Positions 1 through 64,000 of a stretch of DNA of 64,000 nt are shown here, one piece after another. The notes beneath the pieces were generated by a model that saw only the letters and a program-made list of their open reading frames with translations, made no database searches and was not told the origin of the DNA. The stretch comes from a virus (taxonomy: Duplodnaviria; Caudoviricetes). The stretch covers positions 16,880 through 80,879 of the IMG/VR virus record IMGVR_UViG_3300020138_000006. One strand, 5' to 3'. The position numbers and the translations under genes are program-made. Every line of letters begins with the position of its first letter. The first letter of the stretch is position 1.

Positions 1-2
1 CT

Positions 3-359
3 CCCTCGCTCGTGTTCATGCCCCGACACGTACAACTCGACAACGACTCGCAGTTCACCCAGCTCGTGATGGCTGCCCGTCAGCAGCGCGACCTGTCTCG
101 CGAGTCGTTCCTGGAGTTCATGGGTTACGACCAGGCGGCCGAGGCGCGTCGTGTCGAGCGCGAGGCAGTGGAGTACGACGACATCTTCAAGACGGTCGTT
201 CCGTTCTCGAAGGCCGGTGACGGGGGCGACGGGGAGCCGAGTGCAGTCGCTGGCGCCCGCGGCGGCCGTCCGCAGGGCGGTGGGTCTTCGCCCAGGTCGG
301 CGCAGGGTCAGGTCAAGAAGCGCACCGCATCCGGTGCGCCGTCCGTCGGAGGTTCGTGA
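3..359 (+). CDS. Portal protein, C-terminal part (runs off left edge)
   Basis: Frame open from the window edge; lies directly before protease/scaffold/capsid; low-complexity G/S-rich tail. Positional call. Confidence 0.6.
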   Translation, partial: PSLVFMPRHVQLDNDSQFTQLVMAARQQRDLSRESFLEFMGYDQAAEARRVEREAVEYDDIFKTVVPFSKAGDGGDGEPSAVAGARGGRPQGGGSSPRSAQGQVKKRTASGAPSVGGS

Positions 360-1213
360 TGACCGAGTCCATCGCAGAGATCAGGAACCGGCTCCGTCGC
401 AGCCAGCAGTCGGTTCGGGTGGCTCCTGTCGCGCCCGTGTCGACGGCGAGCCCTGCGCCGGTCTCTGCGGTAGCGCAGGCAGAGACGCACTCCTCCGCGT
501 TCGCGATCGAGGATGCGGGCAAGACGATCATCGCGACCGCTGTCGAGATGTCGTCGGCCCAGAGCTCCGACTTCTACCTGGACTTCCGGGGTCGCCTCGT
601 CGAGGCCGAACGGGCCAACGGGAACGGTGCGTTCTGGACGCAGGGCGATCTGCAGTTCGGCCTTCCGAGTGTCGCCTATGGGCCGCTCAACTGGGGGCAC
701 GATCCGAAGGCGGTCGTCGGCACGCTCCTCGACCCGTACCTGGTCTCGGCCGAGCAGGCTGCGGCATCCGGCCTGGGCCCTCACATCCAGACCGGCGCCC
801 GGTTCTGGTCGTATCTCGACCCGAGCAAGGCGAACGCTCTCCGTTCGTTCATCGAGCAGGGCAGGGCGTGGCTCTCGATGGAGTGCATCGCGCAGGGCGT
901 GGAGTGCGTCGGGCCCAACGGCTGCGGTCGCATGAACGACTACATCGCGGCGACGAACCGCACGAAGGACGCGTGCGAGCATGTCCGCGAGCGCTCGTCG
1001 TGGCGTCGCATGTTCAACCCCGTCTTCCAGGGTGCCGCCGTGATCGTTCCGCCGCAGCGCCCGGGCTGGGCGAACGCGGAGATCACCGAGGTGGTGCAGC
1101 AGGCGGAGCGTCAGCTGGAGGCGGCTTCGGCGCCGATCGATGGCTTGTCTGACGAGGACGCGGTCGCGATGGTGACGTCGATCCTACAGTGGTCGCGCCG
1201 CTCTCAGGCGTGA
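356..1213 (+). CDS. Putative capsid maturation protease
   Basis: 285 aa between portal and scaffold; LNWGHD...VVG and WLSMEC segments resemble phage prohead proteases; positional. Confidence 0.6.
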   Translation: MMTESIAEIRNRLRRSQQSVRVAPVAPVSTASPAPVSAVAQAETHSSAFAIEDAGKTIIATAVEMSSAQSSDFYLDFRGRLVEAERANGNGAFWTQGDLQFGLPSVAYGPLNWGHDPKAVVGTLLDPYLVSAEQAAASGLGPHIQTGARFWSYLDPSKANALRSFIEQGRAWLSMECIAQGVECVGPNGCGRMNDYIAATNRTKDACEHVRERSSWRRMFNPVFQGAAVIVPPQRPGWANAEITEVVQQAERQLEAASAPIDGLSDEDAVAMVTSILQWSRRSQA

Positions 1214-1218
1214 TGCGT

Positions 1219-1238
1219 TCTCCCCGCTAGCGCAAATC
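1219..1238. promoter_or_regulatory. Palindromic operator copy (consensus TTTCCGCGCTAGCGCGGAAA)
   Basis: TCTCCCCGCTAGCGCAAATC, 14/20 to consensus, intergenic upstream of scaffold gene. Confidence 0.6.
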
Positions 1239-1331
1239 GCAACACCTTCTTGCCGGTTCTCCAGAACCCTGTCGAGTGCTCCTCGCGAAGGCCCGTGGGC
1301 CTGAACTTCCAGACACGAGGAGGAATGGCTC

Positions 1332-1883
1332 ATGGCGATGCCCGAGCTGGCCGTCCCGCGAGAGACGGCGTCTGCTGCGCCTCGGGAGGTGGCTGAGGAG
1401 CGCACCTTCAAGGAGGACGAGCTCACGGCGATCCTCGCGGATCGCGTGGCCCGAGAGACCGCATCGAAGGACGAGGAGATCTCGGCCCTGAAGGCCAAGG
1501 TCGAGTCGCTGGAGACCGAGAAGTCGGAGCTTCAGACGAAGCTCGACGTCGAGGTCGCTCGCGCCGAGAAGGCGGAGAAGGACTTCGAGGACCACAAGGC
1601 CGAGGAGGCCCGCAAGGTCGAGGTCGCCGCTCGCAAGGACGAGCGCGTCAAGAAGGTGCGTGAGGTGGCCAGCCACCTGAAGCCGGAGTTCTTCTCCGAC
1701 GAGCGTGCCGAGCGTTGGGCCGCGATGGAGACCGCCGCATTCGACGGCTACATCGCCGATCTGAAGGACGCCTCCGGCAGCAAGACCGGCGCGTCCCGTG
1801 AGACCGCCGAGCAGACCGCGATGGGCGGCGCGACGCCGGAGCCGATCTCCGGCGCCAAGTTCTACGACTTCCTGGAGGGCTGA
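1332..1883 (+). CDS. Scaffolding protein
   Basis: E/K/A-rich coiled coil, immediately upstream of decoration and capsid genes. Confidence 0.75.
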   Translation: MAMPELAVPRETASAAPREVAEERTFKEDELTAILADRVARETASKDEEISALKAKVESLETEKSELQTKLDVEVARAEKAEKDFEDHKAEEARKVEVAARKDERVKKVREVASHLKPEFFSDERAERWAAMETAAFDGYIADLKDASGSKTGASRETAEQTAMGGATPEPISGAKFYDFLEG

Positions 1884-1884
1884 C

Positions 1885-2397
1885 GTGAGCGACTACGGGC
1901 TCAACTTCGGTTTCCGCCGCGACGAGCCCTCCGTCAAGGAGGGCCGCTACCGCGTCCCGGCATCGGGCGACTTCCGCATCGGTGACCTCGTCACCGTCGA
2001 CTTCACGAACCCCGGCTTCGTCACGAAGGCGGCAGCGAACGCGCGCTTCGAGGGCGGGGTCACGGGCCTCCTGATCCAGGAGGAGGGCTGGCACCCCTCG
2101 GTGTACGCGGCCCCGATCGTCGACTCGTTCGGTCGCGGCAAGGCCATCAACGGCCAGCCCGCTGCGATCTACACGGGCGACGGCCTGAAGATCTGGCTCC
2201 GCAACACGGGCTCCCAGACCCGTCCCGACGGCCGCCAGATCAGCTCGGTCACGGTCGTCGACCTCACGAGTGTCGTCCTCGGCGACCTCCTGAAGTGGGA
2301 CGGCGCCAAGTGGGCGCGGACCACGACCGACAGCCAGGGCGCCCTTCGGGTCGTCGGGCTGGAGGACAACTACGTCGAAGCCGTCGTTCGCGGCTGA
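1885..2397 (+). CDS. Head decoration/cement protein
   Basis: GTG at 1885 (MSDYGLNFGFRR); 170-aa beta-rich protein between scaffold and capsid. Confidence 0.6.
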   Translation: MSDYGLNFGFRRDEPSVKEGRYRVPASGDFRIGDLVTVDFTNPGFVTKAAANARFEGGVTGLLIQEEGWHPSVYAAPIVDSFGRGKAINGQPAAIYTGDGLKIWLRNTGSQTRPDGRQISSVTVVDLTSVVLGDLLKWDGAKWARTTTDSQGALRVVGLEDNYVEAVVRG

Positions 2398-2411
2398 GAG
2401 AGGGGAACACG

Positions 2412-3377
2412 ATGGCTACTTCTGTGCTGTCGCGCATGGCATCGATGATGCCGCGACGGGAGTTCGCCTCGCAGCAGCTCCGCGAGCAGTACGAGGCCGC
2501 GAAGCGGGCGCTGAACGAGGAGGCCAAGGAGAACTGGGGCAACCAGACCTGGCACCGCGAGCAGGCCGCGCTCGTCGCGACGAAGATCGACCAGGGGTTC
2601 AAGAACGAGAACATCCTCTCGTCCTACATCCCCACGCAGAACGTCGGCGCGGCCGACCAGGTCTTCATCGAGGAGACCCGCGGGATGAAGGTCTTCTGGA
2701 CCGCCCGCAACGGTCAGGTCGACCAGTCGCAGATCAAGACCGAGTCCTGGGAGATGTCCCGGGAGACGCTCGGCTGGCACGTCTCCGAGTTCGAGGACAA
2801 CTGGGAGAACGACTACGCCAAGATGGTCTCGACGCTGGTCAACTTCGCCGGCCAGCGTGAGGTCGCCGAGGTGAACCGTCGGATCTTCACGGCCCTCCAG
2901 GAGGCGGTGAGCAGCGCTTCCCCGTACTACGAGGACGCGTCGTCGACCGGTCTGACGCCGGCCGTGCTCAACCCCCTGCTGTCGGAGGTGGCGGACAACC
3001 CGCCCGCGAGCAACGTGGACTTCGCTCTGCCGCTCGCGATCGTGGGTCGCGCCGCCGCGATCGACCAGATCTCGGACTTCCCGAACTTCGCCAGCGAGGC
3101 TCGGGAGGAGATCCGCCTGCGGGGCCGCCTCGGCGTCTACCGTGCCGCGAACATCGTTCGCGTCACGAACTGGACGGACGAGGAGAACCTGCCGTACATC
3201 CCCGACGACGAGGTCTTCATCCTCGGCGGTGACTACGGCCGGTTCGTGAACTACGGCGGCTCGAAGGTCCGCGTCTGGACCGAGAACGAGACCGAGCACC
3301 TTCACCACAAGTCGCGGCGCGACGTCGGCGTGGCGATCTTCCGCCCGCAGTACGTCCGCCGGATCAAGGTGGCGTGA
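2412..3377 (+). CDS. Major capsid protein (HK97-type)
   Basis: ATG 2412 after GAGAGGGG RBS; 321 aa; position, size and a strong hairpin downstream. Confidence 0.8.
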   Translation: MATSVLSRMASMMPRREFASQQLREQYEAAKRALNEEAKENWGNQTWHREQAALVATKIDQGFKNENILSSYIPTQNVGAADQVFIEETRGMKVFWTARNGQVDQSQIKTESWEMSRETLGWHVSEFEDNWENDYAKMVSTLVNFAGQREVAEVNRRIFTALQEAVSSASPYYEDASSTGLTPAVLNPLLSEVADNPPASNVDFALPLAIVGRAAAIDQISDFPNFASEAREEIRLRGRLGVYRAANIVRVTNWTDEENLPYIPDDEVFILGGDYGRFVNYGGSKVRVWTENETEHLHHKSRRDVGVAIFRPQYVRRIKVA

Positions 3378-3396
3378 TCGGCCGAGTCGGGTCGTA

Positions 3397-3434
3397 GGCA
3401 GGGCCCCTGCACCTTCGGGTGTGGGGGCCCTGCC
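3397..3434 (+). terminator. Stem-loop after capsid gene
   Basis: 17-bp stem (2 G-U) closed by a C(TTCG)G tetraloop. Confidence 0.7.
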
Positions 3435-3468
3435 GTGTCGATCGCAAGGAGCGACGAAGGGAGCCGAC

Positions 3469-3720
3469 ATGGCCAAGTACACGGTGGGCAACACGCCGGT
3501 CAACCTGGGCGAGGGCGCCCAGCTCATCCAGAACCTCGGCACGGGGACTCTCTACATCGGCGGCGCTGACGTTGCCACGACGACCGGTGTGCGCGTCAAC
3601 GCCGGTGAGGCGCTCGTCGTCGGTGCCGGTGGAGGCCTGTGCTTCGGCATCTCGGACGGTTCGGCCGACGTCAGGACGCGAGCCGGGGCGCTCGGGATGG
3701 TCGCTGTCGCGAGCGCCTGA
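3469..3720 (+). CDS. Small G/V-rich virion-associated protein
   Basis: ATG 3469 after AAGGGAG; 83 aa, beta-strand-like. Confidence 0.65.
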   Translation: MAKYTVGNTPVNLGEGAQLIQNLGTGTLYIGGADVATTTGVRVNAGEALVVGAGGGLCFGISDGSADVRTRAGALGMVAVASA

Positions 3721-3816
3721 GACTGCTCACGGATCGACCCTCCGAGTTCTGTGCCCGGGGGGTCGATCTCTGTCTGTAGCGCCACTGGCGCCGGAACTGG
3801 GATCTAGGAGGAACAG

Positions 3817-4326
3817 ATGAGCGAGACCGGGGTCGAGACGACCTACAACGCCTTCGAGGTGGAGACCTGGGAGAAGAACACGCCGGGCGGCGTGTGGATC
3901 CTGTCCCTGAACGCTCGGGGTGACGAGCGACCGAAGCGGATCAAGGGCCCTTCCGGCTACCGCTTCAAGGTGCAGACCCGTGAGCGTGAGGCCAGCGGCG
4001 CCCGCTTCGTGTACCCGGCTCAGGACCCGTTCCTGAATGGCACGTTCAAGCGGGTCGACGTCAAGCCCGAGGCGGTCGTCCAGAAGGTCGAGGGCTACGA
4101 CGTCGAGAACGCGCTCAGCGACGCGGATCTCCTGGCGCTCCTGACGTCGACGGGCAACGCCTTCCAGTCGCGGGTCAAGAAGCTCACGGAGCGCAACGTG
4201 CGGCGCCTCGCGGATCTGTTCGAGGACGACGACAGCCGCGACCTCGCCAAGCGGTCCCAGGTGGACTTCGTGAAGCAGTACATCGCGGAGAACTACGCCA
4301 AGAGCGTCGTCATCACCGAGGACTGA
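3817..4326 (+). CDS. Hypothetical head-region protein
   Basis: 169 aa, strong RBS AGGAGG, typical codon usage. Confidence 0.75.
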   Translation: MSETGVETTYNAFEVETWEKNTPGGVWILSLNARGDERPKRIKGPSGYRFKVQTREREASGARFVYPAQDPFLNGTFKRVDVKPEAVVQKVEGYDVENALSDADLLALLTSTGNAFQSRVKKLTERNVRRLADLFEDDDSRDLAKRSQVDFVKQYIAENYAKSVVITED

Positions 4327-4333
4327 CACATCT

Positions 4334-4372
4334 CCTCGGCCCCGGAGCGGGTCAGCGACTCCGGGGCCGAGG
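4334..4372 (+). terminator. Stem-loop
   Basis: CCTCGGCCCCGGAG / CTCCGGGGCCGAGG 14-bp perfect stem, intergenic. Confidence 0.6.
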
Positions 4373-4396
4373 CCCTGCAGGTCGAGTGGAGCGAAC

Positions 4397-4873
4397 ATGA
4401 CGGACTTCAACGATCTCGTGGGCTCGTTCCAGCGCGAGGTGGCCCTCCCGGGGTCGTTCGCAACGACGTTCCCCCTGATGACCGACTCTGTCATCGTCGC
4501 AACCCTGATGGACGCATTTGCCGAGGCGCAGCTCGACGGCTTCTTCCACACGATGTCGCTGGACGTGGACAACGAGTCCGTGTCCCCGGACCTGAGCATC
4601 GCTGGCGGTGCCCTTGTCGTCATCTACGCGGGCATCCGGGTCTTGCGCCAGCAGATCCTCGCGGCAGGCTCGCGGATGGTGGCCAAGGCGGGTCCGGTGG
4701 AGTACCAGACGGAGCAGAGCGCCTCTGTCGCGAAGACGATCCTCGATCAGCTGCTGGCGCGTCGCAAGGAGCTCCTCACCACCACCGCGGCTACGCCGGT
4801 CTACCAGATCGACGGATACGCGGCTCGCGGGCTCGGCGGCTTCGCTGCGTACGAGTTCCCCAGGGGGTACTGA
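4397..4873 (+). CDS. Head-to-tail adaptor
   Basis: 158 aa, helical, ends ...GPVEYQTE...; position after capsid. Confidence 0.55.
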   Translation: MTDFNDLVGSFQREVALPGSFATTFPLMTDSVIVATLMDAFAEAQLDGFFHTMSLDVDNESVSPDLSIAGGALVVIYAGIRVLRQQILAAGSRMVAKAGPVEYQTEQSASVAKTILDQLLARRKELLTTTAATPVYQIDGYAARGLGGFAAYEFPRGY

Positions 4874-5325
4874 TGGCTCTCACGCTCCCTTCGTTCCCCG
4901 CCGCGGCCGTCCGCGAGAACCTGCGCATCCCGATGCGCATGGGCCTCCCGCAAGACGAGGCCATGTGGCCGGAGTTCGTCACGCTGTCGGTTTCCGCTAG
5001 CGGGGAAACCGACAGTCACGGCGTCCCCTGGGACCCCCGGGAGTCGATCGAGTCGACGAGCACCAGCGTGCGTCCCGTCTGCGCGATGGAGTGGCGTTCT
5101 GGCGGTGCGGATACGCACAACTTCGGGGTCACCGACGCGGCGGAGATCGTCTTCACACTCCTCGACGAGGAGTGGGCGCAGGTCGAGGGGTTCACCTACG
5201 TCAACGTGCGGCCGACCCTCTCGGGGGACCCGGTGCAGTTCCACTTCGTTCGCGTCCTGCAGGCGCTGAACCTCGACTCGGTCGGCGTGTGGCAGGTGCT
5301 CTGCAGCACGGAGGACACGCAGTGA
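4873..5325 (+). CDS. Head-to-tail stopper/closure protein
   Basis: 150 aa, translationally coupled; positional. Confidence 0.5.
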   Translation: MALTLPSFPAAAVRENLRIPMRMGLPQDEAMWPEFVTLSVSASGETDSHGVPWDPRESIESTSTSVRPVCAMEWRSGGADTHNFGVTDAAEIVFTLLDEEWAQVEGFTYVNVRPTLSGDPVQFHFVRVLQALNLDSVGVWQVLCSTEDTQ

Positions 5326-5819
5326 CACGCTTCGCCAGCCGGTACATCAAGCACTCGGTGGTGCAGGCGATCGAGACGTTCCTGGATGAGTTCGGATGGA
5401 CTGGCACCACGCCGAACTTCGGCACCACGCCCGTCGCTGTCATCGATCGCGAGCCGTCGAAGGATGATCTCGTCGCGACCGCTGGCAACACCGTGTTCGT
5501 CTCGTTCGGCGTCGAGGACGACCACCAGGACCTGCAGCTCGGCAGCGGGCTGCTCGAACGAGAGACGGTCTTCTTCGTCGACGTCGTCGGTCGGGACTCT
5601 TCAACCGCCCAGCTCATCGCGGAGGACTTGCGCGATCGAGTGACCGGGATCCGGGGCGGAACCCGCTACCTGCGACCGACCGACCACCAGGGCGCAGAGC
5701 TCCCGGGCTACCTGTGCGAGTTCGTGAACGTCATCATGCACGAGCCTCGTGGCGACCGGAAGAACTGGGTCACCGTGGACGGTGACGTCAGGGTCCAGTT
5801 CCCGGGGGAGGAGTCGTGA
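5322..5819 (+). CDS. Tail terminator-like protein
   Basis: GTG 5322; ...FFVDVVGRDSSTAQLIAEDLRDRV pattern typical of tail terminators. Confidence 0.55.
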   Translation: MTRFASRYIKHSVVQAIETFLDEFGWTGTTPNFGTTPVAVIDREPSKDDLVATAGNTVFVSFGVEDDHQDLQLGSGLLERETVFFVDVVGRDSSTAQLIAEDLRDRVTGIRGGTRYLRPTDHQGAELPGYLCEFVNVIMHEPRGDRKNWVTVDGDVRVQFPGEES

Positions 5820-6076
5820 GCGACCCCTCGTCGGACCTCCTGACCCGTCAGCGCCGTCGCCTCGTTGCGAGCATCCTCGGCCATGCGGAGCGGGAGTTCT
5901 ATCCCCAGCTCACGGAGCGTCAGCGTGAAGCCTTCCGCGAGAAGGTCCTTCAGGCGGCGGCAGCTTTCGGCGACCTAGCCACCGACCTCATCCGCGTCCA
6001 GTCGTCCGGCGTGTGGGTCAACGACGACGTCCTGGAGATCCTCGCCGAGATCAGCGAGCAGAGCCGGAACCGCTGA
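5816..6076 (+). CDS. Hypothetical neck-region protein
   Basis: 86 aa, coupled on both sides. Confidence 0.7.
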   Translation: MSDPSSDLLTRQRRRLVASILGHAEREFYPQLTERQREAFREKVLQAAAAFGDLATDLIRVQSSGVWVNDDVLEILAEISEQSRNR

Positions 6077-6849
6077 TGTCTGCGCCCAAGCTTCAGATTC
6101 GCTTCCCGCTCGACGACACCGGTCTGGCGATCTCGCTGTGGGTGTCGTCGACGACGGACAGGGGCTTCTTCGCTCAGCTCCAGAAGACCGAGACGCGCTA
6201 CTCGTGGAACAGGGTCATGGCCACGATGCAGAAGTTCTACGCGCAGGCGGCGCAGGAGCTCAACGAGCTCGCGGTGGAGGAGTTCAAGAAGAGCCGCAAG
6301 CGGCCGGGCGTGTCGACGAAGCGCCTAGAGAAGGCGCTTGTGGATCCGCGCAACATGCGCATCCTCCAGGACGGGTACCGTGTCGGGTATGGCCGGTTCA
6401 TGAAGACGAGTGAGGCGCGCTACTGGCGTCAGATCGACGAGGGCACGACGGTCCATGTCGGCCGCCTGCTTCCGGCCGGACTGTGGGGGGCGTCTCTCAA
6501 CGGCCGTTGGGCGGTGAGTGAGAAGGGCAACCGCTACGCGCTGACGAAGCCGCCGTATGCCCTGCCGGGAAAGTCGACCGGTGGTAAGTTCCAGCCGCTG
6601 TCGACGGCGACCAAGTCAGGCGTCCGCAGCGCGCGAGCGGAGTGGCGCCGTGACGGGGGCGAGGGGAGGTTCCCTCCTCGGCCGAGGATTCGCCGGGAGA
6701 TCGAGGCGGAGCACTACTACCACCGTGCGTATCTGCGGTGGTCGCGCACAAACCGCCCACTGAACCTGCTCGTCGCCGTCATGCGTGCAGAGTTCCGCTG
6801 GACGCAGCCGATCCGCTCGTACGACCAGCTGATGGCGGCCCTGACCTAG
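6076..6849 (+). CDS. Basic neck/tail-completion protein (HK97 gp10-like position)
   Basis: ATG 6076; 257 aa, R/K-rich; YWRQIDEGT segment; positional. Confidence 0.5.
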   Translation: MSAPKLQIRFPLDDTGLAISLWVSSTTDRGFFAQLQKTETRYSWNRVMATMQKFYAQAAQELNELAVEEFKKSRKRPGVSTKRLEKALVDPRNMRILQDGYRVGYGRFMKTSEARYWRQIDEGTTVHVGRLLPAGLWGASLNGRWAVSEKGNRYALTKPPYALPGKSTGGKFQPLSTATKSGVRSARAEWRRDGGEGRFPPRPRIRREIEAEHYYHRAYLRWSRTNRPLNLLVAVMRAEFRWTQPIRSYDQLMAALT

Positions 6850-7373
6850 AGGTTGTGGCTGAACAGGGACTCGGGCACCTGCTGCAGTGCGTCGCGCATC
6901 GTCGCGACCCAGTCGGAGATCTTCTCGCGGCTCTGCGTGGCCAGAGCGTCGCCGATCTTCCAGTCCGCCATGTCGGGATTCGGGCGTTCGGTCCCGTCGC
7001 ACATCCACGACCATGCTTCGACGGTTGCCGCTGCGTCGTGGCGGATCTTCCCGACACCATTCAGGACCGCTGCGGGCGTCGGCTCGTTCAGGCCGTCGAA
7101 CAGGTCCGCGAGGCGCCTCATCGATGGTTCGTTGAAAAGGTCCGGCGCGGCAGGGCTCTCGGTGAGGTACTCGAACAGCGCAGCGTCTTCCACCCTGCCC
7201 TGGAGGGCTTGCGACGAGATAACCATCTGTGTCTGCTGCCGAAAGATGAAGAGGTCCGTGTACTGGACCTGGCTCACGGCCATGTCCGCCCACCGGGCGA
7301 CCTCGTGGATGCTCGCGGGGACCTCGCGCTCGTTCATGCCGACATCTTCGTGCGCGAGGGGACGGCACATCAA
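6846..7373 (-). CDS. Hypothetical protein inverted within the structural operon
   Basis: 175-aa ORF filling the gap between neck and major tail genes; start could be 7373, 7370 or 7337. Confidence 0.6.
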   Translation of the reverse strand: MMCRPLAHEDVGMNEREVPASIHEVARWADMAVSQVQYTDLFIFRQQTQMVISSQALQGRVEDAALFEYLTESPAAPDLFNEPSMRRLADLFDGLNEPTPAAVLNGVGKIRHDAAATVEAWSWMCDGTERPNPDMADWKIGDALATQSREKISDWVATMRDALQQVPESLFSHNL

Positions 7374-7383
7374 GGCGTTGCGA

Positions 7384-7403
7384 TCTCCGCGCTAGCGCAA
7401 AGC
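7384..7403. promoter_or_regulatory. Palindromic operator copy
   Basis: TCTCCGCGCTAGCGCAAAGC, 15/20; between the inverted gene and the major tail gene. Confidence 0.65.
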
Positions 7404-7492
7404 GCTTGCTGACACGGCTACCTCGATGTCGAGTGCACCGGTTGACGACATCGGGCCCGCCCTCGGGCCTAGAGAGGCTTGGAGGTTAGCCC

Positions 7493-8983
7493 GTGGCTCT
7501 GAAGGCCGGAAGCCTGGTTAGCGTCGCCAACGGCGAGGTGCTCCTGGAGCGCCTGCAGTCTGGCGGCCCCGGGACCCTGAACATCCCCAAGGAGAAGATC
7601 TACGAGCTCGGCAACTACGAGTCCGTCGCGACCGTTCGCGACACTCCCGAGCTGACCTTCTCGCTGGAGTCGTACGACGTCTCGCTCGACACCGAGCAGG
7701 CCCTCGTCGACGCCACCACCGCAGACATGCTGCAGAACGGCATCGATCTCGCGAAGTCGAAGCCGCTCAACGTCGCGCAGAACTGGAAGCCGGGCAAGAA
7801 GCTCGCCGACCCGTTCCGTGCGGTCGCTGGCGTCGGGCTGCCGTACCTGACGATCGAGTCGGCGAGCTACCGGTTCGGCGTGCGCGACAACGCGACGCAG
7901 ACGTTCTCGCTGAAGTCCGACTCGATCTACTTCTGTGGGTCGCCGGTCTACATCGACCGCTACCAGGGCTCCGGCGTCGCGGGCCAGACGTGCGTCACCA
8001 CGCACCCCGGCCTGCCCTACACGGACGCCAACGGCACGCGTCGCATCCTCGCTGTCACGGCTGGCCTGAACCGCCTCACCGAGGGCCCCGACTACACGGT
8101 CGCGTACGGGACCCTGTCGGACAACGCGGCCATCGCGACGGTGACGATCACCCAGGCGGTGCCCGCGACCGAGTCGATCCACATCACCTACCACTCGCCG
8201 GACCCGATCGACTACCCGCAGACGGTGCACACTCCCGCGACGCTGAAGCCCGCCGCCGTCAAGGGCCGCGACATCGACATCTACGTCGGCGGCTACGACC
8301 CGGACGACCCCGTGAGCTCGGCAGCGAACAAGCTCACCGGCATCCAGGACATCACGATCGAGTGGCGTGTCACGCAGGAGGAGGAGCGTGAGATGGGCAA
8401 CCCCAACGCCGTCTCGCGCGACTTCGACGTGCCGACGGTGTCGGGGACGGTCACGTTCCAGCCCCGCAACGTCAGCGACCTGATGGCCAAGCTCCGCAAG
8501 ATCACGGGTGTCGTCGACCAGGACGCCGCGATCGGCCCGGACGTGGCAGCCCTCCTGCCGCTCGACGTCGTCATCAAGGACGCCGAGTCGGGTGGCGCCA
8601 CGTTGAAGCGCTTCAGCATCCCGGATGCACGCTTCTCGGTGCCCGGCTACAACCCCCGCGTCGAGCAGAACGTCTCGCTCTCGCTGGAGTGGGAGTCGGA
8701 CACGGGGGCGATGACGATCTACCGCGACCTCGGGGGCCCGGTCGTCACCGGCCTGTCGGCTGCGACCGGCGAGGAGGACGACGAGATCACGATCTCCGGC
8801 GTCAACTTCATCGGCGTCACGGGCGTCAAGTTCGGTGCCACGGCTGCGGCGGACTTCACGGTCGACAACCACCGCCAGATCACGGTCACCGTCCCGGCGG
8901 GGACCGGCTCGGTCGACGTCGCGGTCACGACGGCGATCGGCACCAGCGAGGCGAACGACGACACGGAGTTCACGTACGCCTGA
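7493..8983 (+). CDS. Major tail protein with C-terminal IPT/TIG Ig-like domain
   Basis: 496 aa before chaperones; C-terminal PVVTGLS..G.EDDEITISG.NF.GVTGVKFG...TVTVPAG.GSVDVAVTT is an IPT/TIG signature. Confidence 0.85.
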   Translation: MALKAGSLVSVANGEVLLERLQSGGPGTLNIPKEKIYELGNYESVATVRDTPELTFSLESYDVSLDTEQALVDATTADMLQNGIDLAKSKPLNVAQNWKPGKKLADPFRAVAGVGLPYLTIESASYRFGVRDNATQTFSLKSDSIYFCGSPVYIDRYQGSGVAGQTCVTTHPGLPYTDANGTRRILAVTAGLNRLTEGPDYTVAYGTLSDNAAIATVTITQAVPATESIHITYHSPDPIDYPQTVHTPATLKPAAVKGRDIDIYVGGYDPDDPVSSAANKLTGIQDITIEWRVTQEEEREMGNPNAVSRDFDVPTVSGTVTFQPRNVSDLMAKLRKITGVVDQDAAIGPDVAALLPLDVVIKDAESGGATLKRFSIPDARFSVPGYNPRVEQNVSLSLEWESDTGAMTIYRDLGGPVVTGLSAATGEEDDEITISGVNFIGVTGVKFGATAAADFTVDNHRQITVTVPAGTGSVDVAVTTAIGTSEANDDTEFTYA

Positions 8984-8999
8984 CCTACCGGTCCGGCGT

Positions 9000-9044
9000 G
9001 AAGGCCGGTCGAGTGCCTTGCAAGACGGGCCTCGACCGGCCTTC
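9000..9044 (+). terminator. Stem-loop after major tail gene
   Basis: GAAGGCCGGTCGAG / CTCGACCGGCCTTC 14-bp perfect stem. Confidence 0.7.
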
Positions 9045-9083
9045 GTCGTAGGAACTGGGTAGTACCGGGATCAGGAGGGCCAG

Positions 9084-9926
9084 ATGGCCAGCAAGGCGCT
9101 GCAGCGCATCCAGAAGATCTTCCAGCGCGGAGAGCTCGTCATCCTGGGCGAGGGCGACGATCGCGTCTTCCTGTGGGTCGCGAAGCTGAACGCGATGGAG
9201 AAGGAAGAGGCCAACCTCGACGGCCGCTCCGCCCGTGCCATGCGCATGCTCGCGTTCGACCGCTCGGAGGAAGAGCAGGCGTCCCTGCAGATCCTCCTGG
9301 AGCGCACCGACGATCGCGAGATCATGGAGGCACTCCTCAACCGCAAGGCGCCCGAGCTCTACATGCAGGCTGAGGACGAGATCCGCTCCGAGGACGCGTG
9401 GAAGGAGCGCCTGGAGGCGATCGACCGCGCGAGTCTCCTCGCAGACCGACCCGCCTCCGAGGAGGAGAAGTCTCTGGCGGTCGACCTGCTCCTGGAGTAC
9501 CAGCGGGAGATCGAGAAGCGTCACCGCAAGGCGCTGCAGGCGGAGCGCCGGTCGTTCAACGACATGGACCGTGCCGAGCTGGAGGACGCGTACCGCAAGC
9601 AGTGGCGGGAGATGCTCGGCGCTACCGCCTTCCACGAGGCCAGGCGACAGACGGAACTCTGGCTCTCGCTGCGCGAGTGCACGGTGGACGTCGACGCGGA
9701 TGGGCCGGTCATGTCGACTCTCGTCGTGGGGGAGCGGCTTCTGGACGAGCGGGCTGACGTGCTCTCCCTCCCGGACGAGGTCATCGCCCAGGTCGTCGCC
9801 GCCTTCGAGCGCGAGATGTCGGCCCGTGACGCGGGAAACTCGGACGCACCGGCGGCTTCCTCCGTGTCGTCGGTGCAGCGAAGCGTGGAGGAGGACTCGA
9901 AGCCCTCTACCCCGACGGAGATGTGA
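9084..9926 (+). CDS. Tail assembly chaperone (G)
   Basis: 280 aa acidic helical protein between major tail and tape measure. Confidence 0.85.
   Translation: MASKALQRIQKIFQRGELVILGEGDDRVFLWVAKLNAMEKEEANLDGRSARAMRMLAFDRSEEEQASLQILLERTDDREIMEALLNRKAPELYMQAEDEIRSEDAWKERLEAIDRASLLADRPASEEEKSLAVDLLLEYQREIEKRHRKALQAERRSFNDMDRAELEDAYRKQWREMLGATAFHEARRQTELWLSLRECTVDVDADGPVMSTLVVGERLLDERADVLSLPDEVIAQVVAAFEREMSARDAGNSDAPAASSVSSVQRSVEEDSKPSTPTEM
9833..9839 (+). other. -1 programmed frameshift slippery site GGGAAAC
   Basis: G GGA AAC in the X XXY YYZ register of the chaperone; the -1 frame is open from 9839 to 10168. Confidence 0.85.
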
Positions 9927-10168
9927 CCAAGGCCGGTTGGGACCTCATGGAGGCGATCTCCGCCGCGATGGTCGTCCTCGGCTTCTTCGAGTTGCCTGCC
10001 GAGGACCAGCCGCCGGAGCACTACTGGCATTCGCGCGAGCTCGTCGATGAGTGGTTCGTCTCCGTGAAGGCGCGCTACGAGCGGAAGGCGAAGGGCCTGG
10101 AGTCGATCGAGACCTCTGTAAGCGAAGACGACTTCGTGAACGAGGAAGTGGCCGCGCTGCGCGGCTGA
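9839..10168 (+). CDS. Tail assembly chaperone extension (GT fusion via -1 frameshift)
   Basis: -1 frame reads LGRTGGFLRVVGAAKRGGGLEALYPDGDVTKAGWDLMEA... and joins ORF 9923-10168. Confidence 0.8.
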   Translation, partial: LGRTGGFLRVVGAAKRGGGLEALYPDGDVTKAGWDLMEAISAAMVVLGFFELPAEDQPPEHYWHSRELVDEWFVSVKARYERKAKGLESIETSVSEDDFVNEEVAALRG

Positions 10169-10189
10169 ACTGGAACGGGGGTCGTTGCC

Positions 10190-13100
10190 GTGGCTGAGGC
10201 CGAGGACGTCTACAAGGTCAGCGCCGAGTACGACGGCAAGGGCGCGTTCGACCGGTTCGCCGCTGACCTCGAAGGCATCTCGACCGACGTCCAGAAGGCG
10301 CTCGAAGGACTGGTCCGCGCGGGCGCCCCCAAGGGCCGCATGGCCGAGATGGGCGGCGCCGCAGGCAAGGCCTACGCCGACGCTATCCGCACGGCGGTGA
10401 CCAAGGGTCTGCAGTTCCTCGACGACTCGGTCTTCGGGAGCTCCGTCGCGAGAGGGTCCGGGCTCAGCCGGTTCGAGGGTGGTGGGCGCGCCTTCCGGCA
10501 GATGGAGCAGGCGGCCAACCGCCTGAAGAACCAGACGCTCATGGACACCTGGGGGCGCCCCAACCAGGACCTGCAGCGCTATGTCGACAGGCTGCAGGAG
10601 GCCGAGCGCCGGACTCGGCAGATCACGGCCGGGAACTACTCGCTCCTGGGCATGCAGGAGCGGCTGCAGCGGATCCCGACCTTCACCGAGCGCGAGACGC
10701 GGGCCCTGGCATCGGCCCCACTGTCGGACCGGACGCGCGAGGCCCTGGCTCAGGCATCCGCGCACACGATTGCCCCAACGGCCTACGCCGCCCCTCCGCC
10801 CAGGCCGTTCACGCCAGACCTTTCCGGTCGAAATGCACCGGCGCAACTGTTCGTCCGGGCGATCAACGACGAGTCGAACACGGCACCCGCCAAGCAGAAG
10901 TTCATGGACGCGGCCAACCAGTTCGGCTTGACTGCGTCCGAGGCCCGGAAGACGGCGGCCGACTACGCGGAGCTCGGGAAGCAGATCCGTGCGGAGGCTG
11001 CCGCGCACAAGGCGCAGCAGGAGGCGCTGCAGCAGGCGCGTCGCGCAGACCTGGACGCACGCACGACGCGCAACTCCCGGTCGGTGCAGATTCGGCCCGG
11101 CACAGACTCCTGGCGGTCTTTCGACGACCCCGAGATGCTGGCGGCGGCTGCGGCCGGGCAGAGGGCGACCTTCGGTTCGTACGAGTCGAACTCTCCGGCG
11201 GACGTACGCCGCCTGCGCGCTGCGATCCAGGAGCTCGGCAAGCTCCCTGTCACGCTGGAGAGTCTTGGCCTGAAGTCAGGGGAGTCGGTTCGCCTCGGCA
11301 GTGGCACGGCGGCGCGCCAGCGGCAGAACTACTACCTCGGCAGCTATCGGGAGAACATCGAGGCCACCCGGCTGCGAGAGCTGGAGGAGATCAGGACTCG
11401 CGGACAGCTCCCCATCACGGCGAAGTCGCTGGGGATCGAGCCGGGGGAGTCGGTTCGGCTCAACTCGACGGTCGGCGAGCGCCAGCGGCAGAACTACTAC
11501 CTCGGCAGCTATCGGGAGAACATCGAGGCCACGGCTCAGCGCGAGAAGGCCGAGCGCGCCGCCGCCGTATCCGCAGAGCGCGAGCAGCGCGCGGCCGAGA
11601 GGCGTGCCGCCCGCGAGGAGGCGGCTGCCCGAAAGGCGGAGGCTGCAGCCAACACCCCGCAGGCCAGGTCTCGTGCCGGCGGGTTCAAGGACCAGTTCCT
11701 GTACGGCTTCGGCGTCGGGGACGACGAGCGGCCTTTCGGCGAGATGGTCGGCCAGACCGCTCGCATTTCGCTGTTCTACGGTGCCGCCTACCGAGGCCTC
11801 AGCCTGCTGCAGCAGGGGCTGGAAGGGGCCGTCCAGGAGACGCTCGCGTACGAGGACGCGCTGACTAACCTCAACGTCGTCACGGGCCGCGCGCGGTCTT
11901 CCAACGAGGGCCTCGCCACTGCGCTCGGCGACATCGCGACCGCTGCCGGGTTCAACCCGTCGCAAGGTGTTGAGCTCGGCGCACGGGCCATCGGCCTGTA
12001 CGGCGTCGCCGACGCGAGCCGTGAAGACCAGGACCGGGCCCTCGATCTTGCCACCCGTGTCGCGACGCAGATGGCCCGGGTTTCGGGCGCGGACGCCACC
12101 CTCACGCAGACCCAGCTCGCAGGTGCGCTGCGCTCACTTGGGTGGGGCATCGAGCGACTGCCCGAGCTCCAGGACACCATCTCGTACATCTCGCGGCAGA
12201 CCGGCCAGGCTCCCACCGAGCTTCTCGGCGCCGTCTCGAACATCGCGACCCTCGGTACGCAGGCGGGCTTCACGCCACAGATGCTCGCGGCCCTTGTGGC
12301 TCAGGTCGGCACGACAACCGGCCAGAACCCTGAGGCGACGGCTGGACAGTTCCGCCAGCTCCTGTCGCGCAACGCGTCGGAGATCGCCCCGAAGGCGTCC
12401 GACATCGTCGGGGTCGACCTGTCGGGCATGGACCTGCAGCAGATCTTCGCCACGGTCTCGCAGCTCTCCCTGTCGACTGACCAGCTCAACCGCTTCGCCT
12501 CGCTCTTCGGCAAGGGCGGGTCGCAGCAGGTTGCCACGATCCTGACGCAGCAGTACGGGACCGTGCAGTCCCTCGGCGCCCAGGCGCAGGACGCTCGCGG
12601 TTACGGGCAGGAGGCGTTCGAGCGGACGATGGACTCCATCGGCAACCGGCTCCGAGAGCTGGGCGCCCAGGTGGTCGGGTTCGGTGTCAAGCTCGTCGAG
12701 TCGGGTGTCGTCGACTGGATCGCCGCGATGGTCGTCGCGGCGCAGAACCTGGTCAACGCGGGCACGCGTGTGCTCGACCTCTTCAACGAACTCCCGCGCC
12801 CGATCCGGTCAATCGGCCTCGCGCTGGGCGAGCTCTATGCTACGGCTCTGCTGTGGCAGCGACTGTCCACGGGCAAGGCGGCGGGTGCACTGGCGTCCCC
12901 GTTCATGGCGCGCGCTTCGCAGGCGGTCATCGGGGCGGCGAACCTCGACTTCGGCAAGGTCGACTGGAAGAACCTGCCGAAGTCGATCGGCGACTCGGTC
13001 TCCCGCGCCACACGCCTGACGGGCGGTCGGGGAGCAGTCGTCGATCCGCGCATGAGCGCCAACCCGGTCCTCGGGGGGCTGCAGCGCCGCACTGGGCTCA

Positions 13101-15526
13101 CGACCCTCGGCCTCGGAGTCGCGGCCGGGGCCGCTCTCTATGTCGCCGGGAGCGTCGGCTCGTCGTACAACACGAACCGGGAAGCCGCTCGCGCCATCGA
13201 GGAGAACCGGTCGGTCCTCGCGAGCGCTCAGGACGCGGCGAGCCTGCGCAATGCGGCGGCGCAAGCGCGGAACGCGGCTGACGAACTGCAGAAGCAGACG
13301 CTCTCTGGATTGGACGTCGGCGACTTCGGGTCCCTGCTCTCCTCGGCGTTCAACTCGATGACCCTCGGGTCCGACATCAGCGAGCTGAACAAGATCTCCG
13401 ACAAGGCCAGCCAGGCCGCGGACGAGCTCGACAAGGCGCGGCAGGGCGCCGCACTGTCTTCCGACCGCTACTTCGGCGGCGACTTCTCGGGTGAGGGTAT
13501 CGCTGCGGGCATCCAGGCGATGGCCGACTCCGGCATGACCGCCTCGCAGCAGATGGACGTCCTGCGCGGCGCTCTCGACCGAGTCGCATCGGGCGCAGAG
13601 AGCACCGCGGACGCCGTCGCGGTGCTCTCTTCTGCTCAGGTTCCCTACGCGTCGCGTCTCCTCGCGCGCGGAGTGAGCTCTGCCGTCGACGAGGCGAGCC
13701 AGTTCGCCGGGACTCGCGCTGACGCGCTCCAGGACGCGGCGAACGTGTACTTCCCCGAGAACCCGTTCGAGCACGGCGACGACAAGTTCCGTGACTCGCA
13801 GAAGCTGCTGAACCTCAGCGCGGACGCCCAGACCGCCCTGACTGACCAGCTCAACGGCGTCTTCGCCGATCTCCTCCCGACGCTCCTGAGTGACGGCGTC
13901 ATCGACGACGACGAGCTCGCTCAGATCCGGAAGGAGGCGGTGGTCGAGGCCTCGCGGAACATCCCGGACCTGGGGTCTCTCGACCCCGAGACGGCCGAAG
14001 CGTTCCGCACGATGATCTACTCGCGGATCGCCGGGGTTCTGCGCCAGTTCTCGCCCGAGGCCGTCGCGACCGACCCCGCCGCGTTCGTGCAGACGTCCCT
14101 GGCGAGCGCTGAGGCGACAGCAGGCGCCCAGGCCCTCTTCGGCGGTTCTGCCGTCGGGGTTGCGACGAACAGGCTGTCCACCCTGCGGCGAGACCGCCAG
14201 ACCCTCGTCAACCAGATCGCGACCTCCGGTACTCCGATCACCGGGGACCAGATCAACGCCCTGCGGGAGTTCGACAACGCGATCCGCGAGAGTGTGAACA
14301 ACCTCGTCGACGCACGGATCGCGCGCGTCGACCAGCTTCTTGCGGTGACGCAGTCCAGCCTCGCGACCGACGACATCACGGGTCGTCTGCAGGCTGAGCG
14401 TGACGCCATCGTCCAGAAGCTCGACATCGCGCGCGAGCAGTCGAACAAGGACGCGGCAGCGGCGGCGTCTGCCGCGATGGGGCATGCGGAGTGGACCCCG
14501 GTCGACTCGTCCGTGCAGGACGCGCAGATCGCAGCCTTCGCCAACAACGAGCGGGCGATGGCGCAGAACGCGCTCACCACCCGCCAGTCGCAGCGGCTGT
14601 CGGGCGTGTGGGGGGGCGATGCGATCGGCCAGGCCGCCGCGCAGATCGCCAACGCACAGGACGCGCTCTCGCACGCGACTTCCGGTGAGTCTGCGTGGTG
14701 GGACGCGAAGGGCGCCCTGAACCAGGCTCAGTACGCCTACACCCAGGCTGTCGTCAGCCGCCAGAACGCGGAGGCTTCGGCGGCCGTCGCCGGCAACCGC
14801 TCGGAGCTCGTGCAGGCGCAGGTCTCGATCGCGAACGCGCAGCGCACTCTGGCGGCTCAGCGGGCAGGGACTGAGCCCTACTACAACGCCCTGGCCCAGC
14901 TACGGGAGGCTCAGGCCAGCCTGGCGACGGCAGAACTCGCCCAGAGTGACCGGCTGAAGCGGCTCAACTCGGACCTGACGGACCCTGTCGAGCAGGCGCT
15001 GCTCGACGTCAAGCGGGCCCAGGCGCAGCTCCAGCAGGACAGCCGCTCGGGCCAGGGAGCGGACATCATCGCGCAGGACCGCCTCGACCTGCAGGGCGCC
15101 GAGAACCAGGCCGAGGCCGCGGCGTTCAACCAGCGGATCTCCGACCTGCAGACGAACGAGCAGCTCGGTCGCATCACGCAGACCGCCTACATGAGCTACC
15201 TGCAGTCTGAGCACGACCGCCTGTCTGCCATCGCGGACCGGACGCGCCAGCAGCAGGAGCAGCTCAACCAGGTCGACCAGCTGATGAAGGCGGCGGCTGA
15301 CCAGATCCAGGGTCAGTGGAACATCGGCAACATCGAGCTGCCGACGATTTACGAGGTCCGTCGCGCGATGCAGTCGGGTGCTCCGACGTCGGTCAACGAC
15401 TACTCGAACTCGAACAACACGGTCACCGTCAACGGCGCCGACTTCCAGGCGGTCGTGGAGTGGCTGCAGCAGGCGCTCGGCACCGGCGCTCGTGTGGTGA
15501 CACCTACCTCGACCCGGAGGGTGTAG
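10190..15526 (+). CDS. Tape measure protein
   Basis: 1778 aa, A/L/Q-rich helical; central TP901-type core (LTNLNVVTG...AGFNPSQG...); follows chaperones. Confidence 0.95.
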   Translation: MAEAEDVYKVSAEYDGKGAFDRFAADLEGISTDVQKALEGLVRAGAPKGRMAEMGGAAGKAYADAIRTAVTKGLQFLDDSVFGSSVARGSGLSRFEGGGRAFRQMEQAANRLKNQTLMDTWGRPNQDLQRYVDRLQEAERRTRQITAGNYSLLGMQERLQRIPTFTERETRALASAPLSDRTREALAQASAHTIAPTAYAAPPPRPFTPDLSGRNAPAQLFVRAINDESNTAPAKQKFMDAANQFGLTASEARKTAADYAELGKQIRAEAAAHKAQQEALQQARRADLDARTTRNSRSVQIRPGTDSWRSFDDPEMLAAAAAGQRATFGSYESNSPADVRRLRAAIQELGKLPVTLESLGLKSGESVRLGSGTAARQRQNYYLGSYRENIEATRLRELEEIRTRGQLPITAKSLGIEPGESVRLNSTVGERQRQNYYLGSYRENIEATAQREKAERAAAVSAEREQRAAERRAAREEAAARKAEAAANTPQARSRAGGFKDQFLYGFGVGDDERPFGEMVGQTARISLFYGAAYRGLSLLQQGLEGAVQETLAYEDALTNLNVVTGRARSSNEGLATALGDIATAAGFNPSQGVELGARAIGLYGVADASREDQDRALDLATRVATQMARVSGADATLTQTQLAGALRSLGWGIERLPELQDTISYISRQTGQAPTELLGAVSNIATLGTQAGFTPQMLAALVAQVGTTTGQNPEATAGQFRQLLSRNASEIAPKASDIVGVDLSGMDLQQIFATVSQLSLSTDQLNRFASLFGKGGSQQVATILTQQYGTVQSLGAQAQDARGYGQEAFERTMDSIGNRLRELGAQVVGFGVKLVESGVVDWIAAMVVAAQNLVNAGTRVLDLFNELPRPIRSIGLALGELYATALLWQRLSTGKAAGALASPFMARASQAVIGAANLDFGKVDWKNLPKSIGDSVSRATRLTGGRGAVVDPRMSANPVLGGLQRRTGLTTLGLGVAAGAALYVAGSVGSSYNTNREAARAIEENRSVLASAQDAASLRNAAAQARNAADELQKQTLSGLDVGDFGSLLSSAFNSMTLGSDISELNKISDKASQAADELDKARQGAALSSDRYFGGDFSGEGIAAGIQAMADSGMTASQQMDVLRGALDRVASGAESTADAVAVLSSAQVPYASRLLARGVSSAVDEASQFAGTRADALQDAANVYFPENPFEHGDDKFRDSQKLLNLSADAQTALTDQLNGVFADLLPTLLSDGVIDDDELAQIRKEAVVEASRNIPDLGSLDPETAEAFRTMIYSRIAGVLRQFSPEAVATDPAAFVQTSLASAEATAGAQALFGGSAVGVATNRLSTLRRDRQTLVNQIATSGTPITGDQINALREFDNAIRESVNNLVDARIARVDQLLAVTQSSLATDDITGRLQAERDAIVQKLDIAREQSNKDAAAAASAAMGHAEWTPVDSSVQDAQIAAFANNERAMAQNALTTRQSQRLSGVWGGDAIGQAAAQIANAQDALSHATSGESAWWDAKGALNQAQYAYTQAVVSRQNAEASAAVAGNRSELVQAQVSIANAQRTLAAQRAGTEPYYNALAQLREAQASLATAELAQSDRLKRLNSDLTDPVEQALLDVKRAQAQLQQDSRSGQGADIIAQDRLDLQGAENQAEAAAFNQRISDLQTNEQLGRITQTAYMSYLQSEHDRLSAIADRTRQQQEQLNQVDQLMKAAADQIQGQWNIGNIELPTIYEVRRAMQSGAPTSVNDYSNSNNTVTVNGADFQAVVEWLQQALGTGARVVTPTSTRRV
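11314..11532 (+). repeat. 54-bp exact direct repeat in tape measure gene
   Basis: 11314-11367 = 11479-11532 (RQRQNYYLGSYRENIEAT), offset 165 nt. Confidence 0.9.
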
Positions 15527-15960
15527 TGGCAGTCCTGAAGTGGAAGATCGTGGACCCGTCGGACGCGAACCCGGCGACCAACACGTACAACTTCATGTGG
15601 AACCCGAGCGAGATGTCGTCTCCGTTCCCCGAGCGGTCGGTGACCGTCTCGTCGGCCGTCGCGCCTGACGGGCAGTCGGTTCTCTGGGAGGGCGCAACTC
15701 AGCCCGTGCAGTTCACCTTCCGGGGCACGACCCCGAACGCTACGCAGTACGAGGCGCTGCGCGAGTGGGTGTACGAGCGTCGGGGGCGCATGTACCTGTA
15801 CGACCACTTCGGACGCCGGATGCTCGTGGTGTTCAAGAAGTTCGACCCGACGCCGGGGGCGAAGGCCAGGCCGGGGCGGTACTGGTACCACAGCTACACG
15901 GTCACCGCGCTCGTGCTCGCGATCACAGCGCCCACCGTCGGAGACGGGGGTTACGCCTGA
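15526..15960 (+). CDS. Minor tail protein (distal-tail/Dit position)
   Basis: GTG 15526 overlaps the TMP stop; 144 aa. Confidence 0.65.
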   Translation: MAVLKWKIVDPSDANPATNTYNFMWNPSEMSSPFPERSVTVSSAVAPDGQSVLWEGATQPVQFTFRGTTPNATQYEALREWVYERRGRMYLYDHFGRRMLVVFKKFDPTPGAKARPGRYWYHSYTVTALVLAITAPTVGDGGYA

Positions 15961-18263
15961 TGCGCCGCGTTCCTGAGCACTTCGAGAAGCTCTGGCAGGC
16001 CGGTGACTTCTCAGGGCCCAACAAGGCCACGCGTCGCGTCACGATCCAGCGACCGCTGATGCGGCTCGACTCGTTCGAGCTGATGACGACCTACCGTCGT
16101 GTGTCCGCGGTCTACGGCGCCGTGCCGTCGTCGAACCCGTACCCGTCGGGCATCGATCCCACCAAGGGCGAGCGCGTGACGCAGACGTACGCGGACTACC
16201 TGTTCACCGCCCCCGGGGCCCCGATGGAACTCCCGAACGTGTCGAGCATCTCGTGGACCCGCTCTGTCGACGTCGACACCGCTCAGGCGACCATCGAGTT
16301 CTGGAACAACCAGCCACTCCCGGTCGGCCAGCGCCCGAAGAACGGCGAGCTCGATCAGCCCGGCTACTTCTCTCCCGGTCGTGGCACTTCGCCGTTCTCG
16401 TCACGCTGGGACCACAAGCCGAACGACTGGACCGGTCTCCTCATGCCGGACAACATCCTGCGCACCTACGAGGGGTGGGGGAGCGACAACCCGGAGAGCG
16501 CCGGCATTGGCGGGGACGGCTACGTGCCGCCCGAGAAGGACTCGCGACTCGTCCTTACTGGTGTGTGGATCATCGACAGCGTCGAGATGACCGCACTCGG
16601 CAGCGTCGTCGTCACGGCGCGCGATCCGGGCAGGCTCCTGCTCGACCACTCCGCGATGATCCCTGTCATTCCTGACGACTTCTACCCGGTCACGTTCAAG
16701 GACTGGGGTGACAAGGTCACCGTTCTGTCGAAGCGCCAGGAGGACTACCGAGCCACCCAGGTCGACCGTGTGAACGCGACGCACCGGGGCTCCGGCAACG
16801 ACCTGTGGCCCGAGAGTGCCTACACAGGAGCGAAGGTTTACGGGCACTCCAGCACTCATGCCCTGGATGGGAAGCAGCAGACCTACTACCTGTCGGTCGG
16901 CAACCCGAGCCCGGGGTACCGGTCGGCCTACGAGTACGTCGACGTCAATGTCGACGCGACGATCAGCGAGGTGCGCTTCACGACCGTCAAGTCTGGGTAC
17001 AACGCGTACGTCTCGATCAAGACGCGCGACGGCTGGGTCAACGGCAAGACGATGCCTTACCGCCGGGACGGTCGCGGTCGGTACGAGGAGGGCGTCCCGT
17101 ACGTTGCGTCGAAGGGCGGCCTGAAGGGCGAGGGTACCCACACGATCAGCTTCAAGCCGGTCGAGCGGGCGACGATGGTGCGCCTGTGGCTCGGCAACCT
17201 GCCGAACTTCGGGCTCCCCGGGGCGAAGTACCGCGCCGGGATCCGGGAGATCCAGGTCTGGGGTCCGCGTGCAGTCACGCGCAAGCGTACGGTGGTCGAC
17301 TCGAACCAGGTCGGACTGACGCCGGGCCCTGCAGGATCGAACCCGGGCCGCTGTCAGGACTACACCGATATCGTCAAGCTCTTCTGCGCCTGGGCCGGTC
17401 TGTACTGGCCGCAGGGTGGCTACGAGGCCATGTCGGACGGCTCCATCCGTGCCCTGTCCCCGAAGAAGCCCGACAGGGTCCTCGGGGCGGGGGTGCAGGG
17501 TCGTGTGTGGGGCGACTTCCAGGCGACGGGGACCGCTCCGGTCGCGGAGATCGTCGCGAGCGCCTTCGACAAGAAGACACTCATGGACGGCGTCCGGTAC
17601 GTCGCAGACATCCTCGGCTTCGGGTTCTGGTTCGACGAGACGGGCGCCGCTCAGTGGCGACTGCCCAACATCTGGGGCCGTGGGAACTGGATCAACGGGA
17701 CGGCGAGCAGCCCGGGTCGTACGAACGAGGTCGTGACGATCGACGAGCGCAAGACGATCATCGGCCTGAGCGCGACGATCCAGTCGGCGAACGTGCGCGA
17801 GGGCGTGTTCGTCGCCAACCCGGTCGGCAAGTTCGCCGCGATGGTCCCCGGGTACAACCCGAACCCCACCGGGCTGCGCCGGGTCGGCGGCTGGACGGAC
17901 CAGCACTTCGAGAGCGTCGACGAGGCCCGCGTCATGGCAGACCTCGTCACGGTGCGCCAACTTTTCCGCTACCGCCAAGATCGCATCACGATCCCAGCGC
18001 ACCCGGCGATCCAGATCGACGACCAGGTGCGCATCTTCGAGCGTGTCACGTCGGAGGGGTACTACCACTACGTGCAGGGCATCTCGTCACAGAACGATGC
18101 CCAGAACGGACAGTGGACCTACACCCTGCAGACCCACTGGTTGGGTGACGACCCGAACGGGAAGTGGGCATTCGACAAGTCCGCACTGTCCTCCGTGACG
18201 ATCGCGCATGTCGATGCGCTACAGGGAGGAACCGAGTACGTCCGGGCGGGGCTGGAGGGGTGA
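15960..18263 (+). CDS. Minor tail protein (baseplate hub/Tal-like)
   Basis: ATG 15960; 767 aa; C-terminal ITIPAHPAIQIDDQVRI...YYHYVQGIS hub motif; central beta-sandwich insert. Confidence 0.75.
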   Translation: MRRVPEHFEKLWQAGDFSGPNKATRRVTIQRPLMRLDSFELMTTYRRVSAVYGAVPSSNPYPSGIDPTKGERVTQTYADYLFTAPGAPMELPNVSSISWTRSVDVDTAQATIEFWNNQPLPVGQRPKNGELDQPGYFSPGRGTSPFSSRWDHKPNDWTGLLMPDNILRTYEGWGSDNPESAGIGGDGYVPPEKDSRLVLTGVWIIDSVEMTALGSVVVTARDPGRLLLDHSAMIPVIPDDFYPVTFKDWGDKVTVLSKRQEDYRATQVDRVNATHRGSGNDLWPESAYTGAKVYGHSSTHALDGKQQTYYLSVGNPSPGYRSAYEYVDVNVDATISEVRFTTVKSGYNAYVSIKTRDGWVNGKTMPYRRDGRGRYEEGVPYVASKGGLKGEGTHTISFKPVERATMVRLWLGNLPNFGLPGAKYRAGIREIQVWGPRAVTRKRTVVDSNQVGLTPGPAGSNPGRCQDYTDIVKLFCAWAGLYWPQGGYEAMSDGSIRALSPKKPDRVLGAGVQGRVWGDFQATGTAPVAEIVASAFDKKTLMDGVRYVADILGFGFWFDETGAAQWRLPNIWGRGNWINGTASSPGRTNEVVTIDERKTIIGLSATIQSANVREGVFVANPVGKFAAMVPGYNPNPTGLRRVGGWTDQHFESVDEARVMADLVTVRQLFRYRQDRITIPAHPAIQIDDQVRIFERVTSEGYYHYVQGISSQNDAQNGQWTYTLQTHWLGDDPNGKWAFDKSALSSVTIAHVDALQGGTEYVRAGLEG

Positions 18264-18733
18264 TGGCGGCAACCTTCTTCGAGCTCATCGTCGCGGAGCA
18301 GGGGCGCAACGCGCAGCGCGAGACCTCGCGCGAGAATGCCGGTCGGCTGGCCTACTCGATCCACAAGCAGGACTCCAAGGGGGTCGGCTACTTCCAGGTG
18401 CAGAAGCCCATCCCGTTCGATGTGGCCTTCACCGAGGAGCCCGTCATGTTCACGGGTGCGGCGATCATCGATCCCGTCCCGGCTGGCTGGTACCCGCCCG
18501 CCGCAGGCGCGTCGGTCTGGCAGTGGCAGCGCAACCCGAAGGGCAACTACACGGGCGCCTGGGTGGCGTTGTGGGTCCGGATGGAGCCCGCCGACGCGGT
18601 CTCGCCGACTCCGCCGCCGATCCGGATCCAGCACCACCTCATGTTCATGGGCGACGCTTACAAGGATCTCGGTAACGAGGTCTCCACGGATGCCCAGCTG
18701 CTCAGCCCGCGCCGGGCCGGATTCGGGAGTTGA
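18263..18733 (+). CDS. Minor tail protein
   Basis: ATG 18263, coupled; 156 aa. Confidence 0.65.
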   Translation: MAATFFELIVAEQGRNAQRETSRENAGRLAYSIHKQDSKGVGYFQVQKPIPFDVAFTEEPVMFTGAAIIDPVPAGWYPPAAGASVWQWQRNPKGNYTGAWVALWVRMEPADAVSPTPPPIRIQHHLMFMGDAYKDLGNEVSTDAQLLSPRRAGFGS

Positions 18734-18734
18734 C

Positions 18735-19937
18735 ATGGCAGGACTGACCTCGCGCTTCCGGTTCAACAAGTTCGGCGGCGGTACGCCCGGGACGATCGCG
18801 GACAATGCCCAGAAGTTCACTGGCGCCGACCGCGACGCGATCGACCGCTTGCTCGCCCAGACGGAGCGCCACGACCATCATCTGCGCGCACCGAGCGCGA
18901 CGCTCGCTACGGCACCGACCGCAGAGCTCGCTTCGGACGATGGCGTCCTGGTCGGTGGGGAGACCTACTACTACCGGTTCTCTGTCGTTGGTTCCGACGG
19001 TACGGAGACGGTCGCCTCGCCGGAGGTTGCCGTCGCCACCCCGGAGCCGCTGGTCGCTCCGGGCATTCCGGAGCTCTGGGTCGACAGCGTGAGCGCCGAG
19101 GGCGATCTGGCGGGGATCTACTACTACGCCCTGACGGCACTGCGGGGGGCTGAGGAGTCGATCCTGGGCCCGCTCGGCACCATCTCGGTCGTGGCGCCGG
19201 ACGGAGCGGTGACCATCGGGCTCCCGGACTTCGGCGAGGCGGACGGTCTGCGCATCTGGCGCATGGGCATGAACGACCCGGGGTGGACTCGGGTCACCAC
19301 GATCAACGCCGACGACGGAGTGACAGAGTTCGTCGACGACGGATCCGTCCCGCCCGACCCGTGTGCGTGCGATCCGGCGAATCTGCCCCCGACGGGGTTC
19401 AACAACGGCGTCGCGGTGTACCGCATCGAGGTGACCCTCCCTGAGGATGTCGACCTCAGCACCGCGTCCGCATGGCGCCTCTACCGGTCGACGGTCTCCG
19501 GTCAGTACGCGACTGCGAGTCTCGTCCACGAGGTCGTGGAGACCCAGGACGAGTGGGACGAGGAGTCGCCCCTCATGCGGTCCTGGAGTGACGTCGGTGA
19601 CCCGCTGGTCGACGGCAGCCCCCTGGACTTCGAGGCCAACATGGCTTTCGCCCCGTACGTGTTCGACGGTGGCGCTGAGCTCCCGGACCCGAACGGCTAC
19701 CCCGAGCGGTACCCGTTCCTGCTCGGCAACGAGCTCTGCGCCCTCGTCGACGGACAGTGGGCCCTCGTGGCGGGCGGAGGCGGAGGGTCGAGCGCTGCGA
19801 TCCCGGGGCCGACCATCCTGACCAGCCCCAGTGGCGACCGGTTCGTGCTCACTGTCGACGACCTCGGCGCACTTGCCGCCACGCCGACCCTGCTTCCTGG
19901 CCCGCCGACCGCTCCGCAGAATGTGACGGTGTCCTGA
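18735..19937 (+). CDS. Minor tail protein
   Basis: ATG 18735; 400 aa with repeated YYYR/YYYA beta-sandwich segments. Confidence 0.7.
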   Translation: MAGLTSRFRFNKFGGGTPGTIADNAQKFTGADRDAIDRLLAQTERHDHHLRAPSATLATAPTAELASDDGVLVGGETYYYRFSVVGSDGTETVASPEVAVATPEPLVAPGIPELWVDSVSAEGDLAGIYYYALTALRGAEESILGPLGTISVVAPDGAVTIGLPDFGEADGLRIWRMGMNDPGWTRVTTINADDGVTEFVDDGSVPPDPCACDPANLPPTGFNNGVAVYRIEVTLPEDVDLSTASAWRLYRSTVSGQYATASLVHEVVETQDEWDEESPLMRSWSDVGDPLVDGSPLDFEANMAFAPYVFDGGAELPDPNGYPERYPFLLGNELCALVDGQWALVAGGGGGSSAAIPGPTILTSPSGDRFVLTVDDLGALAATPTLLPGPPTAPQNVTVS

Positions 19938-20749
19938 TGGCTCTGCCTGAGATCGCGTACGACGTCGACATCGCCAACATCGAGGCCGACGACGAGGACG
20001 TGCTCGCGACGTTCACCTTGGACGGGGGCGAGTGGACTGCGGCGAGCACCACGACATACCGCCTCGATGACGCCGGCCGCGCATACCTGGAGGTCGCAGA
20101 GCAGGGGCCCTTCACCTCGGTGTCTTTCGATGCGACCTACCCGGTGACGTGGGTGGTCGTCGGGACGTTCGACGTGCCGGACACCCTGTACACCTCCACC
20201 GGCCAGAACATGGCCGCCGTCTCCGGGTACATCAACGGTGTCGAGGACGGCATGGAGTGCACCTTCAACGGCGTCGCGGTGACCTCGCTCTTCGAGCGCG
20301 ACTCGAAGGCTGTTCTGATCTGGACGGCCGATGGGGACACGAACGCGGCACGCGCCTATGTCAACGGGGCGCTCGTCTCGGAGACCACCCTCAGCCCTTA
20401 CCTCGGCGCGCCGACTCCTACGGTCCTGCCGGGATACTCGAAGATCTACCGGGCCTTCGCACTGGACCACACGGTCGACCAGACGGAGGTCGACTCGCTG
20501 GTCGCCGAGCTACAGGACCTGTACTTCCTGGAGGACCGCACGGTGTCCTGGGAGGCCCCGGCCGCGACCTCCTCGCCCCTGACCGGGTACCTGGTCCGCT
20601 TCGTGGAGTCGGGTGTCGTCACCGACCACGAGGTCGCGCCGACCGAGACCGATGTGGTCGTGCGGTACGGCGGAGGGGACGCAGTGGTGGCGGTGTTCGC
20701 CAAGAGTGCGGCCGGGATCTCAGCGCCCGCAGAGACGACGCTGCCGTGA
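19937..20749 (+). CDS. Minor tail protein, LamG-like plus FN3-like domains
   Basis: AVLIWTADG...RAYVNGALV (LamG-like) and TVSWEAP...PLTGYLVRF (FN3-like). Confidence 0.65.
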   Translation: MALPEIAYDVDIANIEADDEDVLATFTLDGGEWTAASTTTYRLDDAGRAYLEVAEQGPFTSVSFDATYPVTWVVVGTFDVPDTLYTSTGQNMAAVSGYINGVEDGMECTFNGVAVTSLFERDSKAVLIWTADGDTNAARAYVNGALVSETTLSPYLGAPTPTVLPGYSKIYRAFALDHTVDQTEVDSLVAELQDLYFLEDRTVSWEAPAATSSPLTGYLVRFVESGVVTDHEVAPTETDVVVRYGGGDAVVAVFAKSAAGISAPAETTLP

Positions 20750-21963
20750 GCGTTCAGCACGTCGCCTACGGGGGAGTCCCCTGGTTCGAGCCCCCGGGTG
20801 CCGACTTCCTCCAGGTGTGGTCGCTCGTCGACTTCGGCTCCGGCTACTTCGGCGTACTTCAGGGTGTCAACGTGGGGGACGGCTCTTCGCCGCCTGCCAA
20901 ACTCACCGTCTTGCACGTCTCGGACCCTTCGACCGTGCTGGCTTCGACCGAGCTGACCGGGACCAAGCTCTTCAGCGGGGCGGCGGTCGCACTGGGCCCT
21001 GGTCGGGCCGTTCTGTGCGTTGGAAGCGGGCAGTACGAGAGCGGCCCGGGGGTCTACCTCGTCGAGTTCGACTCCCGGGCGCGGACCTTGCGGCTCTCCG
21101 AGGTCCTACAGCTCCCCGCGGTGGACAACTTCACGCCGTTCTTCGTCGAGGTGATCTTCGTGTCCGGGGCGCCTCACGTCCTCACGTGGGACGTGAGCGG
21201 TCTGCACATCGTGCGCCTCACGGTCAGCCCGACCGGGCTCCAGGCGGGGCGTTGGAACCGCGTCTCCAGCTCACTCTTCAGCGAGGGTGTCGACAACGGG
21301 GTAACCACCTTCCATGCCGTCAACCAGGAGATCCGCGCCATCTTCTATGACGGTGGAGTTTGGAGCCCGGAGGGAACCTCGCCGATCGAGGCAAGGGTTG
21401 CCCGCTTCAGGGCCGACGGCTCGGGGCTGCGCGTCTCGCGAGTCTCCACCGGTACGCAACCATCCTTCAGTGGCTTCAGGATCGGCAACCCCCACATCCA
21501 GGGCGAGACGGCACGCTTCCTGTTCGACGACTACGACGACGACGGTCTTGTCATCCGCGTCTGCGAAGTGACGAGGGATGGTGCCCGGGTCGTCGCCAGG
21601 CTCCGCGACTCCGTCCCTCGGGTGCCGGTCGAGAACCCTGGTGGCGACTACTGGCGACGCTCCAGCGCGGTGCGCGGGCACAGTGCGAACGCCGTCCCCA
21701 TGCTGCCGGTCACCTTCAGCGGTGGAGACGCCGCCCCTGATGGTTTTGAGTGCATCGGCCTCTATAGCCAGCCGGGCATGTCACGCGCGGACCACAACCT
21801 CGCCAGCCTCGGCATGGCATCGTTGAGCGGGGGGTACATCGTCGAGATCACGAACTTGCTGACGGTCGGCGACCCTGGCGACCTGATGATGCATACGTGG
21901 CGGGTCACCCCGGACTACAACCTCACGGCGGGTGAGGTGCGGACCAAGGGCTACTTCTCGTGA
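20746..21963 (+). CDS. Putative receptor-binding/tail-tip protein
   Basis: GTG 20746; 405 aa, beta-strand-rich; last large gene of the tail module. Confidence 0.55.
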   Translation: MSVQHVAYGGVPWFEPPGADFLQVWSLVDFGSGYFGVLQGVNVGDGSSPPAKLTVLHVSDPSTVLASTELTGTKLFSGAAVALGPGRAVLCVGSGQYESGPGVYLVEFDSRARTLRLSEVLQLPAVDNFTPFFVEVIFVSGAPHVLTWDVSGLHIVRLTVSPTGLQAGRWNRVSSSLFSEGVDNGVTTFHAVNQEIRAIFYDGGVWSPEGTSPIEARVARFRADGSGLRVSRVSTGTQPSFSGFRIGNPHIQGETARFLFDDYDDDGLVIRVCEVTRDGARVVARLRDSVPRVPVENPGGDYWRRSSAVRGHSANAVPMLPVTFSGGDAAPDGFECIGLYSQPGMSRADHNLASLGMASLSGGYIVEITNLLTVGDPGDLMMHTWRVTPDYNLTAGEVRTKGYFS

Positions 21964-22226
21964 TCGAGGTGCGCCCGTTCGAGGGCGGTGGCTACCTCGT
22001 CAAGACCGAGGGTGGGGTGCATCTCGTGGTGCGTCCGCTCTCGCGTCTCTTTCGGCTCGTCGAGGTGCCGGAGACCAACATGCGGGACTGCTGGCGGTAC
22101 TGGTGCTTCCCAAGCTTCGCTGCAGCGGTTCTTGCGGCTGACGTCTGGACGCCGTCCCCGGACTCTGAGCCTGTCGGGTGGAGTCGTAGTGGCGGGGCCC
22201 GTCAGGCGTACGACTTGGACGAGTAG
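21960..22226 (+). CDS. Hypothetical protein
   Basis: 88 aa, GTGA overlap; W/C-rich (RDCWRYWCF). Confidence 0.65.
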   Translation: MIEVRPFEGGGYLVKTEGGVHLVVRPLSRLFRLVEVPETNMRDCWRYWCFPSFAAAVLAADVWTPSPDSEPVGWSRSGGARQAYDLDE

Positions 22227-22462
22227 TCCATCTCGATGGGGGCCCCGCTCTTCGCGGGGATGTGAATCGTCAGCGTCCCGGCGACACCCTCTTCGGCAAG
22301 AGCGCTGACGGCGACCTGCAGGTTGAACAAGCTCGCGGGCCGTACCCGGTCCATCTGCTCCGACGACCCGAGCAGTGCGAGGTACTTGCGCGCTCGCTCA
22401 CCCGCTCGATCACCTGCCGCCTGGTTGCCGATCGTCTTGTCTCGATTCGTTGCCGAGTTCAC
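22202..22462 (-). CDS. Small leftward protein next to tandem operators (candidate regulator)
   Basis: Probable GTG 22462 with AAGGGA RBS; the ORF extends to 22528; no known domain recognised. Confidence 0.5.
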   Translation of the reverse strand: MNSATNRDKTIGNQAAGDRAGERARKYLALLGSSEQMDRVRPASLFNLQVAVSALAEEGVAGTLTIHIPAKSGAPIEMDYSSKSYA

Positions 22463-22559
22463 AACGCATCCCTTCGATCCTCTGCGCGTCCGTCCGTGGA
22501 GTCTGCCCGAGCCGGACGCGGACTCCAAGCCTGTCGGCCGAGAGGGTCGATCTGATCGT

Positions 22560-22604
22560 TTTCCGCGCTAGGGGAGATCACTGCGATTTGCGCTAGCGCG
22601 GAAA
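22560..22604. promoter_or_regulatory. Tandem pair of palindromic operators in a divergent region
   Basis: TTTCCGCGCTAGGGGAGATC (15/20) and GATTTGCGCTAGCGCGGAAA (16/20), centres 25 bp apart. Confidence 0.7.
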
Positions 22605-22865
22605 AAGTCAGGACTTGCGCCGCTGTCAGTGGTCGCGGCTAGTGTCCTCGGCACAGCGACATCACGACCCGAGAAGCGGGTCAGGCATCCGCCGGGGGAT
22701 CCGGGGAGCTCGCCACCGAAGCAACGGCTGAGGGCGGCACTGAACCAGACGTAAAGCGCGTCGGTTCGGTGCCGCCCTTGTTGCGTTTCAAGGGAGAACG
22801 ACTTGTCCGTCCACACCAGTCCTCGAACCCTCCGCCAGAAGGTCACAGACGGGGCCCGCCAGCGC

Positions 22866-23033
22866 ATGGCCACTTCCATCGCACGTGTCACCGTGCAGCG
22901 TGGTCAGGAGCTGCTCGCTCAGCTCCCGCCCGCCCAGGTCGCGGAGTACCTGCAGACCCAGGACGCACGCATCCGTCGACTCGTCGGCGAGTACGGCTTC
23001 GACGGCCGCAGCGTCACGGCGGTGTCGCGATGA
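22866..23033 (+). CDS. Small putative HTH protein (Cro/Xis-like)
   Basis: 55 aa; LPPAQVAEYLQTQDARIRRLV resembles HTH_17/MerR-type helices. Confidence 0.45.
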   Translation: MATSIARVTVQRGQELLAQLPPAQVAEYLQTQDARIRRLVGEYGFDGRSVTAVSR

Positions 23034-23632
23034 GCTGTCCCGAAAACGTCGCCTGGGTGCGCAACGAGGACCTCTCGCTGGTCGCGCTCGTCTCTGCCCT
23101 CATCACGTCGCGGGGCGACGCTCTGTCGAGCCCCACCGTCGAGCACGACAAGCACTACGCCAGGGTCAGCGTCGGCCTGGCTCACCTCATTCAGGAGTCT
23201 TACGGCGTCGCCCCTCTGATGCTCGCCTTGGGCCGCGAGGCGGCGGAGGCGCTGAAGCTGCTGGACGGCGAACTGAAGTTCAGCGATGCCGTGCTGTTCC
23301 AGGAGGAGGGTGTCTGGACCTGGCGCTACATCGGCGACGTCGACGACGAGGGCGCCGTCGGCCAGTTCCGCAAGGCCTTGCGCCTCATCGTCCAGGCGAC
23401 CACGTTCAGCGAGGTCCTGCACCTGCACCCTTCTGAGGCCCCTGCCGAGGATCGTGCACTCGTCACGGCGTGGATCAACGAGGTCTGCTCGGTCGAGTAC
23501 CCGTGCAGCCTGGCCGGCCAGATGGCGGCGATCGTCGCCGGGCTCCACGGCCACCTCTACCAGCGCATCGCGCACGCCAGCGAACTGTCCAAGGCGGCTC
23601 AGGACGCCATGGACGAAGGCGGGCAGCCGTGA
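23030..23632 (+). CDS. Hypothetical protein
   Basis: ATG 23030, 200 aa, coupled on both sides. Confidence 0.7.
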   Translation: MSCPENVAWVRNEDLSLVALVSALITSRGDALSSPTVEHDKHYARVSVGLAHLIQESYGVAPLMLALGREAAEALKLLDGELKFSDAVLFQEEGVWTWRYIGDVDDEGAVGQFRKALRLIVQATTFSEVLHLHPSEAPAEDRALVTAWINEVCSVEYPCSLAGQMAAIVAGLHGHLYQRIAHASELSKAAQDAMDEGGQP

Positions 23633-24852
23633 AGCTCTGGGGCCGCAAGGCGGCCACCCACACGACCCAGCCCATCGGCTTCGACGCGATCGACCTGTTC
23701 GCAGGCGTCGGATGGGACGCTGCCGCGCGCGAGCTCGGCATGAACGTCCTCGGTTTCGATCTCGACAAGGACGTCGTCAAGCTCCGCCGTGCAGAGTCCA
23801 TGCCGACCGTCAAGGTCAACCTCTGGGAGTTCCTCCCCAGTGACCTCGTTCTGCCGTTCCGTGGCCTCATCGCCTCGCCGTCGTGCAAGAAGTATTCGGT
23901 CGCGGGCAAGAAGGAAGCCCACCCGGAGCTCGTCCGCATCCTGGCGGCCGTCCCACTCGTCGCCGCGGGAAAGCCGGTGCAGGATGTCCTGAAGGGCATG
24001 GACCCCGAGGCGGCCCTCGTGCTCGCGCCCCTGGCATGGGCTGTCCACCATCGCCCCGAGTGGATCGCGCTGGAGCAGGTCAAGGAGGTCCTCCCCGTGT
24101 GGGAGGCCATCGCCGACGCGCTGCGCGCACGCGGCTACTCGGTCGACACCGGCTTGCTGTCCGCCGAGCAGTACGGCTCGGGTCAGCAGCGAGTGCGCGC
24201 CGTCCTGGTGGCGAACCGCACGACCGAGGTCACGCTGCCCAAGCCGACGCACTCGACCTACTACAACCGCAACCCGCAGAAGCGGGATCCGGGCGTCAAG
24301 GACTTCGTCACGATGGCAGAGGTCCTGGGATGGGACCCGCGCGACCGCGTGGGGTTCGCCCGACGTGCCGACCGAGCCGACTCCGTCGAGATCGATGGCG
24401 CCTTGTACCGCGCCCGAGACCTTCGAGAGGCGGGTCTCCCGGCACAGACGGTGACGGAGAAGGCCCGATCGTGGCAGCGGTTCGTGGCGGGTGACAACAC
24501 GGTCGAGCCGCAGGAGGCCCTGAACCCGCCGAAGGACTCGGACAACGAGCGTCCGGAGTGGCCGTACGTACGTCCGGCCACGACCGTCGTCGCCTCGTTC
24601 CGGCCTGACGTCATCGCGGCGCCGGGCTACCGCAAGCCGGGTGACGGCCCCCGCCAGAACGCACCCGGTTCGGTGCGCGTCACCGTGCAGGAGACGGCCA
24701 GGCTCCAGTCCTTCCCGGACGACATCGACTGGTCGGTCCTGTCCAAGACGGCCGCTCACAAGCTCATCGGCAACGCCGTCGACGGCTGCGTTGCGCGCGC
24801 AGTCCTGCTGTCTGCGCAGGGCATCGATCACACCCAGGAGGACCAGGCATGA
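23629..24852 (+). CDS. DNA cytosine-5 methyltransferase (orphan)
   Basis: Motif I DLFAGVG, IV SPSC, VI LEQV, VIII QQRVR, IX RLQSFPD, X IGNAV. Confidence 0.9.
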   Translation: MKLWGRKAATHTTQPIGFDAIDLFAGVGWDAAARELGMNVLGFDLDKDVVKLRRAESMPTVKVNLWEFLPSDLVLPFRGLIASPSCKKYSVAGKKEAHPELVRILAAVPLVAAGKPVQDVLKGMDPEAALVLAPLAWAVHHRPEWIALEQVKEVLPVWEAIADALRARGYSVDTGLLSAEQYGSGQQRVRAVLVANRTTEVTLPKPTHSTYYNRNPQKRDPGVKDFVTMAEVLGWDPRDRVGFARRADRADSVEIDGALYRARDLREAGLPAQTVTEKARSWQRFVAGDNTVEPQEALNPPKDSDNERPEWPYVRPATTVVASFRPDVIAAPGYRKPGDGPRQNAPGSVRVTVQETARLQSFPDDIDWSVLSKTAAHKLIGNAVDGCVARAVLLSAQGIDHTQEDQA

Positions 24853-25817
24853 ACGTGAAGTACCTCGCCCCCGCACTGGCCCTGGCCGGTGTACTCGTCG
24901 CCACCCCGGCGTTCGCCGGAGGGTCGGACGGTCCCACCCCGTACGACGTCGGCCGCTCGGGCCTCACGTTCCCGCAGCCGCTGAAGGCGCACGGCCACAT
25001 CAACGTGCGCACCGACGACGGCGTGACCCACGGCCTGCACATGGACCCGAACAACGGGCACCCTGGCGGTTCGTGGGTCGGTGAGACGTTCATCCCGTGG
25101 TCGGCGTTCGGCATCACCGAAGGCTGCATCGTGTGGGTGCAGTGGAGCGGTGCGAACGAGCACTTCGGTGAGGGTGGCCAGAAGCCGGTCTGCCTGAAGA
25201 AGTCGCACCACACCAAGAAGCCGCACCACACCAAGGAGCCCGAGCCGTGCCCCACGACGGAGCCCACGACGGAGCCCACGACGGAGCCCACGACGGAGCC
25301 CACGACGGAGCCCACGACGGAGCCGACCGAGGAGCCGACCGAGGAGCCGACCGAGGAGCCGACCGAGGAGCCGACCGAGGAGCCGACCGAGGAGCCGACG
25401 CAGAGCCCCGAGCCGGAGCCCACGGTCAGCCCGACTCCGGGGCCGACGGCCGAACCCAGCCCCGAGCCGACCGTGGCGCCCGAGCCCGAGCCGACCGTCG
25501 GGCCAACCGAGGAGCCCACCGGGGTTCCTACGCAGAGCCCGGAGCCGACCACGAAGCCGACGCCGCAGAACTCTCCCGCGCCCGCTCCCGAGCCCGATGG
25601 CGCCTCTACGGCAGCCCCAGTCCCCGCATCATCGCCATCGACGACTTCGACCCAGACGCCTTCCTCGGTGAAGCCGGTGACGAAGGCCGCGCGGGTCGGG
25701 ACGGTCGCTGAGCTCGCCGAGACCGGCAACGACACGCTCGGCAACATCCTCGTCGGGATCTTCCTGCTGGGCTCCGGGGCCTTCCTCTACCTCGCAGCGA
25801 AGGTGGGGAAGCGTTGA
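24849..25817 (+). CDS. Secreted LAXTG (sortase)-anchored surface protein with Pro/Thr/Glu stalk
   Basis: Signal peptide ending AFA; PTTE/PTEE stalk; C-terminal LAETG + hydrophobic helix + KVGKR. Confidence 0.85.
   Translation: MNVKYLAPALALAGVLVATPAFAGGSDGPTPYDVGRSGLTFPQPLKAHGHINVRTDDGVTHGLHMDPNNGHPGGSWVGETFIPWSAFGITEGCIVWVQWSGANEHFGEGGQKPVCLKKSHHTKKPHHTKEPEPCPTTEPTTEPTTEPTTEPTTEPTTEPTEEPTEEPTEEPTEEPTEEPTEEPTQSPEPEPTVSPTPGPTAEPSPEPTVAPEPEPTVGPTEEPTGVPTQSPEPTTKPTPQNSPAPAPEPDGASTAAPVPASSPSTTSTQTPSSVKPVTKAARVGTVAELAETGNDTLGNILVGIFLLGSGAFLYLAAKVGKR
25251..25394 (+). repeat. 12-bp tandem repeats (CCCACGACGGAG x6, CCGACCGAGGAG x6)
   Basis: Read directly; encode PTTE x6 then PTEE x6. Confidence 0.95.
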
Positions 25818-26116
25818 TGGCTCTGAAGATCAACGTCGCGCTGGATCGTCGGAGCGCCGAGCTCGTCGCCCTCGGTCGGGCCGTGGCCCTCATGGCCGAC
25901 GTCCACCTCCCGAAGGCCACGGCGCGTTCGGTTCTGGAGATGGCCCGCGCTACCCGGCACGCCCTGGAGGCCGGCGAGTACGACTACGCGGTAGACATCC
26001 TGGCAGAGCTTTACCGACGCCTGGAGGACGAGGACACCGCGTCGTCGAACCTCGTCAAGGCGAAGGCGTCGGCCCTCGTCGTCGACATCAACAAGTGGCA
26101 GCGGGTGTCGTCGTGA
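25817..26116 (+). CDS. Hypothetical protein
   Basis: 99 aa helical, coupled. Confidence 0.7.
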   Translation: MALKINVALDRRSAELVALGRAVALMADVHLPKATARSVLEMARATRHALEAGEYDYAVDILAELYRRLEDEDTASSNLVKAKASALVVDINKWQRVSS

Positions 26117-26442
26117 GCGGGGAGGTCTGGGACGAGTACGGCGCCCGGTGGGGCGAGGTCATCGAGACCGCCTCCGGATCGCTGATCGTGCACAAGGCGG
26201 AAAGCTGCAAGCTCTTCGACTTCGCATGCTGTGTCCACAATCCCTCTGACCACCCGCTCGCGACGGCGCAGCTCAACTGGCGCAGCGACCGTGACCTCAT
26301 GGAGCGGATCTGCTCGCACGGCATCGGGCACCCAGACCCGGATGACATCGCGTTCCGGCGGTGGGTGCTTGCCAAGCCGGCCGAGTGGGTATCGGCGCAG
26401 GCCGTGCATGGCTGTGACGGCTGCTGCAGGGGCGCGCGATGA
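26113..26442 (+). CDS. Cys/His-rich metal-binding protein
   Basis: CCVHNPSDH...ERICSHGIGHPDPD...HGCDGCC, a pattern I recall from actinobacteriophage proteins. Confidence 0.75.
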   Translation: MSGEVWDEYGARWGEVIETASGSLIVHKAESCKLFDFACCVHNPSDHPLATAQLNWRSDRDLMERICSHGIGHPDPDDIAFRRWVLAKPAEWVSAQAVHGCDGCCRGAR

Positions 26443-27362
26443 GGATCCGCCAGTCCGACCTCGCCTCGTTCCAGCGCTGCGCCCAGCAGGTCAAGCTGAA
26501 GGAGCAGGCGAAGGAGCAGGGGTGGCACGAGCCGATCCTTTCCGCGACGGCCGCCGGAACGGTCATGCACTACGCCTTCCAGACTCTGCAGAAGCTCCAT
26601 CACGAGGGCCGAGAGGACGCACTCGATGTCGCTATCGCGACTCTCCAGCGTTACTGGGACCCGAGCAACATCTCGATGATCTCCGAGGGCCCGGTCGACG
26701 TCTGGATCGCGAACGACACCTACCACGGGATGCTTCGTCGACACACGGAGAACCTGAAGGCCGCTGATGCCTGGATCCGCAGGGACAAGTCGATCCTGCT
26801 TTCGATCGAGCACACCTTCGACGTGCCGATTGTGATCGACGGCGAGGAGCACACCCTTCACGGAACTGTCGACCGTCTCTGCTTGCGCATGATCTCGGGC
26901 AGGCCGGTCCTCGGGGTCGATGACCTGAAAACCTGGCGGAAGAAGCACTACTACCTGGACTCCAACACTCAGGCGACCGTGTACTCGTACGCCTCGTTGC
27001 AGCCCGAGTTCTGGAACTCCTTCTACGAGGACGAGACCGTCCTGGAGTCGTTCCATGAGGTGGTCGAGCGGCTTTCCGCCCGGGGTCTCCAGCTCTACCA
27101 GGGCCTCAGGAAGGACCTGACGGTCATTCCCCGTAGGGCGCGGTTCCTGCGGGCGTGGGACGGCTTCGAGGTCAACGACGCGGGGTGGCGCGAAGAGCCT
27201 CACTTCGCACGGATGCGGGCACAGCTGCGCGAGTACATCGCCGCCCGTCGTGCGGGCGTCTACCCGCTGACGGTGGACGGGTCCATCTGCCGTTTCTGCC
27301 CGTTCAACCTTGGCATCTGCGGCGACGTACCCGGCCCGCAGCGCCAGGAGGGCATCGCATGA
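26439..27362 (+). CDS. Cas4/RecB-like PD-(D/E)XK exonuclease
   Basis: N-terminal SDLASFQRC, GTVMH, HGTVDRL, DDLKT, QATVY, C-terminal CRFCPF..GIC. Confidence 0.85.
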   Translation: MRIRQSDLASFQRCAQQVKLKEQAKEQGWHEPILSATAAGTVMHYAFQTLQKLHHEGREDALDVAIATLQRYWDPSNISMISEGPVDVWIANDTYHGMLRRHTENLKAADAWIRRDKSILLSIEHTFDVPIVIDGEEHTLHGTVDRLCLRMISGRPVLGVDDLKTWRKKHYYLDSNTQATVYSYASLQPEFWNSFYEDETVLESFHEVVERLSARGLQLYQGLRKDLTVIPRRARFLRAWDGFEVNDAGWREEPHFARMRAQLREYIAARRAGVYPLTVDGSICRFCPFNLGICGDVPGPQRQEGIA

Positions 27363-27631
27363 ACGACCAGATCGCGGCGCGCACCGGTGGCCTGAATGTC
27401 ACCTATGCCGAGTTCGAGGAGGCTCTGTGGCGCCGCCACTACGCCTCACGGTCCATCTCGGTCGGCGAGCGCGAGGCCCGCATCCAGGAGCTCATCGCCG
27501 CATACCTAGCCGAGGGCGAGCTCGAAGACGCTCTGCAGGCGCTCGCGGTCGAACTGGTCCTCTACCGCAACGACATGCTCACGACACCTATCGCATTCGA
27601 TCTGACCGAGAAGAACCCGGAGAAGGACTGA
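27359..27631 (+). CDS. Hypothetical protein
   Basis: ATG 27359, 90 aa, coupled. Confidence 0.7.
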   Translation: MNDQIAARTGGLNVTYAEFEEALWRRHYASRSISVGEREARIQELIAAYLAEGELEDALQALAVELVLYRNDMLTTPIAFDLTEKNPEKD

Positions 27632-28845
27632 TGGCGCTCGTTATCAAGAGTGCCGGCCTCGATGACTACCTCGACGAGGCCGGCGGCACGACCAACCTGA
27701 AGGCACTCATCCTCGGGCGGCCTGGAAGCGGCAAGACGCGTTCGAGCGCGTACTGGTCCAAGCCGCTGCTGATCGACTGTGAGCGCAGCCGTTCCGTCGT
27801 CGCCGACCTCGGGATGCCCTACGTCGAGGTCCTCAGCGAGGCCGAGGTCGACGAGTTCATCCGCGAGCTCGGCAAGTGGACGCGGGACAAGAAGTCGGGC
27901 AAGGAGGTCGCCTACGAGACCCTCGTCCTCGACACGGTCGACGGCCTGCAGGACCGGCTGGTCGCCGCGTATCTCGCCAGGACGGGCAAGCAGAAGCTCG
28001 ACGCGATGGGTGGCGACTACGACGCCATCAACGGGCCGGTCGAGCGACTCATCAACGCTCTGAAGGACTCGCCGTTCAACGTCATCGTGAACGTGCACCT
28101 GAAGGAGGTCGGCCAGTTCGTCAAGAGGGGCGAGACGGCGACGGCGGCCCTGGGCGAGGACACGATCCGCACGGCCCAGTCCTGGGGGATCGCGCTTCGG
28201 GGTGGCATCCGAGAGAAGATCCCTGGCTGGTTCGACCTCGTCGGGTGCATCGAGAACTCGTGGGGTCTGAATGGGACCGAGAAGATCGTCAACCGGCACA
28301 TCCGCTGGCAGCCCACGCCCGAACTCCCGATCCTGAAGGACCGCCTGTACGCGTTCCCTCGTAAGACGCCGGTGAACTTCGAGAGCGCCGACTACGAGCG
28401 CCTGGTCGGCTACATCAAGGCGAAGTCGGAGCGGATCAGACCGACGGCGGTCGTCGAGGAGATCGGCGAGCCGGACAAGGCGGTCGGGCCCGACATCAAG
28501 AGCGGCCCGGTCTCGCCGAACCCGTCGGGCGTGCTGCCGAAGCCGCGCCTCCCCAAGGCCGAGCCCGCCGAGAAGCCCGCCGAGAAGCCTGCCGAGGGGG
28601 CTGCTGAGCAGGCGGCCAAGGCGTCCGAGCAGGCGCCGGTCGAGAAGGCCGTCGGGCAGGTCTCCGAGTCACTCGGCGGCGAGGTCGTTGCCGTCGAGTC
28701 GAGCTGGGAGGAGCGAGTCGAGGCCGTCGAGTCGGTCGATGCGGCCCACGAGCTGTGGAACCAGGCGTACGCAGCGGGAGCACTGACCAGCGATCTGAAG
28801 GCGGCGATCATCATGCGCGTCGCCGCGCTCAACAAGAAGTCCTGA
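27631..28845 (+). CDS. AAA_24/Sak4-like ATPase (recombinase)
   Basis: Walker A GRPGSGKT, LLIDCE, Walker B LVLDTVD; sits between exonuclease and SSB-like gene. Confidence 0.8.
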   Translation: MALVIKSAGLDDYLDEAGGTTNLKALILGRPGSGKTRSSAYWSKPLLIDCERSRSVVADLGMPYVEVLSEAEVDEFIRELGKWTRDKKSGKEVAYETLVLDTVDGLQDRLVAAYLARTGKQKLDAMGGDYDAINGPVERLINALKDSPFNVIVNVHLKEVGQFVKRGETATAALGEDTIRTAQSWGIALRGGIREKIPGWFDLVGCIENSWGLNGTEKIVNRHIRWQPTPELPILKDRLYAFPRKTPVNFESADYERLVGYIKAKSERIRPTAVVEEIGEPDKAVGPDIKSGPVSPNPSGVLPKPRLPKAEPAEKPAEKPAEGAAEQAAKASEQAPVEKAVGQVSESLGGEVVAVESSWEERVEAVESVDAAHELWNQAYAAGALTSDLKAAIIMRVAALNKKS

Positions 28846-28887
28846 CCCGAAACCGGAAACAGGAAGAACGAGAGAGAGAAGAGAGAG

Positions 28888-29370
28888 ATGCCCAAGGGGA
28901 CCGCAGAGCAGGGTCGCACCTACTGGCAGGACGAGGGGACATTCCCCGCGCTGCTGAAGTCGTGCGAGGAGGAGGTCATCAAGTACCAGCTGAAGTCCAA
29001 CCACGCGAAGGTGAAGCGCGGCGAGGCGTCCGTCGGCGAGTGGGACGAGTTCTCCCGCTGGAACTGGACCTGGGAGCTGTTGGAGGGCGACCACGAGGCG
29101 ACCGAGATCGTCGTCCGCACGCGCCCCTCGATCGAGATCGAGGGCAAGTCCCTCGCTCGCGAGGCGTACGAGGCGCTGTCGGGCCAGCAGTTCGAGCTCG
29201 GCCAGGACTACGACACCGACCTCGTCGTCGGCCTGAAGGCGCGGCTCGTCCTCGCGCACAAGCCGCCGCGTGTCGACGGTGACCGCACCTTCTACGACAC
29301 CGAGGTCACGGAGGTCCTGCCCGCCCTCGACGAGGAGTCGCGCCCGCTGTACGACAAGCCGCCTTTTTAG
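28888..29370 (+). CDS. Single-stranded DNA-binding protein (DUF669-like)
   Basis: 160 aa, acidic tail ending PPF; Sak4-SSB synteny. Confidence 0.6.
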   Translation: MPKGTAEQGRTYWQDEGTFPALLKSCEEEVIKYQLKSNHAKVKRGEASVGEWDEFSRWNWTWELLEGDHEATEIVVRTRPSIEIEGKSLAREAYEALSGQQFELGQDYDTDLVVGLKARLVLAHKPPRVDGDRTFYDTEVTEVLPALDEESRPLYDKPPF

Positions 29371-29382
29371 GGCATATCGGAC

Positions 29383-29820
29383 ATGAACAGTCATCCTGCC
29401 GCTCGGGAGCCAATCCCCGACCGAGTCGCTCAGCGTGCACTCGCGAGGTTCACTGCGGACGAGTCCGGGTGTCACATCTCGACCTACTCGGTCGGGAGCC
29501 ACGGGTACGCGCAGATCGGTTGGGGCGGACGGTCGCGTGGCATGACCACCGCCCACCGAGCGGCATGGGTGGCTGTTCACGGACAGATCCCCGAGGGAAT
29601 GACTGTCGACCACATCTGCAAGGTCAGGCGGTGCGTGAACGTCCGGCACTTGCGCCTCCTCTCGAACTTCGAGAACGCGCGCCGGACGAACGGCAACGAC
29701 TGGCCCTTGGGGGAGTGCGTCAACGGACACCCCAACTCTGAGCTCCGCAAACGCGGGGCGAAGTGGGTCTGCGGTATCTGCGCGGCTGAGTGGCAGCGCA
29801 GATACCGCAGCAGAAAGTAG
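29383..29820 (+). CDS. HNH endonuclease
   Basis: AHRAAW...VDHICKVRRCVNVRHL..LSNFEN; C-terminal C..GH...C.IC. Confidence 0.9.
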   Translation: MNSHPAAREPIPDRVAQRALARFTADESGCHISTYSVGSHGYAQIGWGGRSRGMTTAHRAAWVAVHGQIPEGMTVDHICKVRRCVNVRHLRLLSNFENARRTNGNDWPLGECVNGHPNSELRKRGAKWVCGICAAEWQRRYRSRK

Positions 29821-29947
29821 AGACCAGCCGGACCGGCGTCAACGTCAGCCCCCAACCTCCCTGGACGGGTTGGTCACGGCAGCGATGGCGAAGGAGCAGG
29901 GTGCCTTTCCCTTTGCACTGATCTCGCCAGCGCCGGTCCGGCGCCTG

Positions 29948-29967
29948 TTTCCCCGCTAGCGCAAAAC
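29948..29967. promoter_or_regulatory. Palindromic operator copy
   Basis: TTTCCCCGCTAGCGCAAAAC, 16/20, 14 bp before the primase-helicase start. Confidence 0.7.
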
Positions 29968-29981
29968 GCAAGGAGAGTCCG

Positions 29982-31934
29982 TTGTCCGACCTCGATGTCC
30001 GGTCCTACCTGCGAGGTAAGGGCCTGGAGACACGCACCTCTGGCAAGGAGGTGATCGTGCCGTGCTTCTTCCTCTGCGGAGAGCCAGGGAACTCCCGCAA
30101 GAAGAAGCTCTACATCAGCTCCGAGCATGGAGCGCACTCGTGCAAGGTGTGCGGCACGGAGGGCGGATGGCGGGCGATCCTGGAGCACTTCGGGGATCAG
30201 ATCGAGGGGACTGCGGCCGCTAAGCCGTCGCGGCGCCTCGCGATCAACGAGGAGTACGTCAGGGCGTGCCAGGACGCTTTGATGCGGAACAAGGCCGCCC
30301 TGACGTACCTCTTCGATCGCGGTCTCACCTTGGAGACCATCGAGACGGCCCGGCTCGGGTACGCCCCGAAGAACGTGGCTGTCGTGGAAGGCCTGCCTTC
30401 CGCACTGAAGCCAGGGGGCTTCACCCGCCAGGAGCTGCGCGATTCCGGCCTGCTCACCGCGTCGGGCAAGGACTTCCACTCCGGCCGGCTCATCATCCCC
30501 TACCTGTCCTCAGGGCAGGTTCTGCAGGTGCGCGGCCGTGCGCTCGACCCTGCAGACAAGATCAAGTACGCGACGCCTCCAGGTGAGCCGGTCCGGCTCT
30601 ACAACTCCGACGCCTTGCGAGGCGCCGAGTCCGCCCTCATCTGCGAGGGCGAGATCGACCTGCTCGTGCTGCAGCAGACCCTCCAGTCTTCCCCGGACGT
30701 GCGCGCTCGCAACATCGGCGTCGTCGCGATCCCCGGGGCCCAGTCTCTGCCGGGCGGCAAGGAGGAGTTCGCGGACTACTTCGAGGACGTCCGCCGCGTC
30801 TACATCGGGTTCGACAACGACAACGCCGGGAAGCAAGGTGCGGTCAAGGTCAAGGACCTGATGGGGACGAAGGGCCGGATCGTCGAGCTCACCGGCGACG
30901 ACAAGGACTGGGCCGAGTACATCGTCAATGGCACCCACGGGTGGCAGGACGTCATGTCGCTCGTCGTCGAGGCCGACATGCGCGGGAAGCGGGTGTTCTC
31001 GGTCGGGGAGTCGCTGCTCTCGTTGCGCAAGCTGGAGCAGGCCGCGCCGGGCATCAAGACGGGGTTCGCAACCCTCGACGCTCTGATCGCCCCCGGCCTT
31101 CTGCCGGGGCAGGTGACGGTGCCTGTCGCCAAGTCAGGAAACGGCAAGAGCGTGTTCCTCGCGAACATCTGCTGGTACACGCGCGACATCCCGTCGATGA
31201 TGCTGACGCTGGAGCTGACGAAGGAGGAGACGGCCAAGCGCCTGCTGCGCATCGGCCGCTTCCACGACCCGGTGCTCGACGAGCGGGCGTTGGACCAGGC
31301 GTTCCCCCTGCTTGCGATCGTCGATGAGAACCGACTCGGGCCCGAGGACTTCGACGTGCTCATCGAGGAGTACGCGGAGCAGCACGGCGAGCGCCCCAGG
31401 CTGATCCACGTCGACTACCTCGGCTACTACTCGCGCGGTCAGCACGGCAAGGACCAGTACGAGAAGTCGACGAACGCCATCATGCAGCTGAAGGAGATGG
31501 CCAAGAAGCACCAGGTGCACGTCATCGTGCCGAGCCAGGTGAACCGCGGCCAGAAGCAGGGCGAGCTCATCGACATGGACTCGATGCGCGACTCCGGTGC
31601 CGTCGAGGAGACCGCTGACTTCATCTTCGGGATCTCCCGTCCGCACATGTCGGGCAACCTCGCGAAGGCCACCGGTAACGGCTCCGTCGCGGCCGAGATG
31701 AAGGTCAACCTCCCCAAGTCCCGGCACGGCAATGCGAACCGTGTGGTGAGCGTCTACATGGGCCCGCACTCGCTCGCGATCGTCGACGGGACTGACCGGA
31801 AGGCGGTCGCGGTCGTCGAGCAAGAGGTCGACTCCTACAACCGAGGCGAGACGTACCCGGAGTACCTGGCACGGCGCCAGAAGTCAGCGTGGCTTGCTCG
31901 TCAAGGCGAACTCGACACGGGGGGTGCGCGATGA
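29982..31934 (+). CDS. DNA primase-helicase (Zn finger + TOPRIM + DnaB-like)
   Basis: C..LC...CKVC; ICEGEID and FDNDNAG TOPRIM motifs; AKSGNGKS, VDYLG, SQVNR, RDSGAVEETAD helicase motifs. Confidence 0.92.
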   Translation: MSDLDVRSYLRGKGLETRTSGKEVIVPCFFLCGEPGNSRKKKLYISSEHGAHSCKVCGTEGGWRAILEHFGDQIEGTAAAKPSRRLAINEEYVRACQDALMRNKAALTYLFDRGLTLETIETARLGYAPKNVAVVEGLPSALKPGGFTRQELRDSGLLTASGKDFHSGRLIIPYLSSGQVLQVRGRALDPADKIKYATPPGEPVRLYNSDALRGAESALICEGEIDLLVLQQTLQSSPDVRARNIGVVAIPGAQSLPGGKEEFADYFEDVRRVYIGFDNDNAGKQGAVKVKDLMGTKGRIVELTGDDKDWAEYIVNGTHGWQDVMSLVVEADMRGKRVFSVGESLLSLRKLEQAAPGIKTGFATLDALIAPGLLPGQVTVPVAKSGNGKSVFLANICWYTRDIPSMMLTLELTKEETAKRLLRIGRFHDPVLDERALDQAFPLLAIVDENRLGPEDFDVLIEEYAEQHGERPRLIHVDYLGYYSRGQHGKDQYEKSTNAIMQLKEMAKKHQVHVIVPSQVNRGQKQGELIDMDSMRDSGAVEETADFIFGISRPHMSGNLAKATGNGSVAAEMKVNLPKSRHGNANRVVSVYMGPHSLAIVDGTDRKAVAVVEQEVDSYNRGETYPEYLARRQKSAWLARQGELDTGGAR

Positions 31935-32218
31935 GCGGACCAGCGCTGTACGTCCTGAAGGAGCCGGTCGAGGCGTGGTTTCTGCCCGCCTGGAGGGGAA
32001 GAGGCTTCGAGGAAGACCCGGAACTCCAAGAGATCGCGGAATGGTGCGGCGGCGAGGTGATGCGCGGGATGGGAATCCATGTGCGAGTCCGCGGCACCAA
32101 GCGGCTCGTATTGGGCGGCGTTTGGCTCGTGAAGGCGAACGGCATTCTGGACGTGATGGGAAACCCGGACTTTCAAGAAACGTACGAGAAGAAGGAGGAT
32201 TGCGATGTCGATGCGTGA
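31931..32218 (+). CDS. Hypothetical protein
   Basis: ATG 31931, 95 aa. Confidence 0.65.
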   Translation: MSGPALYVLKEPVEAWFLPAWRGRGFEEDPELQEIAEWCGGEVMRGMGIHVRVRGTKRLVLGGVWLVKANGILDVMGNPDFQETYEKKEDCDVDA

Positions 32219-32756
32219 CGACAATCTACGGCTGACCCTGATGAAGGCGGTCGCGGACACTGTCGCGAAGTTCATGGCGGAGGCTCGCGAGCAGCGCCTG
32301 CCCGACCTCCTGGACTTCTACGACGACAACGGGAGCAAGTCGCTCAGCGTTCGGCTGCCCGACGGAACGAAGGTCGCCACGATCTCGCTGCCCGAGAAGA
32401 AGGAGTTCTTCGAGGTCACCGACAAGGTGGCGTTCCTGACGTGGGCGCGCGAGCACCACCCGGAGTGGATCGAGACGGTCGTCGTCCCGCCGCAGCCGGA
32501 GATCACGTACGAGGAGGTCAGCGAGACCCAGGCGAACCGCTACCTGAAGGGCCTCGCGCACCAGGGCGACGTCGCGTTCGACGGCAAGACGGGTGAGGTC
32601 GTCGACGGCGTCACCTACCACCCCAAGGGCCGGCCGACGTCGTTCTCGGTGCTGTGGGAGGGCGAGGGCAAGGAGCGCATCATCGACGCTTGGCGCACCG
32701 GCCAGCTCGCCGAGATCGTCGGCACGGACGTGTTGCCGCAGATCGAGGGGTTGTGA
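32205..32756 (+). CDS. Hypothetical protein (weak Gam/Gp157-like similarity)
   Basis: VTDKVAFLTWAREHHPEWIE loosely resembles Gam-like proteins; the function is not secure. Confidence 0.6.
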   Translation: MSMRDDNLRLTLMKAVADTVAKFMAEAREQRLPDLLDFYDDNGSKSLSVRLPDGTKVATISLPEKKEFFEVTDKVAFLTWAREHHPEWIETVVVPPQPEITYEEVSETQANRYLKGLAHQGDVAFDGKTGEVVDGVTYHPKGRPTSFSVLWEGEGKERIIDAWRTGQLAEIVGTDVLPQIEGL

Positions 32757-32992
32757 TGGTGACGCAGTCGGAGCGGGATGCTGTCGCCCGCCGCCACCCG
32801 AACATCCCGCAGGACGGCCTGTTCGACCAGAACGAGGTGCCGACGCCCACGCCGCAGAGCGTCTACGACACCTCGAAAGGACGCTGCCGCGAAGGCATCG
32901 TCATCGCCGGCCGCTGGTTCCAGTGCTCCCTCGCGGAGGAGCACGAGGGCTGGTCGCACGGGAGTGTCGAGGCAGAGGCCATCTGGAAGTGA
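32756..32992 (+). CDS. Hypothetical protein
   Basis: 78 aa; C...C...H...H at C-terminus. Confidence 0.65.
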   Translation: MVTQSERDAVARRHPNIPQDGLFDQNEVPTPTPQSVYDTSKGRCREGIVIAGRWFQCSLAEEHEGWSHGSVEAEAIWK

Positions 32993-33417
32993 CCGCGCCG
33001 ACGGACACCACCGTCTACGACGAGCTCTACCGGCTCTTCGGTCTCGGTGACTACGTCGGCGACGGAAGCGACTGGTTCAAGTACCGCGCCGTGCAGGCCT
33101 CACGGATCAAGAGGACGCGCGAGAAGCGGGGGGTCGAACCGTTCGAGCTCATCCAGGCGGCGCGCTGGTGCAGGAGCCAGGGCATCTGGATCTACGAGCA
33201 CTGGGAGATCTACGAGCACCTGCCTGCGGCGAAGCGAGCGGCAATCGCCAAGGCGGTCGAAGCCGAGACGGCAGACATTGACGCAGCGATCGACGAGGCG
33301 CTCGAAGGGATGGACCGGGACAGCGTCTGGTTCACCCGGCTGATCCGAGCATCACCGGACATGCGAGAGGAGGTGTACCGGCAGTGGCAGGAGTCGTCAT
33401 CCCCTTCCCTCGCCTGA
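32989..33417 (+). CDS. Hypothetical protein
   Basis: GTG 32989, 142 aa. Confidence 0.7.
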   Translation: MTAPTDTTVYDELYRLFGLGDYVGDGSDWFKYRAVQASRIKRTREKRGVEPFELIQAARWCRSQGIWIYEHWEIYEHLPAAKRAAIAKAVEAETADIDAAIDEALEGMDRDSVWFTRLIRASPDMREEVYRQWQESSSPSLA

Positions 33418-33656
33418 AGGACTGCAGCAAGTGCGTCTACGCGGTCGGCCACGCCACGGGGCGTCCGTGGTGCACCCAGTACATGGAGGACATCGGTGGT
33501 GAAGAAGGCCCCTGGGCGGGCCCCTCGCTGGAGGCCGAAGCCTGCGAGTTCTACGAGCCGTCCGGCGAAGCAGGACGCGCTGGCGGGTCGTCGACACCGG
33601 CACGGCTGCACGATCTGCAGCGCCACGTACGAAGACGCGTGCGTGCGCCCGGGTGA
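33384..33656 (+). CDS. Cys-rich hypothetical protein
   Basis: DCSKCVY...WC...CEFYEP; overlaps the next ORF, so extent is uncertain. Confidence 0.5.
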   Translation: MAGVVIPFPRLKDCSKCVYAVGHATGRPWCTQYMEDIGGEEGPWAGPSLEAEACEFYEPSGEAGRAGGSSTPARLHDLQRHVRRRVRAPG

Positions 33657-33876
33657 GAACGGGCGGTGCACCGAGTGCAGGGATGTCCCGTACGGCCCTC
33701 CGGTGTGGGAGCAGAACTTGCGCCCCATCGAGTGCTGTGCGGGCGCGAGAGAAGCGACACCCGAGGAGCGGGTGACGTACCTACTCGGCGGTGAGGCCGA
33801 GTGGTGGATCTGCCCGAAGTGCTTTCGGCCCCAGATCTACAAGCCAGGTAACACGAGGAGCAAAGGATGGCAGTGA
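33496..33876 (+). CDS. Zinc-ribbon protein
   Basis: CTIC, CTEC, CPKC; true start probably downstream of 33496. Confidence 0.6.
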   Translation: MVKKAPGRAPRWRPKPASSTSRPAKQDALAGRRHRHGCTICSATYEDACVRPGENGRCTECRDVPYGPPVWEQNLRPIECCAGAREATPEERVTYLLGGEAEWWICPKCFRPQIYKPGNTRSKGWQ

Positions 33877-34292
33877 TGACGGAGGACACGGTGGACATGG
33901 TCGAGGAGCCGATCGGCGACTACGACCCGCGCCTGGACACGGGCTCGGAGGACTTCGACGAGGCTCTCGCGCAGCTCGCTGCGGGTGCGCCGACGTTCGA
34001 GCAGGAGGAGCAGGGCCAGCCCGAGAAGCGCTTCTTCGAGGGCAAGCCGGTCGAGGCGACCCAGATCAAGATCACGGGTGTCTCCGGCCTGGACGAGCGC
34101 TACAACGGCGTCGAGATCAGTCTGCACGACCGGGTCCGCCTGGTCGTCGAGGCCCGGGTCACGCGCGTCTCGCACGGGCTCGACAAGGACTCGCGCATCG
34201 TGCGTCTTCAGGAGCTGAAGGCCACGCAGGTCGACATCGTCCCGTGGAACCCGATGGACGAGACGGACGACGGGATCCTGCGCGATGTCTGA
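33867..34292 (+). CDS. Hypothetical acidic protein
   Basis: 141 aa, good codon usage. Confidence 0.7.
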   Translation: MAVMTEDTVDMVEEPIGDYDPRLDTGSEDFDEALAQLAAGAPTFEQEEQGQPEKRFFEGKPVEATQIKITGVSGLDERYNGVEISLHDRVRLVVEARVTRVSHGLDKDSRIVRLQELKATQVDIVPWNPMDETDDGILRDV

Positions 34293-34518
34293 CGGCTACG
34301 TGGACGCCGGCGGCGGGCTCGTCGTCACCCCCCGCTTCGGGCGGTGGAACGACGAGAAGCGCATGTACGACCCGGACCTGGCCTGCCGCGCCGTCAGGAC
34401 GCGGTACCTGAAGAACCGGCCGACGGTCCTGAAGGACGGCGAGATGGTCATCAAGATCGAGGCGAAGATCCCGGCCTCGGCCTTCACACCCAGGCTCAGC
34501 GCCGAGGTCACGTTCTGA
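34285..34518 (+). CDS. Hypothetical protein
   Basis: 77 aa. Confidence 0.65.
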   Translation: MSDGYVDAGGGLVVTPRFGRWNDEKRMYDPDLACRAVRTRYLKNRPTVLKDGEMVIKIEAKIPASAFTPRLSAEVTF

Positions 34519-35024
34519 TGCGTGTCCTCGCGATCGACCCTGGCAACAAGGAGAGCGGGTGGGTCGTCGTCGATGCGGCGACCCACCGCCCGCTCGCCTT
34601 CGACAAGACCGACAACGACGTGCTGCTCGGCTGGCTCTACACCACCGGGACGCTCGGCGTGAGTCGGGTTCCGGAGTTCGATCACGCGGCGATCGAGATG
34701 GTGGCGTCTTACGGCATGGCTGTTGGCGCTGAGGTCTTCGAGACCTGCGTCTGGATCGGCCGCTACTACGAAGCGTTCCGCAGGGCCCACATGTCCCCGC
34801 CGACGCTCATCAAGCGGCAGCCGGTCAAGCTCCACCACTGCCACAGCCCGAAGGCGAACGACTCCAACGTCCGTCAGGCGCTCGTCGACCGGTTCGCACC
34901 GGGCGAGAAGAACTTCGGGAAGGGCACGAAGGCCAACCCGGGGTTCTTCTACGGCTTCAGTGCCGACGTGTGGCAGGCGTACGCGCTGGCGGTCTACGCC
35001 GTCGACACGATGGAAACGTCGTGA
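34518..35024 (+). CDS. ruvC: RuvC-like Holliday junction resolvase
   Basis: VLAIDPG, AIEMV, K......KANDSNV, DVWQAYALA. Confidence 0.88.
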   Translation: MRVLAIDPGNKESGWVVVDAATHRPLAFDKTDNDVLLGWLYTTGTLGVSRVPEFDHAAIEMVASYGMAVGAEVFETCVWIGRYYEAFRRAHMSPPTLIKRQPVKLHHCHSPKANDSNVRQALVDRFAPGEKNFGKGTKANPGFFYGFSADVWQAYALAVYAVDTMETS

Positions 35025-35164
35025 GTCGCCGCAAGGCGTTGCGCGCGCCGGAGGAGGTGCAGGCGGATCGGCAGCGGGAGCAGAAGGCCCGTGCGGACCG
35101 CAACCGGGCGATGAGAGCCCGCAGGAAGGTCGCCAAGAGGCGCGCGCAGAGGAAGTGGCAGTGA
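35021..35164 (+). CDS. Small Arg-rich protein
   Basis: GTG 35021; 47 aa, highly basic. Confidence 0.55.
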   Translation: MSRRKALRAPEEVQADRQREQKARADRNRAMRARRKVAKRRAQRKWQ

Positions 35165-35176
35165 ACAGGAGGAGCG

Positions 35177-35503
35177 ATGGGCAGGTCGGTGGGTAGCGCG
35201 GCGTTCACCCCGAAGGAGTACCGCTTCATCGCACGCACCGATGGCTCCCAGATGTGCGTCAACTACCCGGAGATGTGGTTCTCCGAGAACACGGGCGAGA
35301 TGAAGGAGGCGAAGCGAGCCTGCGGCACGTGTCCCTTCATGCTGGGCTGTCGGCTGGAGGGGCTCATCAACGGCAACAACGGCGTGTGGGGCGGCTTGTC
35401 GCACGTCGACCGGAAGCGCATGGGGGCGACCGAACGCGAGCGGGAGATCAACCGCCTGCAGCGTGAGATTTCCGCTAGCGCTAAGAAGAATCAGGTGGCC
35501 TAG
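35177..35503 (+). CDS. whiB: WhiB-family Fe-S transcription factor
   Basis: Four Cys (C..YPEMWF...C..CP...GC) and GVWGG turn. Confidence 0.92.
   Translation: MGRSVGSAAFTPKEYRFIARTDGSQMCVNYPEMWFSENTGEMKEAKRACGTCPFMLGCRLEGLINGNNGVWGGLSHVDRKRMGATEREREINRLQREISASAKKNQVA
35467..35486. promoter_or_regulatory. Weak palindromic operator copy
   Basis: GATTTCCGCTAGCGCTAAGA, 12/20, in whiB 3' end upstream of the next gene. Confidence 0.4.
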
Positions 35504-35507
35504 AACG

Positions 35508-35747
35508 ATGGACAAGGAACTGATCGTCGTTAGTCTCGGCTTCCACGACGAGGGGATCGAGATCACGATCAACGATCCCGGCGAGCAGCGGGCGGGGATC
35601 GACGTGGCTCACAACTACTTCGTGGACTACGAGAGCGAGTCCTTCGGCATGAAGGCGCGCGACCTCCTGGAGGAGGTCATGAGCTTCGCGGACGACATCC
35701 ACTACGGATGGAAGCGGGCTCCCAAGCGAAAGGAGGATGGCGAGTGA
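35508..35747 (+). CDS. Hypothetical protein
   Basis: ATG 35508, 79 aa. Confidence 0.65.
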   Translation: MDKELIVVSLGFHDEGIEITINDPGEQRAGIDVAHNYFVDYESESFGMKARDLLEEVMSFADDIHYGWKRAPKRKEDGE

Positions 35748-36169
35748 AGATCTACATCTCAGGCCCGATGACGGGCATCCCTGAGTTCAACGGGCCCGCG
35801 TTCATGGAGGCCGCCCGGCTTCTGCGCGAACGTGGACACCTGGTCTTCTGTCCTGCCGAGGAGGACCTGAAGGGCGGGCTCGACTGGCACGGCATGACAG
35901 GCAAGGAGTCGCCGGAGGAGCGGGGCTTCGATCTTCGCGCCGCCCTCTTCGCCGATCTGCGGTGGATCGCCCTGGAGGCCGAGGCCATCTGCCTTCTGCC
36001 GGGGTGGCGGAACTCCCGGGGCGCCCTTGCCGAGCTGGCCCTTGGCGCGGCCCTGGACATCCCCGCGGGGAGCATCGAGGACTTCACTTCCGGCGGCGAG
36101 CTGGAGAGCGAGCTTGCCTCGGCACGCAGGTACATGCGCCTCTGGCGCGCGGCTGGTGACGCGGCGTGA
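35744..36169 (+). CDS. DUF4406 family (nucleoside deoxyribosyltransferase-like fold)
   Basis: KIYISGPMTG.PEFN..AF...GH.V..PA, LLPGWRNSRGA..E. Confidence 0.85.
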   Translation: MKIYISGPMTGIPEFNGPAFMEAARLLRERGHLVFCPAEEDLKGGLDWHGMTGKESPEERGFDLRAALFADLRWIALEAEAICLLPGWRNSRGALAELALGAALDIPAGSIEDFTSGGELESELASARRYMRLWRAAGDAA

Positions 36170-37134
36170 GCATCCTCATCGGTCTCAGTGGCAAGAAGGG
36201 CTCCGGCAAGGACACCGCTGCCGACGCGCTCGTGCACGACTTCGGCTACGAGCGGCACGCGTTCGCCAGCCGCTTGAAGGCGGCCGTCACGCGCCTCGAC
36301 CCGATCATCGACGTCGACGACGAGGGCATCTACCGGTACGCCTCAGCGGTCGTTGACCACGGGGAGGAGCGTGTCAAGGCATGGCCGGAGGCGCGGCGCC
36401 TCCTGCAGCGCATGGGTACCGAGGTCGGCAGGGACCTCTTCGGTGACAGCTTCTGGGTCGACCAGACGATGCGCGACGTGGACGCCTCCGGGACCCCCGT
36501 CGTCATCACGGACGTGCGCTTCCCGAACGAGGTCCAGGCCATCCGGGAGCGAGGAGGCATCGTCGTCCGCATCGAGCGCGACGGACTTCCAGAAGACGCT
36601 CACCCGTCCGAGCACGCCCTGGACGACTACACATTCGACGTGGTCATCCAGAACGAGGGGACCGTCGACGAGTTCAAGCGGGACGTCTCGGAGCGCTTGT
36701 CGTCCCTCATCGACTCGTACGGGGGCAAGTCCGCGCGCGCACCGCAGGACCCTGTCCATGCGAACTGCGGTCGCGCGGACCAGTCTGGTCGCGGCATGAA
36801 CTTCAACGCCTACCAGGCGGCTACTCGTTCGACGGCCATCTACCCGGAGGCCGGTTCTGGCAGCCCTCTCGCTCTCGCGTACGTCGGGCTGGGGCTGGGG
36901 GAGTCGGGTGAGGTGCAGGGCAAGATCAAGAAGATCATCCGCGACGACTACGGTGTCATCTCGAAGGAGAAGGCGCTCGCTATCGCGGCAGAGGCTGGCG
37001 ACCTGTTGTGGTACGTCGCGCGCCTGGCCGACGAGCTCGGCATCCCTCTGAGCAACATCGCCGAGGGCAACCTCGCGAAGCTCTACGACCGGAAGAACCG
37101 CAACGTGCTCGGGGGGTCCGGCGATGAGCGCTGA
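36166..37134 (+). CDS. dNMP kinase - MazG-like pyrophosphohydrolase fusion
   Basis: N-terminal GLSGKKGSGKDT, RLLQRMGTE, ITDVRFPNE; C-terminal FNAYQ...GLGESGEV..K.KK..RD...EAGDLLWY...NLAKL.DR; no stop between. Confidence 0.88.
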   Translation: MSILIGLSGKKGSGKDTAADALVHDFGYERHAFASRLKAAVTRLDPIIDVDDEGIYRYASAVVDHGEERVKAWPEARRLLQRMGTEVGRDLFGDSFWVDQTMRDVDASGTPVVITDVRFPNEVQAIRERGGIVVRIERDGLPEDAHPSEHALDDYTFDVVIQNEGTVDEFKRDVSERLSSLIDSYGGKSARAPQDPVHANCGRADQSGRGMNFNAYQAATRSTAIYPEAGSGSPLALAYVGLGLGESGEVQGKIKKIIRDDYGVISKEKALAIAAEAGDLLWYVARLADELGIPLSNIAEGNLAKLYDRKNRNVLGGSGDER

Positions 37135-37327
37135 CGCCACCTTCATCCTGGGTCTGCCGACCGCCGACTACCAGCTCAACATCAACGTCGCGTACATCGT
37201 CTCGTTTGCGGAGTACGAGACTCAGGATGGGCAGAAGCAGGTCAGGCTCGTGATGACGAACGGCACGCACGACCTGCTGATGAGTCGCGACGCCTTCATC
37301 GAGCGCTTCCGTCGGGCGATTCACTGA
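37124..37327 (+). CDS. Hypothetical protein
   Basis: 67 aa. Confidence 0.65.
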   Translation: MSADATFILGLPTADYQLNINVAYIVSFAEYETQDGQKQVRLVMTNGTHDLLMSRDAFIERFRRAIH

Positions 37328-37506
37328 TGAGGTCGCCGGTGAAGCCTGTGATCGATCCCTCGGTTGAGATCGCATACCTGCACTGGCTCGCGGAGGAGGC
37401 GGTGGTCTCAGCGCCCGGGACGATCGCCTGGCGTCTCGCGGCGCACGGTTGGTTGATGGGCCGGGCGACTCGCCTGACGAGCACGACCAAGAAGAAGGAG
37501 AAGTGA
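37327..37506 (+). CDS. Hypothetical protein
   Basis: Hand-translated 59-aa ORF (MRSPVKPVIDPS...KKKEK), TGATG-coupled. Confidence 0.55.
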   Translation: MRSPVKPVIDPSVEIAYLHWLAEEAVVSAPGTIAWRLAAHGWLMGRATRLTSTTKKKEK

Positions 37507-37507
37507 G

Positions 37508-37816
37508 ATGGACGCACTGGAGTCGCTCGCCCTCGCCCTCATGCTCGGGGGCGCCGGGGCCTGCATCGCGGCGCTGGTGATCATGGGGGTTCTCTTGATC
37601 GTTCCCGCCACGGACAGGGTGGAGAAGGAGGTCCTGAACGGGCTGGACACTGCGAACGCGTTCGTGATGTACACCTACTGCGCCTGCAGTCTCGCGCTCG
37701 CCACCATCTATGCAGGTCGAGGCTCGTGGGCCGTTGCGGCCGTCCTTGTGGGAACTGCGGTACTCGTCTGGCTGAACACCCGCAAGCACACGCGGGGCAC
37801 CAAGGAGGAGGACTGA
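37508..37816 (+). CDS. Membrane protein (about 3 TM helices)
   Basis: Three hydrophobic stretches, basic C-terminus. Confidence 0.7.
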   Translation: MDALESLALALMLGGAGACIAALVIMGVLLIVPATDRVEKEVLNGLDTANAFVMYTYCACSLALATIYAGRGSWAVAAVLVGTAVLVWLNTRKHTRGTKEED

Positions 37817-38100
37817 TGGACGACTTGCAGATCTCTCCCGCCGTGCGCGCGATGCTCGCTGGAGGGACATCCGCCACGGCGCCGCTCGTCGAGTTCGTGG
37901 AGGCGTACTCCGTGGACGACAACCTGTGGTGGAAGACCGACTGCGGCCACCACCAGAACCTGTTCGAGGAGGCGTGTGATCGCCTGGAGGTCGCACTCAG
38001 CAAGCTGGAGGCGATCCGGCGCGTCCTCGACACGGAGCCGATCGGGTGGCGAGACCTGCGCGAGCCGATCAGGGCGGTGCTTGACGGGGTGACGGCATGA
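37816..38100 (+). CDS. Hypothetical protein
   Basis: ATG 37816 after GGAGGAGG. Confidence 0.7.
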   Translation: MDDLQISPAVRAMLAGGTSATAPLVEFVEAYSVDDNLWWKTDCGHHQNLFEEACDRLEVALSKLEAIRRVLDTEPIGWRDLREPIRAVLDGVTA

Positions 38101-38624
38101 AGCGCATCGCAGGGCGGGTCCTCGTCGGGATCCGTGAGCCCCTGGGAGGGGCTCTCCGTCGCGGGTACAAGGACTTCTCCGGGAAGCACTCGCAGATCGA
38201 GTACGACGACGGGGACGACGTCCAGCCAGCAGGTCTGGCCGAGGCGAACATCTACACCTCACAGATCCGCGACGACCCCAGGGGTCGGCACATGGTGATC
38301 TTGGACCTGGACGTGCCCGTCCAGGTGTTCCACTCGGCCAACCCGGGGCACAGTCACCTCTACATCGAGAAGCCCGTCGACGCTGACGACTACTTCCACC
38401 TGATGGGTCTGCTCGTCAGGATGGGCATCGTCGAGCAGGGGTACCTGGGAGCTTCGCTCAGTCGTGGGTACGGGGTCCTGCGTGCTCCGTGGATGCCGAA
38501 GAAGAAGGTGACTCGACCCCTGGGGGGACTCCTCGCGGAGGAGGCGCGCAGGAAGGCTGAGGAAGCCCGCGAGTCCCAGTTGTTGGCAGACGCCATGGCC
38601 TACAAGGCTCTGCTGGCGGCATGA
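38097..38624 (+). CDS. Hypothetical protein with AEP-like motifs
   Basis: VILDLD and S.NPGHSHLY; ends YKALLAA. Confidence 0.65.
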   Translation: MKRIAGRVLVGIREPLGGALRRGYKDFSGKHSQIEYDDGDDVQPAGLAEANIYTSQIRDDPRGRHMVILDLDVPVQVFHSANPGHSHLYIEKPVDADDYFHLMGLLVRMGIVEQGYLGASLSRGYGVLRAPWMPKKKVTRPLGGLLAEEARRKAEEARESQLLADAMAYKALLAA

Positions 38625-38625
38625 G

Positions 38626-40311
38626 TCACGCGGCGTGATGACGCAGGTCAAGCAACTGAGACACCGTGTGGATAACGGCGAAGTCCCCCTCCGGACACGA
38701 CTTATCCACACCACCCGAGGCCAGGGCTTCCGCGAGGAGGCTCTGGCCTTCGTGGTTGTAGATGAGGCGCAGTCCGAGGCCGGCGTAGACCTCGGCCTTC
38801 CGCTCGGGGGTCGCCGTGCGCAGCAGGCCAGCCATGCCACCCACCCGCTCGATGAGCTCGGCCACCTGCTCGGCCGAGAGGGCGTCCTGGGGGCACGACG
38901 TGTCGGCGATGCGCCGCTTCAGATCAGCCACCTGCGCCTCACGCTCCGCCAGCGCCTTCGTGATGGCGTCGGAGATGGTGCCGGATTCGATGACGGACAC
39001 CAGGTTAGAGACCTTGTCCTGGGCGTCCCGGAGATGCTTGCGCAGGAGGCCGAGCCCTGCTGGTGGCTGTGCAACCTCCTGCGTGGAGGCCAGCCACTCG
39101 GGGTCAGCCAGGGTGTTGACGATCCAGTCGTCGACGACCTTCTCCAGCCGGTCGGCGCTCACCGAGACGGTCTTTGGGTGCTGAAGGTCAGCGGGAAGGG
39201 AGCGACGGCCCCGGGTGTCGCAGCGGTAGAGGACTCCCCAGGGGCGCTTCTCTGCCTGCATCCGGTGCTCGCACGCGGCGCAGTAAAGCATCCCGCGCAT
39301 CGGGTAGGTGTTGACGGTGGTGCGTGGCTTGCGGCTCCCGGGTGCGCCAGGGTGCGCGAGACGGTCTTGCACGGCGGCGATGGTCTGTTCGTCCACGAGG
39401 GCTTCGTGCGTGCGCTCAGCGGGCCGTACCCAGCCTTCCTGGCCCTTCCAGCGCATCCGCGTCTCGTACCCGGCGGCGATGTCGTCGAGGTCCAGGAGTC
39501 GCTCGAACTTCTCCTGCTTCCCCCAGACGCGGGTGCCGGAGTAGGTGGGGTTGGCGAGGATGGCCCGCACGGCGCTGTGCGACCAGCCTCGGGGGTCCCG
39601 GTGGGAGTTACGGGCCCGGTCGTGCTGGGACGGGGATGGGATGCCTTCGGCGGTCAACAGGTCGGCGATCCCACGGAAGCCTGTGCCGGCGATGTAGAGG
39701 TCGAAGATGCGCGTCACGACGGTGGACGTGACTGGGTCCGGCGCGAGCTTGTGTGCGCGCTGCCCGGAGGCGGCCTTGGCTGGGTTCGGGTGGGGCCCGG
39801 CGTCGACGAGCATGTACCCGTAGGGTGGGCGACCGCCGAGGTGCCGATCGGTTGTGGCGGCGAGGGCTTCCATCGAGGCTCGGGTGCGGATGCGGATGCG
39901 GGAACGCTCGCCCTTCGCCATCCCGCCGAACATCGTCATCATCATCTCGTGCAGGTCGGAGTCGGGTTCGACGAGGCCTCCGACGTCGGGGATGAACAGC
40001 GAGACCCCGTGGTGGGTCAGCAGGGGGAACGTCAGGGAGAACTGGTTGCCGTAGAAGGCACGCTGGGGTTCTCCGACGACGACACCGTCGAACCGACGGT
40101 CAGCACGTGCTGCTTCCGCGAGGAGCTCGGCGGCTTGGGGGCGCCTCTTCCACGGGATGGAACGCGACTGCCCGATGTCGAAGAACTCGACGCTGACGGC
40201 ATGCCCGAGGGACCGTACGCAGTCCAGGGCTCGTCGGATCTGCCATTCGCGGGAGGCTTCGGGGTCCTGTGCGTCTTCCGTCGACACGCGGCCGTAGAAG
40301 GCGAGGTCCAT
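38626..40311 (-). CDS. int: Large serine recombinase (integrase)
   Basis: YGRVSTED catalytic Ser motif, recombinase domain (GGRPPYGY), Zn ribbon CAAC...YRC, coiled coil; 561 aa. Confidence 0.95.
   Translation of the reverse strand: MDLAFYGRVSTEDAQDPEASREWQIRRALDCVRSLGHAVSVEFFDIGQSRSIPWKRRPQAAELLAEAARADRRFDGVVVGEPQRAFYGNQFSLTFPLLTHHGVSLFIPDVGGLVEPDSDLHEMMMTMFGGMAKGERSRIRIRTRASMEALAATTDRHLGGRPPYGYMLVDAGPHPNPAKAASGQRAHKLAPDPVTSTVVTRIFDLYIAGTGFRGIADLLTAEGIPSPSQHDRARNSHRDPRGWSHSAVRAILANPTYSGTRVWGKQEKFERLLDLDDIAAGYETRMRWKGQEGWVRPAERTHEALVDEQTIAAVQDRLAHPGAPGSRKPRTTVNTYPMRGMLYCAACEHRMQAEKRPWGVLYRCDTRGRRSLPADLQHPKTVSVSADRLEKVVDDWIVNTLADPEWLASTQEVAQPPAGLGLLRKHLRDAQDKVSNLVSVIESGTISDAITKALAEREAQVADLKRRIADTSCPQDALSAEQVAELIERVGGMAGLLRTATPERKAEVYAGLGLRLIYNHEGQSLLAEALASGGVDKSCPEGDFAVIHTVSQLLDLRHHAA
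38666..38711. mobile_element. Putative attP within integrase 3' end
   Basis: 10-bp inverted repeat GTGTGGATAA/TTATCCACAC around AAGTCCCCCTCCGGACAC (38681-38698), which has tRNA 3'-end architecture; symmetry centre CC at 38688-38689. Confidence 0.78.
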
Positions 40312-40463
40312 CAGTCGACCTCCTGCTGGACAGCCTCCTGCAGGAGCTTCAGCAGCGCGCGGCCTGCCTTGTCGGGTGGCGTGTACGCCACTGGGGGCAC
40401 GAACCGGACGTCACGAGAGACGGCTTCGTTCCATGTCTTGTCGTGCTTGTTCTGCTCCGCCAT
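40311..40463 (-). CDS. Small protein coupled to integrase (candidate RDF/regulator)
   Basis: ATG 40463 (MAEQNKHD...QQEVD), TGATG overlap with the int start. Confidence 0.55.
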   Translation of the reverse strand: MAEQNKHDKTWNEAVSRDVRFVPPVAYTPPDKAGRALLKLLQEAVQQEVD

Positions 40464-40509
40464 GTCCGCATGGTCGGCGACGCGACGGTGGTCTGTCACG
40501 CCGGTGAGA

Positions 40510-40531
40510 TCTCCGCTACAGCGCAAAACGC
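40510..40531. promoter_or_regulatory. Degenerate operator-like site in int divergent region
   Basis: TCTCCGCTACAGCGCAAAACGC: the operator with a 2-nt insertion, sharing the GCGCAAAACGC flank of the 29948 copy. Confidence 0.35.
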
Positions 40532-40605
40532 AGGCGCGTGACTTGTGCACCAGGCTCCTTCACCATTCAGACATGACCTGTTTCAGCACGTCGATCGCCT
40601 GCAGT

Positions 40606-40707
40606 GTGAAGCGCGCGCTGACGGTGGCCGTGATCGGCCTGGTTGCCTATGTCGCTCTTGCGGTCGCCGTGACTGGCACCGTCCTGCAGCTCGCCGAGGA
40701 GGACTGA
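40606..40707 (+). CDS. Small membrane peptide
   Basis: MKRALTVAVIGLVAYVALAVAVTGTVLQLAEED; alternative start 40573. Confidence 0.5.
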   Translation: MKRALTVAVIGLVAYVALAVAVTGTVLQLAEED

Positions 40708-40709
40708 CG

Positions 40710-41018
40710 GTGCGCAACATCCCGCCGCTCTACCACTGGTCGCCGTCGCGGAACCGGACCTCGATCCGACGCGAGGGTCTGCGACCGACGTGCCCGCACA
40801 TGGGTCGCCTGACCGTCTGTCTCGGGATTTCCCCGGCGGAGGCGTGGGCCTTGTCCGGCGCTCATCGACCCGAGGAGGGCCCGTGGGACCTGTGGCAGGT
40901 TCACGTGGCTGACACGCCCGTGTTCAAGAGTCCGCACTGGGGGCGTTACGCAGAGCTGCGCATCCCACGGCAGATCGACCCGGTCGGCTTGGTCTACGTC
41001 GGGAGCAGGGGACGGTGA
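40710..41018 (+). CDS. Putative ADP-ribosyltransferase-fold protein
   Basis: LYHWSP...SIRREGLRP, VCL, DLWQV, ELRI: Tpt1/KptA/DarT-like motif order. Confidence 0.55.
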   Translation: MRNIPPLYHWSPSRNRTSIRREGLRPTCPHMGRLTVCLGISPAEAWALSGAHRPEEGPWDLWQVHVADTPVFKSPHWGRYAELRIPRQIDPVGLVYVGSRGR

Positions 41019-41329
41019 AGGCGACCGAGATACCGCCCGCATCCAGGGAGGCCGTGCATCAGCGGGACCAGCGCTGCTGCCGGTTCTGCGGACGGGGCGA
41101 TCTGCGGCTGGAACTGCACCACATCGTGTACCGCTCCCAGGAGCGCAACAACCATGACCCGGGGAACCTGATCTCCCTGTGCTACGGGTGCCACCGCCGA
41201 GCTCACACATACCCGAATACGGTGCGGCCGGCCCTGCAGGCGGTGGTCTTGACGCCCTGGCAGACCGGTGCGGCTTGGCTCCGGCACCAGGGGATCGACC
41301 TGGCTTCGCTGTCGGGCGGGACGTTGTAG
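41015..41329 (+). CDS. HNH endonuclease
   Basis: RDQRCCRFCG...LHHIVYRSQ...NLISLCYGCHRRAH. Confidence 0.9.
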   Translation: MKATEIPPASREAVHQRDQRCCRFCGRGDLRLELHHIVYRSQERNNHDPGNLISLCYGCHRRAHTYPNTVRPALQAVVLTPWQTGAAWLRHQGIDLASLSGGTL

Positions 41330-41346
41330 GCCGGGCAGAAACACGA

Positions 41347-41387
41347 AAAGCGCCCCACCGCCGTTCGATCTGGCGGTGGGGCGCTTT
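41347..41387. terminator. Bidirectional terminator at convergence of the two arms
   Basis: 16-bp perfect stem AAAGCGCCCCACCGCC / GGCGGTGGGGCGCTTT. Confidence 0.85.
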
Positions 41388-41390
41388 CTG

Positions 41391-41807
41391 CTACTCGAAC
41401 TCTTCGGGTGTGAGGTGGACGGGGTGGTCGCGGGGGAGGCTGCACACGTCGCTGCCGCCGTCGCGCATCACCATCGCGCCGCAGAGGTCGCCGTCTGCGG
41501 CGCGGGGCGCCTCCCAGGCATGGGGCTCCTCGACGTCCGTGCTCTTGGCCTCGCTCTTGACTTCCTTGCGGTAGTCCTGCAGCGGCAGGGTCGGGATCGC
41601 TCGAACGGCCAGGATCGCCTTCTCCAGGTCGTCTCGGTCGCGACGGGCGACGGCAAGGTTCCGCTCGGCGGTTGCCAGCTGGTAGCGGGCCACGATGAGG
41701 TCGTTCTCGGCCTTGCTCACGGCGTCGCGCGCAGGCCGGCGCGCTCCTTCCAGGGACTTCAGCGCGAGGTCCTTGCCGCGCCCTCCGCCGACTGCCTCGA
41801 TCTTCAC
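41391..41807 (-). CDS. Hypothetical coiled-coil protein
   Basis: 138 aa; C-terminal C...C...H..H. Confidence 0.7.
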   Translation of the reverse strand: MKIEAVGGGRGKDLALKSLEGARRPARDAVSKAENDLIVARYQLATAERNLAVARRDRDDLEKAILAVRAIPTLPLQDYRKEVKSEAKSTDVEEPHAWEAPRAADGDLCGAMVMRDGGSDVCSLPRDHPVHLTPEEFE

Positions 41808-42004
41808 TCTGTGACCTCACCTTCGGTTTCAGGACTGACGTAGTGCTCGAAGAGGAACTCGTCCTCGGCAGTCGACGGCCCGCGACCTGTCCTCGTGACC
41901 ACCGTCTTCAGCACTCGATAGGGCATGTTCAGGGGCAGGACGACGGGGTGGCCCCTGTCGCCCTTGATGTGGAACTCGTGGCGCACTCGGGAATCCGGGA
42001 TCAC
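41804..42004 (-). CDS. Hypothetical protein
   Basis: 66 aa, coupled. Confidence 0.6.
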   Translation of the reverse strand: MIPDSRVRHEFHIKGDRGHPVVLPLNMPYRVLKTVVTRTGRGPSTAEDEFLFEHYVSPETEGEVTE

Positions 42005-42129
42005 TCTGCCACCCCCTCGTGGGGAGCTGAGGTGTTCTGCACGATCGCCAGTGTTTCGTGGAGGATGCGAAGCTGTGCTTCGGTAAACTCGACCCTCACG
42101 GTCTGACCGTGCCTTTCTCGACCTGCCAT
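42001..42129 (-). CDS. Hypothetical protein
   Basis: Hand-translated 42 aa (MAGRERHGQ...GVAE) with GAGGAGG RBS. Confidence 0.5.
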   Translation of the reverse strand: MAGRERHGQTVRVEFTEAQLRILHETLAIVQNTSAPHEGVAE

Positions 42130-42132
42130 GCC

Positions 42133-42341
42133 TCAGTCCTCCTCGGTCTCGAACCCATTCGCCGTTGCCCAGAGTTCCCAGACTTCACGCGCGAGGGAGA
42201 GCTTGTCGTGCCCGTAGAAATCACCCCACGAATGATCCAGCCGTACCCGCTGGGGAACATCTGGCCGATGCAGGCGCCGCTCTCGCGGTCGTACAGATCC
42301 CCGTTGAGCTTCAGGACGTAAGGCTTCTTTCCCCAGCTCAC
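42133..42341 (-). pseudogene. Small gene with an apparent internal frameshift
   Basis: Good codon usage switches frame near 42230 (MSWGKKPY...GWI to SWGDFYGHD...ETEED). Confidence 0.4.
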
Positions 42342-42703
42342 TCCCCCTCTTCTCCTCGGACCGCTGCGAGGACGTCGGGCGCGAGGGCGTAGCGCGCGAG
42401 GTGCTTGTCCACCGCGGGCTGCAGCCACTCGGGCAGAGCGAGACCCCTGCTGGAGATCCCGTAGTTGGTCCAGCGCTTACCCACCTCCTGGGCCCCCAGT
42501 GTTCCGTCCTTCTTCAGGTTCGACCCGCGGATCGAGACATGGGTCACCTGCGCCCCGTCGTCCACGATCACGAGGGTGTCGGGGCGGAAGGTGCGGCGAG
42601 CTCCGTAGTCGTCCTGCATCTCCGGCCCATCTTCGATCGCGTACGTGGCGGAGTTGCTGTAGTCGCTCCGGTGGAATGTCTGGTCGAACGTGGTCATTTC
42701 CAT
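42338..42703 (-). CDS. Hypothetical protein
   Basis: 121 aa. Confidence 0.7.
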   Translation of the reverse strand: MEMTTFDQTFHRSDYSNSATYAIEDGPEMQDDYGARRTFRPDTLVIVDDGAQVTHVSIRGSNLKKDGTLGAQEVGKRWTNYGISSRGLALPEWLQPAVDKHLARYALAPDVLAAVRGEEGE

Positions 42704-42921
42704 CCCTTCTCTCGGGCGAGGTTCATCACGGCCTCGACGATCGGGCCGGTATCGATGTCCGGGGCCGCGTTGTCGATCGCCTCGGCGATCTCCTCACGGA
42801 CCCTCTTGCGCCGCCGCAGCGCGGCGGTGTGCTTGAAGGTCGGGAACCTCTCCTCGACCAAGTCTTCCGTCCACTCGGTGGACGAAGGGACGATCCCCGC
42901 GTTGAACGGCTCGCGGCCCAT
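42694..42921 (-). CDS. Hypothetical protein
   Basis: 75 aa, coupled to ruvB. Confidence 0.65.
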   Translation of the reverse strand: MGREPFNAGIVPSSTEWTEDLVEERFPTFKHTAALRRRKRVREEIAEAIDNAAPDIDTGPIVEAVMNLAREKGWK

Positions 42922-43937
42922 CAGTCGGCCGCCAGTTCCATCGCGCGATCGAGACCCTCAGGGGTGAGCTCCCGGCCCTGAGCGCAGATCCGGATGTACC
43001 CCTTCTGCAGGAGCAGCTTCTCGGTGTGACGCGGGAACGTCGGCTCACCGAGCGCCTGTGCGATCGTCTTCTCGCCGGCACGTCCTGACGGGGAGATCGC
43101 CAGGACACTGAGGAACTCCTGCGCGGTGCGGTCGAGACCGTCGTGCGTCAGCTTCGACCAGGCGAACATCTTGTCCATCGGGTAGCAGTTCGTCACCCAG
43201 GAGTCGACCGGCTGCGGGTAGTCGAGGATCGAGTCCCGCAGGATCCGGACGAGCTGGGTGATGACGCGAGGGTTCTTGTTCGACGCCGAGACGATCGCCT
43301 CACGGTTGAACTCGCCAGGCGGCTGCAGCCCGACCTCGCGGAACAGCCGACGGCCCATGAGGTCGACGATCTTGTCGGCCTCCTCGTCCGTGTACGACTC
43401 CAGTACGGGCTTCACCGTGAACCTGGACAGCACCGCCTCGGGCAGCTTCTGCGCGTCGGTCGTCGCCCCGATCACCGTGACCTTCGGGACGGAGTGCACA
43501 CCGGCGGGTGTGACGATGACGCCGTCCTGGAGGAACGACAGGAGCCACTCGGACTTGGCGCGACCGCCCGAGACCATGAGGTGGATCTCGTCGAGGAAGA
43601 GGATGTCGCCGTCCTGCATGGCGCTGAGGGCGCGCAGTGCGTCGTTGACGTCGACGGCGCCCTGGAGCTCGGCCAGGCCGACGTCCAGGTCCTGTGCGAT
43701 GAGTCGCACGAGCGCGGACTTGCCGATGCCGGCCTGGCCGGAGGCGATCAGCGTGTGGTCCATGCGGGTCTTGCGGATCTTCGCGGACCGTGCTGCCGCT
43801 CGCAGGAAGGCCTTCGCCTCGGACTGTCCGACGTAGGCGTCCCAGGTGCGGGGGTAGTCGGTGCCGTCGAAGAGGGCGTCGCCACGCTTGACCGTGGACG
43901 CTGCTCGCGCCGCGAGGCGCTCTCGCATGCTCGCCAT
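42921..43937 (-). CDS. ruvB: RuvB-like Holliday junction branch-migration AAA+ ATPase
   Basis: YVGQ, DHTL, GQAGIGKS, FLDEIH, IGATT, SRF, NPR, GLD...LLQKGYI....GRELT across the full length. Confidence 0.88.
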   Translation of the reverse strand: MASMRERLAARAASTVKRGDALFDGTDYPRTWDAYVGQSEAKAFLRAAARSAKIRKTRMDHTLIASGQAGIGKSALVRLIAQDLDVGLAELQGAVDVNDALRALSAMQDGDILFLDEIHLMVSGGRAKSEWLLSFLQDGVIVTPAGVHSVPKVTVIGATTDAQKLPEAVLSRFTVKPVLESYTDEEADKIVDLMGRRLFREVGLQPPGEFNREAIVSASNKNPRVITQLVRILRDSILDYPQPVDSWVTNCYPMDKMFAWSKLTHDGLDRTAQEFLSVLAISPSGRAGEKTIAQALGEPTFPRHTEKLLLQKGYIRICAQGRELTPEGLDRAMELAAD

Positions 43938-44392
43938 CAGATCCCCTCCTCGTCGGGGAAGAGGTCCAGGCCGGCCGCCAGCACGACGGAGCTGATGTCC
44001 GCCACGTACCCACCATCGATGAACTCCGCCACGATGTACGTGTTGTTGAGCTTCTCCGCAAGGATGGACGACGGCTCATGTCGCTCCACACTCGCAGTCA
44101 GGTGCACCGTGACGGTGTCAGGGCGCGCTGCCTCCTTCAGGAGGGCGAGCGAGCGGTGGTCATCGGACGAGGTGTCCTCGACCGAACCACGAGGCAGCGT
44201 GGACCCGACCTGCAGGTCTGGGTGCATGGCGGCGAGCACCTCCAGTCGAGCGATGGCCCGGCTGGCGATGCGCAGTTCGGTGTCGAAAGTCGAGATCGGT
44301 GTGTCGGGACGGGCCCGCTCCATCTGCAGGGTGAGTGCGGCGAGCGCGTTGCGAGCGGCTTCGAGCCGGGCTTCCAGTGTCATGTGGGTCAT
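43937..44392 (-). CDS. Hypothetical protein
   Basis: 151 aa, N-terminal coiled coil. Confidence 0.7.
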   Translation of the reverse strand: MTHMTLEARLEAARNALAALTLQMERARPDTPISTFDTELRIASRAIARLEVLAAMHPDLQVGSTLPRGSVEDTSSDDHRSLALLKEAARPDTVTVHLTASVERHEPSSILAEKLNNTYIVAEFIDGGYVADISSVVLAAGLDLFPDEEGI

Positions 44393-45372
44393 GCTGCTCC
44401 CTTCTCCAGGAACTTCTTGGCCAGTTCGGCCAGCGACTTGTTGAGGACGTCGACGTTCGCACCGGTCATGGTGATCTGGTCACCGAGCAGCGACGAGTAG
44501 CGTTCGGCGCGGTCGACGAGCGCGCGATGCTGGCTGAGCAGCCGGGCGTAGAGCTTGGGTGTCGGGTTGTTGCGGGCCTTGCTGATGGCCTCGATGAGGT
44601 CGAGGATGTCGCGGTCGTTCTCTTCGCGGAACGCGAGCACGAGCCGGTCTCGCTGGTCAGCGAGGTCGACGAGCGGGACCAGGTCGATGTGACAGCCCTC
44701 CAGGGTGGAGATCGCACGGGAGAACCGATGCAGCTCGTCGGCATGAGCGATGGGCACGAAGTGCACGCTGGGCTTGAGCTGCACCGACTCCAGCGCGTTG
44801 CGGAGGTGGTCGAGGATCATGGAACGCACCTTGGCGCCGTCGAGCGCCTCGCGATACCGCGTGTAGTCGTTCTTGATCCGTGCGAGGAACGGCTTCAGCC
44901 GCTCTCGTTCGAGTTCGGAAGAGTCGGGGGCGATCTTCCAGAACGGGCCACGCGCGCTCTCCTCGTCGATGATGCCGTTGCGACGCACCGGCCTGTGCAG
45001 CTGGATCTCTCCCAGCCGCTCCCAGTCGGTCAGGCGGTGACCGCCGTCGTCGCGCTTGTGACGCATGACCTGGCGCGCGATGACCTCAGGGTTGAGCACT
45101 GAGACCTCCTCCAGGCGGATGACGGCCGTGACTTGTGCGGACAGTGGGAACTGGTACTTCTCGTTGCGACCGCCCGTGGCCTTCTTGAAGGCGTTGACGG
45201 CGCCGGTGGTGTCCGGCACCCGGACGTGCTCCAGGTCGTTCTGTCTGAACGCCTCGATCAGGGCGTCGCGGTCGTGTTCGCCGTCCGCCCCGGTGGACAG
45301 CGCGATGTAGCCGAGCAGGGCGTCCTCTGGGAGCCGGCCCGATGATGTCAGGTACTTGCTCAGCGCGCTCAT
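44389..45372 (-). CDS. DUF6744-like protein (partner of AAA/VWA pair)
   Basis: LLGYI...AVNAFKKAT...VRSMILDHL...VHFVP...L; resemblance recalled, not searched. Confidence 0.6.
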   Translation of the reverse strand: MSALSKYLTSSGRLPEDALLGYIALSTGADGEHDRDALIEAFRQNDLEHVRVPDTTGAVNAFKKATGGRNEKYQFPLSAQVTAVIRLEEVSVLNPEVIARQVMRHKRDDGGHRLTDWERLGEIQLHRPVRRNGIIDEESARGPFWKIAPDSSELERERLKPFLARIKNDYTRYREALDGAKVRSMILDHLRNALESVQLKPSVHFVPIAHADELHRFSRAISTLEGCHIDLVPLVDLADQRDRLVLAFREENDRDILDLIEAISKARNNPTPKLYARLLSQHRALVDRAERYSSLLGDQITMTGANVDVLNKSLAELAKKFLEKGAA

Positions 45373-45395
45373 GCGCCCTCCTTTCTGCAGGCACG

Positions 45396-45432
45396 ACGAA
45401 GGCCCCCGGGTTCGTGCTCCGGGGGCCTTCGT
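45396..45432 (-). terminator. Stem-loop between VWA and DUF6744-like genes
   Basis: 14-bp perfect stem ACGAAGGCCCCCGG / CCGGGGGCCTTCGT. Confidence 0.65.
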
Positions 45433-45444
45433 GAGGTGGTGTGG

Positions 45445-46905
45445 CTACGTCTGCCGCATGATGTCGCGGACCTGGGAGACGTCCGTCAGGTCCGCGACCG
45501 TCCGAACGTCGTCAGAGAGCTTCGCGAGCATGTCCGGGCGCCCGCCCCACCCGGAAGTGACGTAGACGCCGTACACGTGCACAGACAAGCGCTTGCGGGT
45601 CTCGTTCCACTCGTCGAGGAACGAGATGTTGCCGCCGTCGCCGTCGGTGATGAACACGATGTCCGGGCGGGACGTGCTCGACTCCTTGACGATGTCCAGG
45701 GCCCGCCGCAGCGGCTTGTTGAACTGCGTGCCGCCGTTGATGAAGCCCTCGGCCATGTCGAGGACATGGTCACGGACCATGCGCCCGCCCGGGAAGGAGA
45801 ACTCGCGGAGCTGGTTGTGGTCGCTGCCGAACCCGATGTAGTGGAAGTCGCGCTTCTGACGACCGGCCTGGTCGAGCAGGGCGAGAGACAGGCCCTTGGC
45901 CCACATCTCACCCGCGCCACTCATCGAGCCGGACTCGTCCGCGACGACCACGATCGGACCCTTGCCCTCCCGCTCCCTGCCGCGCAGCTCCTTGACAAGG
46001 AGCCCGCGATCGACGAAGCGACGCCAGAAGTCGTCCTCCGTCTCCGGGGTTGCGAGGTTGACCATCTCCTGTGTCGTCAGACGCATGAGGTCGTCCCCGA
46101 GCTCGACACCGACCGTCTCATCGGCGCCGTCCGTGGAGCGGCGTCGGTACTCGGCTGACGCCAGCGCACGGAAGGCGCCGATGAGAGAGGCGAACTTGCG
46201 GAGCTTGTCGCTGGACAGTCGCTTCGCGAGCGCTGCCCGGTCGGCGAAGTTCATCCGTTGCAGGTCGCCCGCGTCGACCCCGTACGAGCTTGCGGCCTGC
46301 TGCTGCTCGTCGAGCTCCTTCTCGGCGTCGTTGATGGCCCTGCGCAGCCCGCTGCGGCTCGCTGCCGACTGCGCCTGCGCCTGCTCCTGAAGATCCTCCA
46401 GGGCCTGTTGGGCCTCCTGGGCCGCCTGGTCGGCAGCCTCCTGCTCCTCCTCGGAGGTCGCGTTGTCGGCTGCCTCGCGAGCGGCCTCGACGGCCTCCTG
46501 AGCCGCCTTGGCCCGTTCGCGGAGCTCGCCAGCACGCTCCAGGGCATCCCTGAGCGCCGGCTCCAGCGCGAGGAGTCCCGCCGCCGAACCGTAGTTGTCC
46601 GAGACGGTGTACTCCCGCAGTCGCTCCAGCTCCGGCAACGAGGCGATGTCCTCGGCCACCTGTCGGTTCGGCAGGTGGGTCGCCTTCATCTCCTCGGGCG
46701 ACCGAAGGGATGGCCCCCGCTTGGCCAGGAGCTGGAAGACGTCGTGCGCGAAGTCCTCCGCGTAGTCGTACTTCGCTTGCAGGCCCTTGACCGTGTCGTT
46801 GAGCTTCTCGGACTGTTCACGGACCTCGTCCCACATCGCCCGGTCGAACCGGTCGGTGGGGACGGCGTCCGTGTGCTCCTGCTCCGGGTCGAAGAACCCC
46901 CACAC
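45445..46905 (-). CDS. VWA-domain protein (ViaA/CoxE-like)
   Basis: GTG 46905; MIDAS DESGSMSG, GGTQF, DIVFITDG; N-terminal coiled coil. Confidence 0.88.
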   Translation of the reverse strand: MWGFFDPEQEHTDAVPTDRFDRAMWDEVREQSEKLNDTVKGLQAKYDYAEDFAHDVFQLLAKRGPSLRSPEEMKATHLPNRQVAEDIASLPELERLREYTVSDNYGSAAGLLALEPALRDALERAGELRERAKAAQEAVEAAREAADNATSEEEQEAADQAAQEAQQALEDLQEQAQAQSAASRSGLRRAINDAEKELDEQQQAASSYGVDAGDLQRMNFADRAALAKRLSSDKLRKFASLIGAFRALASAEYRRRSTDGADETVGVELGDDLMRLTTQEMVNLATPETEDDFWRRFVDRGLLVKELRGREREGKGPIVVVADESGSMSGAGEMWAKGLSLALLDQAGRQKRDFHYIGFGSDHNQLREFSFPGGRMVRDHVLDMAEGFINGGTQFNKPLRRALDIVKESSTSRPDIVFITDGDGGNISFLDEWNETRKRLSVHVYGVYVTSGWGGRPDMLAKLSDDVRTVADLTDVSQVRDIMRQT

Positions 46906-46906
46906 G

Positions 46907-48058
46907 TCAGAACTCCTTGACGGAGTCGACCGGGATGCCGAGGTAGCCGAGGGCAACGGCTCGGATGTCGCGGACGACGACCTTGACCTGCTTGGCCGTC
47001 ACGGAGTCGGGGGGGAGCTTGTCAGCCTTCTGCCACAGGAGCGTGGCCTTCCCGTTGGCCTCGGTGGCAGCCCCGAGGAGCTTGTCGCTGGCCTCGCCCT
47101 TGCGGGCCTTCAGGTTGGCCAGGATCTCGTTGGCGTCGTCGAGTAGCTCCAGAGCCTCCTGCTCGACAGGAGCGGCGACCCCGAGGATCAGACGCTGGAC
47201 CTTCTTGATCTGCTCCAGGTCCTCCCAGAGCGTGTGCTGCAGGACGCCGAGGTCGTCGGCCTGCGTCTGGTTTCGGCCGGCGAGCCAGGCGTTCGCCTTG
47301 ACGACCGACAGGCTCTTGCGCAGGCGCCGGTCGGAGACCTGCATCCCAGCGTCGCGCAGCGCGTTGCGGACCGTCAGGAGTCCGTCGAGCGTGGCGGCGG
47401 ACACCGCGACCTCCTGGACCTCCTTGGTCGCGTCCTGGACCTCGGAGAAGAGCACCTTGGTGTGCCCGATGGCGCTGGGGTCCTGGTCCATCAGTGCGAT
47501 GAAGTTGGAGTCGGACGAGATGTAGTCCACCTGGACTCGCAGGAGCAGGCGGTCCCACATCGCCGCCGCGTCCTCGGACTCGCCTGCCGGGTGCTCGTTC
47601 GACGCGGCGAGGAGCGTGTGCAGCGGGATCGGCTGGGCGCTGCGGCCGTTCGCGACCTCGTGCTTGACGCGCTCGTTCGTCGCCGCGAGCAGGTCATGCC
47701 CGAGTGTGGGCGACGCCTTGCCGAGCTCGTCGAGGAACACGATGTCGGCCGTGGTGAGGAAGCCCTCGTCGCGTCGGCGGAACTCGCCCTTGTCGCGCAG
47801 GAGCGGCAGGTCCCACGGCCCGAGGACCGCCTGGTCCGGTCGGTTCTTGGACAGGAGCTGCTCGAAGTAGGTCGCTCCGACGAAGCGACCGGCGAACTCG
47901 CGGACGAGCTTGGACTTGCCGGTGCCCGGGGGGCCGATGATGAAGCCGTGCTCGCGACTGAGGACGGCGAGGAGCATGACGTCGATCGCCGACTCGCGCT
48001 CGTAGAACTGCTCGTTGAGCTCGGTGCGGATCTGGTTCAGCGTGCTGGCGGTGCTCAC
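46907..48058 (-). CDS. MoxR/RavA-like AAA+ ATPase
   Basis: FYERE, GPPGTGKS, VFLDE.GKA, AASNE, DRLLLR. Confidence 0.9.
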   Translation of the reverse strand: MSTASTLNQIRTELNEQFYERESAIDVMLLAVLSREHGFIIGPPGTGKSKLVREFAGRFVGATYFEQLLSKNRPDQAVLGPWDLPLLRDKGEFRRRDEGFLTTADIVFLDELGKASPTLGHDLLAATNERVKHEVANGRSAQPIPLHTLLAASNEHPAGESEDAAAMWDRLLLRVQVDYISSDSNFIALMDQDPSAIGHTKVLFSEVQDATKEVQEVAVSAATLDGLLTVRNALRDAGMQVSDRRLRKSLSVVKANAWLAGRNQTQADDLGVLQHTLWEDLEQIKKVQRLILGVAAPVEQEALELLDDANEILANLKARKGEASDKLLGAATEANGKATLLWQKADKLPPDSVTAKQVKVVVRDIRAVALGYLGIPVDSVKEF

Positions 48059-48276
48059 CAGGGCTCCTTTCGCTGGTTGGGGACGTAGTTCAGGGTGGGG
48101 ACGTGGTCGTTGGAGCGCTTCTCGATCTGTGCCTCGTCGTGTGCGACGTCAGGGTCGTACGGAACCTGAGACCAGAGGTCCTCGGAGAGCGCCTCTTCCT
48201 CGGCCTCGACGGCACGCAGGTAGTCATCCTCGCTCTCGCCCGGCAAGGGTTCACCGAACCTTCGCTGCGAGTCCAT
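48055..48276 (-). CDS. Small acidic protein
   Basis: 73 aa, AAGGAGG RBS. Confidence 0.65.
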   Translation of the reverse strand: MDSQRRFGEPLPGESEDDYLRAVEAEEEALSEDLWSQVPYDPDVAHDEAQIEKRSNDHVPTLNYVPNQRKEPW

Positions 48277-48284
48277 GCCCCTCC

Positions 48285-48304
48285 TTTCTCCGCTAGCGCG
48301 GAAA
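48285..48304. promoter_or_regulatory. Palindromic operator copy (best match)
   Basis: TTTCTCCGCTAGCGCGGAAA, 18/20, abutting the RBS of the operon that leads into the AAA/VWA genes. Confidence 0.75.
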
Positions 48305-48306
48305 TC

Positions 48307-48735
48307 TCATCGCCGGTTCGTGGTGATCGGGACCGTCACGTCACCGTTGGACAGGTCGTCGCGGAACTTGCGGACCTGAGCGGCGGTGCGCTCAGCCTTG
48401 AACAGAGCCTCGCGAGCGGTCCTCAGCTGGCCGTCGGCCGCCGAGACCATCTCGTCGATGTACGTCTGGACCTCCTCGGGCAGTGCCGGGAAGAGCTCCA
48501 GCGTCTTGTCCGGAGGGAAGACCTTCACCGAGGCCCCGACCGGATAGCCGCCGTACTCCAGGGCGGACAGGACGACCTTGTCGCCGTTGTTGACGATGTC
48601 GATGACGTGGCCGTAGATGAACTTGGGGTCGCCGTACGAGTTCTCCTCCAGGCGTTTGTAGACATCGCCCTGAGACAGGAGTGCGACTCGCTCCACGGTC
48701 GGGGTGCGGACGGCGTCCTTCACCGCTGTGCTCAT
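48307..48735 (-). CDS. Hypothetical protein
   Basis: 142 aa; SH3-like N-terminus plus coiled coil. Confidence 0.7.
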   Translation of the reverse strand: MSTAVKDAVRTPTVERVALLSQGDVYKRLEENSYGDPKFIYGHVIDIVNNGDKVVLSALEYGGYPVGASVKVFPPDKTLELFPALPEEVQTYIDEMVSAADGQLRTAREALFKAERTAAQVRKFRDDLSNGDVTVPITTNRR

Positions 48736-49163
48736 GCGGCACCTCGGCAGGCATCACGGTTGCCCTGGTAGGTGTTCGCCAGGACGCGGTCCGTGAGGTC
48801 GTTGATGCTTGCCGTGAACTGCCCGGCGTTGGCGAGGTACCAGTCCGCAGCGAAGTCGTACTCGGCGAACTGGTTGAAGAGCTTCTTGTCGTCGGACAGA
48901 TGCGCACCGACGAGGGTTGCGACCTCGCCGCTGATCGTGAGCAGCTCGTCTGCGTCGTTCAGTGCGTCGAGACATGCCTCGGAGACCTTCTCGACCGTGA
49001 CCTCCTTCGTGATGACGGTCGGAGTGGGGGAGGGGCTGGACTCGGCTCCGCTGTCGGATCCGGACCCGAACGCGGCGCCGAGTCCGAAGGCCGCGACGCT
49101 GGCGATGGCGGGGACGACCCAGGGGGCACGCTTGCGCGCCTGGGTCGGGGTGTCGGTACTCAC
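48732..49163 (-). CDS. Membrane-anchored extracytoplasmic protein
   Basis: N-terminal TM helix, S/P/T linker, two Cys. Confidence 0.7.
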   Translation of the reverse strand: MSTDTPTQARKRAPWVVPAIASVAAFGLGAAFGSGSDSGAESSPSPTPTVITKEVTVEKVSEACLDALNDADELLTISGEVATLVGAHLSDDKKLFNQFAEYDFAADWYLANAGQFTASINDLTDRVLANTYQGNRDACRGAA

Positions 49164-49175
49164 GTGGGACCCCTT

Positions 49176-50075
49176 TCAGTAGACGGGAAGGGCGAGGAGC
49201 TGGTCGACCGTCGCCGCTGTGAGCGGGAGGTCTGTGCGCTCGCCCTTGAAGACGGCCATGCGAAGCTTGTTGTCGAAGGTGCGGTTGAGTGCGTGGATCT
49301 CCACGGGGAACATCTCGCCGTTGTCCAGCCGGCCTCGAAGCTGGTCCTCCTGCCGGGAGTCCCAGCCGGTGCCGACGCGGCCGATGGGGACCGGCCCGTC
49401 GTAACCCATGACGGCCAACTCGATCGCGAGACCCTTGCGAGCCTCCTTCGCGTAGCCGAGTGCGATGGCGGTCAGTGACCGGACAGTCTTGAACTTGACC
49501 CAGGACTCGGCTCGCTTCCCGGGCAGGTAGATGCCGTTGCGCATCTTGCAGATGATGCCCTCGCCGCCGTCGCTGACGACCTGCTGCCAGAGGTCGAGGA
49601 TCGCTCCGGACTGCTTGATCGGTCGGATGTTGCGACGTCGTCCAATGACGTTGCGCATCAGCAGGTGCCGAGTGCGCAGCGGCTGCTCCATGAGGGAGTT
49701 GCCACCGGCCATCAGCAGGTCGAACGCCACGAAGTAGCACGGGTTGGCCTTGGCGGCCATCTTGAAGCCGCCGGTCTGCTTGTCTCGTGTGGCGACGGTC
49801 GAGAACAGCCCGTCACGCGCGACGAGCTCGCCGTCGAGGACGAGCGAGCCCGGGAGTCGGAGGTTGTGCAGCTCGGGAAACTTCTCGGTGATCTCCTTGC
49901 CGTTCCGGTTGTAGAGACGGTTCAAGCCACCCTCCGCGTAGAGGATGGCTCGGATTCCATCGAGCTTTTCTTCGGCCACCCAGTCCTTCCGGGAGGCGAG
50001 CTCGGTGAGCAGGATCGGTCTTCGGTTGCTCTGCCCGGTGCTGGGGACCGCTAGCATCGGGGGGATGGGCTTCAT
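49176..50075 (-). CDS. ATP-dependent DNA ligase (LigD/LigC ligase-domain type)
   Basis: PMLA, EEKLDG (adenylated Lys), LDGELV, FVAFDLL, EGIICK, Y.PGKR..SWVKFK, OB domain. Confidence 0.92.
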   Translation of the reverse strand: MKPIPPMLAVPSTGQSNRRPILLTELASRKDWVAEEKLDGIRAILYAEGGLNRLYNRNGKEITEKFPELHNLRLPGSLVLDGELVARDGLFSTVATRDKQTGGFKMAAKANPCYFVAFDLLMAGGNSLMEQPLRTRHLLMRNVIGRRRNIRPIKQSGAILDLWQQVVSDGGEGIICKMRNGIYLPGKRAESWVKFKTVRSLTAIALGYAKEARKGLAIELAVMGYDGPVPIGRVGTGWDSRQEDQLRGRLDNGEMFPVEIHALNRTFDNKLRMAVFKGERTDLPLTAATVDQLLALPVY

Positions 50076-50079
50076 CGGT

Positions 50080-50160
50080 TCAGTCCCGGGCCATCAGCCA
50101 GAAGCACCAGGCGGCGAGTGCGCAGTAGCCGAGGATCACGACTGCCTTGGGCCAGGTCAC
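50080..50160 (-). CDS. Small membrane peptide
   Basis: MTWPKAVVILGYCALAAWCFWLMARD, GTGA-coupled. Confidence 0.5.
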   Translation of the reverse strand: MTWPKAVVILGYCALAAWCFWLMARD

Positions 50161-50351
50161 GTCAGCACCTCCCACTTGCTCAGGAGCCGCTGCACGCGGT
50201 GCAGCTCGGTGATCGGCACCATGTAGTGCGACGGGACGAACATCGGTCGGCCCTCCTGCACGATGCCGTTGTGGACGGCGATGATGATCGGAACCGTCTC
50301 CTCCTGCGGCTCGGTGAGCTCGGAGATGTCGTCTGGAGCCTCGTCGGACAT
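50157..50351 (-). CDS. Hypothetical protein
   Basis: 64 aa, AAGGAGG RBS. Confidence 0.65.
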   Translation of the reverse strand: MSDEAPDDISELTEPQEETVPIIIAVHNGIVQEGRPMFVPSHYMVPITELHRVQRLLSKWEVLT

Positions 50352-50354
50352 GTT

Positions 50355-50513
50355 TCAGACCTCCTTCGATCGTCGCTGCCGGTCCGCGAGTCGGGACTGG
50401 CAGGCGGGTTCGTTGCAGACGTGCGCGACGATGCGCGCCTCGTTCGCGGGGATGTAGATGGCGACCTTGGTCAGCGGGCGCTGGACCGTGCCGCAGAAGT
50501 AGCACTGAGTCAT
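50355..50513 (-). CDS. Small zinc-binding protein
   Basis: ATG 50513; CYFC...HVCNEPAC. Confidence 0.6.
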   Translation of the reverse strand: MTQCYFCGTVQRPLTKVAIYIPANEARIVAHVCNEPACQSRLADRQRRSKEV

Positions 50514-50698
50514 GAGCGCTTCACCTGGATCCAGCAGTCGTAGAAGGGCGCCGACGATGAACCGTCGGTGTAGTGCCAAACGATCTTGCCGACCCGCGCA
50601 GTGGACACGTGCGACACGACCGCGATGTCCTCTCCGACGGAGACGAGGATGTCGCCCGCACGAGCCTTCGAGGCTCGGATCGTGATGAGCGGACTCAT
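50510..50698 (-). CDS. Hypothetical protein
   Basis: 62 aa, coupled. Confidence 0.6.
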   Translation of the reverse strand: MSPLITIRASKARAGDILVSVGEDIAVVSHVSTARVGKIVWHYTDGSSSAPFYDCWIQVKRS

Positions 50699-51474
50699 GC
50701 CGCCACCACCGCTCGGAGCTTCGCCAGCAGATCGTCGACGTCGGACGTCGGCAGGGCTACGTCATCGGCCCGTGCGACGACCTCGCGACCCTTCAGGCGC
50801 TCGGCCATACGGGCGTCCGTGTCGTCGAGGTAGGACGACGGGTCGTAGTCAGTGACCGAGGACGGCATCGCGAGGATCTGCTCGGCGAGCGAGACCATCT
50901 CGGGGTTCTCGGTGAGCTCCAGCTCGGGAGCCTCCCGCAGCGTCGACCCGCCGGTGCGCTCCTGGAAGACGAGGACCTGGCCGACTGCGCGCAGGCGGAA
51001 CTGCCCCAGCGCCGACCGGGGGGTCCAGCGGGCCATGAAGGCCGTCTCGGGGTGGGAGCGGACGAGCGCGAGGAGCGTCGCGTACGTCGTCTCGTGACCC
51101 TTCTCGGGGACGAGGAAGTACGTCTTCTCCCCGACGCCGGTCAGCACCTCCACCTGCTCGGCCGGGTGCGCGAGCACGTTCGCTCGCTTCTTGAACTCGG
51201 CACTGACCTCGGTGAGGACCTTCTCGTCCTCTTCGTTCAGGACGACGAGCCCGCCGTCGACCGGACGAGCCTTCTTCAGCTGCTGGTAGGGGACCTCGCC
51301 GCAGTGCGGGCACACCCTCGGCTGGCGGATCTGCACGGCCTCGTGGCCGGTGTCGCAGACGGTGACGTTCGTGGCCGACTTCGGCCGGCTCTCCACGGCG
51401 GAGAACATCGAGACGGACGCGGAGATGAGTCCGAAGTTCAGGGCGACGCCGGAGGCGACGCTACGGGGTGCCAT
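50695..51474 (-). CDS. ku: Ku-like DNA end-binding protein
   Basis: LNFGLISASV.MFSA, IRQPRVCPHCGEV.Y..L.K, TYFL.P, Y..LL, LA.QI, YDPS.Y.D, V.DLLA.L. Confidence 0.85.
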   Translation of the reverse strand: MAPRSVASGVALNFGLISASVSMFSAVESRPKSATNVTVCDTGHEAVQIRQPRVCPHCGEVPYQQLKKARPVDGGLVVLNEEDEKVLTEVSAEFKKRANVLAHPAEQVEVLTGVGEKTYFLVPEKGHETTYATLLALVRSHPETAFMARWTPRSALGQFRLRAVGQVLVFQERTGGSTLREAPELELTENPEMVSLAEQILAMPSSVTDYDPSSYLDDTDARMAERLKGREVVARADDVALPTSDVDDLLAKLRAVVAA

Positions 51475-51491
51475 GTGGTTGCTCCTTTCGG

Positions 51492-51683
51492 TCAGTCGCT
51501 CTTGATGACGATGCGGTAGATCTCGTCGAGCAGCTCGGTCGCGTAGGTCTCGTGCTCGCTGAGGACCTCGTCGAGCTTGGTGAGCTCGGCCCCGCCGGTG
51601 TAGTCGTACATGTTCGCCGTCCAGGGCTCTTCGGTTTCGGTGGCCCTGTCGTTGTCGTCCACGACGATCTCGTAGTACGTCAT
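51492..51683 (-). CDS. Small acidic protein
   Basis: ATG 51683, 63 aa. Confidence 0.65.
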   Translation of the reverse strand: MTYYEIVVDDNDRATETEEPWTANMYDYTGGAELTKLDEVLSEHETYATELLDEIYRIVIKSD

Positions 51684-52210
51684 GGCAGCACCACGTCGTG
51701 CACGTTGGTGATGTCCTTGGCGGTGTGCAGGTAGCACCCCTTCACAGCGCGGGCCGTGATGTAGTCCGGGGGTGTGTGCTCCAGTACCGTCACGATCTGG
51801 TCCGGGACACCCATCACCGTCGCCCGGAAGCGGGTGCCGGGCTCGGTCGGGATGGGCACCGGGGCAGGCTTGCGCTCCGTCAGCTCGTCCAGACGGGCGA
51901 GCATCGCGTCCAGGAGCGGACCGTCGGCGTCGTAGCACGGCGTGAACGCGGGGCGCTTGGCAACCTTGTGCCACGCGGCAATGCGTTCGTCCACCTCCGG
52001 GGCAGGCTTGTGTGCGCGGACGCGAATCCAGGAGTGGCGAAGCCCGCGGGGGGTGCGGACGGCCCACCCGGACACGTACAGGTAGCCAAGCTCGTCCGCC
52101 TTCACCTCACGCCACCCCTTGACCGGCGCCCACTCCACGTCCGGGTTCGCCCGCACGTCGATCTTCACCAGGTCGCCCAGCTTGATCTTGCTCAGATCGA
52201 TGTCGGTCAT
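51680..52210 (-). CDS. Hypothetical protein
   Basis: ATG 52210, 176 aa. Confidence 0.65.
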   Translation of the reverse strand: MTDIDLSKIKLGDLVKIDVRANPDVEWAPVKGWREVKADELGYLYVSGWAVRTPRGLRHSWIRVRAHKPAPEVDERIAAWHKVAKRPAFTPCYDADGPLLDAMLARLDELTERKPAPVPIPTEPGTRFRATVMGVPDQIVTVLEHTPPDYITARAVKGCYLHTAKDITNVHDVVLP

Positions 52211-52310
52211 CGGCAGCACCCGTCGTTCGGGACGACCGCCAGCGCGTCGTACGCGATGCAGGTCTTCTTCAAGAGCAGTCTCCTTTGTTCGGTGTGTGGG
52301 CATGGCGAAG

Positions 52311-52435
52311 TGCTCCCGCCAGGAGTCGAACCCGGGATCGCCTGGATAACCGCGGTGGGCAGGGCCCGGTGCAGGTCCAGGTGCTCTTCTCTCTGCGCGC
52401 CGTAACGCGCGAGCTATCCGTTGAGCTACGGGAGC
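52311..52435 (-). ncRNA. tRNA-Arg-derived RNA with 28-nt D-loop and 24-nt anticodon-loop insertions
   Basis: Acceptor GCTCCCG/CGGGAGC+A, D-stem GCTC/GAGC, anticodon stem CCTGG/CCAGG, variable CGATC, T-arm CCGGG-TTCGACT-CCTGG; 73+52=125 nt. Confidence 0.8.
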
Positions 52436-52680
52436 GCACGAGGCATCGGGACGCCGTCACAACATCCCTACTCGCGAGGGTGACGCCTCGCTCTCACACA
52501 GGCCGGCCGGTCAAGTGTGAATGTTCCTCGTGGAGCCGATGCGCGAAACGCCCTGAGGCGCACGTGCTGCCATGGGGTCGACTCAACTCCCCACCCCGAC
52601 CCCGGAGGGTCGGACGCTCTCGGCCTAAGGGGCTTCCCTCCGCAGAGGGGGCTGCCGAGACAGCTTGTTGTGTGCTTGGG

Positions 52681-52947
52681 CTAGACCGGCCGGGCCACCG
52701 CGAGGTTGCCCACGACGACCGACCCGGGATTGGCGTCCTTGATCGCCGACAGTGCCATCGGGTACGCCGACGTCGTCAGCTCGACCCAGTCGCACTCCCC
52801 GTAGAACAGGTCATCACGGCTCGTGGTGCTGGACATCGAGTAGGCGTTGGTCGGAAGGTTGTGCAGGTCCGGGTTCTGGATGGACCGAGGGGAGCGACCG
52901 GCGCGCTTCACCAGGTGCGCCCACTCGGGCGGGATGACAAGACTCAT
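52681..52947 (-). CDS. Hypothetical protein
   Basis: 88 aa, GAGGAGG RBS. Confidence 0.6.
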   Translation of the reverse strand: MSLVIPPEWAHLVKRAGRSPRSIQNPDLHNLPTNAYSMSSTTSRDDLFYGECDWVELTTSAYPMALSAIKDANPGSVVVGNLAVARPV

Positions 52948-52973
52948 GCGTCCACCTCCTCTCGGGGGTCAGG

Positions 52974-53273
52974 CTAGTCGGACCTGCCCGACAGGCGCAG
53001 GTAGTGCCGGATCGTCTCGGTGGCCTCAGCGATCTGGTCGAGGGCGTCATCCCTGGGGTCGGGCGGGTCGTTCGGGTTGTCGAAGAACCGGCCGGGCCGC
53101 TCGTCGGTATCGGGATCGCCGTCCCAGATCAGCGCGTCGTTCAGGCAGATGCGGACGCGCCCAGCACCACCGTCGGTGTCGATCTGGACGACCGGGACGC
53201 CGTCGTGAGCAGCGTTCCAGACACTGACGTGCTCGTCTCGCCACCCATCAGGGGCCGGCTCGCGCCTGGGCAT
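52974..53273 (-). CDS. Hypothetical protein
   Basis: VVQIDT...GRVRICLND..IWDGDP, a pattern recalled from actinophages. Confidence 0.7.
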   Translation of the reverse strand: MPRREPAPDGWRDEHVSVWNAAHDGVPVVQIDTDGGAGRVRICLNDALIWDGDPDTDERPGRFFDNPNDPPDPRDDALDQIAEATETIRHYLRLSGRSD

Positions 53274-53334
53274 GGCTCCTCCTCTCAGCCCCGGTCTGGA
53301 CGTGCGCGGTCGATGAGGCCGGCGTGATCGGCCA

Positions 53335-53529
53335 TCAGTCGACGTTCCCGCTGCGGCCCCAGGCGCGGCTCTCGCCGGACTGGAAGGCGTCGCGCCGGCC
53401 GGCGCTGCGGACCTTGGTGATGCGCTCGGCGCTGGCTGACTTGATGAGGGTGGCGTCCTCGGTGTCGCTGAGCAGGCTCACCAGGGACGGGACGGGGATC
53501 TCAGAGGGCTTGGCGAGGGACACAGACAC
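53335..53529 (-). CDS. Hypothetical protein
   Basis: 64 aa. Confidence 0.55.
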   Translation of the reverse strand: MSVSLAKPSEIPVPSLVSLLSDTEDATLIKSASAERITKVRSAGRRDAFQSGESRAWGRSGNVD

Positions 53530-53541
53530 GGAGCTCTCCTT

Positions 53542-54762
53542 TCAGGCCGCGAGCGGCACGGTGTTCTTGACGAGGATGTGGAAGTTGTTGCCCAGGCGGA
53601 CGCGCGCGTGGTCGGGGGCACGTCCGCCTGGGTCGTGGCTCAGGCAGCCGCGCGCGAGCGTCGTGCCGTCGGGAAGGACGGCGACCTCGGTCGCGACGTG
53701 GTTGGTGGCGAAGATGCCGCCGCGCTTGGCGAAGGTCGCACCGGCCTTGCGCAGCGCGCGCCGGTCGATCTCGGTCGGGATGGCGAAGATGTCGCCCTGG
53801 CGCTTGACGTCCCGGCCCAGCGCCTCGGCGAACCGGACGGTGTCGGGCTTCAGTGCGTCGTACGCCTCGGCGACGGTCGTGGCCGTGGCGCCGGCGGGGA
53901 GTTCGCAAAAGAAGTACGAGGGGCGGCGCTCGTTGTGGTCGAAGCCGGACAGGTACTTGGCCCGGCGAGCCTTGCGGATGCGGCCGTAGCACGCGGCGTC
54001 GGTGTGCCGCGAGCACGTGGCGGGGACGAGCGAGGCGTGCCAGCGGTCGGTGGCAGCCTGGCGGCGGTCTCGCCAGTCGTTGTACTCGTTGCTCTCGTAC
54101 CACTTGTTGCGCGCCGCGCGGTACTCGGCGCTCCAGTAGTCCCCGGGGAAGTCGGGCTCGGGAACGGCCTGGTCGGGGTGCGGTTCGGTGTGGTGGCTGC
54201 CGATGTAGTTGCGGCAGGTCACGGAGTAGGCGACCTCGGCCTCGATCAGCGACTCGCCGAGCCAGTGCCGGTACGTCACCCAGCGGTAGGTCTGGCCGTC
54301 GAAGGTGTAGTCCCACTCATGCTCGGGGAACCCGTCGGCCCGGGCGGCGCTCGGCTCCTGGCGGTGCTTGCGCCACCGGGCGGGAAGGTCGGCGTAGTCG
54401 CGGCTGGTCTGCTTGACCGTCTCGGTGCGGTCCGGGGTGGAATCCAGGATGCGGACCGAGTCCATCGAGATCCCTGCGGCGCTGAGCACCGAATGCGGGA
54501 TGATGACGGTCTGGTGCCCGTGCAGCACCGAGCGCACGACGGACTGGTGCTTCGACGTGGTGTTCGAGTAGCGGTCGCCGTTGAGCAGGAACGCGATGGC
54601 GTTGCCGCGGCGGTCGCGCAGGGGTCGCGCGAGCTCGAAGTGCAAGCCGTAGGAGTAGATGCGGTCGCCGTAGACGGGCATGCGTTCGTTGGTCAGCATG
54701 CGCCCGGAACCGCTCAGGACGTTGTCGCGCCAGCGGGCGGCGACCTGGTCGTATCTAGTCAT
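53542..54762 (-). CDS. Conserved phage hypothetical protein
   Basis: 406 aa; IYSYG.HF...NG..YS.TTSKHQ N-terminus and RQGDIFAIP...H...H C-terminus. Confidence 0.75.
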   Translation of the reverse strand: MTRYDQVAARWRDNVLSGSGRMLTNERMPVYGDRIYSYGLHFELARPLRDRRGNAIAFLLNGDRYSNTTSKHQSVVRSVLHGHQTVIIPHSVLSAAGISMDSVRILDSTPDRTETVKQTSRDYADLPARWRKHRQEPSAARADGFPEHEWDYTFDGQTYRWVTYRHWLGESLIEAEVAYSVTCRNYIGSHHTEPHPDQAVPEPDFPGDYWSAEYRAARNKWYESNEYNDWRDRRQAATDRWHASLVPATCSRHTDAACYGRIRKARRAKYLSGFDHNERRPSYFFCELPAGATATTVAEAYDALKPDTVRFAEALGRDVKRQGDIFAIPTEIDRRALRKAGATFAKRGGIFATNHVATEVAVLPDGTTLARGCLSHDPGGRAPDHARVRLGNNFHILVKNTVPLAA

Positions 54763-54825
54763 GACAAACTCCCTTCGATCGGGGACGAAGAGGGCGCGCG
54801 GAAGATGCGCGCGGCGATCCGTGCG

Positions 54826-54984
54826 CTAGCAGGAATCGCAGGGGGGTCGCCATCCGCGACCGGACGCCGCTTCGAGGTTGGAATGCAGAATGTGGGGGAT
54901 GAGGTCGGTCGAGTCGTCGAGCTCGGAGTCCGTCCAGACGCTGACGTGCTCCTCACGCCAGCCCTCCGGAAGATGCTCGATCAT
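54826..54984 (-). CDS. Hypothetical protein
   Basis: Hand-translated 52 aa (MIEHLPEGWREEHVSVW...); ATGA-coupled. Confidence 0.5.
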   Translation of the reverse strand: MIEHLPEGWREEHVSVWTDSELDDSTDLIPHILHSNLEAASGRGWRPPCDSC

Positions 54985-55613
54985 GCCAGCTCTCGATCCA
55001 GGGCCTCTCGGCCCTCCCGCTCGGCCTCATCCTGCCCGTAGAAGCCCCAGACGGACTCGATCACCCTCCAGTCCTCGTACATCCCGTGCGAGACGGGCTT
55101 CCCGTCGGACTTGCGCACGGTGGTGGTGGTCACCACGGTCGCTTCCTCCAGGACGTAGCCGTAGACCTCACCGTCGGCCCACAGCTCGTACTCCTCGACT
55201 TCGCCTCGCGTGGTCTCGACGCCCATCGTGGCGCCCCACCGTTCGCACAGCTCCGGGTCGGAGTACCAGAGAATGCCATCGCTGACGACGACACCGAGGT
55301 CCCATCCGTGGAAGATGCGCCCCCAGCGAGCGAAGGCGGTCGTCGCATCGAAGGGGCGAAGCGCGCGCCCGTTGTGCCAGTGTGCGTGCCTGTCGGTCGC
55401 CCCGAAGAAGTAGCGGATCGCCTCGGAGAGGGAGTTGTGGTTGTTGACGACCCCGCCCTCCCAAGTCTGGCCGGGCTCCATCTTGCGCCAGTCGTACGAG
55501 GGAAGGACGAAGTAGGACGTGCAAATGCCGTCCCGGTCGAGTCGCGGATTGACCGCGTCCTCGTCCCGCTCGATGCGCAGGCGGTAGTTCTGCGTCACCT
55601 CGATGTCAGTCAT
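54981..55613 (-). CDS. Conserved phage/MGE hypothetical protein
   Basis: EVEEYELWADGEVYGYVLE...ESVWGFYG motif. Confidence 0.75.
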   Translation of the reverse strand: MTDIEVTQNYRLRIERDEDAVNPRLDRDGICTSYFVLPSYDWRKMEPGQTWEGGVVNNHNSLSEAIRYFFGATDRHAHWHNGRALRPFDATTAFARWGRIFHGWDLGVVVSDGILWYSDPELCERWGATMGVETTRGEVEEYELWADGEVYGYVLEEATVVTTTTVRKSDGKPVSHGMYEDWRVIESVWGFYGQDEAEREGREALDRELA

Positions 55614-56497
55614 GCGCCACCCCCCTCGGTGGGCGGGTTCGCACTCCACGATGCGACCATCACGCGCCCGAGATTGCGCAGCGCCTTGTACTGGTCCGTC
55701 CACAACCGCTGCGTTGCGTCGTCCGCCCTCCACTGCTTCCGTCGGCGGTTCACCTCGGCCATGAGGGTGTCGAGAGTCCCCGTCCAGCAGCCCACGACGA
55801 GGACGTGCCCGCTCGCGTCCCCCGTGCGCGCGAGCGTCGCGGTGACACCTTCGGACCCGATAGGGCCGACCGCGATCCAATATGCCTGTGAATCCACCCG
55901 CGCCTTGCCAGACACCCGCGCGTTGCCGAACACCCACGCGTTGCCGAACACCTGCGCGTCGCCGTACACCCGCGCGTCGCCGTACACCCGCGCGTCGCCG
56001 TACACCTGCGCCTCGCCGAACACCCGCGCGTTGCCGAACACCCACGCGTTGCCGAACACCTGCGCGTCGCCGTACACCCGCGCGTCGCCGTACACCTGCG
56101 CCTCGCCGTACACCTGCGCCTCGCCGAACACCCGCGCGTTGCCGAACACCCACGCCTCGCCGAACACCCGCGCGTCGCCGTACACCCGCGCGTCGCCGTA
56201 CACCTGCGCCTCGCCGAACACCTGCGCCTCGCCGAACACCCGCGCGTTGCCGTACACCTGCGCGTTGCCGTACACCTGCGCCTCGCCGAACACCTGCGCC
56301 TCGCCGAACACCCACGCGTCGCCGTACACCTGCGCCTTGCCGTTGCGCAGGGTCAGGCTCTCGACCCAACCGCCCAGGTCGCCAGCCTTGACCCCCGCGC
56401 TCGGAATGTCCACGAGCGCACGGATCCGATGGACCGTCACACCCTGCGCGTTGACCTTCGACTCTCCGGTCAACTCGATCTTGATGTCCATGCTCAT
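55610..56497 (-). CDS. Hexapeptide-repeat (left-handed beta-helix) protein
   Basis: ATG 56497; RIRAL.D...GDLGGWVES, then 24 x A[QRW]V[YF]G[DEN]-type units; C-terminal VGCWTG. Confidence 0.85.
   Translation of the reverse strand: MSMDIKIELTGESKVNAQGVTVHRIRALVDIPSAGVKAGDLGGWVESLTLRNGKAQVYGDAWVFGEAQVFGEAQVYGNAQVYGNARVFGEAQVFGEAQVYGDARVYGDARVFGEAWVFGNARVFGEAQVYGEAQVYGDARVYGDAQVFGNAWVFGNARVFGEAQVYGDARVYGDARVYGDAQVFGNAWVFGNARVSGKARVDSQAYWIAVGPIGSEGVTATLARTGDASGHVLVVGCWTGTLDTLMAEVNRRRKQWRADDATQRLWTDQYKALRNLGRVMVASWSANPPTEGGGA
55904..56335 (-). repeat. 18-bp tandem repeat array (24 units)
   Basis: Encodes the hexapeptide repeats; read directly. Confidence 0.92.
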
Positions 56498-56751
56498 TCC
56501 CTCCAGTAGTCGGGTCGGCCGGCCTGAAGCCAGGCGTCCAGTGCGTTCTCCAGGCCGTGCACGAAGCAGATGTAGGCGTGCTCGTCGAACTCCAGATCCT
56601 CGGGCCAGGTCGAGTAGCGGGCGCCGTACTCGTTCGCGTCCACGTAGTCCTGAAGCTCCTCGAAGGAGCGCACGGAGGACGGGACCTTGGACTCTGCGAC
56701 GTCCCACTCGATCTCGGACATCGCGAGGTTGATGGCCTTGGTGAGGTTCAT
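56494..56751 (-). CDS. Hypothetical protein
   Basis: VPSSVRSFEELQDYVDANEYG motif; ATG 56751. Confidence 0.7.
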   Translation of the reverse strand: MNLTKAINLAMSEIEWDVAESKVPSSVRSFEELQDYVDANEYGARYSTWPEDLEFDEHAYICFVHGLENALDAWLQAGRPDYWRE

Positions 56752-56833
56752 GCTTCCTCCTTTCGGATCATGGCGGAGGCGTGCTCGGTCTGGTCCATCG
56801 CGAGGGCGATGGTGCCGGGAAGGTCGAAGGGGT

Positions 56834-57193
56834 TCACAGGGCCACCGCATCCGGGGAGATCCAGGGCTCCGCTCCGGTCTTACCGATGTTCGGCCGCATC
56901 CCGACGGCGTGGTTCCACTGCTCGGGACGCACCGCCCGCTCGGCCGCCTCGACGGTCCACGGGTCCTTCACGGCGTCCTCGACGAACATGGAGGAGCCGA
57001 ACTCGCGGGAGGGCTTCAGGGTGGCGTAGTGCTGCCACCCCTCGATGTAGGACTCGGAGAACGTGCCCCACATCCCGTCTCGGGAGTAGGTCAGGTACCC
57101 ATGCCCGGGTCGGACCGGCGCGTACCACACGGAGAACCCGGCGGCCTTCAGCCGACTGGCGTACTCGTGCAAGCGGTCTCGGATGTCACTCAT
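56834..57193 (-). CDS. Hypothetical protein
   Basis: 119 aa. Confidence 0.7.
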   Translation of the reverse strand: MSDIRDRLHEYASRLKAAGFSVWYAPVRPGHGYLTYSRDGMWGTFSESYIEGWQHYATLKPSREFGSSMFVEDAVKDPWTVEAAERAVRPEQWNHAVGMRPNIGKTGAEPWISPDAVAL

Positions 57194-57732
57194 GCGGTCA
57201 GCTCCTTGCCTTTGTCGAGGAGGGTGGCGATCTCGTCGACCACCTCGGGAGGGACGGCCTCGGACAGCCAGGCGCGGCCGTAGCGGTAGCCGGACTGGTC
57301 ACAGACGAGGTTGTCGAGCATCCACTCGGAGCGAGTGGGCTCGCCCGGGGCGTACCCGGGAAGGTCGTCGGGGACCGTGGACAGGTCCATGTGGGCGCAC
57401 TCCGCGCGCATCGTGTTCAGGTGCCAGCGGTCCCAGAGGGACACCAGCCGGCCCAGGTCCTCGATGGTGAGAGACCCGGCAGGCTTCGTGATCTCGGACA
57501 GTCGGTCCTGAATCTGGCCGAACTCGATGGACTCGGATCCCTTGTAGAGGACATCGCCGGTGATCGACAAGATGTCGGGACACGGGATCCACTCGTGCTG
57601 GACGGACTGCACGGTAGCGCGCAGGTTCAGGGGATCCGGTCCGTACCTCACGTGCAAGATCACGCAGCGGCCGTCGTCGGTCTTGCCGACGTTGACCGTA
57701 CGGTCAAGCCGCAGGTCGTTCTTACGCGCCAT
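57190..57732 (-). CDS. Conserved phage hypothetical protein
   Basis: WDRWHLN.MRA.C.H...C..SGYRYGRAWL.E.VP motif; ATG 57732. Confidence 0.72.
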   Translation of the reverse strand: MARKNDLRLDRTVNVGKTDDGRCVILHVRYGPDPLNLRATVQSVQHEWIPCPDILSITGDVLYKGSESIEFGQIQDRLSEITKPAGSLTIEDLGRLVSLWDRWHLNTMRAECAHMDLSTVPDDLPGYAPGEPTRSEWMLDNLVCDQSGYRYGRAWLSEAVPPEVVDEIATLLDKGKELTA

Positions 57733-57755
57733 GTGAAACCTCCCTAAGCAGCATG

Positions 57756-57780
57756 AAAGCCCGCACATCGGGCGGGCTTT
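57756..57780 (-). terminator. Stem-loop
   Basis: AAAGCCCGC / GCGGGCTTT 9-bp stem, intergenic. Confidence 0.55.
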
Positions 57781-57795
57781 GAAGGGGAGCGACGT

Positions 57796-57815
57796 TTTCC
57801 GCGCTAGCGGTAATC
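57796..57815. promoter_or_regulatory. Palindromic operator copy
   Basis: TTTCCGCGCTAGCGGTAATC, 15/20, intergenic. Confidence 0.65.
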
Positions 57816-57920
57816 GTCAGGAGGGACTAGCTCCGAGCAGCAGCACGGGCAGTCCGGTCAGGAGCACGAACAGCGCTCCGGCCACGAGCCAGAACAGTCC
57901 ACGGACGAACGAGCGCAGCG

Positions 57921-58133
57921 TCAGTTCGCACCTCCGGCGCGCGGTGAGGACAGGACGACGAGCTCGTTCGGGAACACTCCCGCACGGGCGCCGTCACGGT
58001 CGAAGCGGACGAGGTAGCCGAGACCGGCGGTTCCCACGACGGTCCCGAACTCGTTGGTCTGCACGCTGAGGCCCTCGATGAGGGTGAACCGCGCAGCCAC
58101 CACGCGGGCGCCAGGAATGACGACGTCGTACAT
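57921..58133 (-). CDS. Small SH3-like protein
   Basis: GTVVG...YLVRFD...FPNELV; GGGAGG RBS. Confidence 0.65.
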   Translation of the reverse strand: MYDVVIPGARVVAARFTLIEGLSVQTNEFGTVVGTAGLGYLVRFDRDGARAGVFPNELVVLSSPRAGGAN

Positions 58134-58213
58134 GATTCCTCCCGTGGTTGTGTGTTACTTGCCTGGTCCGGTCGCGAACCGGTGGCGCCTACGCGCGCTA
58201 GGGCTGACGACGG

Positions 58214-58342
58214 CTAGTCGTCCTCATCGTCGAACGCGCACGTGAGCGCGGTCACTCGGAGTGTCGAACACTCCGGGCAGTAGGCGTTCACGTACCCCAT
58301 GACGTACTCGTGACCACGGGAGCGGGCTTCCGGCGCGATCAC
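58214..58342 (-). CDS. Small Cys-containing protein
   Basis: GTG 58342; YCPECS. Confidence 0.5.
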   Translation of the reverse strand: MIAPEARSRGHEYVMGYVNAYCPECSTLRVTALTCAFDDEDD

Positions 58343-58680
58343 TGCGTGAGTCCGTCGTAGTAGCCGACGACGACGAGGGACCCGTAGTCGTGGCGAGAGT
58401 AGGTGCGGTCGCACTCGTCCTCGGTCGCGTACCGGACCATCACTGCCGAGGAGTAGGACTCGGACTGGAATCCGTCCCACCCCACGAAGGGGCTTTCGGT
58501 CAGGTGCGGCTGGTCGACGCGCTCGAACTCGTCGATGTCGTACCAGGACCCCCGGTACCGGAAGAACCGGTCAGCCCAACGGTCCTCGTCGTGCACGTAG
58601 TCGAAGTCGGGTCGAACGTCGTCGGGAAGGTCGTGCCACGTGACGAGCTCCCGGATGCGTCCGTTCGTCTTGACGGTCAC
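58339..58680 (-). CDS. Conserved phage hypothetical protein
   Basis: FFRYRGSWYD..EF...GWDG..S.SY.S..MVRY. Confidence 0.72.
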   Translation of the reverse strand: MTVKTNGRIRELVTWHDLPDDVRPDFDYVHDEDRWADRFFRYRGSWYDIDEFERVDQPHLTESPFVGWDGFQSESYSSAVMVRYATEDECDRTYSRHDYGSLVVVGYYDGLTQ

Positions 58681-58928
58681 TCGGCCACCTCCGTGGCGAC
58701 GTCGAACCGAAGTCTCATCGCCTGCGGCCCGTACGCACGCCATGCGGCGAGGTTGGCGAACATGCCGGAGGGGCGCGCCTCGTGGGACTCATCGAGGGCC
58801 TCGTCCGCCTCGTCGCCACGGTGCAGGTGGACGTAGGGCGCGACCCCCTCCCGGGGCGTCGCGTAGTTCGGCTCGACGAACAGGTGGCAGTCGGAGCACT
58901 TCTCGTAGAGCCCGCGACCGCCGCTCAC
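58677..58928 (-). CDS. Hypothetical protein
   Basis: 83 aa, CSDC...H.H. Confidence 0.65.
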   Translation of the reverse strand: MSGGRGLYEKCSDCHLFVEPNYATPREGVAPYVHLHRGDEADEALDESHEARPSGMFANLAAWRAYGPQAMRLRFDVATEVAE

Positions 58929-59236
58929 GGCCGGACCTCCGTCACGGAGTACGCGACTCCGAGGTCGTGGTCGCCCGTGTGGCCGGGGGTCGGACCGAAG
59001 ACCGTGCCGGTTCCGGCGAGGACATCGGCGCCGAAGTTCTCCCAGTCACCCTGGGCGAGGCACTCCAGCACGTTGACCGTGGCGGAGTAGCCACCGACGA
59101 TGTCGTCGTTGTCGTCCTCGTCCTCGCGCCGCTCCCGGGCGAGGTAGTCCCACGCCTCAGTGGCGGTGTCGAAGACGGGCGGGTCGTCGTCGGTCGGCAG
59201 GTACCCGGGCACGTTGATGGTGGCGAGGAAGGTCAT
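58925..59236 (-). CDS. Acidic hypothetical protein
   Basis: NVPGYLP.DD.P motif; 103 aa. Confidence 0.7.
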   Translation of the reverse strand: MTFLATINVPGYLPTDDDPPVFDTATEAWDYLARERREDEDDNDDIVGGYSATVNVLECLAQGDWENFGADVLAGTGTVFGPTPGHTGDHDLGVAYSVTEVRP

Positions 59237-59248
59237 GGCGTCTCCGTC

Positions 59249-59443
59249 TCAGCGGTGGAAGTCGAGCAGGGTGTCGATGTGGCCGAGCGCGTCGTGGAGC
59301 CACCCGATCTCGTCGTCGCCGGTCACCTCGCGGTAGTCCGGGTCGTCGTGGCGGTCCATGTCGTTCTCGTCGTCGAGCCGCTTGCGCACGGTCTTCAGGA
59401 ACGTCTCGGCCTCATCGAGGACGGTCTCCAGGCCGTCAGCCAT
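59249..59443 (-). CDS. Acidic hypothetical protein
   Basis: 64 aa. Confidence 0.65.
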   Translation of the reverse strand: MADGLETVLDEAETFLKTVRKRLDDENDMDRHDDPDYREVTGDDEIGWLHDALGHIDTLLDFHR

Positions 59444-59592
59444 CAGGCACGCTCGCTGTGGAAGCTGACGGGCACGCCCGCGGCGGTGGCGTTGGCCCGC
59501 AGAGCGCGCTTCAGGTTGCGCGCACGCTCACGGGTGGCGAGCTGGTACTGCCGGCTCCTCCCGGAGCCGTAGGTCACGGTCAGGTCCCACAT
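59443..59592 (-). CDS. Small basic protein
   Basis: ATG 59592 after GAGGAG. Confidence 0.6.
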   Translation of the reverse strand: MWDLTVTYGSGRSRQYQLATRERARNLKRALRANATAAGVPVSFHSERA

Positions 59593-60078
59593 TGCAGGGC
59601 TCCTCACTCTGAAGGGACAGGAAGTTGCTCTCACTCTCTTAGCCCGCTCGCTAACCGTCGAAGGCTCACAAGTCGCGCACCGGAGATGTTGAGGGCCCGA
59701 TATCCGCCACGTCGGGCAAGCGTGATCGCGCATCCGCACGCCGGCCTCGGGCCGCACGGATTCGGCAGCGCGAGTGCCGGAGGGTCAGTAATCGAACCCT
59801 CAGAAAGCCGACCGGAGTATCCCGCCGTCGGCGTGGCGGGTGCCCTGAAGCGGACAGGACTGGCACCGACGAGCTCGGTACTGGTCCAGCGCGCTCCAGA
59901 CGGAAAGGGAAGGTGACCGTCCGCCGACTCGCAGGGAGTTGGCGTTGGACGACCGGTCAGGCCAGGCCGGGCGCATGCGTTACGCACGCGACCTCTGGTC
60001 TCACGTCGTCCCGCATGGAAAGGTGCTTGGTCGACGGACGGCCACCGGGTGAGCCCCTAGGAAAGGCTCGGTGCGGAG

Positions 60079-60141
60079 CCGAGCTATAGCGCTCATTATG
60101 CTCCGCGCGGAACCGAGCTATAGCGCTCATTATGCTCCGCG
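60079..60141. repeat. 29-bp direct repeat, 34-bp period
   Basis: CCGAGCTATAGCGCTCATTATGCTCCGCG at 60079-60107 and 60113-60141. Confidence 0.92.
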
Positions 60142-60479
60142 TCGAAATCCTAGGCATGGGTGGCACTGGTCAGTTGCCCTGTTGGGAGGGCGTGCATAGT
60201 TGACCAGGACGCCGGGAGGGCTGTTGCACTACTGCCGAAAGTGCATACGGCAGTCCCTCAGGTGGCCACCACAAGTCACACCTGAAGGGTCGGTGCACGT
60301 CACACCGAAGTGCAGCCTACGGATGCGTCACGCTCACCTCCCTTGTCTAGGTCGCACGGAGGGCCCGAAGGCCACATGACAGCGCGCCCGTGCGCCGATC
60401 TGCGAGCGCACGCACGGGCAGCGGCCTCGCCCACGTGCGGCCCATCGCAGGGTCGGCACGTAGGGGTCCCGCAGGAAGA

Positions 60480-60755
60480 TCAGTTGCCGGACAGCAGCGC
60501 GAAGGTCTCGGCGCGCACCGAGCGGGAGTGTCCCCACTCCAGCTCCTGCCCGTCGTCCATCGCGTCGATCAGGTCGGCGAGGTAGTCGCGCACCGCGTCG
60601 GGCAGGAGGGCCCGGATCAGGGCGCCACGGTCGAAGGCGTCCAGGATCGACGCGTCCTCACACTCGATCGCGACCGCGACGGTACGCGAGTCGCGTTCCA
60701 CCACCTCCAGGCGCGAGAGGCCGTGGACACTCGCGACGGCCCTCACTGGGACCAC
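60480..60755 (-). CDS. Hypothetical protein
   Basis: 91 aa. Confidence 0.6.
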   Translation of the reverse strand: MVPVRAVASVHGLSRLEVVERDSRTVAVAIECEDASILDAFDRGALIRALLPDAVRDYLADLIDAMDDGQELEWGHSRSVRAETFALLSGN

Positions 60756-61066
60756 AACCAGGAGTGCATGAGGTCGTCCGCCTCAGCACGGGCACCGCAG
60801 GCCATGAGTGCGTCGTAGACCGGCACAACGTCGGTCGGCCGACCTTGCATGCGGTGGTAGGTCTCACGCTTCAGGACCGCGATGGCGTATCGGCGGTCGT
60901 TCGCTCGCAGCACGCGCAGCGCGTTGCTCACGGCGTTGACGAGCTCACCGTTCTCACCGGTGGCAGCACCGGTCCGCTCGTCGTGCTGAAGCATGTGCAC
61001 GTCCATCAGGATCGGGTCGTCGGTGTCGGCGCCGCACAGGGCGCACGTCAGAAGGTCCATCCTCAC
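60743..61066 (-). CDS. C2H2 zinc-finger-like protein
   Basis: C-x2-C-x12-H-x3-H (CALC...HMLQH). Confidence 0.65.
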   Translation of the reverse strand: MRMDLLTCALCGADTDDPILMDVHMLQHDERTGAATGENGELVNAVSNALRVLRANDRRYAIAVLKRETYHRMQGRPTDVVPVYDALMACGARAEADDLMHSWLWSQ

Positions 61067-61350
61067 TCCTCACTCCACCAGGTGTAGGCGTACCGAGTCC
61101 CGGCGAGGTGGCAGCCGCACGCGTCGCACGGCCATCGGGAGAAGTCGTGCATCTCGCAGTCCTCGGAGTGCGCGTCGCCGTCCGACGGGTCCTGAAGGTC
61201 GTGCCCGCACTCGTCGGTCCTTCGGCCGGGAGTGACGTCCAGGTCCGGCAGCAGGTTCCACGGCTCGCAGCACGGGTCCTGCGGAGGCTCACCCTCGCGG
61301 GCGAAGTAGCAGTCCACGCACACCCAGAGGGTGCCCTGTGCGGTCGCCAC
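61063..61350 (-). CDS. Cys-rich metal-binding protein
   Basis: CVDC...FSRWPCDACG. Confidence 0.7.
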   Translation of the reverse strand: MATAQGTLWVCVDCYFAREGEPPQDPCCEPWNLLPDLDVTPGRRTDECGHDLQDPSDGDAHSEDCEMHDFSRWPCDACGCHLAGTRYAYTWWSEE

Positions 61351-61351
61351 G

Positions 61352-61444
61352 TCAGGCGCCGTACTTCGCGCGGCGCACGTCCCGGCGCCGGAGCGTCTCG
61401 GCGCGGCCGGACGGCTGGGACTTGTGGGTCAGGTGCTTAGCCAT
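61352..61444 (-). CDS. Small basic peptide
   Basis: MAKHLTHKSQ...RAKYGA, AGGAG RBS. Confidence 0.5.
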   Translation of the reverse strand: MAKHLTHKSQPSGRAETLRRRDVRRAKYGA

Positions 61445-61745
61445 GATGACTCCTGAAGGTTGTCAGGAGGGCGGATGCCCTCACTCTCTAGCCCACCGGG
61501 ACGGTTGGGCCGTTGCACAGCTCGGGCACCGGAAGGGCCCTTGTGCATGGCGCCGATCTGCGAGCGCACGCCATGCGACCTGAAGGAGAGTCAGGCCGAC
61601 TCGGAAGCCGGGACGGTGCCGTAACCGAGGCACGTCGGGCAGTAGGACAGCGGGGCAGTGTCCGAGCGCGGGTAGCGCGTCAGGTGCAGGTAGCCGTTCA
61701 TGAGGGTCATCCACACACCGGGCTCCGGGCACTCCTGAAGCTCAG

Positions 61746-61928
61746 TCACGGGCGGTCCTCCACGTCATCGGCCCAGCACGTGCAGCACGCATGGACCGTG
61801 CCGCCGAGATCGTTCGTCCATGTGAAGTGCCCGGACGCGTCGATCCGGTAGCGGGAGGTCCAACTAAGGTTGGACCGGTTCACCGCGTTGATCGCGGCGC
61901 ACGTCGGGCACTCCTTGCCGGCGGCCAT
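61746..61928 (-). CDS. Small Cys-rich protein
   Basis: CPTC...HACCTC. Confidence 0.6.
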   Translation of the reverse strand: MAAGKECPTCAAINAVNRSNLSWTSRYRIDASGHFTWTNDLGGTVHACCTCWADDVEDRP

Positions 61929-61929
61929 C

Positions 61930-62070
61930 TCAGGCCACCAGGTACCCGGCGGACTGGAACTGTCCGGCCGTGAGGGTGTCGGTCGTCAGGCCGAGGATTC
62001 GACCCGAGGGCGCGTAGACGGTGTGCACCGTCGGCGCGGGCGGCAGGGACTGCGGGTACCACGTCGTCAT
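61930..62070 (-). CDS. Hypothetical protein
   Basis: Hand-translated 46 aa; GGAGG RBS. Confidence 0.55.
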   Translation of the reverse strand: MTTWYPQSLPPAPTVHTVYAPSGRILGLTTDTLTAGQFQSAGYLVA

Positions 62071-62172
62071 GTCATCCTCCAATGGGTGACGTGTTTCTTG
62101 CCTTCACCTTCTAGACCGGCTGGCCGGCTCGGAGCCGACACGGTCCGGGCACCGACAATTGCCGGTGTGCCG

Positions 62173-62382
62173 TCAAGCCCGGAACGGGGCGTGACGCGTG
62201 AGCCACGCATCGGCCGACCGTGATGTCGGCCGACGAGCGATGTCCGTTGCGAGGGCATCGGCCTCACCGAAGGTGAGGTAGCCCTCACGGACGGCACCAG
62301 CGAGGGCACCGTCCGTACTGTGGCCGAGGCCGCGCATAATCTGGAGCCGCCGAAGCAACTCGCCGTGCGGGACGTCCGACAT
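62173..62382 (-). CDS. Hypothetical protein
   Basis: 69 aa; AAGGAG RBS. Confidence 0.55.
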   Translation of the reverse strand: MSDVPHGELLRRLQIMRGLGHSTDGALAGAVREGYLTFGEADALATDIARRPTSRSADAWLTRHAPFRA

Positions 62383-62661
62383 GATTGTTCTCCTTCACGT
62401 CCTGCCAGCAGGGGCACTTTTTTTCACCGATTCGACGCCCGAAGTAGGGGTCGAAAACGTGCCCTCACCTTCTAGCCCGTTCGGCTAGCGGCATCCGAGC
62501 CCAGTACGGGCACCGGAAGTTTTTGGGGATGGAAGGCCGTAAGGGGAACCCGGCCGAATCTCGGCCGGTTCGCTGCCTTCACTGTGCCTTCACTGTCTAG
62601 GCCATCGGGCGCGCACCACTTGCGCGCACTACGCGCACCAAAGCTGCGATCCGCGGGCACG

Positions 62662-62713
62662 CGAAAGGGCCCGCACCGTCACCCGTGATGGGCGGACGGT
62701 GCGGGCCCTTTCG
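62662..62713 (-). terminator. Stem-loop after sigma-like gene
   Basis: 19-bp perfect stem CGAAAGGGCCCGCACCGTC / GACGGTGCGGGCCCTTTCG. Confidence 0.8.
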
Positions 62714-62724
62714 GCCCGCTACGT

Positions 62725-63807
62725 CTAGCGGAACATCGCATCCGCGACCGCGCGCGCGTTGGCGACCGTGACGGGCGCGTCGATCACGCGGGCCGTAGCG
62801 GCCGCGTCCGCGTTCGCGTCCGTGATCAGGCCGCGCTCACGCCACGCGTCCGCGAGCGACGGGACCGGGCGACCCATACCGGCCGCCATGGCGGCCCGGT
62901 ACTCGGCCGCTGCCCGCGCCCGGTTCGCGGGCGATTCGAGCGCGGCCCGCACGTCATCCGCGATTCGCGCGACAGTCGTGCCGGACGCGGGTCCGGCCCA
63001 CGGGTAGCCGCCGATGAGGTCGCGCGACGTGCCCATGAGGTCGCGCGCGCCCGCGCGGCCGTAGTCACGCGCGTACTCGGTGTAACGCTTCTGTGCGGCC
63101 GTCATCTCGGGCCGCTCCCGCCGCGTCACGTCCCGTACGCGTCCGATCGGCGCGCGGTCACCCTCACGGGCAATTTCGACCATCGCGGCCGCGACGCGCG
63201 ATACGAACCGGGCGCACGCGGACCGCAGTGTGTGAATCGTGTCGCGCGAGACGTAGCCGCTCGCGGACACTGCGACAGTGGCCACGCCGCTGTCACGCAT
63301 GGCGCGCGCGATGGCGGACCATGACGCGCCCGGACGCGCGTCAAGCCATGCGCGGACAATCTCCGCGTCCGCCGGGTCCAATCCGTCGCGGACGCGATTC
63401 AGTGCATCCGCGAGCACGTCAAGAATGGACGGCGACGGCGTGATTCCGGGCCGCGTGTCCTCAACGTCCCAGCCGTCGCCCGCGAGCGTGTCCCACGACA
63501 CGACGAACTGCGACCCCATCGACCGGACCGGCCGCACGCTCTCGGGTGCGACGGTGCGGGGGATTCCGCACGCGCGCTCCGCCACTGCCACGACGTGACC
63601 CGGGTGCTCGCGCTGCAAGCGCGCCCAGAGCAGCGTGCGGACGCGCGGCCGCGCCGCCATGATCGCGTCCGCGTAGCGGACCACCACTGGCGCGTCGCTC
63701 CGCGCGTCACTCATCGCGTCCGTGACGAGCGACGGCCGCGTGTCGCCATCCTCCCCGTGCCAACGGGGGACCGCGACCGTGTCGGTCGCGTTCGCGTTGC
63801 GTGTCAT
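62725..63807 (-). CDS. Putative sigma-70 region-4-like DNA-binding protein
   Basis: LNRVRDGLDPADAEIVRAWL...SWSAIARAM matches the region-4 HTH pattern; AAAGGTGAGG RBS. Confidence 0.5.
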   Translation of the reverse strand: MTRNANATDTVAVPRWHGEDGDTRPSLVTDAMSDARSDAPVVVRYADAIMAARPRVRTLLWARLQREHPGHVVAVAERACGIPRTVAPESVRPVRSMGSQFVVSWDTLAGDGWDVEDTRPGITPSPSILDVLADALNRVRDGLDPADAEIVRAWLDARPGASWSAIARAMRDSGVATVAVSASGYVSRDTIHTLRSACARFVSRVAAAMVEIAREGDRAPIGRVRDVTRRERPEMTAAQKRYTEYARDYGRAGARDLMGTSRDLIGGYPWAGPASGTTVARIADDVRAALESPANRARAAAEYRAAMAAGMGRPVPSLADAWRERGLITDANADAAATARVIDAPVTVANARAVADAMFR

Positions 63808-63906
63808 CGTGCCCTCACCTTTCTAGACCGGCGGCACCGTGCCGCACACCCCCACTATCGGCACCGCGACCCCTCACCCACTAGGCCAATATCCATTCCG
63901 TGATCC

Positions 63907-63928
63907 ATTCGTTATCAATTCGTTATCA
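63907..63928. repeat. 11-bp tandem repeat ATTCGTTATCA x2 in an AT-rich patch
   Basis: Read directly. Confidence 0.85.
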
Positions 63929-64000
63929 ACGCGCCGTCGCCCGGCACGCCCCCCGGTTATTCGAACACGTGTGCGAGCTCCTGCTCTCGGGAACGGCAGA

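Follow-up and report, generated by a model that had tools for sequence, protein, structure and literature searches.

Six bipartite elements precede the genes that come first at the right end of the ~81-kb genome of an uncultured phage, and the question they raise is what kind of signal would join two conserved boxes by a gap of fixed length and differing sequence. Here, the window is the whole stretch of DNA analysed, 64,000 nucleotides long (positions 16,880 to 80,879 of the viral record), and the genome is the complete 80,879-bp record.

Detection and position of the element family

A search with the pattern GGTGC-N34-CTA[AG] on both strands of the 80,879-bp genome yielded exactly six matches, the same minus-strand sites that a first-pass annotation of the window had picked out, where base composition gives an estimate of ~1.5 matches by chance. 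Scanned with a two-box weight matrix, these sites scored 37-53 bits; the next best real site reached 13.5, and five shuffled genomes peaked at 5-14. The matrix was derived from the copies themselves, and the score gap is very large. Pattern, weight matrix and sequence model revealed no further copies elsewhere in the 80.9-kb genome. The sites, including two partial copies claimed earlier, are as follows (window coordinates).

63811..63866, minus strand: c6, box 1 GGTGCCGA and box 2 CTAGAAAGGTGAGGGCA; 45 bits with the sequence model
62586..62640, minus strand: c5, without an ORF behind it; 47 bits with the sequence model
62461..62515, minus strand: c4, closest to the consensus; 53 bits with the weight matrix and 54 bits with the sequence model
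62100..62154, minus strand: c3, upstream of a 46-aa gene; counterpart of copy r3 in the relative L026
61477..61531, minus strand: c2, upstream of a 30-aa gene; counterpart of copy r4 in L026
59627..59682, minus strand: c1, the most divergent copy, GGTGCGCG ... CTAAGAGAGTGAGAGCA; 41 bits with the sequence model
63869..63887, minus strand: lone box 2, CTAGTGGGTGAGGGGT, read from the sequence, behind two repeats of TTGATAACGAA
60331..60390, minus strand: claimed weak copy, with CTAG 39 nt past a degenerate G+C-rich box

In all six copies, the first base of box 2 (CTAG or CTAA) is 39 nt from that of box 1, which corresponds to the invariant 31-nt spacer of the first-pass annotation; c1 and c6 carry one additional base within box 2. 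All six are intergenic, as had been claimed, and point in the same direction as the genes. They are clustered within ~4.4 kb of the physical right end. The contig ends are the true ends of the genome, as the contigs of several relatives begin at the same place, and the two ends appear joined in L018 and L013; the candidate promoters therefore lie 0.13-4.4 kb from the terminus. No match to the family was found in Rfam, phage records or IMG/VR records, and it is as unfamiliar now as when first described.

The two partial copies fared differently. The weak copy gave no sequence-model match even at E<=10, though its CTAG keeps the 39-nt spacing; its box 2 is broken by ~5 nt, and it may be a decayed copy. 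The half copy does have a box 2 and lacks box 1; it stands behind an A+T-richer repeat region, has positional equivalents in L013, L018 and L026, and is probably the outermost promoter of the early arm.

Conservation in related phages

The only close relative found, L026, carries three complete copies together with a partly decayed fourth (r4). Its GGTGCCCG boxes, at 1340, 1489, 1647 and 2178, each lie exactly 39 nt from box 2, so that the spacing in relatives, set beforehand as a refuting check, is conserved without exception. The copy r4, which was excluded from model building, was still recovered at E 8e-5. In the alignment of c3 with r3, box 1 agrees at 8/8 positions, box 2 at 15/16 and the 31-nt spacer at ~15/31, with no indel, and between matching copies the spacers are down to ~48% identity; L026 has CTCA or CTTG in place of CTAG. 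A distance kept while the spacers diverged points to selection on the boxes and on the length of the gap, and not on its sequence. Matching elements precede matching genes in the two phages, with no rearrangement at the elements. Copies without an ORF occur in both, namely c5 here and r1 and r2 in L026.

In the relative L013, the first gene is unrelated and the upstream box differs (CCGGAAAGGT), standing at an ordinary -35 distance from the box-2-like TTAGTAGGTGAGAGG. This genome also has four ORF-less tandem units. Downstream of c5 and in the L013 units, significant hairpins occur (z -2.7 to -4.5), with box 2 as their 5' arm.

Anatomy of the boxes

Promoters of the principal sigma factor have a -35 element related to TTGACA, placed 16-18 nt before a -10 element of the form TANNNT. 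Box 2 consists of a -10-like hexamer, RANRGT (variants GAAGGT, GACAGT, GAGAGT and AAAGGT), followed by a G-rich discriminator (GARGGC) and ending in GGCA. With the hexamer in this register, 9/9 full copies have A(-11) and T(-7) and 0/9 have T(-12), and in the alternative register, TAGAAG, T(-7) is missing; neither register appears to be a good match to a principal-sigma -10. Box 1 reads GGTGCCCG-nnn-TGnG and spans about -54 to -40 when the hexamer T is set at -7. By arithmetic from the alignment, the box centres are ~43 nt apart, roughly four helical turns. The standard positions of activators do not include a block centred near -47, which is where the conserved block is centred here.

The alignment of nine copies contains no conserved -35 column, and a sigma-70-type promoter was rejected by this criterion. 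A consensus scan of positions 58500-64000 found 0 sigma-70-type -35/-10 pairs, which leaves the elements as the arm's only promoter candidates.

The final A of GGCA lies 29, 32 and 34 nt from the ATG in c3, c2 and c1, and the start codons behind these copies and behind r3 (30 nt) are preceded by a Shine-Dalgarno sequence; the ATG behind c1 opens the long leftward gene run. At c4 the distance is 78 nt, to a 69-aa ORF of doubtful quality, and the 79-nt stretch from c5 to c4 forms a hairpin (z -2.9) with box 2 as part of its base. At c6, the final A is only 3 nt ahead of the ATG of the 360-aa gene A. Box 2 of c6 could equally be the Shine-Dalgarno sequence of that gene (GGTGAGGG, 6 nt before the ATG), in which case the start would lie further upstream.

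Folding of the spacers

The first-pass annotation had described a hairpin-containing spacer with ends able to pair, that is, conserved structure without conserved sequence. The spacers do fold, mostly no better than their own shuffles (z +0.4 to -1.7 in the six copies; -0.6 to -2.9 in L026), and the tendency reaches significance only in the pooled set (combined z -2.7, n=10 copies). The predicted hairpins, of 4 to 9 bp, occupy differing positions and are out of register. The ends pair well in just two copies, c4 and c2 (whole-element z -3.0 and -2.6); this pairing is absent from c1, c3, c5, c6 and the L026 copies, and no compensatory change in it was seen across the six copies and L026. Rfam models gave only chance hairpin-type matches, at the terminator-like hairpins of gene A. 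What stands of the earlier description is a weak pooled tendency to fold and end pairing in two copies; with hairpins out of register and end pairing without covariation, a conserved structure is not supported. A structured RNA element lacks support for want of compensatory base pairs and of any Rfam match beyond chance hairpins, and so does the hairpin promoter, since the hairpins are neither fixed in position nor individually significant.

Gene A and the neighbouring hairpins

The first early gene and the hairpins next to the elements are listed below.

62725..63807, minus strand: gene A, the first early gene, 360 aa, no known domain or family
62650..62722, minus strand: strong terminator-like hairpins between gene A, which they directly follow, and c5
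61545..61576, minus strand: conserved-loop hairpin (loop GTGCGCTCGCAGATCGGC), 13 nt ahead of c2
60387..60418, minus strand: second hairpin with the GTGCGCTCGCAGATCGGC loop, upstream of the weak copy

Homologues of gene A were found only in L026 (54%) and L018 (34%). Its AF2 model has a pLDDT of 48.6, and no DNA-binding domain was detected; the product is lysine-poor. Across relatives, the first gene and the upstream box vary in step: L026 has the homologue of gene A with the same box 1 and L013 has neither, an association that rests on three lineages. The gene A product is the leading candidate, still unproven, for a factor binding box 1.

The hairpin at 61545..61576 matches L026 at 100% identity, flanks included, and the one at 60387..60418 has a different stem that remains complementary. 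Terminator-like hairpins stand directly upstream of c5, c2, r1, r3 and r4, and the one preceding r1 has a T-run.

A phage sigma factor and a late motif

The phage also encodes a sigma factor of its own.

Genome 1230-2036, outside the window: FliA/WhiG-like sigma gene

Across relatives, regions 2 and 3 of this sigma are conserved and region 4 is highly variable. Exact copies of GTCGAGTGC occur ~15-60 nt upstream of late-gene starts (genome 2006, 18150, 24307 and 25887) and also upstream of late genes in L013, L015, L022 and L025, so that the motif is conserved before late, lysis and structural genes here and in at least four sigma-bearing relatives. Its CGA core is typical of -10 elements of the FliA type. 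Allowing <=1 mismatch, GTCGAGTGC is absent from all six elements; the phage sigma most likely reads GTCGAGTGC and not the elements.

Bipartite early promoters as the preferred reading

We favour, at a probability of roughly 0.55, the reading that the six elements are early promoters of the leftward arm, which host RNA polymerase would use together with a factor at box 1. Among the four readings that the first-pass annotation had offered, the activator-dependent early promoter is the one that gained ground, and the others found no support. It is favoured because the elements provide a -10-like hexamer and a start region, lie 29-34 nt from start codons and have terminator-like hairpins upstream, and because no -35 is conserved and a box is conserved at a fixed upstream distance, an anatomy that fits this promoter class.

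From this anatomy, we infer that box 2 would be the core promoter, with transcription starting at or near the A of GGCA, and that box 1 would take over upstream recognition where the -35 is missing. As no -35 is conserved between the boxes, the 31 free bases would be ordinary B-form spacer DNA, whose length and not sequence would fix how the binder of box 1 is placed relative to RNA polymerase at box 2. Transcription would most likely be by host polymerase carrying a host sigma factor, and the help at box 1 may come from a phage or host protein or from a UP-element-like contact. The ORF-less copies (c5; r1 and r2) may be extra tandem promoters or sources of short hairpin RNAs. Speaking against the promoter reading, no copy has a T at -12, and ORF-less tandem copies are odd for plain promoters.

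In a bolder version, which we put forward only tentatively, the elements would represent an undescribed actinophage promoter architecture. A phage early protein, possibly the 360-aa product of gene A, would bind the asymmetric box of 15 nt that spans -54 to -40 and recruit host RNA polymerase to a core without -35 and T(-12), across a 31-nt gap of fixed length and free sequence; the ORF-less tandem copies (c5; r1 and r2; the four L013 units) would be short hairpin RNA genes expressed at the very start of infection, for example as decoys or regulators.

Alternative readings

It is unlikely that the elements are regulator sites without promoter activity (operators or roadblocks, stoperator-like), where a two-domain or oligomeric phage protein would contact both boxes on one helix face and silence or time the early arm. 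Such a protein would suit asymmetric, strictly spaced boxes with centres ~43 nt apart and copies co-oriented with transcription in short intergenic gaps, and a temperate phage, as this one is judging by its serine integrase, needs a repressor system. However, a separate 20-bp palindrome spread over both genome arms fits an operator much better, the elements are restricted to 4.3 kb instead of being spread along the arm, and their uniform ~30-nt distance to start codons and the terminator-like hairpins upstream also speak against it; if the elements are discounted, the arm is left without a promoter candidate. Cluster A stoperator-type sites were also considered and rejected, since the elements are two-box and confined to 4.3 kb, with none elsewhere in the 80.9 kb.

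Action as RNA is somewhat more doubtful still: within a long early transcript from the outermost promoter, the elements would serve processing, stabilisation or antitermination in a boxA/boxB-like manner, with single-stranded boxes around a variable hairpin. The slight excess of pooled foldability over shuffles agrees with this, as do the significant hairpins with box 2 as their 5' arm and the location of sites directly after terminator-like hairpins, where antitermination would be useful. Nevertheless, neither the position nor the size of the spacer hairpins is conserved, the end pairing shows no compensatory change, Rfam offers no match, and six sites in 4.3 kb are far denser than nut or put sites; a fixed total length around hairpins of varying size speaks for a DNA distance and not an RNA fold.

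We regard as improbable that the elements are promoters of the phage FliA/WhiG-like sigma, with box 2 as its -10 and box 1 reached by its unusually divergent region 4. Joining of the genome ends brings the sigma gene next to the early arm, and the contrast between its conserved regions 2 and 3 and its variable region 4 parallels the box-2-like core and variable upstream box of L013. Even so, transcription of the early arm must precede synthesis of the sigma, and GTCGAGTGC with its CGA core, conserved before late genes, is found in none of the six elements, which speaks against phage-sigma promoters. From established promoter geometry, we know of no way in which regions 2 and 4 of one sigma could span a 31-nt gap.

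Sites of recombination, cassette boundaries or DNA packaging near the genome end are very improbable: the elements do cluster near the terminus, between small accessory genes that vary among relatives, but their boxes are asymmetric without a core-type inverted repeat, their distance to start codons is uniform, they reach 4.4 kb inward, far beyond any known terminase recognition region, and the shuffling of early cassettes proposed earlier finds no support in L026, where matching copies front matching genes.

Comparison with known systems

A close parallel in arrangement is that of the early promoters of the Streptomyces phage phiC31, reportedly described by Ingham and colleagues in 1993. In that temperate actinophage, too, many near-identical, phage-specific motifs that are not sigma-70-like stand before successive early gene groups, often after a hairpin and ~34-36 nt ahead of the start codon (AJ006589), and a separate conserved palindrome, the CIR operator, exists alongside. 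The phiC31 motif is, however, one contiguous ~21-nt block (CCGGGTTGCCGACTCCCTTAC) and not two boxes with 31 free bases between them; it has no sequence similarity to the elements, and the phages are unrelated.

In anatomy, the likeness is to Mu Pm with Mor and Mu late promoters with C, to P2 late promoters with Ogr and to T4 middle promoters with MotA, where a -10 and a fixed-distance upstream box replacing the -35 are repeated before one temporal class. The activator boxes of these systems are placed at about -30 (MotA), -43.5 (Mor and C) and -55 (Ogr, a dyad), whereas here an asymmetric block lies at -54 to -40 and the class is early, not middle or late. No homologues of the Mor, C, Ogr or MotA activators were found.

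The SAS and extended SAS (ESAS) of cluster K mycobacteriophages, said to have been described by Pope and colleagues in 2011, are likewise repeated, co-oriented intergenic signals before many actinophage genes, in which an inverted-repeat part precedes a purine-rich box. The SAS, in contrast, lies 3-8 nt from the start codon and includes a ribosome-binding site, whereas box 2 ends ~30 nt before it, and the ESAS arms are conserved in sequence, unlike the intervening bases here. This class was rejected, as box 2 lies 29-34 nt from the start codon (78 in c4) and only c6 is close (3 nt).

The T7 A1-A3 promoters, at the left end of that genome, resemble the elements as several tandem promoters, partly without ORFs between them, just inside the first-expressed genome end, but they are strong canonical sigma-70 promoters and the elements are not of that type. 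The hairpin promoters of the N4 virion RNA polymerase are similarly early, near a genome end and contain an inverted repeat; their hairpin is fixed (5-7 bp stem, 3-nt loop, fixed position), and an N4-type promoter was rejected because the hairpins here have 4 to 9 bp, scattered positions and mostly no advantage over shuffles.

Significance

To our knowledge, hardly anything is known of actinophage transcription signals beyond a few model phages, and the annotation of uncultured phages leaves promoters out. The six copies here and four in L026 offer a clean, testable promoter family, in which exact spacing combined with diverged spacers shows which bases matter and which do not. For this Lsr2- and sigma-carrying phage lineage, a three-part regulation is probable, comprising early promoters of the bipartite kind at the genome end, a palindromic operator spread across the genome and the late motif GTCGAGTGC for its own FliA-like sigma. 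If it is true that a phage activator binds box 1, the system would provide a compact orthogonal expression switch for high-G+C hosts.

The early-region element and its copies

The right end of the genome holds six copies of a two-part element (c1 to c6). Each is composed of an upstream conserved block (box 1) and a downstream block with a −10-like hexamer followed by GGCA (box 2).

Elements and neighbouring features in the window
59627-59682, minus strand, element c1
61477-61531, minus strand, element c2
62100-62154, minus strand, element c3
62461-62515, minus strand, element c4
62586-62640, minus strand, element c5
63811-63866, minus strand, element c6
62725-63807, minus strand, gene A, the first early gene (360 aa)
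60331-60390, minus strand, claimed weak copy

These six sites, and no others, match the loose pattern GGTGC-N34-CTA[AG] when both strands of the whole genome are searched; from base composition we estimate about 1.5 chance matches. As the first-pass annotation had described, all six are intergenic and on the minus strand, and their spacing is fixed, with 39 nt from the first G of box 1 to the C of CTAG in 6/6 copies; c1 and c6 are longer by one base between CTAG and GTGA. Alignment of the copies gives the consensus (c)TTCC-GGTGCCCG-nnn-TGnG, variable bases, then YGGn-CTAGAAGGTGARGGCA. A two-box weight-matrix scan scored the elements at 37-53 bits, with the next best site at 13.5 and shuffled-genome maxima of 5-14. 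In a sequence-only Infernal model the copies reached 41-54 bits (E 1e-11 to 1e-15) and the rest of the window did not rise above noise; the weak copy went unrecovered even at E<=10. The bipartite element is a real, selected and lineage-specific signal.

Conservation in related phages

Neither gene A nor a 406-aa protein gave a match in single-protein scans of IMG/VR, and motif pattern scans of the same database gave single chance matches only, inside genes of unrelated, mostly low-G+C contigs. The pattern scan of JGI metagenomes returned at least 119 loci with one match each, which we read as chance. Among GTDB genomes, several matches fell on one contig only (L026, 2,772 nt), which was also reached via a 54%-identical homologue of gene A; its assignment to a low-G+C Bacillota MAG is probably a binning error. 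This contig carries GGTGCCCG boxes at 1340, 1489, 1647 and 2178 (copies r1 to r4). A box 2 follows every one of them at a distance of exactly 39 nt (CTCAAGGGTGAGGG, CTCAAAGGTGAAGGCA, CTTGAAGGTGAAGGCA and, in decayed form, CCCAAAGGACAGCA), so the spacing proposed for this phage holds in its relative. Identity in the aligned pair c3/r3 is 8/8 in box 1, 15/16 in box 2 and about 15/31 in the spacer, with no indels, and the pair c2/r4 is conserved over its first 16 nt and diverged in the remainder. Together with the spacing in L026, these comparisons therefore show that both boxes and the gap length are under selection and that the bases within the gap are not.

Two distant relatives reached via a 95-aa early protein (L162 and L163) lack the bipartite element and have motifs of other kinds. 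Across 2081-10554 of L163, almost all early intergenic gaps contain a palindrome, GTTAGGNCCTAAC, placed after a hairpin and about 20-25 nt before the start codon; canonical TTGACA-N18-TAGGAT promoters are present in addition. Each lineage of this phage group would thus seem to carry a repeated intergenic signal of its own.

Box 2 as a probable core promoter

The L026 copies show that CTAG is dispensable; box 2 has an invariant hexamer, R-A-N-R-G-T, whose last base is the T of GTGA, and GARGGCA comes next. The −10 bases flipped out by sigma factors are the A at position 2 and the T at position 6, and both G-rich discriminators and purine starts are ordinary features of promoters. With the hexamer T at −7, transcription would start at the A of GGCA. 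This base lies 29 (c3), 32 (c2), 34 (c1) and 30 (r3) nt before a start codon preceded by a Shine-Dalgarno sequence (SD), and in c6 it lies 3 nt before the ATG of gene A. Each of c5, c2, r1, r3 and r4 has a terminator-like hairpin immediately upstream, that of r1 with a T-run, and no sigma-70-type promoter is detectable in 58500-64000. Taken together, the hexamer, the distance to the start codons, the upstream hairpins and the lack of a sigma-70-type site are most simply read as signs of a promoter.

Box 1 would occupy −54 to −40 in this register, its centre about four helical turns from that of box 2, and the copy alignment has nothing conserved at the −35 position. Such an anatomy would suit a promoter dependent on an upstream-bound factor, the constant gap being a distance along the DNA. 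We assign a probability slightly above one half to the elements being phage early promoters with an upstream recognition box, a reading for which we infer the start site, the form of the polymerase and the binder of box 1.

Hairpins in the spacers and pairing of the element ends (GTGCCC/GGGCAC) had been described in the first-pass annotation, and both claims hold only in part. The 31-nt spacers mostly fold no better than their own shuffles (z of −0.3, −1.6, +0.4, −0.7, −0.2 and −0.7 for the six copies here), with a weak trend on pooling (combined z −2.7 over ten copies, relative included), and their hairpins vary in size and place. End pairing is good in c4 and c2 only, without compensatory change, and Rfam has no family at the element region. 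Extrusion of a hairpin that would move box 1 to −35 was rejected because hairpin sizes differ while total length stays constant. Box 1 was also considered as a FliA-type −10, as c6 reads GCCGATAG, but there is no conserved −35 upstream and the other copies fit poorly.

No ORF follows c5, r1, r2 or the repeat units of the related contig L013. Folding is significant for the stretch from c5 to c4 (z −2.9) and for the inter-unit stretches of L013 (z −2.7 to −4.5), and box 2 forms the 5' arm of the hairpin in both. The L013 units, four in tandem and 78-103 nt long (6264-6586, minus strand), consist of CCGGAAAGGTYCG-N11-GCTTTAGTAGGTGAGAGG and a strong hairpin; immediately behind the first early gene, they hold the position that c5/c4 occupy here. 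The ORF-less copies may act as promoters stacked in series, like those of the T7 left end, or may encode short hairpin RNAs.

Candidate reader of box 1

The L026 contig has both the gene A homologue (54%) and box 1 in common with this phage. The first gene of L013 is unrelated to gene A, and the four tandem units of that contig combine a box-2-like TTAGTAGGTGAGAGG with a different upstream box, CCGGAAAGGT, at the ordinary −35 distance; the L018 contig has a 34%-identical first gene and one loosely similar site only. This co-variation of first gene and upstream box over three lineages makes the 360-aa gene A protein the leading candidate for binding box 1. Pfam, PHROGs, hhalign against the phage sigma family and a PDB profile search detected no domain in gene A, and a sigma-region-4-like protein is likewise unsupported by them (hhalign probability 0.2%). 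Its AF2 model is poor (pLDDT 48.6), and a protein-atlas search gave weak leads only.

The phage sigma factor and a late motif

A FliA/WhiG-like sigma factor is encoded at the left end of the phage. It belongs to a cassette outside the window (Lsr2-like protein, small ORF and sigma at 230-583, 947-1228 and 1230-2036 of the whole genome) that is conserved in at least 10 related contigs. Across relatives, the sigma shows almost no variation in regions 2 and 3 and is hypervariable in region 4; the L013 sigma has a deletion within region 4. Starts of late, lysis and structural genes are preceded at about 15-60 nt by exact copies of GTCGAGTGC in the coding-strand orientation, and L024 has GTCGATTGC at the same kind of position.

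Sites of GTCGAGTGC in this phage and in sigma-bearing relatives
Genome 2006
Genome 18150 (window 1271)
Genome 24307 (window 7428)
Genome 25887 (window 9008)
L013 contig, 11511
L015 contig, 7724 and 6167 (minus strand)
L022 contig, 2312
L025 contig, 2707

The CGA core characteristic of FliA-type −10 elements is present in GTCGAGTGC, which probably represents the −10 of promoters recognised by the phage sigma. Since this separate motif precedes late genes and is missing from every bipartite element, the phage protein is most likely a late sigma and not the reader of box 2, a role for which we had considered it. The early elements would be left to host RNA polymerase.

Genome setting and termini

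The window covers the final 64 kb of the 80,879-bp IMG/VR record. The genome (G+C about 67%) has genes for a serine integrase, for Ku together with DNA ligase and for a primase-helicase, and one long ORF is of tape-measure size. Megablast and tblastn with the region, gene A and the primase found no close relatives among 50,697 phage records. By G+C-third-position gene calling, rightward genes run from the left end to about 38.6 kb of the window, and a leftward arm runs from the gene at 63807 near the right end to about 41.4 kb.

Four relatives' contigs start within a few tens of bases of one conserved sequence upstream of the Lsr2 gene, and L026 starts at the equivalent of the right end here. 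The two ends are joined in L018 and L013, where the early arm diverges from the Lsr2/small ORF/sigma cassette. On this comparison we take the contig ends to be the physical genome ends, which places the elements 0.13-4.4 kb inside the terminus. Read inward, TTCGAWTAAC(C)GGG occurs at both ends about 35-48 nt from the terminus (window 63940-64000; genome 1-50), and the L018 junction reads …AACGGCAG/GTGGTCTCTCGCG…, the slash marking the join. With Ku and the ligase, the end motif and junction suggest defined termini that are rejoined after injection.

Other repeated signals

Palindrome of 20 bp, about TTTCCGCGCTAGCGCGGAAA, and hairpin with a conserved 18-nt loop, GTGCGCTCGCAGATCGGC
Palindrome: window 1219
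Palindrome: window 7384
Palindrome: window 22560
Palindrome: window 22585
Palindrome: window 29948
Palindrome: window 48285
Palindrome: window 57796
Palindrome: genome 10918 (left of the window)
Hairpin: window 61545-61576, minus strand
Hairpin: window 60387-60418, minus strand
Hairpin: L026, about 1598-1635
Hairpin: L026, about 2137-2168

Both arms carry the palindrome between genes, frequently a short way ahead of operon starts, and relatives have variants of their own (L013 GATTCCTGCGCTAGCAGGAATC, L015 GTTTCTGCGCTAGCAGAAAC). It is probably the phage repressor operator, comparable to the phiC31 CIRs, and a conserved minus-strand gene of 250-270 aa (genome 6862-7680), with a weak C-terminal HTH match, is a candidate for the repressor.

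Stems of the hairpin differ among copies and remain complementary (GCATGGC/GCCATGC, CCCGTGC/GCACGGG, CACCGG/CCGGTG). Over about 60 nt, the copy before c2 and its flanks match L026 with 100% identity, a higher conservation than in the neighbouring genes; the hairpin may act as a terminator whose loop binds a protein. The weak copy is separated from c1 by a 640-nt non-coding stretch (59690-60330) without an Rfam match, in which two direct repeats, GCGGAGCATAATGAGCGCTATAGCTCGGYTCCGC (about 60073-60140), are flanked by CCTAGG sites; the stretch could be a replication origin or a non-coding RNA. About 20 tandem 18-bp repeats (56002-56415) lie inside the leftward gene 55610-56707, whose protein thus has a long run of six-residue repeats. 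A 377-nt gap holds a tRNA-like sequence (about 52311-52435, minus strand), …GCGCTCCCGTAGCTCAACGGATAGC…GGTTCGACTCC…, that contains additional inserted bases.

Comparison with known systems

The elements lack a defining feature of each of the SAS/ESAS, stoperators, N4 hairpin promoters and nut/put RNAs. With the activator-dependent promoters of Mu, P2 and T4 they have a plan in common, an upstream box in place of the −35. In logic, the elements come closest to the early promoters of phiC31, which in AJ006589 share one uninterrupted 21-nt motif situated about 35 nt ahead of early starts and are accompanied by a palindromic operator. The idea is alike, but sequence and architecture differ here, and identity with the phiC31 promoters was rejected from the AJ006589 sequence. 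The elements are most probably a new variant of the phage early promoter, one with an upstream recognition box.
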